A stretch of DNA of 64,000 nucleotides. It comes from Macrostomum hystrix. Its lineage: Eukaryota > Animalia > Platyhelminthes. A program made the translations under genes and the position numbers. Below are positions 1 through 64,000 of the stretch, in pieces. How positions within the stretch are numbered: the stretch's first letter is position 1; the number at the start of each line of letters is the position of its first letter. The notes beneath the pieces are model-generated. The model had not been told where the DNA came from and searched no databases. It worked only from the letters and a program-made list of their open reading frames with translations. The stretch lies in NCBI GenBank assembly GCA_950097015.1, contig CATNEN010000005.1, positions 4,030,001 to 4,094,000 on the forward strand, read 5' to 3'.

Positions 1-1701
1 AGCAAGAACTTTTGTCTTCAATATACGAACAGACACTTTACCGTCTTTTAATGTAAAATCATTCCGGAACAAAAATAAAACAATGTAATTGTGATGGTGT
101 AATTTATTTTTGCATTTTTTGCTAAAGAAAAAAATAAAAAAATGGTTTTGAAAAAATATATTTAACTTTATAATTTTAAAAGACTACTTTGTGACGCAAT
201 AAATACATTTTTAAATCAACGACGCTCTTGTTCAATGAAGTAACTATGAATTAACCAACCTCAGTTTTTTAATATGCTAAGCTAAGTTACTGGCTCTTTT
301 GTATTGTATTAGTTATTTAAACAAAGTATGATTACTATATCATGTTGCAACTCTTTCTTCCCATCACCTGGATGGAATTTCGATCTTTTTTATTGTTATT
401 CGATAGAAAGCAGAATAGCTTAACGGATCTAAGATGCAAACAAACTTCAAGTTAGACTTGGCACATGTTGCTTAAATGCTTAATGATGTCTGAACTAATA
501 GACGAAAAAGGAAATTATGAATATCTAAAGCTCTATATTCTGACTTAAATAATGTAAAATATAAATTTATCAAAAACAATATTCGATTTGAAAAAAAGCT
601 GCTTGCTGCTTTATGTCTAAGCTTAGACATAGCTAGGCTTTGATAGGCTGGCAGACTCCAACACAAAGAAAGAATTTTTTACATGTTATGCCTTCCTGCA
701 CTGTCTATTGTACAATTCTCAGATATAAAAATCAATTTAAACTTCAATACAGCACACAGAGAAAAAATATGCCTTACATTAGAGTAATTAGACAAGTTTC
801 AGATTATGGAATTTCTTGTACACTAGAATTTTATAATTTATTTGTGGCAATATGCCTAGCTAGTAAAATAAGGTGGCCTGGTAATGTTTTATTTTGTTTA
901 GTTTTTAAACAGATGTGAACTCATGCAACCATAGTAAGGTATAAACTGTGGTCACAAAGGTCACAGACATGCAGATGTAGCTTTGCAAGGTTTTATGTGC
1001 TGACATGGATTTGGGGAGGGCTTAAGTGCCATAGACATATGCAGGCTTTGTGTGTGTGCTAGGACTGGGAATGATTGGGCAAAATATAGAAGTGCAATAT
1101 TGATTTCCTAACTACTATATTTCTATACTTTTCTTAACTGTATCTATATATATAAAAGTGAAAACTCTGTCTGTCTGTCTGTCTGTCTGTGTGCAACCTT
1201 TTGTCTTTATAGACGCCGAAACCGCTCAACCAAATCGCACCAAACTTTGCACATACCTAAAACCACCTACGCTGAGTGCAATAGGCTACTCAAATTCCCG
1301 AAAAATCATTTCCTTCCTGCTCAAAAGTGCAAAAAACTGCTCAAAAATCGTCAAAAAATCACTCAATTCGACATATCGTCGCCCCACTTTGTCAGATTTT
1401 CTCCAAATTTGATCCACTTACACTTTACATGTTTTCCAACAATGCTGTCAATTTTGAACATCTCTACTCAATCCAGAGCAAAGCTGCATCATCTCAAAGT
1501 GAGTCACTTTTTGTTTTTCGAGGACAGCCACCCCAACTCCCCTCCGCCACTCTGCGGGCCAAATTTTATTACAGCCACCCCCTCCCTTCCCGGGCGCCGA
1601 AGCCCCAGACTGTACATTGTATTTCAAGCCGTGAATGTACACAGCCCAAACCCCTAGACTGTCTACTGGCCCCCAAGCAGCACTGAGACTGAGTGCGGTG
1701 A

Positions 1702-2385
1702 GTGCGGTGGCGTCCCAGTGCGCAGGGCTCTCCGGTCGATATTTCTCTCCAGCCAGCCTGGAAGAGAGAGGCTGGCGTTTACTGGCTGTCAGAGAGGGCA
1801 ATTCTGTGTCCTAGAAATGATGCCGCCAACTACCAACTGCTTCAGGAGTTGCCAGGTGCAGTTTTCACCTACAAGTCAATTGATACAACGTTGACTGATG
1901 ACACCGCTGTGGAGTATCCTGTTGAGTTTCTGAACTCTCTAGATCCTCCTGGAACTCCATCGCACAACTTGCAGCTGAAAGTTGGGGCACCAATTATGCT
2001 CCTCCGCAACCTGAATGCGCCAAGGCTGTGTAACGGCACCAGACTGATAGTCAGGCGGCTCTTCCCACACGTGATTGAGGCCACGATAATGACTGGATCT
2101 GGCAGAGGAGAGTCTGTGTTCGTTCCCCGGATTCCAATTATCCCCACGGACCTGCCATTTCAGTTCAAGCGACTGCAGTTCCCTGTGAGAGTGTGCTTTG
2201 CGATGACTATTAACAAGGCTCAGGGACAGTTGCTGAAGGTGGCTGGCATCAACCTGGAGACTCCTTGCTTCTCGCATGGGCAGCTTTATGTCGCCTGCTC
2301 CCGTGTTGGAACTCCAGCTGGCCTATTCATTTTCGCACCAAGGGGAAGAACGAAGAATGTGGTGTATCCCCAGGCCTTGAGGTGA
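1702..2385 (+). pseudogene. Helitron RepHel Pif1-like helicase, C-terminal fragment
   Basis: ORF contains LQLKVGAPIMLLRNL..LCNGTRL and QFPVRVCFAMTINKAQGQ..FSHGQLYVACSRV, typical of Helitron helicases. No Rep domain or true start. Confidence 0.92.
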
Positions 2386-2537
2386 CTCGCAAGCAATTAA
2401 TAGAAAAGTAGTCACGAATTGACCTTGACCTGTCTAACTCTGAACTCTGAAACAGTTTAATTTTGTTTCTTTGACATTGTTATTGTTATGCCATGGCTAT
2501 TTTCCTTATGTATACGCGTGTACATGCATACTGTATA

Positions 2538-2813
2538 CAGAGGCAGATTTAGGGGGGGGGGGCGGGGGGGCAGTCGCCCCCCTAAATTTTAATCATGGGA
2601 ATAAGATGCCCCCACCAGGGGCGCCAGTCGCAGCACTGGCGCCCCTTTTCGGCCGCTGGCGCCCCTTTTTCAGCCGCTGGCTCCCGTTTTTCAGCCGCTG
2701 GCACCCTTTCTTGGCTCCTGGCGCCCTTTTTCGGCCGCTGGCACCCACTCTGTGTTTCTCATGGCGCTCCCCTGACAGACCGCCCCAAAACAAAATTCCT
2801 GGATCTGCCACTG
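2538..2813. mobile_element. hAT-type MITE nested in the Helitron
   Basis: Imperfect TIRs CAGAGGCAGATTTAGG / CCTGGATCTGCCACTG. Perfect 8-bp target duplication ACTGTATA (2530-2537, 2814-2821). GC-rich interior. Confidence 0.88.
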
Positions 2814-3377
2814 ACTGTATAGAGGAGTGGCTAAGAGACATGTTTCTAAAGAAGTAATCAAGAGGGGGCTGTTTGGACAAACTTTTCACTTATTTTTTAC
2901 TTAAAACGCCCTTAAACAAACTCTTCACTTTTCATTAATGCAGTAAATGAATATATGGTGACCTTCACTATAAAGTTAATACAGAGACGTGAATTGCTTA
3001 CTGCTTTGCTTTAAATTTCTGCCCCAGAAACAACGGGCAAAAAAAGCTAGTACTTTATAAGTTTGAGTAGTAGCCCACTACCCACTATGATGTTCTTTTG
3101 AAAGACTCATCAAATGACCATTTTTTCTGGTTACTATTTGTTGTTTCTTGTTTATTTCACTATTTTTAGATGTTCTGTGACAATGATACGCAATTTGAAA
3201 AGGAAAAATAATTATCCATAAAGTAAAACATGACTATATATATAATTATAATCAATATTATATCTGCCATATATAATTCTGGTCCACATAAGAGATTTAT
3301 AATATGCTCAGTACATAATTATGGCGCACACTGAAGTCCTTGGGTACACTTGGCAAACAATAAAGGTGCACCTATAA

Positions 3378-4593
3378 CAGGGTGTTTCTCAAATGCCAGA
3401 TAGGAAATGTGTCCAATCAAGTTTTTTCTCATTTTTTTGTCTAAAACTGCTTAAGTGTCAGACTTTAATGTAAATTAAGTAAATAAGACAAGGCGAGCAG
3501 TTTCTGAACACAATATCACACATACTCACTCATTTTATATTTTTCAGACGTCACTCCAATGACCATTAGAAGAATAAAATATCAGTTTTTGTCATTGGAG
3601 CGACGCTGGCCACAAACGTCGCCACAATGACAAGGATTTTTAAGCTATAAATTGGAACACCAACCAATGAAATGGAGCTGAAATGGAGCCTGGGAACTCT
3701 TGGATTTTGTCATCCTTACAAAGATTTCACTGATGTACATCCTACATACTATGTAAGTGTTCCAATTCATAGCTTAAAAATCCTTGTCATTGTGGCGATG
3801 TTTGTGGCCAGCGTCACTCCAATGACAAAAACTGATATTTTATTCTTTTAATGGTAAGTCATTAGGCACAAGGTTCAAGTGCCACATGTCATCAGAGAGG
3901 TATTTGTCTGACAATCAAAACGAATGTAGTTGCAATTTCTATCAATTAGCAGAACTAGTGCAACTTTACTTTCTTGTGGCGTCGCCACAATGACAAAAAC
4001 TGCTTAGTGAAATGCGTATATATTGATTAAAATGAACTGGCAAACTATTCAAGATAGAACAGTAACCTGGGAAGGAATAGTCAAACAGCAAGCATAAATA
4101 CTGATCATTTGACACATAAAACACAGCAAAAGCACAGATGGTACCAAAGTTATTCACTGAACAGTATGACTTCATATGGCGTCGCTCCAATGACATAGAG
4201 TTTGGTGGACATACAAAATCTTCTATATTACTAGCAACCAGATAAAACAAGAGAAAAGAACTTGCTAAGAAAGTGTTGCACAGAAAGAAATAAACATTTA
4301 AGACATAGAACAATGTGAATAAAAGTAAAAACGTGTATATAACATAGTGTTTAACATTCAGTCATGTTTTGGTGGACACATGTATTTCACAATAAATTCA
4401 ATAATTTGGTCATTTTGGATATTCAAATTTTACATAGGAAAGCAAGCATTTTATCAAAGTTTATGCAAATTACACTTGCTAGATATTATAGATTCAATTT
4501 ATACACAAAGATTTAGCTCTAAAAAGAATTTAAAGCACAAATTTTTCATTGGACATTTTTCATAAAAAAATGACACGTTTTTGAGAAACACCC
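3378..4593. mobile_element. Degenerate Tc1/mariner-like non-autonomous element
   Basis: CAGGGTGTTTCTCAAA at 3378 and inverted TTTGAGAAACACCC at 4580-4593. Right terminus and TA TSD are degenerate. No intact ORF. Confidence 0.5.
3562..3855. repeat. Long inverted repeat (99-bp arms, 96-bp spacer)
   Basis: 3562-3660 is a near-perfect reverse complement of 3757-3855. Confidence 0.9.
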
Positions 4594-5491
4594 AACAAAG
4601 CATAATGTGGTTGACACAATTGCAATGCAATGTGAAATAGCAAAAGCTCAAAGTTAAATTGAAACTTAAATTTAAAAAATATTTTGCTTAACTTATAATT
4701 TTTTTCTATATTTTTTCACTATTTAGATAACTATTTGTATGTTATTCAAACACAAGCTTTTAAGTGTTAAAGTTTCCTATATTTTTTCTGTTTTAAACTT
4801 TGTAACATTGTAACTTAATTGTTTCCTGAAAAAATAGTTTCACATATTACAAGGGTATAATATTTAGACTTAATTTTTTGATAAGCAAATGTGCTGACTG
4901 ATTGCTTTTTAAAGCTCACATATAAAAAATTAAGCCTTTTGTGTCTAAAAAATAAGGATTTAATTCTTAAGGTATTTAGACCTCTACAAAGTAATCAGAC
5001 TGCATTAGATTGGCCTGACAGATGCAAGAGAAAATCAGAAATAACAAGCTGCTAAAAGTCAAATTAATAGTCAAATTATGTAAATAACAGTCATTATAGT
5101 CAATATTTATAGTCAATATTTTTAAAGAATGAACTATGTTGTTTTGCAATAGCAAAAAATTACTATGGATAATCAAAGATTTGTTGGTTAAGTAAAACAA
5201 ATACTAAAGTTTTTCAGCAATTTCTATTCCTATTCTTAGCCTAGCAATTGCCTTTTTATAATTTTTTAACTGTTATCATATTTTTTATTTTAAGATTAAG
5301 TGCTGTTGCCATGTTTTTATGGCACTGGACATACAAGGTAAATGTTGGGTGTTTGATTCCAGACTCCACAATTGAAGACTTTGCTATTGAAGTATTGAAC
5401 AAATCAAGACACTTTACTCAAAGCGCTAAATGTACATTACTGTATTTCCAGTTCCATTTGCAATTCCAGTCTTTAAGATAGAAAGTAGACC

Positions 5492-7597
5492 ATGACCGCC
5501 CGTCCAGTAGTCACTGTTCAGCCCAGCAAGGAGGGTGAGCAGGCCGGCTCTAGCCTGGCCCTGCCAGCTGTGTTTCGCGCCCCAATTCGGCCGGACATTC
5601 TCAACTTTGTCCACGACCAGATGCGCAAGAATGCTCGCCAGCCCTACGCCGTGCACGTCAACGCTGGTCACCAGGTGTCTGCCGAATCCTGGGGCACCGG
5701 TCGCGCCGTTGCTCGAATTCCCCGCGTCCGCGGCGGCGGCACCAGTCGGTCTGGCCAGGGCGCCTTCGGCAACATGTGCCGCGGTGGCCGAATGTTTGCT
5801 CCGACTAAGACCTGGCGTCGCTGGCATCGCCGCGTCAATGTGCAGCAGCGCCGATTCGCTGTGGCTTCGGCCATCGCCGCCACCGGAGTCACTAGCCTGG
5901 TGCTGGCTAGGGGTGAGTGAGAAGTGAACCGGCGTGTTGCTATCCACCCTCTCTGGTCACGGTGCCCGTTTTGCCGTTTATAATCCACCATTTTTTCACG
6001 TCTGTAAGTCTTTGATTTCTGAAAGCCGTCTTGCCTGTTATATGCTCTTTATTTTCCTCTTGCCTGTTAACTGACCCTTGTATATCCTCTTCACTGTTAT
6101 CCTTCCTCTGATCCCCTTTGTCTGTTATCCACACTTAGATCCCCTTGCCTGTTATCGACACTTAAATCCCTTTACCTGTTTTCCACACTTAGATCCCCTT
6201 GCCTGTTATCCAGATTTAGATCCCCTTGCCTGTTATCCACACTTAGATCCCCTTGCCTGTTATCCAGATTTAGATCCCCTTGCCTGTTATCCACATTTAG
6301 ATCCCCTAGCCTGTTATCCAGATTTAGATCCCCTTGCCTGTTATCCACACTTAGATCCCCTTGCCTGTTATCCACACTTAGATCCCCTAGCCTGTTATCC
6401 ACACTTAGATCCCCTTGCCTGTTATCCAGATTTAGATCCCCTAGCCTGTTATACACACTTAGATCCCCTTGCCTGTCATCCACACTTAGATCCCCTTGCC
6501 TGTTATCCACATTTAGATCTCCTAGCCTGTTATCCACACTTAGATCCCTTTGCCTGTTATCCGCAAATTTCTGTTATCCTCTGCTGACAATGGCAATGGC
6601 GATAAGATCCGAATGTTTTTTAGGCGACTACAGGTTTCTTTACTTATTGATGTTTATCAAATCTCACCTTAACTATACTTTCCCAGGCCACAGAATCGAG
6701 AAGATCAACGAGGTGCCCCTGGTTGTTAGCGACGCTGTCCAGGATCTAAAGAAGACCAAGGAGGCCGTTGCCTTCCTTAAGCGCGTTAAGGCCTGGCCGG
6801 ATATCCAGAAGGTAAAAATACAGCGATAACTTCACCGCTGTTGTTCATCCATTACTACTTTAAGTAGTATTATGTGAAAATTTTAAACTAAATGAATTAT
6901 CATTCTCCCAGGTGTACGCCAGTCGTCGATTCCGCGCCGGCCGTGGTAAGATGCGCAATCGCGCTCGCATTCAGAAGCGCGGCCCTCTAATCGTCTACGC
7001 TAAGGACAATGGCCTCTGCCGGGCTTTCCGTAACATTCCCGGCATCACCCTGATCTGTGTTGATCGCCTCAACCTGCTCAAACTGGCTCCCGGTGGTCAC
7101 CTGGGCCGTTTTGTCATCTGGTCCGAGTCCGCCTTCCGTCAGCTAGATAAGATCTATAGCCGGAATAAGCTGCCGGACACCAAGATGGCCTGCACCGATC
7201 TCACTCGTCTGCTGCACTCTGATGAAGTCAAGGCCGCTGTCAGGCCGCGCATTGTTCGCCAACGCCGGGCCATCCTGAAGAAGAATCCTTTGAAGAATGT
7301 CAACGTTATGGCCAAGCTGAATCCGTTCGCTTTGGTGCTGAAGCGCAAAGCTATTCTAACTCAGCGCAAGGCCGAGGCTAAGAAGCGAAAGGTCAGTTAA
7401 AATGCAACGTGTTCTAAAAAGGGCCGTTTATATTCAATTATATTTTTTCTTATTTTCCCTTAAAATACAACTATTAGGCTGACTCGTCCGCCGACAAGAA
7501 GCCGGACGCTAAGAAGGCCAAGAAGGACGCCGGCACAGCCAAGGCTAAGCCAGCCGCTGCCGCCAAAGGCAAGGGAGCGGCGAAAGCCAAGAAGTGA
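5492..7597 (+). CDS. RPL4: 60S ribosomal protein L4 (4 exons)
   Basis: join(5492..5912,6687..6811,6912..7391,7478..7597), GT-AG and phase-consistent. Motifs [54 protein letters not shown]; Lys/Ala-rich tail. Confidence 0.97.
6110..6565. repeat. 27-bp minisatellite in RPL4 intron 1
   Basis: Unit CACTTAGATCCCCTTGCCTGTTATCCA, about 16 copies. Confidence 0.95.
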
Positions 7598-8824
7598 AGC
7601 TTGAGTTTGGAGTAGAATGTTACAGACTTTCGTGTTAGCTGTTAAGCGAATTGCTTGGTTGCAGATAATTGATTGTTGCTAACTTGCTGTTGCTGAACAA
7701 ACAAGCGTACGACTTAGTTAATAACAAATAAATTGCTAAGACGGGATTTGGTTGTGAAAAGAACAGTTTTGGACTAACTACCAGTTGATCATGGATTAAA
7801 AGTTCTGCCTTGATATAAATACTCTGCTTTTAATTGTTTATTTGTTACTTAGTTAACTGGAAATCAACAGGATTCGTAGCTGTGTAAGATTTTATACATT
7901 AACTCACAAGAACCCAATTTATAAATGCTGCCATCAAATGACTCAATTTTGGTGTATGTTTGCGCTACTTTTGAATAAAATGGCCACAATGACAAATGGG
8001 CTTTTGGCCTCGTTTGTCTGTAGTCTATGCGAGCTTTAAAGCTTGCGTATTGTTAAGTCCAAACTTAAGGGCTAAAATTAACTGCCGAAGTAAATATTTT
8101 TCCTACGAAAGCCTTGTGCCACTTATACCTAATATAGTAACAAGCATTTAAGAAGTGCAAAAGCTTTTAATTATTTACCTTTATGTGCTCTACTAGATTA
8201 TGTCCTGAATCATAAACTATTCATCGAGGTTAGTAACGCATTATAATAATATAACCAATGAATATACTAATTACGATACGATGTTGATCAATTGCTATAC
8301 TAAAACTAAAAGATGTAAAAATGCGATGCAATGAGTTTATCAAACTCATTTACTATACGATCTAAGTCAGTTGTGCAAAGAATCCGATGGGCGTGGTCAA
8401 TTTCGTTCTGTTCATTCCGTTCATTCCGTTCTGCTCAAATTGTATTGGCGTCTTTGTGTTACACTTCTTAATGTATAATAACATACAATAATGCTTCAAA
8501 CAGAAAGGCAATTTTCACAAAAATCGAAAGCTATTTTAGTACTAAAACTAAATTTGTTACTTTACTACGCATGCTCAGAGACATCAAATTCAAAACGCAG
8601 GAAAATGAGTCGGATCATTCAAAAGCGATGTATGTAAACTTGTGCTATAACAAATTTCTGCTTTCGATCAGTTTGATATCAACACTATGTCATTATTAAC
8701 AGCACATAATTTAATGACTTATTATTATTATTATTTAATTTCCTTTTTGGTCTCTTGAAGACAATTCACTGCGAAGTAAGGTGTGGTGTTAGTGTATAAA
8801 AATAGAATGTGTATCCTCCTTAAG

Positions 8825-9424
8825 AATACAGGACAGTTCGGTAACAGACAGTTCGGTAACACTCAAGGACAGTTCGGTAACATACAGGAGACAGTTCGGT
8901 AACACACCGGGGACAGTTCGGTAACAATTGAAAGTCAATAAAATCAATCTAGGTTTGTTCTAACAATGTATCTACTATCGTTGCTAGGACACAACTGACT
9001 GATGTTACTGATGTATCTGAAACTGACACGTCATTTAGAGTGTGCAAGTAGGGTAAAGGCTCGTTCAAAGGGATGTACAAAGGGATGAAAAATTAGTGCA
9101 AATTGTGTGATCACACGAAATTTGGCCTCACTTGATATCTGTATGAATGACTTGATGACGGTACATTGTCGCTATTTGACGCCCAAATGTGAAATATGTA
9201 ACATGCAAAATGCAACCTCATACTCATATTTCGAAAAGCTAAATATGGTTCGAAGTGCGATTGACTTTACTTTGTAACTTTACCGAACTAAATATAAAAT
9301 AATTTCGCAAAAAACCCTTCCGATCCAGTTTAATCAATTGTTACCGAACTGTCCTGTGGTGTTACCGAACTGTCCTGTGTTGTTACCGAACTGTCTGTTA
9401 CCGAATTGTCTGTTACCGAATTAC
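8825..9424. mobile_element. Foldback/MULE-like MITE with subrepeated TIRs
   Basis: Five GACAGTTCGGTAACA motifs at 8830-8925 and five inverted copies at 9335-9424. Flanked by direct repeat CCTCCTTAAG (8815-8824, 9425-9434), a candidate 9-10 bp TSD. Confidence 0.75.
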
Positions 9425-9991
9425 CCTCCTTAAGCCATAAATAAAAATGCTTGGCCTTAGTCCCCCTTGCTAGATTTATTGGATAATGTGTCTTGTTTCT
9501 TAATAGACATCGTCCAACCCTTTTTACCATGTCTATCACATTGTGACGTACTTGTAGATAAAAATATTTCAAGTTCTATTTTTTACTTTTTAAATAATTA
9601 TTTAATCCTTTAATAGTCACTTGCTATAGTGCCAAATTAATAATCAGGAAATTATTGGCAGTGCTTATTGGCTCATGCAAACAGTGCCAACTTTATCCAC
9701 ACATATATGTGCCAATAATTCCTACCTTATTTATGTAGCAGCTTGCTTGAATAGGCCACATTGTACACATATAGAATTATAGATATATGCCAGTCATGCA
9801 AATGCCCACTTTTTCCAAACATATTGATTTCTGTAACTTTTTACTTGATTTGATCACAATTTTTTATACTTTGCAATTGAGGTTTTTGACATTATTTTTG
9901 TAGTAAAACCAGAAAGTAATTAGACTTATTAAACTTATTGTCTAGCCCATAGAGTATTTAGCATTGGGTGCATTCAAGTAACTAGGCCTAT

Positions 9992-10470
9992 GGGTCCCAG
10001 GTCATTTCAGTGACAAGACACTTTGGTGACAGTCATTTGGTGACAACTCAAGTCATTTCAGTTGACACAATTGGTCAGATTGGTTACAACTATTTTTGCA
10101 CCTAAATATGTTAAAAAACAGCCTTCCATTTGAACTATGCACACTTATAAACTATTTTTAAATAATGATATAACTATTAATAAGAAGCTGCATCACTGCT
10201 TAAGTCTGGGTTTTACTTTAAATGAGTTGAATGATTAAATTATTTAATAAGTAGTCAATAGTATCAATAGTTATTCATTCCTAATTGAATGTGTATAATA
10301 TGATGTATATTATATGATGGGTCCCAGGTCATTTCGGTGACAAGAAATTTTGGTGACAGTCATTTCGGTGACAACTCTTGCAAGTTGTTTTGGTGACAGA
10401 ATTGGTCAGTTCATGCTTAGAAAACAGCCTTCCATGTGAACTACGCACACCTATTAAGTATTAATAAATA
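9992..10470. mobile_element. Duplicated MULE-like terminal repeat
   Basis: GGGTCCCAGGTCATTT(C)GGTGACAA with internal GGTGACA subrepeats starts at 9992 and again at 10319 (about 327-bp duplication). Possibly one TIR of the adjacent MULE; no partner TIR seen. Confidence 0.55.
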
Positions 10471-10827
10471 ATTATGCACAAATTTGTTTTAATATGTGTG
10501 GCGTCAGTATGCCGTTTCATTTTTTTATTGCAAAAGTAAATTTACATTTTTTATATTCTTTATATAGCATATGCTTTTTTGCAATAATTCTCATCACAAA
10601 AAATGTTTGTAAAAACTGTAAAATTCTCATGCCCCTTTAAATTTTCTATAAACCCCTTGGTTTTAAAAAAACATTAGAATGGCAAATCATTATAGTTTGG
10701 TCAAGGACCACTGTAGTATAAAGGACGCAACACTCAAAGATCATGTAATTTGTACTTCAAATTAAATGATTTAAGAGGAGTCGATAGTTTCAATAGTTAT
10801 TCGTTCCTAATTGAACATGTATAAAAA

Positions 10828-11578
10828 TCAATTTTCAAGTTTTGGATTGACGAGGCAAGGGCAGGCTTTAAGCAGCTGCTGGAATGTGCAACTTCCATCC
10901 TCAAATTCTGCCCAGTAGCGAAAAAGCCCCCGACTGCACTGTTCTGTAAGCCAGCCGTTGCTTTTGGCGCAGCACTCCTCTGGACAGAAGTTGCTCCTGA
11001 AGTGGGACGAGTGCCGCCTCTTCATGAAGCAGTTGAAGCAGTAGGTAAAATGTAGATTGCGCCTTCCGGCCTTGCGATTGCGGAGATTGTGCCAACCCTC
11101 CAGATCATTGTTAGTTCTGATGGGCTGGCCAAATATGCAAATGTCTGTTGCACTCTAGTAGCTTCCTCCATCATTCAGCCATGTGTTGCTAATGTAGTCG
11201 CAGAGATCCTTGATTTGATTGTCCAGCTGCACAGCATTGTCAGAACGAAGATCTTCAAAGACAGGCATGATCGCACCACGAGGCAGATAGGGCAGTGCCA
11301 TGAGCTTTCAGATAAAGCATTGCGTGCCCTTGTCTTCACAGTAAGACTGTTGCAGTCCAACACTGCAGTTTTCTCCACAAGGCTTGAGTCCAGTGAAAGT
11401 TGCATCCCTGAACATCAGCCTGGGGAAAGATGTGCCTAATTTCTTTCCACGTGGATCACTCGAAGTCTAGGACAAATCAGGGAGGCACAAAGTTAGGGAC
11501 ATGGCGTTGAATTTTGCGCCGAACGGCCTTGTAGTTGCGGGTCCGCCTTCCCAACATGAGAATGAAGACCAATGGGAC
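10828..11578 (-). pseudogene. Mutator-like (MULE) transposase relic
   Basis: Manual translation: VPLVFILM..NYKAV..FVLDFE*..IFPQADVQGCNFHWTQALWRKLQ, then after a frameshift KLMALPYLP..NTWL..RTNNDLEGWHN. In-frame stops. Preceded by an acceptor-like CTACAG. Confidence 0.85.
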
Positions 11579-12414
11579 CTGTAGTAAACAATAACAAATT
11601 GCAGTTGTGATGTGCCCTCCTCTTAAATTTCCCAATTTTTTGTAGCGCCGGTTATATAATTAATTATAATTATAATAATATAATTATAATTATAAGTATA
11701 ATTATAATTATAATTATAATATAATTGTGTTATAGACATTGCCAAAAGTGGAATATAACATTCTTAATTCCATTCAATTTCAGTAAAGGGCTCTAAGTTG
11801 TTGATAGTCAGACTCTTGATGCTTCATAGGCTGTTACCGTGTGGCATGCAATAAATTTTAGTGACTTTTATTGCTAACTATGACAATGATAATTGTCTTA
11901 TGACAATTATGAAGTTCTTATAGTTAGCTAGGTATGGAGATTAAAGCACGAACTAGTAAGTAGCTCAATAGTCAATCAGCCAGTGACCTCACAATGATGA
12001 GTCACTAAGTCTAGAGTCACTAGACAAAAATGTTGTGGCATTCTCCTAAATGCACCAGTCTATGGAATAATTAATTTAATACGTATTTTGGGTTCAGTTT
12101 GCACTAGAAATTCAGAAAAAAATTATAAACACACAACACAACATAATCCTTAGGGCAGGGTATAATGAACTAATCAAAACTGTAGTTAAATAAATATAGC
12201 ATACATGCGTTTATAAGGTCTATAAAACATCTATTAAATATAATCTAGGTTATTGCAATAAATTAAGTTGCTTAAAGTAATTTTTTCTATTCAATCTCTG
12301 ACCTTATACTCAGGTATATATCAGGTTTTGATTCTTCCCCATTTTATACTCTATTTATAATTACTCATTTAATTTAAGTTATCAATGCAGTTGTGTAACA
12401 ATTTGTTTGTGGAT

Positions 12415-12765
12415 TATTAATAATAAAATAAGAATAATAACTGCAGGAGGGCTGCTAGCAGTGGCATATAAATTGGTGTCACTAAACCCATAGCCAGCAA
12501 TTAGTCAATTCATGCACACACAGACACATACTGTTTGCATGCACGCACTCACACAGGTGTGTACATCTGCCCTGACTTTCTCATTGTCAGGCAGTGTACA
12601 CTTCTTTGTGCCTTGGAGGTTGGCCGTCATGTGCCTAAATTGCATGACAAGCCCCCAAGCCTTCTCTCCATGGCTGCGCCCCAAATGAATGCGGCCTCAC
12701 CATGGAATCAAACTTCGGGACAGTGCTGCAAAAGGCAAAGGTGTTAACTACTCTGCCACCAACCT
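12415..12765 (-). mobile_element. tRNA-derived SINE family A
   Basis: Degenerate A/B-box head. Core GCCTGACAATGAGAAAGTCAGGGCAG shared with copies at 16.3, 34.5, 39.4 and 51.8 kb. (TTA)-rich tail. Confidence 0.8.
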
Positions 12766-14535
12766 CCTGTTTATGAATTAAAATTAAACCTACAAATTTG
12801 CAGCAATTTGCACATTGAGAGAGAAAACAAAAATAGTTGGTTAACATTTATAAATAATTTTTAAGGTTTGCCAACAAGCTGCTGAATTCAACTATGGCCC
12901 TCTACTATATCATACATCTATAGGTGGTTTTGCCTGGACCTGGTTGTCTTTCTGACAGACTGGGACTATTCTTGGTCCTTTCTGTGTCACTGACCACTTT
13001 GGTAGCCTTAGTATGTGTGCTTATCTTGGTATTCTTAATTATACTATTAAAGCTGTCACTCCCACTACAATGGCTAGCACCTCCCATTCAATTTGAGATT
13101 TGTTTCTCTGAAATGCCTTTGAGGGCTCCTTGCTAATATACAGTACAGTAGCCTGTTAGCTTACTTAGTCTTTGTTAACATAGGTAGCTTTGGCATAGGT
13201 GAATATTAGCATATAGCTCAGTGTCATTAAAAAATAATGCCTTGATGTTCTGAATCTCTTAAATGCCTAGATGCATGTTCTGAGCTTTAATAGAACTGCC
13301 ACATTCTTTATCCTCAAGTAAAGCAGTGGTACTGTTTTTGTTTGTCAATTTTGGGATAAACACTATAGTTAATAACAAGTCCCAGAAAGGACTCCAACAT
13401 GGCCAGAATTTTTCATGGTTGCAGCTTAAACACTCTAGATGCAACTGGTATCTAAAATGTTGCCCTGCACTACTGACACTTTCTTGTTAATTGAGTCCAA
13501 TTTCCTCCAGTCATTGTAGCATTTCTTGCTTCTTGCTTATTTTTTTTGCATCTTGAACTCTTATCAGGACACTATCTGTGCTGTGCACAAGATCGACCTC
13601 GGGGTGCCTTGGAAGACTTGTGAAATGTATCACTGGATAATTCGAAGATACTGGGTGCTTTTTGATGCCCAGGTCCCAAAAAATGCTAATCAATTTAAAT
13701 ATATCTAGTAATTTTGCAGTGCACCCAATTGACCACTAAATTAAATTTGATTGCCTTAGTTATTTCTTACAATTGTTAACCCTGGTTAAAGTTATATAAC
13801 TTTCTAATTAAGCCATCGGCAATCAAATACATCTAATGGTGATAGAAGTGGAAACTAGTAATGCTAGTTTTGCATTAATGAGATATTGTTTATACCATTC
13901 CTTGAAGTTTTGAAAGATGAGGGAGTCTATAATAAGATCGTTTGCACATCCATTGAACTAGTTGTCAGATTCTTAGCAATGTCATTCAGTTTCTTAACTA
14001 GATAGCTGTGTGCAGTAAACTAAACTCGTACTAACTATTTATACAGGGTACTATAAACAACAATGGGGCCTTTGTGTTTAAAGTACATTTTTATAGGATA
14101 TTAACATCGGATTTGTATAAATTGTACACCTTTTGTTAACAATGTAACGATAGCTAGTGAATAATTTGAAGACAGATTCCAAATGCATTTCAGTTGGTTT
14201 AAATTTGAAATCTCAACCTTGGGTACTAATTTGTGTAATTAGACGCAACTGTTAATTCCTGACTGCTTTAGTTCACACAGCCGGTCTGTTAATTGGGTAC
14301 CAGAATTAGCTGGAGTAGGATTGTAAGTGTGCGTGGCGGCTGTGGCTTTAGCTGTACAAATCTGACCCACTAACTTAAGTTAACAGTAGAAAAACCACAC
14401 CCAGACAGTCCACCATTTGGATCAACATTTTCCGCCCTTTACTACTATAAACTAACTTTCAAAGCTGTCCGACGTCAGCATCGTCGACATGGTTACAATG
14501 ATTTACAAATCAGCCAATTTTGTGAGCAGTAAAAG

Positions 14536-14784
14536 TAAGCGTTTATTGGTTGGTTTTGCCATCAGACGCCCCGACGATAATTGTTGAATATCTCGACGAT
14601 GTCGATATCAATGTGATTCTGGAAGTTGTGTCATAGCATAGAGCGGAAAATTCTAGCCCGCGTTCTGGAGTTTAATGGCGATTGGTTAAATATTTTGAGC
14701 GATACAGAAACAGCGATTCTACTGTTAATGGCTATAAAGTTTTAAATTGTACAAAATCAAATCAAACTTCTTTTATGATTTCAG
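14536..14784 (+). other. Probable 5'UTR intron of the neurabin gene
   Basis: Donor GTAAGC near 14536 and acceptor TTTTATGATTTCAG ending 14784. GACGTCA and CCAAT motifs lie just upstream. Confidence 0.5.
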
Positions 14785-14905
14785 GCGGCACTAGTATCAA
14801 ACAAGAATAATTTTCACCGTCAGCTGCCAATCTATTAGTAAGGCGCTTATTGAAGCTATATATTGTATAGCGTTACAAAGGACAAACAGATAAGATACTA
14901 CTGAC

Positions 14906-17900
14906 ATGGCCGAAAGTGGCAGTAGTACGGCTGCGGCAGTTGCTGATCCCATCACTCTGCCAGTTGGTCGGGTTGCCAGAATTCGTCAAATGTTTCTAGC
15001 CGGTCACGTGGTTCCACTGACTGAGCCGTCAGTTGCTGGGTCGGCTAGCGATGAATTCGCGTCTGCTATGTCGCTTCAGGCATCATCGCCTTATCAGCAG
15101 CCAGCAGCAGGATCGGTCTCTTTGAAGAGGCCGCGAGAATCGTCTGAACCGCCGTCGCAGGAGCGCAGCCAATTAGCGACGTCCTCGTCTAATAATTCAA
15201 TCGCTGGTGCATCTTCGCCAATGTCTTCTTCCTCGCCATCGAATGCCAGTTTGAAGCTAAATAATGGTAGTCGCGGTGGCGTTGAGGGGCCCGAATTTCT
15301 CCAGGTGAGATTTCGAGATTTTGTCATTAGTTTAATGTATGTAATGATGCTTCATTGCTAAAGGGGTAAAGCACTGACGCTTTCGAATCTCGCACTCAAG
15401 GTCTAGAGAAGCTCTAGAGCTCTAGAGAAGGCTTCATTGGCTTGTCGTGTAGCTTTAGATCCCATCCTCTAGATCCAATCTTCTAGATCCCATCCTCTAG
15501 ATCCCATCCTCTAGATCCCATCTTCTAGATCCCATCCTATAGATCCCATCCTCTAGATCCAATCTTCTAGATCCCATCCTCTAGATCCAATCCTCTAGAT
15601 CCAATCTTCTAGATCCCATACTCTAGATCCAATCCTCTAGATCCCACCCTCTAGATCCCATACTCTAGGTCCCATCCTCTAGACCCCATCCTTTAGATCT
15701 AATCCTCTAGATCCCATACTCTAGATCCAATCCTCTAGATCCCACCCTCTAGATCCCATACTCTAGGTCCCATCCTCTAGACCCCATCCTCTAGATCCAA
15801 TCCTCTAGACCCCATCCTCTAGATCCAATCCTCTAGGTCCCATCTTCTAGATCCAATCCTCTAGATCCTATACTCTAGATCCCATCCTATAGATCCAATC
15901 CCCATTTCATAGATCATTTTTCTTTTCTATTTGAAGTCCTATCGGTAGTATTATAAAGTATGAATTTTTAACCAGTTTTTTCTTCAGTAATTAAAAAATC
16001 AGGAAATATAATAATTTACATTGCTATTTGACTACAGTTTTTTAGCCACCAATATTCGATTCATTAATGCCGAATTTAATATGCACGTTAGTTAGGGCCA
16101 TAAAATACAGCAAGATAAGACTAGAGATTAAAAATCAACTCAGCACTGCTCCTACGACCTTATCGTTTTTCTAACTGTAAAACTGTGAAACAAAATTGCG
16201 GGTGTTTAGGAATGAAAGTGTGTTTCTTTTTTAAGGCACTATTAATAATAATAATTGCAGGAGGGCTGCGGGAAATGGCACATCACTTAAAGACACTAGA
16301 CCCGCAGCCAGCGAGGAGGCAATTCTGCCCATTTCGCTGACTCCTGAGCACACTCGCACACAGATACTGTACGCAGGCATACGCTCGCACAGGTGTGTAC
16401 CTCTGCCCTGACTTTCTCATTGTCAGGCAGTGTACATTTAACTGTGCCTTGGAGGTTGACCCTCAAGGACGTAAATTGCACGACAAGCCCCCAAGCCTTC
16501 TCTCCGCGGCTGCGCCCCAAATGAATGTGGCCTCGCCGTGGAATCGAACTTAAGGACCTTGGTGCGAGAGGCAAACGCGATAACCGCTCCGCCACCGACC
16601 CCCTAGGCACTATAATATATTAGCTTTCTTTTATTTAGTTTCCTATGTCAAAGATGGTTTAAAATCGATGAAATTCTAAGAAAATGAAACACTGTTAAGA
16701 ATATTTGTTAGCAGAATACTGAAGCTAAGGCATGTGGTATATAATCTACGCAGTTTATATTGGACAGAACACTTAATACTGGCTCTGCGCTGTTAGTTGT
16801 TGAATATATATTTATAAATTATATAGCTAGCAAGTTGCCACTGGTTTAGTGTGTAGCTGGCGCTTTGACCTAGTGTTGCAACTGGCTGACACTTTTCTTT
16901 CCTGTCCGAGTCTTTGCTTATTTCTAAATGCCACCTTAATATAATTATTCTCTCTTAAGTTTAATAGCAGTTTTTTTCTGTATGCATTTTCATTCCTTCT
17001 CACTCACCATACCCTATGTAATCATAATAATAGTGCAGATCTTTTTTATAGTATAGGAATTATACTAATGACTATTCCTGGCCCTAGGGTGTGGTCACTT
17101 TAGCATTCGGTGTCTTATTACATTCTTTGCTATCTACAAATTATATTGTTACATAGGCAATATATATTACTATTAGTATTGCGCATTGATATATTGTAAT
17201 GTTTTTTTCATTGTAACCCATTCCGATTCTAGTCATGACCCATTCCGATTTTAGCTATAACCCATTCTGATTCTAGTCATGACCCATTCTGATTCTAGCT
17301 ATGACCCATTCTGATTCTAGCTATGATTCATTCTGATTCTAGTCATGGCATTTTTCCAGGTTCTAGCTATGACTCATTCTGATTCTAGCTATGACCCATT
17401 CTGATTCTAGTCATGACCGATTCTGATTCTAGTTATGACCCATTCTGATTCTAGCTATGACCCATTCTGATTCTAGCTATGACTCATTCTGATTCTAGTC
17501 ATGACCCATTCTGATTCTAGATATGACCCATTCTGATTCTAGATATGACCCATTCTGATTCTAGATATGACCCATTCTGATTCTAGATATGACCCATTCT
17601 GATTCTAGCTATGACTCATTCTGATTCTAGTCATGACCCATTCTGATTCTAGATATGACCCATTCTGATTCTAGATATGACCCATTCTGATTCTAGATAT
17701 GACCCATTCTGATTCTAGATATGACCCATTGCGATTCTAGTCATGGCCCATTCCGATTTTAGTCATGACTCATTCTGACTTTTATGGAATATTCAGAATC
17801 TAACAACTATGACCAACATTGTTTCGAATGAAAGGTGAAGCGACATCTGCGCAAGACATCAACAAGCGATTGGTCACCGGGCCAGGATGCATCGCCCTCT

Positions 17901-20900
17901 CCTCCTCCCGCTGCTGAACCTCAGCAGCAGCAGCAGCCTCATCAAAGGCGAGGCTCTTTGCCACTATCTCCTCAGGCCTCCACTGTTGAAGAAGACTTTC
18001 AGGCAACGCCGAGACAACGCGTGGACATGCCAATGCTGGCCAAATTAAAGACTACTGGCGATCAGCAGCAGCAGCAGCAGCCGCCGAATTTCCCAATGCC
18101 ACTATTGATGAGGCCGTCAAGAGTTACATCTAGGCCTACATCTTCGCCGTAAGTCAACGAAAGTGCATTTGCTTTTGTCGGTTGTCCATAATAGGTATAC
18201 TCATTTTACTGTAATCAGGGCTTGTAGCCTAGTGATTAGAGCGTTGGACTCACGACTTGAAGGTCGGGGGTTCGATTTCTGACTCCACTGGAAGAATTTG
18301 TGTATTTAAGCAAGACCCTTGACTCTGCATTGATTCAGTTCACCCAGCTGTTAAATTGGCACCAGTATTAGCTGGGGAAATCGATGATGGGTATGGCGGC
18401 CCCCCAGTCCATGGACTGAACAGCCGTACGCAGCCTTCAGATGCGCCGCGCAATAGCTGTTGTTGTGCGACTGGCTTTACAATTGACCCAAACTGGCAAT
18501 TTAGTTTTTTGTCTATCTTGCTTCAATTTAAAAATTATAAGTTTTAAATCATGAAAACGCACTTAACTAAATCTTCATAAAAATGTATGCAGCATGGTCT
18601 ATTCAATATAATATATATGCGTAATTCACATTTTGCATGTTCAAATCAGTTTCATTTACTAACCTCTGATTGCTTGTATGTGCTTAATAAATAAATTTAA
18701 TTTTACCACTGAACAACTCGCTTGTCATTCCCGTAATAGCTCCACTGTTCAGGATAATCAACAGCAGCAGCAGCAGCAGCAGTATCAGAAACCAAGAACG
18801 TCTTTGACATCAGCCGCTCCAGTGAATGCTAGACGTTCTTATCAACAGTCTAGTAATAGTACCACCTCCAGGAAGTGAGAAATGCGTGCCGGTTCTGTGA
18901 TATGTGAAGCACTTTTATTAAGCACATTCCTATAGCCGCATACTACCAAACAGCACGGATACCTGCACCAAAACCAAGCCAAAGCGTTTGTTTTTTTATA
19001 AAAATGCATTTGTAAATCGATGGTAGAAATTAATCTTTTTTAGCTCCTTCTAGCTTATGTGATGATTATGATTAAAAACTAGTTCTAGTACTTACTAGTA
19101 GTAAAATGAAGATTTGTAGATCCGTTTTTTATTTCGCTATTTCTTTTTAGCTAGAATACTAGCGAGCTTGTACTATGCACATCATCTTGCCGCTTAGTTG
19201 CTGCTAATCAATGAAGAAAAATGTAAATATGATAATGAAGAGCAAGATTAAATTTTTTATTTTCGCGCATTTTTACTACTTCTAGTAGTTGAAAGCAAAC
19301 AAAAACAGAACAATTGTTAATTAAGTTAAAATAAAATTTTCCGTTAATACAGAAGATCTGGCGAGTCTTCTCCAACTAATTCTATTTCGTCTGCTTCTAG
19401 TAAGGAGCCAGATTTGTCTAGTCTACCTAGCGCGCTTTCTCAGCAGCAGCAGCAGCAGCAGCAGCATCAGTACAATGGCAACAACAGCGCTGAGAACATG
19501 TCACCAGCAGCCGCCGCATTCTATAGCGCTAGCAATGAACGACAGAAACATTCGGAGGCCCATTTGGAACTGACTACTAACAGTAGTGCGACCAAATCGG
19601 CTTATTTTGTCAGGTATTTAACACTTGGTCATTACCCTCTTCCTTATTAAATCATTCAGTTGGTCATCACCCTCTTCATTATCAAACCATTCAGTTGTTC
19701 ATTACCCTTTTCATTATCAAATCATTATGTTATTCATTACCCTCTTTATTATCAAATCATTCAGTTGGTCATCACCCTCTTCCTTATCAAATCATTCAGT
19801 TGGTCATTACCCTCTTCCTTATCAAATCATTCAGTTGGTCATCACCCTCTTCCTTATCAAATCATTCAGTTGGTCATCACCCTCTTCCTTATCAAATCAT
19901 TCAGTTGGTCATTACCCTCTTCCTTATCAAATCATTCAGTTGGTCATCACCCTCTTCCTTATCAAATCATTCAGTTGGTCATCACCCTCTTCCTTATCAA
20001 ATCATTCAGTAGGAATTATGACCTCTAACTGAATTGAATTTTGAGGTAAACGAGTCAAAAGTAACGCTAGAGGATTCAAATCGCTACTTTTGTTATTAAA
20101 TCAATCCCCCAGTCGACCAATTTTCAATCTGGATCGCGACGAACCGGACGACAAGGAAGTAGAATCGACACCGCCAGCGAAGGCAACCGCGGGACTAGCT
20201 GAATCGGCCGCTGTTCCATCCACCGACGCATCTTCCACTGACGGCTTCTCGTTGGAGCCAATCTACGAACTGGAGGACTCCGACGGTCGCACCCTCTATT
20301 TCATAGACGAGGAGAGGTTCTTCTATGACACAGCCGGCTTGCCCATAGAAGAGAGCGACGCTCTCGCCGAAGCACTCGCGGCAGCCACTAAGCGACGTCG
20401 GATTCGTTTTAGTCAGGCGCCGATACGCGTGTTCAGCGCGCACGCTATGGAAGACTATGATAGAAGGAATGACGATATTAGACCTGTGGAGGCTGCGGCG
20501 GAATACGAATTAGAAAAACGCCTGGAGAAGATGGAGATGATCTCCGTGCAGTTGGACAAGGGCAACAGCGGCGGTCTGGGCATCAGCATTCTCGGAATGG
20601 GCATGGGCGCCGAGGCTGGCATCGACAAGTTGGGCATCTTCATTAAGGTGAGGCGAGAGTGGGTGGTGGAGAAGTAGATTCGGTAGAGTGGGCGGTGGAG
20701 AAGTAGATTCGGTAGAGTGGGTGGTGGAGAAGTACTCGTAGATTCGGTAGAGTGGGTGGTGGAGAAGTAGATTCGGTAGAGTGGGTGGTGGAGAAGTAGA
20801 TTCGGTAGAGTGGGTGGTGGAGAAGTAGATTCGGCAAAGTGGGTGGTGGAGAAGTAGATTCGGCAGAGTGGGTGGTGGAGAAGTAGATTCGGCAGAGTGG

Positions 20901-23865
20901 GTGGTGGAGAAGTAGATTCGGTAGAGTGGGTGGTGGAGAAGTAGATTCGGTAGAGTGGGTGGTGGAGAAGTAGATTCGGTAGAGTGGGCGGTGGAGAAGT
21001 ACTCGTAGATTCGGTAGAGTGGGTGGTGGAGAAGTAGATTCGGTAGAGTGGGCGGTGGAGAAGTAGATTCGGTAGAGTGGGTGGTGGAGAAGTAGATTCG
21101 GTAGAGTGGGTGGTGGAGAAGTAGATCCGCGTAGAGTAGAGTATAGAGTGGGTTATTGAGAATTAGATTTGATTGGCATATTAAAAGGAGAAATGTACTC
21201 AAACTAAATAAGTAATTAGAGATGTAGATTGGATGAAGCAAAGCACACAAGCTGGACTGAGCAGTGAAGAATTAGTTTCAGCCTCCTCACCGCCTCATCT
21301 GACATTATCGTGCAGGCTCTAACACCGGGTGGTGCGGCTGAACGCGATGGTCGCATCAAGATTTGCGACCAGATTGTTGAAGTGGACGGTGTTAGCCTAG
21401 TCGGCGTCAGTCAGGCCTTCGCTGCCGAAGTGTTGAAAGCCACGCGAGGCACAGTTAACTTTGTCATGGGTCGGGTTATGGATCCGGATACGTCCGATAT
21501 TCATCGACTCATTAAGCGCAGTCTGGAAGATCGCGGCGGCACAACAACTGTTACTAGTAACGTTCCGGCAGATTCGCAGCAGTTGCATCAGCAGCAGCAG
21601 CAGCATCAGCAGCAGCTTCAGCATCAGCAGCTGTTAGATAAAATGCGCGGAGAATTGTGAGTGCTGATTTCTTTTTTTTAATGTTTTTTATTTTTTAGAA
21701 GCAGTTTTTACTGGCTGTCTGTTTCAATGTCTGTAGCTTCCCTGTTATTGATCATGTAGCTTGAGTTAAGGTATCTTTAACTTCGCTTCATAACGTCTGC
21801 CTTTTTCTGACGAATGTCAGTACTTGACTTTAAACTGTCTGTCAGTTTTTGTCTATCTTTTGCTGTCAGTGTCTGTTCTTGGCTGTCAGTGTCTGTTCTT
21901 GGCTGTCAGTGTCTGTTCTTGGCTGTCAGTGTCTGTACTTGTCTGTCAGTGTCTGTTCTTGGCTGTCAGTGTATGTACTTGTCTGTCAGTGTCTGTTCTT
22001 GGCTGTCAGTGTCTGTTCTTGGCTGTCAGTGTCTGTACTTGTCTGTCAGTGTCTGTTCCTGGCTGTCAGTGTCTGTTCCTGGCTGTCAGTGTCTGTTCTT
22101 GGCTGTCAGTGTCTGTTCTTGGCTGTCAGTGTCTGTACTTGTCTGTCAGTGTCTGTTCTTGGCTGTCAGTGTCTGTTCTTGGCTGTCAGTGTCTGTACTT
22201 GTCTGTCAGTGTCTGTTCTTGGCTGTCAGTGTCTGTTCTTGGCTGTCAGTGTCTGTACTTGTCTGTCAGTGTCTGTTCCTGGCTGTCAGTGTCTGTTCCT
22301 GGCTGTCAGTGTCTGTTCTTGGCTGTCAGTGTCTGTTCTTGGCTGTCAGTGTCTGTACTTGTCTGTTGTACTTGGTTGTCAGTGTTTTTAATCACAGGCA
22401 GTTTCAGTATTTATTAGTCAGGGTTTCTCTTATTTGAAGTTGTCTAGCGTGCCAAAATTTGAAGGCCATCAGAATTTCTTGCCGTTAACCTAAACTAGCA
22501 TTCAATCGATTCACAAACAGGCAAGACCGATTGCGTCAGAGCTCCGAAGCGCTTCAAGAAGGCCAGGCCGATCTTGCTGGAACAAACTGCGGCGAACCAC
22601 CACCGTCAAAGCAGCAGCAGCAGCAGCAGCGCCCTCGTTCTCCGTCGCCTATTCCTTCGCCAACTTCTCCGCCAGCGTCCGTCCTCATAGAGCAGCATCC
22701 GTCTCAGTCTAATCAGCAACAGCAGCAGCAGCAGCATCAGCAACGGGACTCCCCTGAGCTAGCCGAAGCCCTTCGCGAACTCATCGACCTTCGTCGTCAG
22801 CTAGAAGCCGAGCGCGATAAATCTGCCCAGCTGCAGCGTCAGGCTGAAGAGGCCGCCCGTCTGCGTCGTGAAGCTGAAGCTGCTCAGACTGAGGCCGAGA
22901 AGAAATATCGCAAAGCCAAGCGCCTGCTTCGAGAGGCCCTTGACGAACGCGACGGGGCTAGAAATCAGCTGCGCGAGAAGGAGCTCTACGTTGAAGAGGT
23001 GCTTCGACGAGTCCGTCAACAGTCGCCGCAGGCTCAGCAACAGCAGCAGCAGCCAAAGGAGCCAGTGGAAATGTACTTGGATCCTCACATAGCCGCCCTG
23101 ACTGATCGTGCTCAACTAGCTGCATCTGGCAGTTTAGCCCAGCGAAGGCCGCCCTCTCAACAGTTGCTGCACTCTAGCGAGCCGCCCGATGCCGATCATC
23201 TAGAAGACGATCATCTTGACAAAGAAGCCGATGATAACAACGCGGATAGATGGGCCGCATCGGCTGGGGCCATAGATACGGGTACAGTTCTGCGCAGACC
23301 GAATGTGCAGCAGCAGCAGCAGCAGAAGCAGCAGAAGCATTACCCGCCGCCTCAGTATCCGCTAGTTTCTTCAAAATCATCTTCATCCAGCGGTGCCGGT
23401 GGAGTTACACTAATTTCCGCTAGACGCTTCGACAATGACGAAGGCTTAACCAGCTATAATAATGGCAGTCGTCAGTTAAATACTGGCGAATTGCCGTCCG
23501 CTTTGGACGAACTAGACGACGAAGCTGGCACTAGCGGCTCGTACGATGTGTCCTCGACAATGTCCGGCCCAGTTATACCCGTGCCCGAAGGCGGTGTAGC
23601 CGCTTTCGATGTTAAACCATTGGCCGCCTGGCTGAATTCTAACGGATTGAACCAGTTAGCTGATAATGTCCTGCTAAGCCAAGTCAACGGCCGCCTTCTA
23701 GTTGCCATGGATACCAACGCTTTGAAGCAGCAATTGAATGCGTCCAAAGCAGAGGTTCGCGTATTGAAGACTCTACTCAGAGAGGCCGAACGAAGGCGAT
23801 CTCGCGGCGGCGGTGGCGGCGGCAACAAAGGCATCAAGAAGGTGTTCAATTTTCGACAGAATTAA
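14906..23865 (+). CDS. PPP1R9A: Neurabin/spinophilin (PP1 regulatory subunit 9), 7 coding exons
   Basis: join(14906..15304,17835..18148,18740..18874,19353..19613,20113..20647,21316..21656,22521..23865); all phases match, exon 2 acceptor is weak. N-terminal RVARIRQMF actin-binding-like motif, PP1 motif [26 protein letters not shown] ([16 protein letters not shown]|[14 protein letters not shown]), coiled coil, C-terminal SAM-like segment. Confidence 0.93.
15430..15905. repeat. 14-bp minisatellite in neurabin intron 1
   Basis: Unit CTAGATCCCATCCT. Confidence 0.95.
16240..16610 (-). mobile_element. tRNA-derived SINE family A (near full length)
   Basis: A box GGTGGCGGAGCGG, B box GTTCGATTCC, shared core, (TTA)n tail. 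Confidence 0.85.
17212..17785. repeat. 22-bp minisatellite at 3' end of neurabin intron 1
   Basis: Unit TGACCCATTCTGATTCTAG(A/C)TA. Confidence 0.95.
18216..18440 (+). mobile_element. tRNA-derived SINE family B
   Basis: TAGCCTAGTG A box, GGTTCGATT B box, central TTCACCCAGCTG segment, 3' CCAGTCCATGGACTGAACAG. Homologous to copies at 39.5, 48.5, 51.6 and 63.7 kb. Confidence 0.8.
19625..20012. repeat. 35-bp minisatellite filling neurabin intron 4
   Basis: Unit ATCATTCAGTTGGTCATCACCCTCTTCCTTATCAA; starts about 10 bp after the donor. Confidence 0.95.
20655..21135. repeat. 29-bp G-rich minisatellite in neurabin intron 5
   Basis: Unit GAGTGGGTGGTGGAGAAGTAGATTCGGTA; starts about 8 bp after the donor. 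Confidence 0.95.
21835..22385. repeat. 20-bp minisatellite in neurabin intron 6
   Basis: Unit GTCAGTGTCTGTTCTTGGCT. Confidence 0.95.
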
Positions 23866-26800
23866 TTAGTAAAGCTCCAAACATATTTTTATTTTGCTTT
23901 TTGTGTCATTTTTTCTATTTTCTAATGAACTTTTGAACAACGAAATTTTTGTTAATTATTATAGGAATTTTTTATGGTTTCGCCAATTGCAGTATCATTG
24001 TGTGCTTATTTTCTAAAGAAACGGAAAACTAGCAAAAAATTAACTGATCAATTCAGATATTAAAGTGCTTTCTCTCACTAATTGTATGCTTATGTAATTT
24101 CCTACTTGTATGAAGATTATGATGATTAATTAATTAATTCTGCATGCCTGTGTATAGTCATAGCTATTGTTTGGGTTGCTAAAAGTGAATTGATATGTCA
24201 TTCTTTTCAAATCAATGTTCTCACCTTGGCCAAATATAATCAGCAGGTACACATTTGCTAACTCTGTTATTAGAATTAATTCTTAAGGAATTTATTCAAG
24301 CTTTAAACTACATACTACTTTTTAGTAGTGCTTTCGCTCGCCTGTGTGCTGGCTTTTGTTAGAATTTTTGTTACTTCATTTTCAGTTAACTTGAATACTT
24401 TTTTGTTTCATCTACTAGTACTAGTAGTATGCATTGATTCAAAGTTTAATAGCTTCTATTATATACAAAATCAAACGAAACCTAATAATCACATTTCGTA
24501 ATAAATTGCATGGCTGTTAGTGCACTTCAAATTATCGCTATTTCATTCCTATTTCTTCTATTTGTTCGCGAAATCTTACATTTCCATCTTAAATTATGTC
24601 GAAGATTATTTCGAAATTCACGGGCAAAAATTCACATTAGGAAATTTCGATTAGATACAGTGAAGTTCGTGTTTATTATAAACTGTCTTCTTGTTTATCC
24701 TTTCGGTGAAATATTTTTCAATTTAATTTGCTCACTTTTCATTTTTTACTGTCCAGTTTGTTTTATTGCAACCGTTCCCACATCAGCCAATGTTCCTTAA
24801 AAAGTTTGAATATTTACTTAATTCTTTGAATTCTTTAGTTTTTTTGTTCATTCCTCTGTTTAAATGTTGTTCTTCGTTAAACTATAATTTGTTTTACTAT
24901 GCTTGTTTTTCAAAAAAATTAATTTACCCTTTCAATCATCGATAGTAAGGTAGTAAAGTAGATTTAACTTTTTAAATAGCGTTAAGTTCCTTTTTAAATT
25001 TAGTTTGTAAATTTATTTCGCTTTCTCTTGATTATTGAGGGAGCTAAGTAAAACATGACATGGATTAGTTTTTTATAAGTTGAAATTAATAAATTAGAAA
25101 ATTTAAAAAATTATTGACAGAATTAGTGCTTTAAAGGATTAGGATGTGTCCTCAGAATGAGATAGCAACTCTAATCTAATTAATTAAAAACAAAAAACAC
25201 GGTCATTGTTATAATTAGAATTTAAATACTAACAGTGTATCTCTTACGCTTTAAACGACTGTTTTGTTTAAAATGTGTCCTTTTTACAATTTTTACCGTC
25301 GTAGTTTACAGTTTTGTAAGAATTCAGATAAAAATATTCGCCTGTTTACATGGTTCGCCGTTTTACATCAAGCTACATAATATTATTCCTCTATTTGCTA
25401 TCATAGATCCCGCAAACATCATAACATCCCGCAAAAAAACAATATTTGAAGGCCTAATAATTAAATCAGATTTCTTTTTGTTTGCGGTCGTCCTATTTTT
25501 GTTAGTTTTTATTGGCGAACGAAGAGTTTGGTTCAATATGAGCACTGCGCGATTGAGTGATGTAATCTAACATTTCCTTGACTCCATTGTTCCATTTATT
25601 GCCGCCTGAACTCTTCCCTCTCCTTGTCGTGTATTGTCTCCTTCGCCTGGAGTTGAAATTCCAAACAGCGACAATAATGAAACTTAAACACGATTTTATA
25701 CACGAATATCTATATATGATATTATGAATTCTATATAATATAAATTTATTTCGCAATGAATCATGTGCATAAACAATATCAGATGTGCCTTCTTTATTGT
25801 TTGTTTTGTCTCTTTTCTCTAGGAAAAACGCAGTTATCGAGAGCAAGAAAGCATTAGCCGATAATAGTTCGTCCCTAAGTACTTTTAGTTGATAAAAGTA
25901 CCCGTTTCTACATAATATTGCACAATCATTGCATAAAATTTGGTAACAGAGATACAGATACAGATAAGCATGAAGAATAAAAGCTAAATTCTGTAACAAA
26001 CTAACAAATTTTTCGTTACTTGTTTTAATTGCCACCATCAGTGTACGATCTCATGTCTCTGAATTTATTTGCATGACAGTATTTTACAGTATTTTATGGC
26101 AAACTTTATATACGGCCAGCGAGCCAACACGAACATTTTTAGGCTATTGAATTTTAAGATGGTAAGTTTTCTAAAATTTAATTTAGTTTATTTAGTTTTA
26201 CTTGTCTTTTTGTTTTAGCCAGCTAAAAAGTACATAGTTGATTATATTTTTAGATATAAATATATTTGCCTTTGTTTTAACGGATAAAAAAGCGTGCAGG
26301 TTTTTAAAAATGCATTTTGTGCGGGTGATCGCTAGACTCTTCTTCTAGTGGTCCTTGATTGAACTCCATGAGAAGCTGTGCCGTATTGTATAAATTTAAT
26401 AATTTCAATAAGAGTTTTATTTAATGAAAGCTAATGAATATAAGGACTTTTCTCTTTTGTGCAGCTTTTAACAATGTCAGCGAATATTGTATGTCAGTGA
26501 GAATAGCCACATCATAGTAATTGTCAATATTGACTATTGTAGTCAGTCATGTAGCTAGATTTTGCTTTTTTAGCCACGTAGCACATGATTTAGCCATATT
26601 GCCATTTCCATTGGCATTGCATCAATTGACTTTCATGCAGTTTCTACTGTTGCAATTTTTGTTGAATTTTTAGCAAGATTTTTAGGGTTCTATTTGTATG
26701 CCATTTTTACTTTAATTTTTTATACTTAAACTAAAGCTAGAACAAATATATCAATGCAGTTAGACAACACAAAACACAGTCGCGTGAGTTTAGCCCCTAG

Positions 26801-26885
26801 AATTTAGATTCAGTTGTTTTGGCAATGTTCTACTTCCGTTCTTTATATTGTTTGCAAACGACAGATAACAACAATGAAAACAAGT

Positions 26886-27200
26886 TTAACGGTAACAAAA
26901 AGTCAGTAATTTGGTCAGAAAGTTCTGAAAAGTCTTGGTCAGTCTTTCTTCTTTCAAACCGGGTAAGTGCCTAATCCAGTAGTGGAGGGCACCAAAGCTA
27001 TTCTTGGGGTATAGACGGCGCCATAAGAATTCTTTGAGGTGGCTTTCAAATAGAGCAGCACTCATGCCATGCAATTGATGCAGCTTGGCCTTTGCGAAAT
27101 CTTCAGTTGCAGAATTTCTGTGCCTTAGCTTCTTGTTCCCCATATTTGCCAGATTTTGCCATAGACATAGATCCAAGTGTCAAGTCATGGCAAAGCCACA
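26886..27200 (-). pseudogene. Probable Merlin/IS1595 (ISXO2-like) transposase C-terminal relic
   Basis: Translation LWQNLANMGNKKLRHRN..LFESHLKEFLWRRLYPKNSFGALHYWI resembles the ISXO2-like tail (W..K..R..f.shL.EF.WR). Upstream catalytic part not recognisable. Confidence 0.55.
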
Positions 27201-27789
27201 TCAGCACAACTTTTTCAAACTCAGAATGCATGTGTCGCACAAATTCAAACAAAAAAATAATATAACAAATGGAAGTAGAACATTGCCATTATTTTTTACT
27301 TGCTTTATAGGCATATAGTTTTTGTTAAATGCACTTATTTAGTGAATTGTAAGAATTCTAAAAAAAACGTCTAAGTGAGATTCAGAACCTTTGATTCATT
27401 TTATCTCTTTATGGTAATTTATAATTTGATCAACTTACTGAATGATATTTCATGATCAACTAGGAGCTGTCACCTAAGAAAGGAAGTTGCTTAAGAAGTG
27501 TTAAAAGTGCAGGTAAATTGAGCTTGAACAATTTCTAAAGCTTTAAAAGCTCTTGTTTGTCAGAATCCAGAAGCAAAATGATGTCAGCAGCATTTATCAT
27601 AGTTGTCTGCTGCAGTTTGAGCATTAACTATGTCTAAGGTGACCTAAACTAAACAAGCAGAATAGGCTTTTTAATGTATATTAGTTGTATACTAGTAAGT
27701 TTTGCCCCCCTTCGGGGAGCAGAAATAGTTTTAATTCGTCTAGTATATACTTTTTAGCAGCTGAATTTAAAGCTTTTTAAAGCTAAAAT

Positions 27790-30155
27790 GATCCCCTAGT
27801 GATCCCCCAGTTGACAATGATCCCCCATTGATGACGATCCCCAGTTAACAATGTTTCTCCCAGTTGAACATGATCCCCTAGTTGAACATGATCCCCTAGT
27901 TGACGATAATCCCCCAGTTAATGATGATCACCCAGTTGACAACGATCTCACAGTTGACCATGATTCCCCATTTGATGATGACTCCCAATTGATGATGATC
28001 CCAAGTTGACAATGATCCACCAGTTGACCATGATCCCACATTTGATGATGATTCCCCAGTTGACAATAATCCCCCAGTTGACAATAATCCCCCAGTTGAC
28101 AATGTTCCCCCAGTTAACAATGATACCCCAGTTGATGATGATCACCCAGTTGACAATGATCCCCTAGTTGACAATTATCCCCCAGTTGACAATGATCCCC
28201 CAGTTGACAATGATCCCCCAGTTGACAATGATCCCCAAGTTTAAAATGATCCCACAGTTGACAATGATCCCACAGTTGACAAAGATCCCCCAGTTGATGA
28301 TGATGCCCCAGTTGACAATGATCCCCCAGTTGACAATGATCCCCCAGTCGATAATGATTCCCAAGTTGACAATGATCCCCAGTGTATGATGACTCCCCAT
28401 TGATGAAGATCCCCAGTTGACAATGTTCCCCCAGTTGACAATGATCCCCCAGTTGATGATGATCACCCAGTTGACAATTATTCCCCAGTTTACAATGATC
28501 CCCCAGTTGACAATGATCCCCCAGTTGACAATGATCCCTCAGTTGACAATGATCCCCCAGTTGGCAATGATCCCCCAGTTGACAATGATCCCCCAGTTGA
28601 CAATGATCCTACAGTTGACAATGATCACCCAGTTAACGATGATCCCCCAGTTGACAATTATCCCCCAGTTGACAATGATCCCCCAGTTGACAATGATTCC
28701 CCAGTTGATAATGATCACCCAGTTGATAATGATCACCCAGTTGACAATAATCCCTCAGTTTACCATGATCCCCCAGTTGACGATAATCCCCCGGTTTACT
28801 ATGATTCCCTATTTGATGATGATTCCCCAGTTGACAATGATCCCCCAGTTGATAATGATCCTCCAGTTGACAATGATCCTCCAGTTGACAATGATCCTCC
28901 AGTTGACAATAATCCCTCAGTTTACCATGATCCCCTATTTGATGATGACTCCCCAGCTGACAAGGTTCCCTAGTTCCATTTTTATATTAGCTGCTTTTGT
29001 ATAAAATTGATAAGAACAGGTTTAGCCATGATTCAGACTCTGGTGTAGCCATGATTTAGTCTCTGGTTCAGCCATGATTCAAACTCTGGTTTAGCCATGA
29101 TTCAGACGCTGGTTTAGCCATGATTGAAACTCTGGTTTAGCCACGATTGAGACTCTGGTTTAGCCATGATTGAAACTCTGGTTTTACCATGATTCAGACT
29201 CTGGTTTAGCCATGATTCAAACTCTGGTTTAGCCATGCTGATGACGATGGTTTAGCCATGATTCAAACTCTGGTTTAGCCATGATTCAAACTCTGGTTTA
29301 GCCATGATTGAAACTCTGGTGTAGCCATGATTTAGACTCTGGTTTAGCCATGATTCAAACTCTGGTTTAGCCATGATTCAGACGCTGGTTTAGCAATGAT
29401 TCAAACTCTGCTTTTGCCATGATTCAAACTCTGGTTTAGCCATGATTCAAAATCTGGTTTAGCCAAGATTCAAACTCTGGTTGGCCATGATTGAAACTCG
29501 GGTTTTGCCATGATTCAAACGCTGGGTTAGCCATGATTGAAACTCTGATGATGATCACGCAGTAGACAATGATCCCCCAGTTAATGATGACTCCCAATTG
29601 ATGATAATCCCCAGTTGACAACTATCCCCCCGTTGACCATGATCCCGCATTTGATGATGACTCCCCAGTTGACAATTATCCCCCAGTTGACAATTATCCC
29701 CCAGTCGACAATTATCTCTCAGTTGACTATGATCCCCTATTGATGGTGATCCCAGTTGACCATGATCCCTAGTTGACAATGATCCCCCAGTTGATTATGA
29801 TCACCCAGTTGAGAATAATCTCCTAGTTGACAATTAACCCCCAGTTGACCATGATCCCGAATTTGGTGATGTTTCCCCGTGACAATTATCCCCCAGTTGA
29901 CAATTATCCCCCAGTTTATAATGATCCTCCAGTTGACAATGATCCCCCAGTTGACAATTATCCCCCAGTTTACCATGATCCCCCAGTTGACGATTATCCA
30001 CCAGTTCTGGTTTAGCAATGATTCAAACGCTGGGTTAGCCATGATTCAGACTCTGGTTTAGTCATGGTTCTAACTCTGGTTTAGCCATGATTCAGACTCT
30101 GGTTTAGCCATGATTCAGACTCTGGTTTAGCCATGATTCAAACTCTGGTTTAGCC
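27790..30155. repeat. Composite A-B-A-B minisatellite
   Basis: A = 18-bp CAGTTGACAATGATCCCC (27790-28970, 29550-30003). B = 23-bp ATGATTCAAACTCTGGTTTAGCC (29020-29548, 30005-30155). Confidence 0.95.
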
Positions 30156-30625
30156 GGTGTGCTATGATTTATGATATTTTATTTACGAATTGAAAAAAAT
30201 AAATTAAAATAGTCTGCAATCACTACTGGCTGAACATTAGTCTAAATGATTTGATGCAGTGCAGAATCGAACCCTAGCCTAGCCTAACCTATTCCTAGTG
30301 CCTACACATCGGCTATTCCGACTGTTGGTTAGTGGGTGCAAAAATCAGACTTATAAATTGAATTCTCAAAGTTCTGGCTTTGTACAATGAAGTGAGAAAA
30401 TAGAGTACACTCAGTCTCGCGGTTGGTTGTGTACATTTATTATTTATTTCCAATTTGTCTCCAGAGTGCAGGCTTCAAATTCAATCAGCTAGGGGTTGTT
30501 GCGCAATTTGACGATGCAATTCTAATTCAGTGGCAGTGAGTAAAATTCTCAATAGGCCAAGATGGTTTGACCTTTGAAAAATCTTGTTTTTCGAATATTT
30601 AATCCCTTCAGCAATAAAGTTAAAC

Positions 30626-30766
30626 TTAATAAAAATACGTGTATAATTGTCCCCATATTTGGCATCTTTTGGTGAAGAAATGGTGAAAATCGGTTGAGCC
30701 GTTCGGGAGAAAATCAATTACAAGCAAGCAAGCAAGCAACCAAGCAACCATTTCATTTTTAGTATA
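30626..30766 (-). mobile_element. Helitron-type 5' end fragment
   Basis: Minus strand TATACTAAAAATG-(GCTT)n-..GAACGGCTCAACCGATTTTCACC, with the same architecture as the Helitron 5' end at 1143. Near-identical to 36300-36434. Confidence 0.65.
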
Positions 30767-31944
30767 GTGGAATATAGTGATCTTTGCCATGATATTATTT
30801 TTTTCAACACTTGCAAGCTGTCCAACTGATGGTATCTGTCTTGTCAGATATAAGCCAGCCATTCAACAGCACCAACAGCATGCCTTTGAAATATTTTATA
30901 TTTATTATTTAATTAATAGCTATATCCAATATTTTCACGCTGACTAGATATAGAATGGATCTAATATTAGAAACTATCATTTCAAACAGTATTTTTTGCC
31001 AAACTTATAAAAATATGAACTGCCATACTTAGTTTTGTAACTAAACTAGATAAAAAAGAATAAAATGAAACTAGCAAACAAAATTTTCAATGAAATACTA
31101 TTATTATCATTGTGAAGCTAAGAAGTCTTGAACTTTTAACTATTTTTTCATATTTTTAGAATAGTATTATAATTGCTTAATTCATTAATTTACCTATTTA
31201 CTATTGACTAACTTATTATGAGAAATCCTAGAAATGCTAGATAGATAAAAACTGCCTTGTAATGGAATGAGAAATACTCATTAGAGATATAGATTTGTAT
31301 TTACAATAGCCAGAAAATTCACACAACACATAATTGTGTTATTATGCTTTGAGATCATGGCTATTCTTTCAACAATCAAAAGCCTAATCACAGCATAATC
31401 AGTGCTATAGCATCAAAAGCTTCTAAAAATAAGAAAAAACTAACTTCGATTTTTGTTACTTTAATTGCCAAAACAATTTGTAACAGTAAAAGTATTGGCA
31501 ATAGAAAAAAGTGTTAATGCCTTGATCATCATTCAGCAAACTATCTGAAGCAATTTACTTTCTTAGCTATTATTTCATTTCGACTTTGTGTTGCATAAGT
31601 AGGATGCACACAAATCATGACTATACAATATACTGCCTTTACTTTGAATCAACTCATAGAAATCAATATAGAAAACTGTTTTATAAAGCTAAAGCTTCAT
31701 TATATTTGCTATTTGCTTATGCTTTCTAAACTAAATACACTGTCTTAATTCTAAGCAAATGATTAGTAGGTTGACTATATAACTTAAGGAATAGGAACTC
31801 CTACTGTATACCCTGCTACAACCCTATGCTGTGCACTAGACTGATAAAATATGTTTCTGTCAAATTAGGTTCTAAATGGTGTTTAGCAGTAAACCAACCA
31901 CATTTAACACATCTCAGTGTAGTTGGTAAAAACTCCGTGGCAAC

Positions 31945-34779
31945 ATGGCTAGCACCAAGCTAATCCGTTCCGCTCGTCTGGACACTCGTGCCGGCAAAGG
32001 CGCCGCTTCCGCGGCTGCCAATGATAAGCCGAGCGAGTTGGAGCTTCAACTAGCCCAGACCCTCATGGATCTGCAGCAGAATTCTGACCTGAAGAGCCAC
32101 CTAAAAGAATTGCACATCACCGGCGCCCGAGAGTTTGAAGTGCCCGGCGGCAAGAAGTGCATCGCCCTGATGGTGCCCGTGCCGCAGCTGCGCGCTTATC
32201 AGAAAATTCACGTTCGGCTAGTGCGCGAATTGGAGAAGAAATACTCCGGCAAGCACGTTGTGCTCATCGCCGAACGCCGCATCCTGCCAAAGGAGTCGCA
32301 TAAATCTCGCGGCGCCGGCGTCTTCAAGCAGAAGCGTCCGCGATCGCGCACTTTGACGGCCGTTCACGATGCTATGCTGGGCGATCTGGTCTTCCCGGCT
32401 GAGATTGTCGGCCGGCGCACTCGAGTCCGCGTTGATGGCAGCCGAACTATGAAGGTAGGTTCGCCTGCTTTCGCTTCCGTTCGTGAAAAAACTGCTCTTA
32501 CTCCACAATGTCAACCAGCTCTCACTCCACAATGTCAACCAGCTCTCACTCCACAATGTCAACCAGCTCTCACTCCACAATGTCAATCAGCTCTCACTCC
32601 ACAATGTCAACCAGCTCTCACTCCACAATGTCAATCAGCTCTCACTCCACAATGTCAATCAGCTCTCACTTCACAATGTCAACCAGCTCTCACTCCACAA
32701 TGTCAATCAGCTCTCACTCCACAATGTCAACCAGCTCTCACTCCACAATGTCAACCAGCTCTCACTCCACAATGTCAACCAGCTCTCACTCCACAATGTC
32801 AACCAGCTCTCACTCCACAATGTCAATCAGCTCTCACTCCACAATGTCAATCAGCTCTCACTTCACAATGTCAACCAGCTCTCACTCCACAATGTCAATC
32901 AGCTCTCACTCCACAATGTCAACCAGCTCTCACTCCACAATGTCAATCAGCTCTCACTCCACAATGTCAATCAGCTCTCACTTCACAATGTCAACCAGCT
33001 CTCACTCCACAATGTCAACCAGCTCTCACTTCACAATGTCAACCAGCTCTCACTTCACAATGTCAATCAGCTCTCACTTCACAATGTCAACCAGCTCTCA
33101 CTCCACAATGTCAACCAGCTCTCACTCCACAATGTCAATCAGCTATCACTCCACAATGTCAATCAGCTCTCACTCCACAATGTCAACCAGCTCTCACTCC
33201 ACAATGTCAACCAGCTCTCACTTCACAATGTCAACCAGCTCTCACTTCACAATGTCAACCAGCTCTCACTTCACAATGTCAACCAGCTCTCACTTCACAA
33301 TGTCAACCAGCTCTCACTCCACAATGTCAATCAGCTCTCACTCCACAATGTCAATCAGCTCTCACTTCACAATGTCAACCAGCTCTCACTCCACAATGTC
33401 AACCAGCTCTCACTTCACAATGTCAACCAGCTCTCACTTCACAATGTCAACCAGCTCTCACTCCACAATGTCAACCAGCTCTCACTCCACAATGTCAATC
33501 AGCTATCACTCCACAATGTCAATCAGCTCTCACTCCACAATGTCAACCAGCTCTCACTCCACAATGTCAACCAGCTCTCACTTCACAATGTCAACCAGCT
33601 CTCACTTCACAATGTCAACCAGCTCTCACTTCACAATGTCAACCAGCTCTCACTTCACAATGTCAACCAGCTCTCACTCCACAATGTCAACCAGCTCTCA
33701 CTCCACAATGTCAATCAGCTCTCACTCCACAATGTCAATCAGTTCTCACTTCACAATGTCAACCAGCTCTCACTCCACAATGTCAATCAGCTATCACTTC
33801 ACTATGTCAACCAGCTCTCACTCCACAATGTCAACCAGCTCCCACTCCACAATGTCAACCAGCTCTCACTCCACAATGTCAACCAGCTCTCACTCCACAA
33901 TGTCAACCAGCTCTCACTCCACAATGTCAACCAGCTCTCACTCCACATGTCAACCAGCTCTCACTCCACAATGTCAACCAGCTATCACTCCACAATGTCA
34001 ATCAGCTCTCACTCCACAATGTCAACCAGCTCTCACTCCACAATGTCAACCAGCTCTCACTTCACAATGTCAACCAGCTCTCACTTCACAATGTCAACCA
34101 GCTCTCACTTCACAATGTCAACCAGCTCTCACTTCACAATGTCAACCAGCTCTCACTCCACAATGTCAACCAGCTCTCACTCCACAATGTCAATCAGCTC
34201 TCACTCCACAATGTCAATCAGTTCTCACTTCACAATGTCAACCAGCTCTCACTCCACAATGTCAATCAGCTATCACTTCACTATGTCAACCAGCTCTCAC
34301 TCCACAATGTCAACCAGCTCCCACTCCACAATGTCAACCAGCTCTCACTCCACAATGTCAACCAGCTCTCACTCCACAATGTCAACCAGCTCTCACTCCA
34401 CATGTCAACCAGCTCTCACTCCACAATGTCAACCAGCTCTCACTCCACAATGTCAACCAGCTCTCACTCCACAATATGGTGAGAATCATATGATGAGATT
34501 GTCAGGGCAGGTGTACACACCTGTGTGAATGTGTGTTGAAGGAGTCAGCGGAATGGGCAGAATAGCCTCCTCGTTTGCAGCGAGTCTAGTGTCACCAAAT
34601 GCTTTTTCTAATTGTCTTAAAAGTACAATCACAATCACATAAATCTTCAATAATTTCAGGTTCACCTGGACAAAGCCAATCAAACATCGGTGGATCACAA
34701 GCTAGACACCTTCGCTTCTGTCTATCGTAGCCTTACTGGAAAGTCTGTCGTCTTTGAATTTCCCGACTACGCCCTGTGA
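31945..34779 (+). CDS. RPS7: 40S ribosomal protein S7 (2 coding exons)
   Basis: join(31945..32454,34660..34779). Motifs [66 protein letters not shown]. Confidence 0.97.
32490..34475. repeat. 24-bp minisatellite (about 80 copies) in the RPS7 intron
   Basis: Unit CTCTCACTCCACAATGTCAACCAG with two 23-bp variants. Confidence 0.97.
34490..34595 (+). mobile_element. SINE family A 3' fragment
   Basis: GTCAGGGCAGGTGTACACACCTGTG..GGAGTCAGCGGAATGGGCAGAATAGCCTCCTCG matches the family A core. Confidence 0.75.
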
Positions 34780-35034
34780 AGATAAGAGGCGTTTGGAATG
34801 GAATCCATTTTGAACCGGACTTTGATTGATGATTGATTGATAGTTTGCAAATTAAGTTTGAGGCCGGCATTGTTATACGAGTGTTTTAGATCAAAGCATA
34901 TGTGCGCTCAACACGTTGAATTATGAGAAAGTACATTGGATAGTTAATCTTCTGCTTTAAAAGGTTGCCTGTTTGCCTTTTGGATTGCTGGTGGAACTGG
35001 ACTTGTGCGTGTTTTCTTCAATTGTCTTTCGTTA

Positions 35035-35705
35035 TTTTTCAAAGCTTGTGTAATTACAGGTGCTTATAGACATTTTTCTAATACAGTTGATGATAGCAAC
35101 TTGTGATTACAGGTGATAACAGTAATTTATGTAATCACAGGTGATGAGTCAACTTTTGTAATTACAGGTGATGGTCGCTAATTTGCGTAATTACAGGTCA
35201 CGATAGCAACTCGTGTAATTACAGGTCACGATAGCAACTCGTGTAATTACAGGTCACGATAGCAACTCGTGTAATTACAGGTCACTATAGCAACTCGTGT
35301 AATTACATGTGATGATAGCAACTCGTGTAATTACATGTGATGATAGCAACTCGTGTAATTACAGGTCACGATAGCAACTCGTGTAATTACAGGTCACGAT
35401 AGCAACTCGCGTAATTACATGTGATGATAGCAACTCGTGTAATTACATGTGATGATAGCAACTCGTGTAATTACATGTGATGATAGCAACTCGTGTAATT
35501 ACAGGTCACGATAGCAACTCGTGCAATTACAGGTGATGATAGCAACTCGTGTAATTACATGTGATGATAGCAACTCGTGTAATTACATGTGATGATAGCA
35601 ACTCGTGCAATTACAGGCGATGATAGCAACTCGTGTAATTACATGTGATGATAGCAACTCGTGTAATTAAAGTTTATGATAGCAACTTGTGTAATTACAG
35701 GTGAT
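35035..35705. repeat. 28-bp minisatellite between RPS7 and the aquaporin
   Basis: Unit GTAATTACAGGTCACGATAGCAACTCGT. Confidence 0.95.
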
Positions 35706-35809
35706 AAATGACAACAAATGCGATAAATGATGTGTTAAATTACATAATATGTTTAAGTCTGGATTATCCGGATGTGAATTTCATCAGGCATTCGGATTGT
35801 ACTTTTCAG

Positions 35810-38800
35810 CTGCGCGTATTCTGTCAGCGATTATGGGATCTGGCATTTGGCCAGCCCGACCCGGAGCGACACGAGGTCATCCTGCTAGTGTCGCTGTTTT
35901 ACTATAGTTGCGCAATGCTGCTTGGCCGGTCCCTCAGGTGTTGCGTCAGGAGATTAATTGCACCGGCGTTTGGAAAATCGTTGGCCTCCTGCTTGTTGGA
36001 TTTGGTCACCACTTTTCAGGTTGGCTGGCGTGCGAGTTGAACGGATTATTGAAATAAAAAATCATCCGAGTTCCTCAATTTGTAATTCACCTGCGTACCT
36101 GAAGTTTAGAATCCGAGTACCTGAAGTTTAGAATCCGAGTACCTGAAGTTTAGAATCCGAGTACGTGAAGTTTTGAATCCGAGTACCTGAAGTTTAGAAT
36201 CCTACTAAGCTAGTACCTGAAGTTTAGAATCCTACTATGCTAGTACCTGAAGTTTAGAATCCTACTAAGCTAGTACCTGAAGTTTAGAATCCTATTAAGC
36301 TTAATAAAAATACGTGTATATGTGTCCCCATATTTTGCGTCTTTTGGTGAAGAAATGGTGAAAACCGGTTGAGCCGTTCGGGAGAAAATCAATTACAAGC
36401 AAGCAAGCAACCATTTCATTTTTAGTATATTAGAAGACTATGCTAGTACCTGAAGTTTAGAATCCTACTACTAGTACCTGAAGTTTAGAATCCTACTATA
36501 CTAGTACCTGAAGTTTAGAATCCTTTACTATACTAGTATCTGAAGTTTAGAATCCTACTACTAGTACCTGAAGTTTAGAATCCTACTATACTAGTACCTG
36601 AAGTTTAGAATCCTACTATACTAGTACCTGAAGTTTAGAATCCTACTATACTAGTACCTGAAGTTTAGAATCCTACTATACTAGTACCTGAAGTTTAGAA
36701 TCCTACTATACTAGTACCTGAAGTTTAGAATCCTACTACTAGTACCTGAAGTTTAGAATCCTACTACTAGTACCTGAAGTTTAGAATCCTACTATGCTAG
36801 TACCTGAAGTTTAGAATCCAACTACTAGTACCTGAAGTTTAGAATCCAACTACTAGTACCTGAAGTTTAGAATCCAACTACTAGTACCTGAAGTTTAGAA
36901 TCCAACTACTAGTACCTGAAGTTTAGAATCCTACTACTAGTACCTGAAGTTTAGAATCTTACTACTAGTACCTGAAGTTTAGAATCCAACTACTAGTACC
37001 TGAAGTTTAGAATCCTACTATACTAGTACCTGAAGTTTAGAATCCTACTACTAGTACCTGAAGTTTAGAATCCAACTACTAGTACCTGAAGTTTAGAATC
37101 TTACTACTAGTACCTGAAGTTTAGAATCCAACTACTAGTACCTGAAGTTTAGAATCCAACTACTAGTACCTGAAGTTTAGAATCCAACTACTAGTACCTG
37201 AAGTTTAGAATCCTACTACTAGTACCTGAAGTTTAGAATCCTACTACTAGTACCTGAAGTTTAGAATCCTACTATGCTAGTACCTGAAGTTTAGAATCCT
37301 ACTACTAGTACCTGAAGTTTAGAATCCAACTACTAGTACCTGAAGTTTAGAAACCTACTACTAGTACCTGAAGTTTAGAATCCTACTACTAGTACCTGAA
37401 GTTTAGAATCCTACTACTAGTACCTGAAGTTTAGAATCCAACTACTAGTACCTGAAGTTTAGAAACCTACTACTAGTACCTGAAGTTTAGATTGAGAGCA
37501 CCTGAAGTAATGATTTTCGAGCACCTGAAGTAATGATTTCGGAGCACCTGAAGGTTAGATTTTCATTACCTGAAGTTGAGAAGTGTAGAATCTCACTACC
37601 TAAAGTTTCAATATGCTCGAGCATACCTGAAGTTGAAATCTGCGAATACCTGTAGTTTCAGCATATTCACGAAAAGTACACAATATCATACAGGTTTGCG
37701 CCTGCAGCTTAGAAAACGGCGTAATACGCAAACACTACGGCATGCCGGCCTACCTGTTCACTCTGCTATTCCTCGGCGTCTGGCATTCGGCCACCCTAGG
37801 CGGCTGCAGCGGAAACCCATGCGGCGCCTGGCGCAGATTTGTTCTGGGCGAAGCTCGCCTGCCGAGCACTCTGGCAAGAATGTGTCTTCAGCTGCTAGCC
37901 GGAGCTGCCGCCCACAGATACGCCAGATCCTGCTGGTGGAGCTTCGGCTTGTCGTCGGAGCACGAATTGCGCTATCGAATCACCGGCTGTTCAACCGATT
38001 TAACAGTGCCTGTCAGTGCCGGATTCTCTATTGAAGCATTCGCCACTGGTCTGGACTTGCTGCTTGGCCTCTGCCTGTTTAGCAGCGGCCTGCGTTGGGA
38101 ACGATTCCAGCCGCTGATTAAAGTACTATTGAGCACACTACTCACCTACTGCGGTGAGTAGGGGTCTGTTCTGAGAAGGATTTATCTTGTGATTTTTTGC
38201 CTACAAACGATTATTTAATCTGCTGTTTCTGCTGATCCTATCCATTGTTAATGAAATACTGCGCATCACACTCAAGGGGAAAATGAATCACAGTTGAGCA
38301 GAGCTCTCGCAGGATTTAGGTTGAGCACAATGCCGCAGGTCTCGTCGGCCGCCCTCAACTGGATCTTGGTAGTTTGAGGGAATTGAGGTTTATTGTTAGG
38401 TTTCAAGGATAAACTTGGTCGCATCTCTCCCGTGTCTCATCTATTCCGTTTTTCATATTCCTACAGTAAATGCAGTCCGCTATTGTCTTTTAGGCTCTCT
38501 CCGTGGCCCGCGCGCTAATAATCTTGCCGACCCCTGTACTCAAGGGGCAGACTTATAAAAAGCCACCAGTAAAAAGTAGAGAAAAAACTAGGAAAAAAAC
38601 TGAAAAAAACCTCTCTGGTCTCGACAAAGTTGAATATCATCACGTGGTTTCTGTAATTAGAAACTGACGTCAGATAACCAAGGGGTCTGTTGCTAAAAAT
38701 AGAAACTGACGTCACGCATACGTAGGATATACGTGGGAGTAGAGAGGATCCTAAGGCAGGCCTGTTGCTAAACAACCGACTTGTTGCTAAAAATTGCTTG

Positions 38801-39261
38801 GATTAAATTGGAGCGCAACCGCAGTGAGAAGGCTTGTGTTACTGTCGTGAACATGCCATGTCTCTAAATCCCCGTCTCTCGCCTTATTCCCCTAAATTTC
38901 TCCCTCCCCCTGATCTCCAGGCCTGCACCTCACTGGAATGTACGTGAATCCGGCCAACGCCACTGCCCAGACGTTCGGCTGTGAAGGCTCCCAGCCGTGG
39001 GAGCACGTGACCGTCTATTGGCTGGGACCGCTGGCCGGAGTGACTGCGGCGGCCAAGCTGCACAGCCATTGGCTGGGCCTCGGGTGCGGCTCTGTGCGAT
39101 TGGACACAGTTGCCGCCGGGGTGGCCAATTCCGCTTGGCGATCGTCTGATAGGCTGGTCCGTCGCAGACTGTACAGCAGCGGAGTGACCGACGAACTGCA
39201 AGCTGACGTTGTAGTCGCTGATCAACCTGATGACAGACTCGAAGCGAAAAAACACGAATAA
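35810..39261 (+). CDS. AQP11: Unorthodox (AQP11/12-type) aquaporin, 3 exons; start codon uncertain
   Basis: join(35810..36019,37694..38153,38921..39261). TFQ|VCACSLE helix-1 motif, first loop GNPC, second loop TGMYVNPA, VYWLGP. No in-frame ATG between the TTTTCAG acceptor (35809) and TM1. An alternative in-frame ATG exists at 35708. Confidence 0.85.
36090..37560. repeat. 22/28/30-bp minisatellite in aquaporin intron 1
   Basis: Unit TAGTACCTGAAGTTTAGAATCCTACTAC and length variants; decays toward the acceptor. Confidence 0.95.
36300..36434 (-). mobile_element. Helitron-type 5' fragment interrupting the array
   Basis: Begins TCTAATATACTAAAAATG on the minus strand; near-identical to 30626-30766. 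Confidence 0.7.
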
Positions 39262-39349
39262 AATCTCTTGCAGAATTTAAATTTCAGTCTCATTTTAAAT
39301 TTCAATTTGGATTTACATGGCTTACTTTATGAATTATTAGAAATTCCAT

Positions 39350-39662
39350 ACACAGTTGTGTACATCTGCCCTGACTTTCTCATTGTCAGTCAGAATGCTT
39401 GGCCTTGGAGGTAGGCCCTCAATCGCGTGAATTGCACGACAAGCCCCCCAAGCCTTCTCTCCGCGGCTCAAAGTGTGTCGGACTCAAAGTCGTGTGTTCG
39501 ATTCCCGACTCCACTGTAGCAACTTGTGTGCTTCAGATCAACCAGCTGTTAAATGGTTACCAGCATTAGCTGGTGTAATTGAGGGTGGGTGTGGCGTCCC
39601 CCCAGTCCATGGACTGAACAGTCGTACGGCTGTGCTGTCCGATGCACATGTGGCCTAATTGG
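39350..39662. mobile_element. Divergent pair: SINE A fragment (-, 39350-39468) and SINE B (+, 39470-39662)
   Basis: Both family cores recognisable, joined head to head. Confidence 0.75.
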
Positions 39663-40554
39663 GGCGAGTGTAATCAATTACTTAATTACAATCACATTAT
39701 CTAAATACCATTATTTGTAGACCAAGACGAATGATTCCTTGAGTCCAGTGTTCTCATTTTGCTGACAAGAATCTCATGAATTTATCCGTTATTTCAAACC
39801 TTGAAGTGCCTTTCCAGTTTCCTATAACAGTCGCAATCTGGTGTAATGAACGTGTTCAAGGTGTTCATTAACTCATTTACTAGAACAATTAGCATCATTT
39901 ATTTATCGAGTACTTATATTTTTATTTATTATTAATTTTATTAACAGTTGCATTGTTTGTAAACTAATACTTGGCAGTAGGTTTTTCTACAACTACTTTT
40001 TCCAGTCACTAACTGAAATAAATTAGCTAATGTCAATGTGTATTTTGGTGTCTTATTAGCTGAAAACTTAATAGTTTTACTTGAAAATACAGAAAATAAG
40101 TCTTCTTTTTATTACTTATGTATAGAGAATTTAGAATGAATTTTAACACAATAAAAGGTTCTTGACTGTCTGGTTTACACAAAAAACTGCTGCTTTTATT
40201 GGAGTGCAAAATTGTTAAACAACAATCAGTTCAACGCCTAGGCAGGCACTCTGCAGCATTTTCAGTTAATTTTTATTTTCAATTTTCAATTGCAAACTTC
40301 GAGAGGCAGGAAATTATTTTAATTTATTCCACGCTAGCTACTTGGAAATTATTGGCTAAGTATAAAACCTTTCATCATATCAGTTGCAATGCTACAAGAG
40401 AATAGTAAACACAGAATAAAAAGTTACATTAATGCAGTTTTGTGTCATACAAATGATTTTGCAGTTTTTCGGTCACCGAGATATTACGCAGATATGAACC
40501 ACCAGAGGCTAGTTTTATTAACTTCTTATTATTGCATGCTGGAGAGTGGAACTT

Positions 40555-41145
40555 TGAGAGTAGATGCTGGAGAAGATTCTGGAGTAGATGCTGGAGTAGA
40601 TCCTGGAGAATAGATGCTGGAGTAGATGCAGGAGAATGGATGGTGGAGAATAGATGATTGAGAATAGATGCTGGAGAATGAATGCTGGAGAATGGATGCT
40701 GGAGAATAGATGTTAGAGAATAGATGCTGGAGAATAGATGATTGAGAATAGATGCTGGAGAATGAATGCTGGAGAATAGATATTAAAGAATAGATGCTGG
40801 AGAATGGATGCTGGAGAATAGATGCTGGAGAATAGATGCTGGAGAATGAATGCTGGAGAATAGATATTAAAGAATAGATGCTGGAGAATGGATGCTGGAG
40901 AATAGATGCTGGAGAATAGATGCTGGAGAATATATATTAAAGAATAGATGCTGGAGAATGGATGTTGGAGAATAGATGCTGGAGAATGAATGCTGGAGAA
41001 TAGATGTTAGAGAATAGATGTTAGAGAATAGATGTTAAAGAATAGATGCTGGAGAATAGATGTTAGAGAATAGATGTTAGAGAATAGATGTTAGAGAATA
41101 GATGTTGGAGAATAGATGCTGGAGAATGGATGTTGGAGAATAGAA
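40555..41145. repeat. 14-bp minisatellite between the convergent aquaporin and SR genes
   Basis: Unit GAATAGATGCTGGA. Confidence 0.95.
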
Positions 41146-41522
41146 GCTACACTTTTTCTGATCAGCTAATTAGTCCGGGAAATGACGTCATTTAGTTATT
41201 TGACAGTGATTTCAGTTAGAAAGTAAGACTGTTTACTAGAAAATCAAACAGTCAGCACAGGTGAATCAGGGCAATTATAAAGTCCTAAACATAATAATTT
41301 AAATATTGTATAAAAGCAAATTGCGTGCCTAGCTAGACGGACAGATAAGAGCACGAATTCCTGCGTTGCCATGGTGACATTCCCACCAATGTTAGCAGAC
41401 AGAGCAAAAATAAAAAAATGCTAAACATTCAGATTTTGGGATTGGAACGAAACTTGCTGCAGCAAATCTTTTCGTTAAAGAGTGCAATCGGTGCGAAATC
41501 GATTGTTTAACAGAGTTTTAAT

Positions 41523-42758
41523 TCACGAATCTGATGCGCTTGAAGCCGAGCGGGCTCGCTTAGGCGACGGCGAGGCGACGTCTGGATCGCGATCAACGTT
41601 GGCGTTGCCGTTGCCGTTAGTTGGTGGCGACGCCGAGCGCTTGCGACTCGCACTACGGCTACGGCTACGGTCCTTTGAAACGCTTCGACTACGGCTAAGG
41701 CCCTTCGAAACGCTTCGGCTACGGCTACGGTCCTTTGAAGCGCTGCGGCTGCGGCTACGACTATGGTCCTTTGTGACACTACGGCGACGATCTTTTGAAG
41801 CGCTGCGGCTACGGCTACGGCTACGGTCCTTTGAGACACTACGGCGACGATCTTTTGAAGCGCTGCGGCTACGGCTATGGTCCTTTGAGACACTACGGCG
41901 ACGATCTTTTGAAGCGCTGCGGCTACGGCTACGGCTATGGTCCTTTGAGACACTACGGCGGCGATCTTTTGAAGCGCTACGGCTACGGCGACGATCCTTT
42001 GAAGGGCTGCGGCTACGGCTGCGCTTGTTGTTTTTAGTTGGGCTTCGACTGCGGCTACGGCTAAGGCTACGGCTGCGTTTGCTGTCCTCTGAAACGCTGC
42101 GGCTACGTTTGCCAGTTTTAAGGCCATCTCTAGCTGGACTGCGGCTACGGCTACGGCTGCGGCTACGGCTGCGGCTACGGCTAACGCTACGGCCTCGCTT
42201 TCGACCACCGCGCCCACCGCGATCGCGGCTACGGCTGCGACTGCGGCTGCCGCCGGAGAGATCCTCTTTGAGTCGCAACCGCCTGCCGTGCCATTCATAG
42301 TCCTGATATTTATCCAGAGCTTTGCGCACATCCTCGCCAGTCTGAAATTCAACCACGCCCTCGCCGCGGCTCGGCCTGTGAGCGTCGGCGAATGTGACCT
42401 CGCCGGCGCGTCTGAATAGATCTTTGAGATCCTGCCAGCTGACGCCGGAGCTGAGGTTTTTCACAACCAGTCGGTGCCTTGTGCGAACCGGCGGAGCGAA
42501 TCGACGTTCCGAGCGAGCGCCCGGAGCTCCGGTCTTGGCAAACTCCAACGCCAGCCGTTCGCCGCACAGATCCCGACCGTCCAGATCCTTGACGGCGTCC
42601 TCGGCGTCTCTGGGATGTTCAAATTCAACGAAGCCGAAGCCGCTGCGCAGGAGGATTTCGCGAATTTCGCCGTAGCCGCGAAAGAAGCGCTCGACGTCTC
42701 GGCGGGTGGCCCGGTCCGACAGGCGACCCAGAAAAACTCTACGATAGCCGCGCGGCAT
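41523..42758 (-). CDS. SR splicing factor, SRSF4/5/6 (SRp55/B52) family, intronless CDS
   Basis: 411 aa. RRM1 (RVFLGRL..GFGFVEF..DAEDAV..LDG), RRM2 (HRLVVKNLSSGVSWQDLKD..GEVTFADAH), long RS domain. Confidence 0.95.
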   Translation of the reverse strand: MPRGYRRVFLGRLSDRATRRDVERFFRGYGEIREILLRSGFGFVEFEHPRDAEDAVKDLDGRDLCGERLALEFAKTGAPGARSERRFAPPVRTRHRLVVKNLSSGVSWQDLKDLFRRAGEVTFADAHRPSRGEGVVEFQTGEDVRKALDKYQDYEWHGRRLRLKEDLSGGSRSRSRSRDRGGRGGRKRGRSVSRSRSRSRSRSRSRSPARDGLKTGKRSRSVSEDSKRSRSLSRSRSRSPTKNNKRSRSRSPSKDRRRSRSASKDRRRSVSKDHSRSRSRSASKDRRRSVSKDHSRSRSASKDRRRSVSKDRSRSRSRSASKDRRRSVTKDHSRSRSRSASKDRSRSRSVSKGLSRSRSVSKDRSRSRSASRKRSASPPTNGNGNANVDRDPDVASPSPKRARSASSASDS

Positions 42759-42892
42759 GTCGTTTTTTGTCTTTTGATCTTCTGCTTTTTATTGTTTTTT
42801 TTCACCTGTCTGTTAGGGAGCTTGTCTTCTGCACTTTCTGAAGCTTTGCGCGCTGCGGGACGAAAAGGAAGTAGGTTTTTTTCCGATCGATT

Positions 42893-43675
42893 TGGAATAT
42901 GAGGATCTGGGATAATGGAATATGAGGATCTGGGATAGTAGAATATGAAAATCTGGGATAATGGAATATGAGGATCTGGGATAATTAATAGAGGATCATT
43001 GAGAATGGAACATGAGGATCTGGGATAATAGAATATGAGGATCTGGGATAATAGAATATGAGGATCTGGGATAATAGAACATGAGGATCTGGGATAATGA
43101 ATTATGAGGATCTTTGAGAATGGAGTATAAGGATCTGGGATAATGGAATATGAGGATCTGGGATAATGGAATATGAGGATCTGGGATAATGGAATATGAG
43201 GATCTGGGATAATGGAATATGAGGATCTGGGATAATGAATTATGAGGATCTTTGAGAATTGAATATAAGATTTGGGAAAATTGATTATGAGGATCTTTGA
43301 GAATGGAGTATAAGGATCTGGGATAATGGAATATGAGGATCTGGGATAATGGAATATGAGGATCTGGGATAATGGAATATGAGGATCTGGGATAATGGAA
43401 TATGTAGATCTGGGATAATGGAATATGAGGATCTGGGAGAATGGAATATGTGGATCTGGGATAATGGAATATGAGGATCTGGGATAATGGAATATGTGGA
43501 TCTGGGATAATGGAATATGAGGATCTGGGAGAATGGAATATGAGGATCTGGGAGAATGGAGTGTGAGGATCTGGGATAATGGAATATTAGGATATGGGAG
43601 ATTGGATTATGAGAATCTGTGAAAATGGATTTTGAGGATCTGGGAGGATGGAATATGAGGATCTGAGAGTGTAAA
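42893..43675. repeat. 23-bp minisatellite directly upstream of the SR gene
   Basis: Unit GGATCTGGGATAATGGAATATGA; about 40 bp from the acceptor at 42853. Confidence 0.95.
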
Positions 43676-44207
43676 CGAGTAATTGGGAAAGTATGAATAA
43701 TGTCTTCGAAAGGGAATCAAGGGATTAGGGATTAGGGAAAACTTTTTAACGAGGACTAAGAAATTTTTTTAAGTGATAATGAACAAGAAACGTTAGAGTG
43801 CAGTTGTTATTAATTAAAGAATTTGAACACAAAAAAACAAACAAGTCGCATTAATAGCCCTAAGCCACGGGAACGCAATTTTGAACTATAATTTATATTT
43901 CTGACCTTTTAAAATTTTCAAGCACAGATGATTTAAAATTTAGCAGTTAAAAACCTTGTCATCTTCAATACAATGCCCAGGACAAGTTCTTAAAGTAGAG
44001 ACACGCTTTGAAGAAGAATTATTAACAGAAAGTTAAATACGAGTAAAAGACTCAGGGAAGAATTAATTGAGGAATTTTATTGCGATAACGGCGACGAAAG
44101 TATGTACACAATATTGTAGTGGACAGCACATGATAAAACGTTATAATAGGCTAAAATACATGATTCAATGCCACTGTGTTTAGCCAAGAAGATTATGAAT
44201 AGATGAA

Positions 44208-44690
44208 TAGGGGAATCAAGGGATTAGGTATCAAGAATCAAGGGATTAGGGATCAGGGAATCAAGGGATTATGGATCGGGAATCAAGGGATTTTGGATCG
44301 GGAATCAAGGGATTATGGATCGGGAATCAAGGGATAAGGTACAAGAATCAAGGGATTAGGTATCGGGAATCAAGGGATTAGGAATCGGGAATCAGTGGAT
44401 TAGGAATCGGGAATCAGTGGATTAGGTATCGGGAATCAGTGGATTAGGAATCGGGAATCAGTGGATTAGGTATCGGGAATCAGTGGATTAGGAGTCGGGA
44501 ATCAAGGCATTAGGAATTGAGAATCCGTGAATTAGGTATCGGGAATCAATGGATTAGGAATCGGGAATCAGTGGATTAGGTATCGGGAATCAATGGATTA
44601 GGAGTCGGGAATCAATGGATTAGGAGTCGGGAATCAAGGCATTAGGAATTGAGAATCCGTGAATTAGGAATCGGGAATGAAGGGATTAAA
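44208..44690. repeat. 22-bp minisatellite downstream of CNEP1R1
   Basis: Unit GGGAATCA(AG/GT/AT)GGATTAGG(T/A)ATC. Confidence 0.95.
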
Positions 44691-44836
44691 ATTCGTAAAC
44701 AAATCAGAGGTAAAACTAGGTTTTGAATCCGCAGTTAAATTACATAGAGGGAATGAATTGGGAATCACTCATACGCAAAATTTGCAACTAAAAAATAGCA
44801 AGGGAATTGCGTGGTTACTACGAAAAAGAACAATTG

Positions 44837-45235
44837 TCAAGTCGCAGGCCGAGGCTTCAGTATCAATTTGCCGCAATCGTCGCAAGACATATTATATTCG
44901 GCTAGTACTAGCCTGGTTCTATTAGCAATGATTGACGGGGTGACAACTCGATTGTGAGCGCCGCCGGCGAATAGGAGAGCTGCAGCCAGCAGAACCAGAA
45001 AGAAAAACGGATGCCTAGTCAGCTGTTCGCTAATCGACGTTGAACTATAAGTCAGAGGATCTGTGAGCCACAGAGAGGCGCTGATAATCAGCAGGATTAA
45101 CACCAACAACCAGGTGTAACGCCACAGTCTGGTTGTGGGCTGGAAATGCGACATCACCTCTGTTAATCGACGCTCAAACGCTTTCAAATCCTCGTGAGTC
45201 TGCTCCTGGGTCAGGTGGGCTGCAGAGGTCTGCAT
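44837..45235 (-). CDS. CNEP1R1: Nuclear envelope phosphatase-regulatory subunit 1 (TMEM188/Spo7-like), intronless
   Basis: EDLKAFERRLTE..QP.T..WR..WL.DP..HPFF..H.RVV.PSII..R.R.VLAEYNMSCDD.GKLILKPRP. ATG at 45235; frame stays open up to the acceptor TTAATTGCAG ending 45305. Confidence 0.95.
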   Translation of the reverse strand: MQTSAAHLTQEQTHEDLKAFERRLTEVMSHFQPTTRLWRYTWLLVLILLIISASLWLTDPLTYSSTSISEQLTRHPFFFLVLLAAALLFAGGAHNRVVTPSIIANRTRLVLAEYNMSCDDCGKLILKPRPAT

Positions 45236-45374
45236 TGCTGCTGACTGGGCTGCTGCTTCTGCTGCTACTGTTGCTATGGGCAAGGAGAAAGCGCTTGTTG
45301 TACGCTGCAATTAAATGTTCGCTAATGAGAGTTCTTTATTTAGAGGTCCATCGATTTTCTTTATGCCCCGATGG

Positions 45375-45990
45375 ATAATCTATTGATTCTTCATTCCTAA
45401 TCCATGGATTCCCCTATCCCCAATCCCTTGATTCCTCATTCCTAATCCATGGATTCCCCTATCCCTAATCCCTTGATTCCTCATTCCTAATCCATGGATT
45501 CCCCTATCTCTAATCCCTTGATTCCTCATTCCTAATCCATGGATTCCCCTATCCCTAATCCCTTGATTCCTCATTCCTAATCCATGGATTCCCCTATCCC
45601 TAATCCCTTGATTCATCATTCCAAATCCCTTGATTCTCCGATCCCAAATACCTTGATTCTCCGATCCCAAATACCTTGATTCTCCGATCCCTAATCCCTT
45701 GATTCTCCGATCCCTAATCCTTTGATTCTCCGATCTCGGATCCCTTGATTCCTTATTACTAAATTATTAATTCTAGATCCCTAATCCCTTGATTCCCACC
45801 AGATCTATAATCCTTTGAATTTCTGATCCCCAATCCCTTGATTCCACGATCTCTAATCCCTTGATTTCCGATCCCTAATCCATTGATTTCTCATTCCTAA
45901 TCTAATGATTCCAGATTACTAATCCCCTGAATCTCCCATCCTTAATTCCTTGATTTCTCTTGCTGAACCCCTGATCCCTAAGCCCGAATC
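45375..45990. repeat. 22/23-bp (45-bp dimer) minisatellite upstream of CNEP1R1
   Basis: Unit GATCCCTAATCCCTTGATTCTCC, the reverse complement of the 44208-44690 family. Confidence 0.95.
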
Positions 45991-46195
45991 CCCAAATCCC
46001 TCAGTTTAAATCCCACATGTCCTCCTAAATTATACAGTTAAGGATAAAACAAACTCAAATTACTATAAGTTATTACTATTTAATGTATTCAATACAATAA
46101 CGCACAGCAAAGCTTTAGAGTCCAATAAATATGGATTTCTATCAACATGCTATCAACAATGGAATGCATTAGTTACAAAATGAAAGCTCAAGTAG

Positions 46196-49100
46196 TTAAA
46201 AGTCAATCTGATACAATCCATTTACTAGCCTAGTTAACACGTGTCTCTTCTCCCTAATCAGCCTCCGCCAATCTCCACCAATCCTATCCAAATCCCGCCG
46301 GTCCAGATGCCTCAGTCCGACACCGTCGTGAGCTTTCAACATGAAGAAGGCGACAAACACGCCGCCGCTGAATGCTTCAGCCGGAGTTGGCAAATCGCCG
46401 ACCGGCAGTCCCAAAGCCGGAGCTAGGACTGCGATGGCTGAGCGAAATGTTGTTAGCCAGGCTGAGGCAACGGTGACGCACCTTACCGACGGTCGAATTG
46501 GTAGACTGGCGTACCAGGCCGGCCTAACCAGATGCAGAGCCAATGCTGGCAGTACAATGGCCAGGGCTTCGTCAATATTTATAGCCAGCAGTTGGTTGCA
46601 GTTGCTGGTTAAAAAATAGCGCAAAGCCGAGCACATTGCGCCGCTGCGCCAGCCGTAGGATCTGGAAGCATCCGGGCAGCCGAGTAGGCAGCAGAATGCC
46701 GCGCTAGCTTCCACTACGGACAGAGGGCGAGAGTTCAACGGCGACAGGTCGATTTGGACGCCTTGGATACGGCGCGGAGAGGCCCGCATGCGAATCCAAT
46801 GACCGCCGTCTCTGGCGTCGAACTCTTGACTAAGAATGGGAAGGCGGCAAGTTTAGGGGATAAATTTGGACCTTCTGGGGATCTAAGCGGCTTCTAGGGA
46901 TCTGTGATCAAAAGAAATTCCTTTCTAGAAATCTGGGAGGTTTATGGGATCTGTGAGGTTACTGGGGAATGTGAGGTTTTTGGGGATCTGGAAGGTTTCT
47001 AGGGGATCAGGGAGGTTTTTGGGGGATCTGGGAGGTTTTTGTAGGATCAGGGAGGTTACAGGGAAATCTGGGAGGTTTTTTGTGGGATCTGGGAGGTTTC
47101 TGGGGATCTGGGAGGTTTCTGGGGGGATCTGTGAGGTTTCTGGGGATCTGTGAGGTTTCTGGGGATCTGTGGGAGATATCTAGGGGATCTGGGAGGTTTC
47201 TATGGGATGTAGGAGATATCTAGGGGATCTGGGAGGTTTCTAGGGGATCTGTGAGGTTTCTGTGGATCTGTGGGAGATATCTAGGGGATCTGGGAGGTTT
47301 CTATGGGATGTGGGAGATATCTAGGGGATCTGGGAGGTTTTTGGGGGATCTGGGAGGTTACTGGGGATCTGTGGGGTTTCTAGGGGATCTGGCAGGTTTC
47401 TAGGGGATCTGGGATTTCTAGGATTCTGTTTAGGGAATACGAGGTTTAATTTATACCAGTATTTGTGTGAGTTAATGGGATCTGAATGCGTTTAAAGAGG
47501 TCGACGCTAAAAATGCTAATCCGAATTTGAATGGGCGCTATGACAGTTTGCCCGATGCGTAGCACCAAATGATCACAGCCTCACCGGTCGTCTCTGTCGT
47601 TGTCTCCCAGCACGCATCGATGAGCCAAATTGCGCAACTCTGCAGCCGCGCCATCCTCAGCCGACGGGTGCCCCGGTGTGTCGTCCTCCAAGCACACCCG
47701 TCTCCAATAGAAACCGCGCCTCATAGCAACCAGAGCGGGCGAATAGCGACCCTCTTTTACGCCAGACTCTAAATGGGCGTCCAACGGACAACGAGCAGCA
47801 GCCGCGGTCGTGGGTTCGACACCTTCAATTAGCATCAGGCAGTAGAATTGGCGAGTGTGTTCAACGGCTTCTCTCAGCCTTGGCTCGTTGCGAAGTCGAT
47901 GTTGAAATTCAGGACTATTTGCTAGGCCGTCGATAGACCTAAGCCAAGCGGCGAAGTCGGCAATCTAAATTTGTTGGATTACAAAAGTTGAAGTAACTTT
48001 TCGTCTACTTAAATTAGCGCTATTAAAATTATTATTAACCGAAACAAGAATTAAAAAATTGTTGATTTATTTATCAAAATTTGATTATAAACTATTGTTT
48101 CAAGGAAACTATCTTAACTAGTTTTTAGGAAATCTAGTGTTCTTATAAAAAGGGCTATACTTTTTCTAGGAAACTATTGTTTCTAGGAAAATACTGTTTC
48201 TAGGAAACTATTGTTTCTAGGAAAATACTGTTTCTAGGAAACTATTGTTTCTAGGAAAATACTGTTTCTAGGAAACTATTGTTTCTAGGAAAATACTGTT
48301 TCTAGGAAACTACAGTTTCTAGGAAACTACAGTTTCTAGGAAACTACAGTTTCTAGGAAACTACAGTTTCTAGGAAACTACTGCTTCTAGGAAATTACCT
48401 TGAAAACTACTTTATAGTAAATCTATTAGTCCTTTAAAAACGAATGTTTCTAGGAAACTACTGTTTCTAAAAGAAATCCAGAGTTGAGTGTCGTGCTAAC
48501 GGGGCACAAATTGTTCCAGTGAAGTCGGGAATCGAACCCCCGACCTCCAAGTCGAGAGTCCGACGCTCTAACTACAAGTCTGTAAAACCTACAATATTCT
48601 AAGAAATCAATCATCTCTACCTAAAATGTTTCTTTACAAAAACAAAATACAATGTTTTTAGATTCTAAAGAATGTGCCTAAAAGACTAAGACTCAATACT
48701 GGAATATTTCTAAACGGTTACGAAGGATTAAAAAACAATTATTCACTAACCGTCAGACGTGATTTTGTGTCACCGTCGACGCATTCAGATTTCACAGCCG
48801 CGTGTCGGATTCGCAAATCGCGAATTAATCTGGCCCGATTGCCCAACAATGAGCCGGTGAAATCGTTGCCCATTAAAATACTCAAATCAACTAATAGATC
48901 CCAACTGTTAAAGCCAAATAATTTGAGCACACTCGGACCAGAGACTAGACCGACAACTAGTCGAATCGGTCGCTGTGGCATCGGTGCCTGACCTAGTGCC
49001 GGTTGATCGCCTAATCGTAAATCGTTATAAATATCGAATAGCTGCATCGGCAATAGGACACTGTCGCGAAAGACGCACAGATCGGTATCGTTTGATAGTA

Positions 49101-50313
49101 CGGCTAGAGCTCGACGATTGGTTAACAGGGCCTGAGCCAATGAGTAATCAGCTTCGCCCCTGACAGCTTGGAATACTTGACAACCGCTGGCTCTGATAGT
49201 AGCTATCATTTGCTGCTCCAGACACACTGGCCGCAATGGTTCTACACCTGCCGCGTCACTGGTGTAGCCCGAGCACCACCTGCCATAAATATTAGAAGGA
49301 TAAAAATCTGAGTGGGATATTTACGGGTAGGGATAAATGTCATTTAGATGGGATAAATGTTATTTAGATGGGATAAATGTAATTTAGGATTAGGAAAATT
49401 ATTGGGTGAGGGGATAATTCTCATTTTGGATTGGGAAGATTCTCGGAAATGGGGATAAATCTCATTTTGGATTGGGAAGATTCTCGGAAATGGGGATAAA
49501 TCTCATTTTTGATTGGGAAGATTCTCGGAAGTTGGGATAATTCTCAGTTTGGATTGGGAAGATTCTCGGAAGTTGGGATAATTCTCAGTTTGGATTGGGA
49601 AGATTCTCGGAAGTTGGGATAATTCTCAGTTTCGATTGGGAAGATTCTCGGAAGTTGGGATAATTCTCAGTTTGGATTGGGAAAAATCTTGGATGAGGGG
49701 ATAAATCACATCTCGGATTGGGAAGAATCTTTGGTGAGGGGATAAATCTAATTGGAGAAGGATTCTACTAAAGCAGGGATAAATCTCATTGTTGAAGGTT
49801 TTATGATACAAAGCAGGGATAAAATATTAGGGTTGAGGTTAGATTTAAATTACAGCAACATTAAAAAAATCAATACAGCAGAAATAAAAAGGCTGTGACT
49901 AACTTGAGCAATACGGCACGCTTCTGAACATCCTGTTCCTGCCTCTGTTTCCAGATGGCAGTTTTCTGATAATCGGTCCTTTCGCAGCATCCTCTAGCCG
50001 CATCAATGTGCCAGATTAGATTCAATCCAACAGAGGCCAGATCCGATAACAAGCGCCTCAACCAATTGTCCATCAGTGCGTATTCGCCGCCTTGAATGCC
50101 AACATAGGGATTGGCCATAGACAAGCTAGCAGTGAATTTAGACAATAAATAATTGGCGAAACAATGAAAATCAATTAGTAGATCGATGCCGATTTGGTTA
50201 GCTGTGCTATCCGCTCGCTGATTGGCTAATCGAGCGCGTTCAACCAAGTCCACATACTCGACGCAGATATCTTTATTAGCCAATATGTGGCTCATTAGGC
50301 CCGGAACGCCCAT
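46196..50313 (-). CDS. ASTE1: Asteroid/ASTE1-like XPG-PIN nuclease-fold protein, 4 exons
   Basis: complement join(49904..50313,48751..49279,47585..47964,46196..46829), phases consistent. MGVPGL..LLIDF..GGEY..IDAARG; GEAD..AVLSNDTDL; DLSILMGNDF, matching the XPG/PIN acidic motifs. Confidence 0.8.
46870..47425. repeat. 20-bp minisatellite in ASTE1-like intron 3
   Basis: Unit GGGGATCTGGGAGGTTTCTA. Confidence 0.93.
48165..48470. repeat. 17/18-bp minisatellite in ASTE1-like intron 2
   Basis: Unit GTTTCTAGGAAACTACA with a near-palindromic TTTCTAGGAAA core. Confidence 0.9.
48485..48580 (-). mobile_element. SINE family B 5' fragment
   Basis: GGGAATCGAACCCCCGACC (B box on the minus strand); homologous to 63.7 kb. 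Confidence 0.75.
49330..49790. repeat. 41-bp minisatellite in ASTE1-like intron 1
   Basis: Unit TTCTCGGAAGTTGGGATAATTCTCAGTTTGGATTGGGAAGA. Confidence 0.93.
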
Positions 50314-51537
50314 CGGCTTTTTATACTACTCGCCAGTCGATTGGTGAGTAGTGTAGGCTGGAAAAAAGAAATTTGTTTTTAGTTGTATAAAGCAAACCAA
50401 TTATTTATTTAATTTTTGTGTCATTAACAATATTCAATACAATATAGTCATCAGTCATAGCCAACATGGATACATTATGCTTTTTTGTGAGCAGAAAAAT
50501 AATGCTTACATTGGTAGCTTCTGCCACCACACAATCCGACGAGAATTCATTGTTTAAAGACAGTTATACAGTGTACAACTAGTTATTCTAAGGTGATAAT
50601 AACCTACTATATTTCTAAAACTTTCAGTGCAGAATTAAAAATATTTGAAAGAAAAAAACACAAAAAAACTTAAAAATTTAAGAAGAACTGGATAGTCACG
50701 CAAGTGTATTTTACATTTTGAAATTGTATCCATTAATTTTTTGTAAAACAAAATCAAATAAAAAAAGAGTTCTGAGAGATGTCTTACACATCATAATAGT
50801 TGGTTTTAGTTAAACAAGTAATAGCGAAGGAATTATTTTTCGCGGAACAGAAAAACTGAGCATAGAAATGTGAAACATAGTTTTTGACTCACATAGCATT
50901 TTAAGGACAACAGAGGTACTAGACAATCAATAATGAAAGTTAGCTTGAAATTAATACAATAAAGATAATCGTAGCAATAGAAATTAGTACACTGGCAGCT
51001 TTTCTGAAGCCAAATCAACCATTCAGAAGCAATTTTCAAACAAAAATTCTATATTTCAAATCGATAAGAAAATTGAGCCATATTTTTTCAGTCCATCTAG
51101 TTCGACAGTATTTCACTCACCAAATTGGTTAGACACAAAAATTAGATTTAGTCAAAGCCTTCAGGTTGTAGTGCAGGCAGTTAATTATGAAACTCGCGCT
51201 TAGCCACCCATCAAACAATTAATCAATGCAAAGCTTACCCTGTTCGTCAGATTGAATTGTTCCTCACTATACTACTGCTGTTGAAGTTTTAGTAGTAGTA
51301 GTAGTAGTTGAGGCCGAAGTCGTTTTGCTTTCTGCGGCGATCATCAAACTGAAAATGATTGCAATTTTTTCAACCTAAAATCTATAAAACTATGATTGGA
51401 TTATTAAACAAAGTAGACATGTAAAAGAACAGATTAATAGGATAGTTATGTTTCTAATACAATCTACTACAAGCTATTGGCAAAGGCTACTTTAAAATAT
51501 AAACTGATAGAAGAGAAGAGACGGTATTGTCCTTGTT

Positions 51538-51925
51538 GGGCCACATGTACAGCCCGTGGCACAGCTGCAGCCAATGGGGACGCGTACAGCTGTTCAGTCC
51601 GTGGACTGAATTTCTATCCCAGCTAATGCTAGTACCCATTTCCTAGCAGGGATATTAAACCCTTAGGGTTGCATGCCAGATCGGTCTAACGCGTCTTACT
51701 TTCGCAGCAAGGTCTCACATTAATTTTCGGGGTGCAGCCACGGAGAGAAGGCTTGGGGGGCTTGTCGTTTGATTTACGCCATTGAGGGCCAACCTCCAAG
51801 GCACAGTGAGTGTGCACTGCCTGACAATGAGAAAGTCTTAGTAGATGTACACACCTGTGTGCGTGTGTGCTCAGGAGTCAGCGAAATGGGCAGAATCGCC
51901 TCCTCACTAGCTGCGGGTCTACTGT
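51538..51925. mobile_element. Divergent pair: SINE B 3' part (-, 51538-51640) and SINE A (+, 51680-51925)
   Basis: CTGTTCAGTCCGTGGACTG and CCACATGT (family B tail) followed by the family A core. Confidence 0.72.
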
Positions 51926-52074
51926 TGCAAATTATGTGCTTCCATTTATCTGAGATTCGAACTTCTGACCTCTTAGTCATAAGTCCGTAAATTAAACTCT
52001 TAAGAATTTAGAAAACTGTTTTACAATGAACTATTTCAGCACAACATAAACAAATCGGTTCGCTTTGTTTACCT

Positions 52075-55000
52075 TTAATTGCAGTCCAAGCTGTTAAAAA
52101 AAAGTAACACAAAAGTGGGGAAAACAGAGAGCAGAAAATACAATTCTAGAATTAATTTGACGTCTGAATGAATTTTATCACACAAAAACTGACAATAAAC
52201 TCACCCGGCCGTTGACATCTCAGCACCGAAGCTGCTTCCACAGCCTAGCCTAGAATTCATGCCCGTTTTCAATCGATCAGCTGTACGCTTCAATCCGCTA
52301 GTCTCGGCCAGTTGTATAGCTGTTAGCCATAATTTACGGCACAATGGTATTAGTTGAAGGCCCCTCTCGAGCAGGTCCAATTGAGGTCGAATAGCGCCTA
52401 GATTAATTTCAATTTATTGAATTCGAATCAGGAGTCGGGGTTTAGTAGTCTTTTTTAAAGGATCAGTTTTCTAAATCAAGACTGTAGTGACACAACAAAG
52501 ACTTTTATGGTATAATATAAATCAGGACTGAAATTATAAAACAAATACTCTAACCGTAATGATGCTACAAAGACCAAGATTGTATTGATGTAACAAAAAC
52601 AAAGACTGTAATGAAGTAACAAAGACCAAGACGGTGATGATGTAACAAAGACCAAGACTGAATTGATGTAACAAAGACCAAGACTGTATTGATGTAACAA
52701 AGACAAAGGCTGTAATACTGTAACAAAGACCAAGACTAAGACCAAGACTAAAGAAAACTCATTTGATTAGGAGCAGAATTGACCCAATAGTCGTTAATAG
52801 ATAAAATAAAAACCAAACGAGATTTGACCAAAGCAAGTCCAACAAACCCGGATGAACAGATTGCACCAATCCTAAAGCCAAATCTAGCCAAAATTTCGGA
52901 TTAGTTGGCTGATGAAATCTGGCCGAGTCTAAGCACAGAGCGCAGGCGTCTTGCACACTATCGCAGGCTGACAATCCATTGCAGACCGATTGCAGCAATG
53001 GCAAACAATACGGGATTCGATTGGCCATGGCAACTAGTTCGCTTTGCACAGAGAATGGTGCAGAATCGTCATCTTGGTCGTCACTGTTCTGAATTCTGGT
53101 GTTTAATTGTTTCCAATCGATAGCATCAACGAATCTGGCGGCAGCGGTTGCTAACGAAGCCGGACAAGGCGCCCTTAGCAACGTCTTTAATTCTCGGCAT
53201 AAGGCATAAATAGTAGTAGCACTACTATTATCAGAGAGAATAGTTGCCAGATGTGTCAATAGATTAATACTAGCGCGATGCGACAAGCTAGATGTTAAAC
53301 TAATCAAAGATAATGTTGCTGGAGCGTCTAACAGTTTTCTTTGTTCAAGCAATCGAACATAGTTCACAGCGACAGTGAGCTGTGACTCTGGATCCATATC
53401 TGACACAGATCTAACAGGAGTTGATAGTTGACAATGCAAGGCTTCGTCTGTGTTTAATAAGCCAAGTAGATGACGATAATAAAGCAAACACTTGTCATTA
53501 TATTCTTTCGATTCTTTAACCTTTTGTCTATCTGGATAACAAGCAGAAATGGCCATGCTAAGCAGTGATTCAATTTCGTCACTGATTGAATCGTCAATTA
53601 GCCAATTGTCTAATCTCCAACGAACAGCCGAATGAGCCAAATCTGGCCAATGACTAACTGAAGCAGCACCACAACCGTGTAACAATTGAGTTAAACTACC
53701 GGCTGTGCTACCCGTATCAACAGTTGATAACCAATCTGGCAAGGCTGGTAGAAAGGCTCGCCTAACGGCTAATAGACGATAAATTGCTGATAGGCCGTTT
53801 AAATTGGCGCCATATTTGTAGGCTAAGCAGCGAGCTATTAGCAACAGTAGACAGTGACGAAACGGACAGATTGGTTCGGGTCCAATTAGCCAATCGCAGA
53901 TTGACGCTGTTAAGGCTTCCGGCTTGAAACTGTCGATTGATTGGATTGATTAAATTGATTGGATAGCTTTGATAACTTTATCAAACTAATGAATTGTTCC
54001 AATAAGCCTTTTTAGGAATCGAACATGTCTCGTATCCCACATGTCCCATATCTCATCATACGTTCTATCTCACCCGTGTCCTATCTCGCATCATATTTTC
54101 TATCTCACCCGTGCCTCATCTCTCATCACGTGACCTATCTCACCCATGTCTTATCTCTCATGTGTTCTATCTCACCCGTGTCTCATATCTCCTGTGTTCT
54201 ATCTCACCCGTGTCTCATCTCTATCACGTGACCTATCTTACCCGTGCCTTATCTCTCATCACGTGACCTATCTCACCCGTGTCTCATCTCTCATCACGTG
54301 ACCTATCTTACCCGTGCCTAATCCCTCACGACGTGACCTATCTTACCAGTGCCTAATCTCTCATCACGTGACCTATCTTACCCGTGCCTAATCCCTCACG
54401 ACGTGACCTATCTTACCAGTGCCTAATCTCTCATCACGTGACCTATCTTACCCGTGCCTAATCCCTCACAACGTGACCTATCTTACCCGTGCCTAATCCC
54501 TCACGACGTGACCTATCTTACCCGTGCCTAATCTCTCATCACGTGACCTATCTTACCCGTGCCTAATCTCTCATCACGTGACTTATCTTACCCGTGCCTC
54601 ATCCCTCACCACGTGACCTATCTTACCCGTGCCTCATCTCTCATCACGTGACCTATATTACCCGTGTCTCTTCTCCCAGTGGCAGTATTAAAGTGGTTCA
54701 GTAGCAAACTAAGGATTGTCCTAGCAATCATAAGGTCGCAATATAAAGGTTTTCTAGGAATCATTGAACACTTACCGATCCTCACAAGAATCGTCATCGC
54801 ATTTCTCATCAGTATCAGAACTGACTGATTGAAAAACACCGGCAGCCACTAGGATCTGGCGCAGACCAGTTACTAATTTAGTCGGCTTCAATTCGAAGAA
54901 AATTGGCAACTCCGCCAATATAGCGGTATCGGAGATCAACGAAGTTGTTGGCAGTTCTGGCGGCTCGCCAGTTAGTATCAAATACAATCGACAGAGTTGG

Positions 55001-58000
55001 AGAAAAGCGGCGTGACTTTTCGACATACTAGACGGCGGACCAGTTGGCCAGATTTGTTGCAGACAGACCTCGTTGTCATTTTTATGCAGTGGCGCAGCCA
55101 AGTACAATAATCGACAATGCGACAAAGCCAGCTGTAGCAAATCAAAAGTATCAGCCGAATTTAATAATTCAGGCAAAGCGAAAGAAAACTCTAGTAATTG
55201 ACGCTGGCCAGTATAATCCAATTGTAGGCGAATAGCTCGACGCACAATGCCACAATTTGGTACGCGATTAAGCAAGGTCTTCAACAAAGCTACTGGCACG
55301 GGTCGTTTAGCTAATCTTCGCAATTCTAAACTATGCAATACTAGGCCTACATGATTAGGATATTGGCCAGTGATGCGATTGGCGAATGCTTCGGCCGCCG
55401 TTATGCAGTCACGACTGTCGGATGACTTTGACTGCCTGTGGATAAATTATTTGGGATAAATTGCTTTAAAAACCTTTTTTAATCAATTGATATCGTCACC
55501 AATGTTTAAGAATTTTGACTTGTTAATATTACTTCACTGTTTCTAAGAATGTCTGACGCTTGTATATTCCTCTTACGGATTAAAAAATATCATACTTTTA
55601 TAATCCCATCTTAGAATGTCTCACTGTTTCTTAGAATCTCACTGTTTCTTAGAATGTCTCACTGTTTCTTGGAATGTCTCACTGTTTCTTAGAATGTCTC
55701 ACTGTTTCTTAGAATTTCTCACTGTTTCTTAGAATGTCTCACTGTTTCTTAGAATGTCTCACTGTTTCTGATAATTTCTCACTGTTTCTTAGAATATCTC
55801 ACTGTTTCTTAGAATGTCTCACTGTTTCTTAGAATTTCTCACTGTTTCTTACAATGTCTCACTGTTTCTTAGACTGTCTCACTGTTTCTTAGAATGTCTC
55901 ACTGTTTCTTAGAAGGTCTCACTGTTTCTAAGAATATCTAAAATTTCCAAATTTTACTCTTTGTTTCTTAGAATGTCAGAAATTTTCACATTCTACTCAT
56001 CGTTCCTAAGAATTTCTGACTTAAGAATATTTCTGTCATTTACTAAAAAATAACATTTCCATACCAATTCACAATAATATCTGACAGATTTGCAACAATC
56101 AATCAATTGAAAATCTAACCTAATCCGAAGCCGACAAAGAAAATGATGCAGCACAGCTATAGCCTGCTCAGGTGAGTCTATGGCTGACTGGCAGGATTCG
56201 CAGCGCGGATCGTCGCGCAAATGAGCTCCGCTAACTGTGACATATTTCTCGCAGGCGTCGCAGAAATCTTTAACAGACACGCTGCTACTATTATTATTGT
56301 TAGGTGCTACTCGTCGATGAATAGTACTTGTAGTAGCAATCGTTGCAGAAACTGCTTGAGTAGTAGTAGCAGAAGTGGTTAGCAATCCAGTTAAAGTGGA
56401 AGTAGAATTGACAGAATTCGGCCTGCCTCTGTTAGCATGCTCCGGTTGGCGCCAATCAATTAGATGCTGATATTCGCAAGCAGGATCGCGACAAGAGCCG
56501 TGCAAGCCAAACGGGCACAGCGGAATAAACGGATCCAACGGACCTGACATTGTGCTAGGCGTAGGGGGACAAACTCTACGTAGTAGATTAGACTCGTTTA
56601 GTGCGGCTAAAACGCGCGATTCCCTTGCTCGAAAAGCTGTCTGCCTAGCTCGAAGACTTCGTTGCTCTTTGGCTGCGATTAGTTCTAAACGACGAAGTTC
56701 GGCGTCAGCAGCCATGGAACGCTTGCGCAACTGGGCGCACAGTTCTAGGGCTCTTCTGGTGTCTTGGCGCAGTCTGGTCAACAGAAGAATGTTAAGGTTT
56801 GATGAATTTTATCTGTCGAACAGATATTGCAATTACTGCGACTTAAACTGTGAGATACTCTGGGATAAAATATGAATTCGGAATGGGAGATACTTAAATA
56901 GGGATAATAGAGGAGCTGAGACTCGGAGATACTTAGACAGGGATAATAGAGGAACTGAGACTCGGAGATACTTAAAAACAATAGAGGAACTGAGACTCGG
57001 AGATACTTAGACAGGGATAATAGAGGAACTGAGACTCGGAGAGACTTAGAAATAATAGAGGAACTGAGACTCGGAGATACTTAGACAGGGATAATAGAGG
57101 AACTGAGACTCGGAGAGACTTAGAAATAATAGAGGAACTGAGACTCGGAGATACTTAGACAGGGATAATAGAGGAACTGAGACTCGGAGAGACTTAGACA
57201 GGGATAATAGAGGAGCTGAGACTCGGAGATACTTAGACAGGGATAATAGAGGAACTGAGACTTTAAGATACTTAATTTATTAAATATTAGTGCTAAATAC
57301 TGCACTAACCTTACTGCGGCGGTTCGCTTTTCAGCCAATTCGGTCAATTTCTCAGTTAATTTTGCCTGTCTCTGTTGTAATTCTTGTCTATCTGCAGCCA
57401 GGCCGGCTCTTAATTTACTAGCTCCGGCGCGAACGCTGTGTCTGAGAGACTGCAAACGGGCTCGATCGTCGACAACGACAACCGAAGGAGGCGGCGGCGG
57501 AGGCGGGGCTTCCGATTCTGATTCGGAAGATTCCGAAGAACTTTCTGAAGAAGTATCGCCAATGCAGATAACAAATCTACGAGAAACAGACGTAGTCGTA
57601 CCAGCTGTAGAATTGTTACTATTTTGACTGACGCTTTTATTTCGATTTTGCAATTCTGAAGAACTTAAACCTACTACTCGACGACGTTGGCCACTAGTTT
57701 TGGATTGAGTTTGAGATATAAATGCTGACGGAATCGTTGTCAGGTTTGGTGCTGATGCAACTGATGAAAGAACTTGAGGCTGCAATTCGACTAAATCTTC
57801 TGCTACTGCTAAAGAAACACCGTCTAATTCTGCAGTTTTTGTTTCTGAAGCAAATTGAACCTTTGCTGTTTTATTATTAGCTGGCTTACTAATTACACTT
57901 TCAGATATTGAAATTGGAATTGACTGCTTAGAAACTTGCTGTTGATTTTGCTTATTCACATCTGACATTGGTGCGAGCTGACTATGCGTGGTTTCTTCAA

Positions 58001-59014
58001 CAGCAGACTTCGCTACTCCAATCGCTACTGCAATCGGTGGCTCCTCAGTAGCTTGATCTATTTCAGCATTATCACTGACCGGCGTGTCAAATCCTACATG
58101 GTGCGACTCTTGCACAGACAATGATGAGCCAATAGTCGCGACATCAAATTTAGCAGAAGCTCTGGATCGCAAATTACTAATCAATATTTCGCGTAAAGCT
58201 AATAATTCTTCTTCGTCATCGGCATCTTGCGAATTGACATCCGCATTAGCTTCCTCCTCTTCTTCAGCAACAGCCTCCTGAATGCTGTCTAGAACTTCTT
58301 CGCATTCGTCAACAACAACCCATTCAGCTAAGTCGGCAATGCGAGTTAGTTCATCGCTAAAATCGTCGTTTAACACATTCTGCTCTCCAGAATTACTGCT
58401 TGCAGACTGGAGCTCGCCATCTTCGACTTCGTCGACAATTTTCTGCAAAGCCGGATTAGCGCTAAGAAGCTCAACGTCCATCAGCAGGGCGGCGTCCATA
58501 TCGTTATCTGGCATTGGAGTCGACGGAGAATCAACTATGTCCATATCGTCGTCTTCTTCTTTCTCACGTCTTTTTTGCCGTAAGTCTTTGTCGACACAGA
58601 CTGTTGGAATGGTAGAAGAAGCGGTAGCAGCAGCCGATTGTGCACGCCTAGCTCTAGCACTCTCGAGGGCAGCTTCGCGCAGTTTTAACAAATCCGCGTC
58701 GCTTTCAATATAGAAATCGCATCGGCTGCTATGGTTACTATTGTCGTCTTCAGAGAAGATCTCGCCTTCGTCGGATATTTCTGGCAGCGGTTCGGGATTG
58801 CCGTCATCGATGTCACACAGGGCGGGCAGTGGCAGAGATGGATCATAGGCTGCTGTTGACATTGTTGAATCTTCCACGCGTGAAGTGAGCAAAGTTGAGG
58901 CAGGTTTTGAGTCAAGGTCTTCAACTTGAAGTATATTGTGTACAAAGAAAAAAAATGATGAGTTACTTTACCTAGCATTCTGCTCTTTAAATTTGCCTCG
59001 TCATCCACATCCAT
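52075..59014 (-). CDS. ZFC3H1: ZFC3H1-like zinc-finger/HAT-repeat protein (PAXT exosome adaptor), 7 exons
   Basis: complement join(58972..59014,57310..58924,56120..56773,54776..55435,~52830..53929,52205..52397,52075..52090); exon 5 donor unresolved. Acidic low-complexity N-terminus, coiled coil, zf-C3H1 PFIPLCPFGLHGSCRDPACEYQHL, helical C-terminus with HAT-like LLERGLQLIPLCRKLWL. Confidence 0.75.
52560..52755. repeat. About 27-bp minisatellite in ZFC3H1-like intron 5
   Basis: Unit approximately GATGTAACAAAGACCAAGACTGTATT. Confidence 0.85.
54025..54670. repeat. 35-bp minisatellite in ZFC3H1-like intron 4
   Basis: Unit CACGTGACCTATCTTACCCGTGCCTAATCTCTCAT. Confidence 0.95.
55610..55980. repeat. 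20-bp minisatellite in ZFC3H1-like intron 3
   Basis: Unit TCTCACTGTTTCTTAGAATG. Confidence 0.95.
56860..57270. repeat. 39-bp minisatellite in ZFC3H1-like intron 2
   Basis: Unit GAGATACTTAGACAGGGATAATAGAGGAACTGAGACTCG. Confidence 0.95.
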
Positions 59015-60701
59015 GCAAGCTAATTAGTGTTGTCAGTGCTGTTAGATTTGGTTTACATGGCTAAAATTTGAAAAAAAAACAAAAGCCTGTCAGCAAAAAA
59101 AAATTGTTGCTTAAAAAGAACAATAGTTAGCATACTTGATAACTAGATAACAAAAGTCATACTTCAGACTTGCACAATGCTTCTGCCACATAATACCATA
59201 GCATTAACTTTCTTTTTTTAAATTGTGACTATTTAAGTCATTATTATTCCTTGTATTAATTATCATCAGTAAAAACAAATAAAAGGCTTAAAAATCATAT
59301 CTATACCCTATCCTTAAAACCAAATTGAAAGTAATGACTCTTTATAGGGATAGGGATATATGGATGGCTATGATGAGACACTATATAAATTAAATAAATC
59401 AAGGATTTCATAGTTTTTGAAAAACTTTTCCAACTGCCAACAATGGGAACTCTTAAATTCGGGTATTAAGGACTACAAAAAGGATTTTACAGAATTTGTA
59501 AAGACACTTAAGACTGCCTGCAATGAGAAATAAAAATTCTAAAGTTGGTGCTTGGGACTCAAGACTTAAAAGAACTTTCAATGCTATATTCAAATTGTTG
59601 GGTTTGGGTTTTTCCTATCTGTTGACTCTTGTTGGGATATAAAGATAGACAGGTCACATGATTTATAACAAAGGCAGTTATTTAGACTAACTACAATAGA
59701 AACTCTTAACTTCTTGCTGTAGCATTAAGGACTCAAGCTCTGAAGATTTCAATGGCACATACATGTTATGGGATGGTAAGGGGGTTTTGATGGGTACCTG
59801 GATGATGATCTGTCCAATATCTCAGAGGGTGGATGACAAAGAGACTTAGACTTGTGGACACTTCATTATCTATAAAACAAAAGTTTTTAAAGTTAAAACA
59901 GATCTACCCCTCCTCACATTGTGTTTGCACCTATTTTTCAACTTAAATAATGAAATCAGTTTGACACCTCTTTTTGACAATTTAGAGTGTGAAGTGTGTT
60001 CACACCTCTGCCCCACTACCCCACCCTCACTTTATTGATGACAGACTTGATTGTTTGTTATTAGTAGATGACAAACTGACCAAACTTTAAAGCATGCCAA
60101 TTGGCTGGATGACAAAGTGTCCTACCTTCAAAGTGGATGACCAAGTTGTAAGATGATGAAGTGTCTAGGATCCATTTTGACATAGCTTTGCAACCATGTC
60201 AAAACTCACAAATACAACCTCAACTCTGAGAAAATACTTAACTCTGAGATATGGTATTGTGCAAACAACAATGTGCTAACTGTGTGACACAATGTGAAGT
60301 AGGGGCACAAAAAGCCCCACTTGTCAAATGGAGAAATGCTGAAGCAAATAAGGAGACGAATATAAATATCTTGCCTGATGCTTATGCTTACAAAGAACAA
60401 GAAGCAGGTCATACAAAAGAAAAACTGAAGGTGCAGAAAAAAGCCTAATGTTATGGGAAATTATGGAAATTTTATAGTTACAGAAACCATAAGGCAATAT
60501 TGATTATGCATATGGATAGGGCTAAGCTAGGCTAAAGGAAAACTTTGGAGATGTCAGATATGGATATGGTACTCTAAAAAAAACATCAAACAAAAAAATA
60601 AATAGGGATATAGTTAATAATGGCATGTACAATTACATTTATTAAAATTAAACAGTTGTTATAACTTATAAGTTATAAATAGGCTAGCCATTAACCATGA
60701 A

Positions 60702-61257
60702 CCATAGTCCAGATCATATCGTTTATGCCGGAGATCTCCGGCGTAAAACTGGTTTGGGATCTGAGGCTAGTGTAAGTGCTTGGCGTAAGTATAGGCCAAA
60801 ATGTGCCTTGGTGTAAGTGCTTGGCATAAGTACATGGCATAAATCAAGTGGCGTAAATGTTAGCACAAATGAGATCATTCACGATCAAATGTATCACTAT
60901 AGAACATAACACATTTGCGTTAATTATGATGTTAAGGAGCAGCATTAAAACAAAGTTCATTAAAATATTGCAGTTCATATAAATGAGATAGCAGAATATC
61001 TATTGTAGGATAGCAAAAGTTTTTTTAGCTTTAAGATGCTTACTTTGATACTTGATTCAGAATTTGCAACTTGTGAGAATTTTAAACAGTTGCAACTTCT
61101 GAATTTAATTAATCACCAATTAACAAGAATTGTGAAGGACCTTTTTTTGGGTGGCGTAAGTCAGAGGGACCTTTTTTGGTTGGCGTAAGTCTGGCGTAAG
61201 TGCCAAAAATTGTTGGATTTTTCCTCCGGCGTAAGTCCAGCATGATCTGGACTATGG
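60702..61257. mobile_element. MITE with 16-bp TIRs and 8-bp TSD (hAT- or P-type)
   Basis: TIR CCATAGTCCAGATCAT (60702-60717; inverse 61242-61257). TSD ACCATGAA (60694-60701, 61258-61265). Repeated subterminal GGCGTAAG motifs. Confidence 0.88.
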
Positions 61258-62514
61258 ACCATGAATGTTGAACTAAATATTGTCATTTTTATGTAATTGG
61301 TTTTTTTCATATAATGGTGACCAAGGAAACGAAATAACAATTTTCTTAGCTTAAAAAATATAGATTAGCTAAGTCATTGAATTTGTACTAAAAATGTGAC
61401 AGGTAAAAATGATTTTGTGCATATTGAATATTGATAGGCCTACTGTCATTTTGCACAATATTTAAAACATGAATCATGAAAATCTTTAGAATTGCAACTT
61501 TGCTTGGATGCATTTTGGCAAATGGCCTTTTACTATACGTTTATTACTAACTAGGATAGTGATAAGAGCCGGGAGGCATTGCACCACTACCCACTAGTTA
61601 ATTTTATTTCGTTTTAGACTTAAAGTACTAGTCGGACGCCGCGCATTGCAACCCATCAAGCCAATAAATATAAGCAGGTCAGATCAAGAACGACTATTTA
61701 CACTTGATATTTGAGAAAAATCGAATTTGCTGAGAAAGTAATTTATTCGAGCTGAAATTAATTTGATAGTTTCGAAGAGTTCACATCACGTCACATCACT
61801 ACTTTAATTAATAAATTAACAGTTTTCAAACCAACAACCTATAGTCTTGCAAGTAGTTAAACAAAGACAATGCAAACGTGTTAATTCCTATTCTTATTTT
61901 TTAAGCTTTGGTCATTTTTTTATATTTATTATTTTGATTTTATCTTTAAAACACATAATATGAACATAATCGGTTTTAGAAAATATACGATCCGGACGCG
62001 AATGATGTTCAATTTCCTTTTACTTGTGATCAAAAGGGCTGCCAATCTACACAGATCAAATGACAAATAATTAATAAAAAGCTAATGCATTCTTCTAGTT
62101 CCTTTGGAAGTTCCTTTGGTAGGCTTTTCATGCACGTGGGGCCGTCACGGAAATGAAATTTTTTGTTAAAAAAACGAATTTTTGAAGAATTTTCGAGTCA
62201 TCTGGCCGCTCTAGATAGTTATTCGTTTCATGATTTTTTCTTTTTTTCTGCAAACGAGCCCTTAAAGTACATTCGGAAAACCAGAAAACTGAGCTAATGC
62301 TGAAGGTATTATAGGTTCGTGCAAGTTTTTCTTAGAAAGTTGAAATAAAAATTGATGCACGAATTAAGGATCAAAGCTATATTTAACGAGTTCTTGCATT
62401 TCACAGTTTAATAAGTTTTAAATAAATAGATAAATTTGCTACTATATTTACGATTTGCAGGATTTCATATCGCGTGCATATCAAATCCATATAGCTACGT
62501 AAAAGTGCGGTAAT

Positions 62515-63329
62515 TCATGATTCAGCTGGACTACAATCCTGCTGTGAAACCTCCGTGTTACATTCTTTAGCGGCGTTGTTGCTGAAAAAGCCGAAGTTTG
62601 CTTTGATTGCGTCCACTTCAGATTCTTGCAGTCCGATTTGAGTCAGATACTGTTCGACAGTTCCATACCTGAAATCAATGGTTATTTGCTGGATTTAACT
62701 ATTTTCAACCTTAAAAACAACTTAAGAGGGCTTTAATGCAGAAAAATATTTATTAACTGCGCCAGGTTAATTTAGCGCAATATAATGTTGCTTAAAATTT
62801 AATCTAGAAATTATAAATTACCAATCGAACTTCTAACTTTTCAAAAAAGCTTGAAATATGAATATTTTCGGCATTATAACATTTTCGATTCTTCTATAAA
62901 AGAGGAAAAAAATAGTCATCCTAAAAATTTAGTTTAGCTCACCTCACTGGCTAAAACAGGTGTCTAAAACCACACAAAATTCAGCTTGGCTGTAGAGTAT
63001 AGAGAATCTAGTCAGCTTTTTACTAAAATAAACATTTTTAAAATGCGTTGCACGATATGCAAGTTATCAGTGCAGTTTTTCTCCTGCCCATATTAGTCTA
63101 TAGAATGTGGCATGGGTTAGGCGGGGAGAATTGTCTATCCAGTTTCTATATTCAGAGCCCCATGGTTGTATAAAAATAACGACATGAAAACTTGTCAAAA
63201 AGCTCACCGGTTTCTAATCCAGGCAATAACTTCCTTGATGAGCTCCTTTGGGCACCTGGCGCATTCAGGTGGCATCCTTGCCGTTAGAATTTTAGCTTCA
63301 ATCTCGGGCAAAAAACGCGCGATGTGAAC
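62515..63329 (-). CDS. 3' exons of a probable IphP-like (Y_phosphatase3-type) protein tyrosine/serine phosphatase; 5' part beyond window
   Basis: complement join(63208..63329,62515..62668), not in the ORF track. Spliced product VHIARFLPEIEAKILTARMPPECARCPKELIKEVIAWIRNR|YGTVEQYLTQIGLQESEVDAIKANF; the YG.VE.YL..IG motif matches the C-terminus of this family. Catalytic motif not in the window. Confidence 0.6.
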
Positions 63330-63584
63330 CTACAAGCAGAAAGGAATTGTTAGACACTCGAGGCGAATAACGAGAAATTCGTGCAGATTTTTACATTGAG
63401 ACAGATTTTCTATAGAGTTTCTCGGCTGGCCGGAATTTCTTTCAGATCAAATGCCAACCCCTGTTTAGCTTTTGGACTCTAGTATTGTGACAGCCAGATA
63501 TGTTACAATAAATGTTATGGGAGACGTTGCGTACTGTGGGTTAGATTAAAATAATTATTTTGACATTACTTTTGACTACACTTG

Positions 63585-63781
63585 ACTGTTCAGTCCATGG
63601 ACTGGGGGGACGCCACACCCACCCTCGATTATCTTAATTAGCTAACAGCTGGGTGAACTGACGCCATGTAGAGTTCAAGTGTCTTGCTAAAGGACATAAA
63701 TTCTTCCAGTGGAGTCGGGAATCGAACCCCCGACCTTTCAGTCGTGAGTCCGACGCTAACCACTAGGCTAACCACGGCTCC
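63585..63781 (-). mobile_element. tRNA-derived SINE family B
   Basis: TAGCCTAGTGGTTAG A box, GGTTCGATTCC B box, family B core and tail. Confidence 0.82.
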
Positions 63782-64000
63782 CGGTAATGGCGCCCATGCT
63801 CATGCGCCATCAAGTGAATAATTTAATTTAATGAAAACTGTCGAAAGTGGATTAAACTATATAAACCTTGACAAGAATTTTCCATTTCGTTTTACATCTC
63901 TAAGCACCGCAGCTTTTAATTAAGATTACCATAGTGGAGCGCCCATTCAACCGAAAATTGTGATCTTTTGGTAAATGATCCGTTTTGATAGCCAATTAAA

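What the first reader, a model, noticed from the sequence alone, without database searches (positions are those of the whole stretch)
34779..36019. Aquaporin may have no start codon of its own: candidate spliced-leader-donated AUG in an RPS7-AQP operon
Seen: 1 kb after the RPS7 stop, on the same strand, an acceptor TTTTCAG (35809) is followed exactly in phase 0 by the aquaporin frame (CTG CGC GTA..). The first in-frame ATG downstream falls inside TM1 and no upstream donor exon is evident. Established: flatworm spliced leaders end in AUG, which can serve as initiator Met (shown in Schistosoma). Inference: a dicistronic RPS7-AQP transcript resolved by trans-splicing, with translation dependent on the SL AUG. 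Alternative: the in-frame ATG at 35708, at the array edge.
Basis: partly seen in the sequence, partly recalled or inferred. Interest (0 to 1): 0.78.

Follow-up and report, generated by a model that had tools for sequence, protein, structure and literature searches.

The report
Spliced leader supplies aquaporin-11 start codon
In this Macrostomum flatworm, RNA assemblies show the trans-spliced leader, which ends in AUG, joined exactly in frame to the first codon of an aquaporin-11-type gene that has no usable start codon in its mature mRNA; this is a new example of a flatworm habit known since 2006, and the proposed RPS7 operon is not shown.

Summary
TTTTCAG ends at 35809 and the aquaporin frame (CTG CGC GTA) starts at 35810 in phase 0. 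The next in-frame ATG is codon 36, inside the first hydrophobic helix. ATG 35708 is in frame 34 codons upstream.

RNA settles the main question. In four runs (one study) a contig of about 1.1 kb carries ...TGCGAAGACTCAATTTATTGCAT(G) joined at 35809|35810. This matches the published 35-nt Macrostomum lignano spliced leader. The same contig is cis-spliced 36019>37694. No contig covers 35701-35808.

The M. lignano orthologue keeps the acceptor. It has in-frame stops 6-7 codons upstream and no ATG, and its 337-residue GenBank CDS starts at the CTG. Codons 1-35 differ between the species mainly at third positions (14 synonymous, 4 non-synonymous), so they are translated. The leader's AUG is therefore the initiator by inference; no protein data exist.

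The gene is AQP11-type: NPC/NPA, both disulfide cysteines, and E 1.4e-9 to human AQP11.

The operon is unproven. RPS7>AQP order and a repeat-adjusted spacer of about 360 nt are conserved and meet a published proximity rule, but no bridging RNA was seen.

The mechanism is known, and the scan already holds several such cases on other DNA of this genome.

The parts
31945..32454 (+). RPS7 (eS7) first coding exon, 170 codons from its own ATG; donor AAG|GTAGGT
   Evidence: 87% identical to M. lignano eS7
32455..34659 (+). RPS7 intron, almost filled by a 24-nt x 83 tandem array (32494-34475)
34660..34779 (+). RPS7 last exon, 39 codons plus TGA
   Evidence: Pfam PF01251 E 7.8e-11
34780..35809 (+). 1030-nt spacer. 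It holds the RPS7 3' UTR (end not mapped; AATTAA at 34850 is the only poly(A)-signal-like hexamer), then the 28-nt array 35048-35705, then the last 104 nt of the aquaporin outron.
   Evidence: no RNA contig on 35701-35808
35708..35710 (+). In-frame ATG in the outron, 34 codons upstream of the acceptor. It is removed by trans-splicing and is not conserved.
   Evidence: no tblastn match of the 34 codons in M. lignano; 28% ungapped identity upstream
35803..35809 (+). SL trans-splice acceptor TTTTCAG; it fits the published [T/C]TNCAG motif
   Evidence: conserved in L001 and L002
35810..36019 (+). Aquaporin exon 1, 70 codons, phase 0 at both ends: N-terminal tail, an H0-like hydrophobic helix and the start of H1
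36020..37693 (+). Intron 1, mostly 22-30-nt tandem arrays (36095-37576)
   Evidence: the junction 36019>37694 is read from the loose end
37694..38153 (+). Aquaporin exon 2 (153 codons + 1 nt), holding the NPC box and the loop-C cysteine
38154..38920 (+). Intron 2 (GTGAGT...CCAG)
38921..39261 (+). Aquaporin exon 3, holding the NPA box and a Cys nine residues after it; stop TAA at 39259-39261; AATAAA at 39257 overlaps the stop

Best explanation
The gene at 35810-39261 is a three-exon aquaporin-11-type (unorthodox, NPC/NPA) aquaporin of a Macrostomum flatworm. Its primary transcript starts somewhere upstream of 35810, at a site that is not mapped. The spliceosome replaces that outron with the 35-nt spliced leader at the acceptor TTTTCAG|CTG (35809|35810). 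The leader ends in AUG, so the mature mRNA reads ...UUAUUGCAUG CUG CGC GUA... The leader's AUG is the first AUG of the mRNA and is in frame with the aquaporin, giving an N-terminus M-LRVFCQRLWDLAFGQPDPERHEV followed by the first hydrophobic helix. Shown here: the SL junction, the cis-splice junction to exon 2, conservation of the acceptor and phase, absence of any genomic ATG in the M. lignano orthologue, and purifying selection on the 35 codons that only the SL AUG can open. Inferred: that ribosomes actually start at the SL AUG. This is established for Schistosoma mansoni (Cheng et al. 2006) but not for Macrostomum. Whether the outron starts at a promoter in the spacer or continues from RPS7 is open.
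For:: in 4 of 4 runs one contig (710-1095 nt, 0 mismatches) aligns to 35809-36022. Its loose letters before 35809 are TGCGAAGACTCAATTTATTGCAT, and behind 36022 they are the exon-2 sequence. Depth is 0 on 35701-35798.
the published M. lignano SL is CGGTCTCTTACTGCGAAGACTCAATTTATTGCATG, and the SL acceptor motif is [T/C]TNCAG.
in both M. lignano loci the gene begins at the base after AATTTTCAG. In-frame stops lie 7 and 6 codons upstream with no ATG between. The 337-residue GenBank CDS equals exactly the codons from that CTG to the stop.
codons 1-35 differ from M. lignano at codon positions [3,2,16], with 14 synonymous and 4 non-synonymous codon changes and no indels. The 105 nt upstream are 28% identical.
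in SL + exon 1 the AUGs are the SL AUG (frame 0), an out-of-frame AUG 26 nt further on, and then codon 36 inside the hydrophobic helix.
in human AQP11, deleting helix H0 or residues 1-8 markedly lowers expression.
all reported flatworm SLs end in AUG, and more than 40 S. mansoni cDNAs need it.
Against: There are no protein or ribosome-profiling data for this gene or species. The RNA evidence is assembled contigs from one study, so rare non-trans-spliced isoforms that keep ATG 35708 cannot be excluded. The context of the SL AUG (U at -3, C at +4) is poor by vertebrate Kozak rules (my own knowledge). The junction is formally ambiguous by one base, because the G at 35809 could be the SL's G.
Confidence: 0.85

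Rival explanations
1. Operon reading (compatible with the SL-AUG start). RPS7 and the aquaporin are co-transcribed from the RPS7 promoter. The precursor is resolved by polyadenylation of RPS7 and SL trans-splicing at 35810, and the 1-kb spacer is an intercistronic region swollen by a minisatellite.
For: The two genes are on the same strand and the downstream gene is SL trans-spliced. The stop-to-acceptor distance is 1030 nt, or 372 nt after removing the 658-nt array. The two M. lignano loci give 353 and 366 nt although their arrays are unrelated in sequence. Gene order is conserved between the species. PMC8629364 classes any pair as an operon when the repeat-adjusted distance is under 1 kb and the downstream gene is trans-spliced, and it notes that repeats inflate operon spacers.
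Against: No RNA bridges the genes. None of four assemblies covers 35701-35808, although one keeps a piece of intron 1. The published rule is statistical only. The operon mode is about 100 bp, and for pairs whose first gene is not trans-spliced the distance distribution is unimodal. Whether RPS7 is trans-spliced is unknown. Neighbouring genes are expected to stay neighbours between congeners anyway. A ribosomal-protein gene and an ER aquaporin probably differ greatly in mRNA level (my own expectation, not measured).
Confidence: 0.35
2. The aquaporin uses its own genomic start, ATG 35708, on transcripts that are not trans-spliced, giving a protein 34 residues longer (MTTNAINDV...).
For: The ATG is in frame and the 34 codons are open. 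Contigs cannot prove that minor isoforms are absent.
Against: No contig covers 35701-35808 in any of the four runs, while the SL form is assembled in all four. The 34 codons have no counterpart in M. lignano, where stops lie 6-7 codons upstream and L002 carries a 13-nt indel relative to L001. The ATG directly follows a stop at the edge of a minisatellite. The extra residues find nothing meaningful among solved structures (E > 0.5).
Confidence: 0.04
3. The SL AUG is skipped and translation starts at the internal Met (exon-1 codon 36, 35915-35917), making codons 1-35 a 5' UTR.
For: Met36 is conserved in M. lignano. The SL AUG has a weak context and lies only 32 nt from the cap.
Against: Codons 1-35 evolve as coding sequence: 16 of 21 differences are at third positions, with 14 synonymous and 4 non-synonymous codon changes and no indels. 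An out-of-frame AUG lies between the SL AUG and Met36. Starting at Met36 would cut the H0-like helix after 13 of its 17 residues, and loss of H0 lowers human AQP11 expression.
Confidence: 0.07

Closest known systems
[quoted passage not shown]
   Same: The SL ends in AUG and is trans-spliced in frame onto an ORF that lacks its own start in the mature mRNA.
   Different: The species and gene differ, and translation from the SL AUG is not demonstrated here. The comparative evidence used here (orthologue with upstream stops, codon-position bias) is new for this gene only.
Macrostomum lignano orthologue on NIVC01000029.1 and NIVC01000843.1 (Mlig_3_7), a 337-residue CDS downstream of eS7
   Same: It has the same three exons, the same TTTTCAG|CTGCGC acceptor and phase, and the same upstream neighbour. 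Amino-acid identity is 83-86% in exons 1-2.
   Different: It has no in-frame upstream ATG at all. Its spacer and intron arrays have unrelated units. Its RPS7 is intronless, whereas the window's RPS7 has a 2.2-kb intron.
Other SL-AUG genes noted by this scan in the same genome (NF-YB, CHMP6, ZC3H13, cardiolipin synthase, TOP3A, thimet-oligopeptidase-like)
   Same: Same mechanism and same kind of RNA evidence, according to those notes.
   Different: They lie on other DNA, and I did not re-test them. Here an in-frame genomic ATG does exist in the outron, so the case needed the orthologue to dismiss it.
Human aquaporin-11 (PDB 9vxw; cryo-EM, PMC12857728)
   Same: NPC first box, NPA second box, both cysteines of the Cys155-Cys227 disulfide, and a hydrophobic N-terminal segment ahead of H1. 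The exon 1/2 boundary falls at the same ...TFQ| position. Exon 2 matches at E 1.4e-9.
   Different: The N-terminal tail is about 6 residues longer, the H0-H1 linker is about 10 residues longer and the C-terminal tail is long. The Pfam MIP score is below the gathering threshold. Function and localisation are untested.
SL-resolved operons of M. lignano and C. elegans (PMC8629364)
   Same: Same-strand neighbours, a trans-spliced downstream gene and a repeat-adjusted spacer under 1 kb.
   Different: No polycistronic precursor is seen. The spacer is longer than the modal distance of about 100 bp.

Membership tests
SL-donated initiator AUG (flatworm type) | A spliced leader ending in AUG is joined to the 5' end of the mRNA | tested here: met
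   4 of 4 runs carry ...TGCGAAGACTCAATTTATTGCAT(G) joined at 35809|35810, identical to the 3' 23-24 nt of the published SL.
SL-donated initiator AUG (flatworm type) | The SL AUG is in frame with the conserved ORF, with no stop between | tested here: met
   AUG|CTG CGC GTA is in phase 0 and open to the donor at 36019. The same holds in M. lignano.
SL-donated initiator AUG (flatworm type) | The mature mRNA has no other AUG able to open the conserved N-terminal coding sequence | tested here: met
   the next AUG is out of frame and the next in-frame one is codon 36; codons 1-35 are under purifying selection. The M. lignano loci have upstream stops and no ATG.
SL-donated initiator AUG (flatworm type) | Translation demonstrably starts at the SL AUG | not testable with these tools
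   This needs N-terminal proteomics, ribosome profiling or a reporter.
SL-resolved operon | Same strand, downstream gene trans-spliced, short (repeat-adjusted under 1 kb) intercistronic distance | tested here: met
   1030 nt raw and 372 nt repeat-adjusted; 353 and 366 nt in M. lignano.
SL-resolved operon | A polycistronic precursor RNA spans both genes | tested here: inconclusive
   One search covered only 35701-36095. No contig lies on 35701-35808, but contigs show presence, not absence.
SL-resolved operon | No independent transcription start for the downstream gene | not testable with these tools
   No 5'-end (CAGE/RAMPAGE) data were available.
AQP11-type unorthodox aquaporin | The first NPA box is replaced by NPC | tested here: met
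   GCSGNPCGAW in exon 2 aligns with human SSNPCGV.
AQP11-type unorthodox aquaporin | The second NPA box is present, followed by the conserved Cys (human Cys227); the loop-C Cys (Cys155) is also present | tested here: met
   Exon 3 reads YVNPANATAQTFGC, with the Cys 9 residues after NPA. ITGCST aligns with human FACKN at Cys155. The disulfide is described in PMC12857728.
AQP11-type unorthodox aquaporin | Significant sequence similarity to AQP11 / MIP family | tested here: met
   Exon 2 against PDB 9vxw (AQP11) gives E 1.4e-9. Exon 3 against AQP2 gives E 3e-4. The protein atlas gives aquaporin clusters at 0.87-0.89. Pfam MIP appears only for exon 3 and below the cut-off (17.5 against 25 bits).
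AQP11-type unorthodox aquaporin | An extra N-terminal transmembrane helix H0 ahead of H1 | tested here: inconclusive
   Hydropathy shows a 17-residue hydrophobic segment (exon-1 residues 23-39) ahead of the H1-equivalent ...LLDLVTTFQ. No structure was predicted.

The most novel reading that the evidence does not exclude
RPS7 and the AQP11-type gene form a conserved Macrostomum operon whose intercistronic region tolerates repeated invasion by unrelated minisatellites. The aquaporin would then be doubly dependent on trans-splicing, both to be cut out of the precursor and to receive its only start codon. In this species alone, failure to trans-splice would expose a lineage-specific ATG (35708) and give an N-terminally extended isoform.
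Probability: 0.25. Interest if true: 0.4.

Novelty: new member of a known kind. Interest (0 to 1): 0.25.

Why it matters
The main value is for annotation. Pipelines that trim the leader together with its ATG leave such genes as 5'-partial CDSs, as in the M. lignano GenBank record. Otherwise they pick a wrong ATG, which here would be either the outron ATG 35708 or Met36. For an AQP11-type channel the N-terminus matters, because in human AQP11 the luminal N-tail and helix H0 are needed for normal expression. The locus is also a clean, conserved test case for asking whether Macrostomum "operons" defined by proximity, with satellite-filled spacers, are really co-transcribed. It does not reveal a new mechanism.

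Tried and rejected
- A word search with exon 1 plus the 34 upstream codons found no candidates.
- A word search with exon 2 found only one M. lignano UniRef model, P0001, 198 aa. It is misnamed Cas1_AcylT and uses an internal donor. Its locus is not on record.
- An exact look-up of the genomic ORF 35708-36037 found nothing.
- I considered using M. lignano locus-tag numbering (Mlig001712g1...) as evidence for a shared transcriptional unit. I rejected this because the gN numbers enumerate near-identical copies: Mlig026494 g1, g3 and g4 are all eS7 (naming rule).
- The operon paper has no supplement held as text, and no paper mentions Mlig001712.
- There is no SL RNA gene in the window.
- A 9-nt SL-like TATTGCATG lies just upstream of the intronless M. 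lignano RPS7. I considered it a sign of a retrocopy, but the alignment with the window shows homologous flanks and only partial similarity, so it is probably chance.
- Pfam alone does not call the aquaporin.
- Read laying was deliberately limited to the repeat-free 395 nt, so the array and the RPS7 3' end were not examined.
Full report
**What is in the sequence**

The + strand carries an eS7 (RPS7) gene with two coding exons. The first is 31945-32454, with its own ATG. The second is 34660-34779 and ends in TGA (Pfam Ribosomal_S7e on the last exon, E 7.8e-11). The two exons are separated by an intron almost filled by a 24-nt x 83 array.

The heptamer TTTTCAG ends at 35809, which is 1030 nt after the RPS7 stop. 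From 35810 an open frame, CTG CGC GTA..., runs for 70 codons to a donor CAG|GTTGG at 36019|36020. The gene continues with exon 2 (37694-38153) and exon 3 (38921-39261, stop TAA).

The frame is also open upstream of the acceptor for 34 codons, back to ATG 35708. That ATG directly follows a TAA at the edge of a 28-nt minisatellite at 35048-35705. The next in-frame ATG downstream is exon-1 codon 36, inside the hydrophobic 17-mer VILLVSLFYYSCAMLLG.

**What the protein is**

Pfam alone is not decisive. It gives nothing for exons 1 and 2, and MIP at 17.5 bits (cut-off 25) for exon 3. Three other lines of evidence settle the family.
- Exon 2 matches the solved human aquaporin-11 (PDB 9vxw) at E 1.4e-9. 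GNPCG aligns on the AQP11 NPC box, and ITGCST aligns on human Cys155.
- Exon 3 matches aquaporin C-terminal halves (AQP2, E 3e-4). It reads NPANATAQTFGC, with a Cys nine residues after NPA, the position of human Cys227. Cys227 forms a disulfide with Cys155 (PMC12857728).
- The protein atlas also returns aquaporin clusters.

The exon 1/2 boundary (...TTFQ|VCAC) falls at the position of human ...ATFQ|LCCC. Human AQP11 has an extra N-terminal helix H0 with a luminal N-terminus, and deleting H0 or residues 1-8 markedly lowers expression. The hydrophobic segment that holds Met36 is thus best read as the H0 equivalent, not canonical TM1. This is predicted from hydropathy only.

**The RNA test**

The look-up of sequencing runs returned four runs of one 2020 study, each holding 36-38% of the sampled words of 35701-39300. 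That share is roughly the exonic fraction.

I laid their contigs on the repeat-free stretch 35701-36095. In every run one contig (710 nt, and 1065-1095 nt) aligns without mismatch to 35809-36022.
- Before 35809 the contig continues with TGCGAAGACTCAATTTATTGCAT. In X1 an Illumina adapter is followed by CTCAATTTATTGCAT.
- Behind 36022 it continues with TGCGCCTGCAGC..., which is exon 2 from 37697. The three bases GTT are shared by both sides, so the junction is 36019>37694.

The published 35-nt M. lignano leader is CGGTCTCTTACTGCGAAGACTCAATTTATTGCATG, and its acceptor motif is [T/C]TNCAG (PMC8629364). The loose letters plus the ambiguous G at 35809 are the leader's last 23-24 nt, and TTTCAG fits the motif. 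The mature mRNA therefore reads ...UUGCAUG|CUGCGCGUA, with the leader AUG in phase with the aquaporin.

No contig in any run covers 35701-35808, although X1 keeps a low-depth piece of intron 1. Contigs show presence, not absence, so a minor unspliced form cannot be excluded.

**Comparative test**

The window's eS7 is only 87% identical to the best M. lignano protein. The genome is therefore a Macrostomum other than the Mlig_3_7 assembly. SLs are reported to be highly conserved within the genus (PMC10468722).

The two M. lignano loci that encode that eS7 (L001, L002) carry a 337-residue gene on the same strand, 957 and 1160 nt downstream. Its three exons match the window's at 86, 83 and 69% amino-acid identity. 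The annotated gene starts at the first base after AATTTTCAG. The exons add up to exactly 338 codons including the stop, so the GenBank CDS begins at the CTG and has no Met.

Upstream of that acceptor M. lignano has in-frame stops 7 and 6 codons away, with no ATG between. L002 has a 13-nt insertion relative to L001. The window's 34 upstream codons have no tblastn counterpart, and the 105 nt upstream are 28% identical.

By contrast, the 35 codons between the acceptor and Met36 differ at codon positions 1/2/3 by 3/2/16, with 14 synonymous and 4 non-synonymous codon changes and no indels. They are translated sequence, and in M. lignano only the leader's AUG can open them. In the window's mature mRNA the next AUG after the leader's is out of frame, so reaching Met36 would need two AUGs to be skipped.

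**Mechanism**

- Shown: SL trans-splicing at 35809|35810, an in-frame SL AUG, and conservation of both.
- Inferred: initiation at that AUG. This is established for Schistosoma mansoni, where 28% of SL mRNAs are in frame and more than 40 cDNAs need the SL AUG (Cheng et al. 2006, as summarised in PMC9851317). All reported flatworm SLs end in ATG (PMC12582326).

I put the SL-AUG start at about 0.85, the ATG-35708 start at about 0.04 and the Met36 start at about 0.07.

**The operon claim**

For:
- The genes are on the same strand and the downstream gene is trans-spliced.
- The spacer is 372 nt once the 658-nt array is removed. It is 353 and 366 nt in the two M. lignano loci, whose arrays have unrelated units.
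- PMC8629364 classes such pairs (repeat-adjusted distance under 1 kb) as operons, and explicitly says that repeats inflate operon spacers.

Against:
- That rule is statistical, with a mode near 100 bp. It is weaker when the first gene is not trans-spliced, and whether RPS7 is trans-spliced is unknown.
- About 60% of SL genes are outside operons.
- No RNA contig touches the 108 nt upstream of the acceptor.

I could not lay reads on the array or on the RPS7 3' end. Locus-tag numbering, supplements and text searches gave nothing usable. I leave co-transcription at about 0.35.

**Novelty**

The mechanism has been known since 2006. For Macrostomum, PMC10468722 already remarks that the SL probably contains the final ATG as a start codon. 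This scan's own notes list several RNA-supported cases in the same genome on other DNA: NF-YB, CHMP6, ZC3H13, cardiolipin synthase, TOP3A and a thimet-oligopeptidase-like gene. I did not re-test them.

This locus is a further member of that kind. Its particular features are an in-frame decoy ATG in the outron and an orthologue that removes the ambiguity.

All protein evidence is exon by exon.

Noticed in passing
window 35048-35705: Thirteen units of the 28-nt spacer array carry TTACAG, which fits the published SL-acceptor motif [T/C]TNCAG. With the real acceptor that makes 14 matches in 762 nt, against about 1.7 expected at the window's average density. Each is followed by GT. None is seen in use: the last one, at 35695-35700, would give contigs over 35701-35808, and there are none. 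The scan has a similar note elsewhere (s1-268165).
   Followed up: partly
window 32494-34475, 35048-35705, 36095-37576; L001 10892-11495, 11913-12271, 13141-13984: The RPS7 intron, the spacer and aquaporin intron 1 are each filled by a minisatellite. The orthologous spacer and introns of M. lignano also hold arrays, but with unrelated units. The non-repeat spacer length is nearly constant (353-372 nt), so arrays turn over at fixed genomic slots.
   Followed up: partly
L001 10001-10639 and L002 10001-10639, against window 31945-34779: The M. lignano eS7 linked to the aquaporin is intronless (212 codons in 639 nt), whereas the window's orthologue has a 2.2-kb intron. A second M. lignano eS7 family (L003, 79% identical) has an intron and no aquaporin within 10 kb downstream.
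   Followed up: partly
L001 9991-9999: The genomic sequence TATTGCATG, identical to the last 9 nt of the spliced leader, ends one base before the annotated start of the intronless M. lignano RPS7. Alignment with the window suggests homologous sequence and a chance resemblance rather than an SL relic.
   Followed up: partly
P0001 (UniRef A0A1I8H3N3, M. lignano): The only database protein found for the aquaporin is a 198-aa model named 'Cas1_AcylT domain-containing protein'. It starts at LRIF... (no Met), skips 25 residues through an internal GT in exon 1 and lacks exon 3. The name and the model look wrong.
   Followed up: partly
window 39257-39262: An AATAAA overlaps the aquaporin stop codon (GAA TAA AA). 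The RNA contigs extend about 57 nt beyond the stop.
   Followed up: no
window 41560-42300, minus-strand sense: A long run of CGGCTACGG-type repeats (periods 6, 30, 60 and 114) looks like an RS-rich coding repeat on the opposite strand.
   Followed up: no
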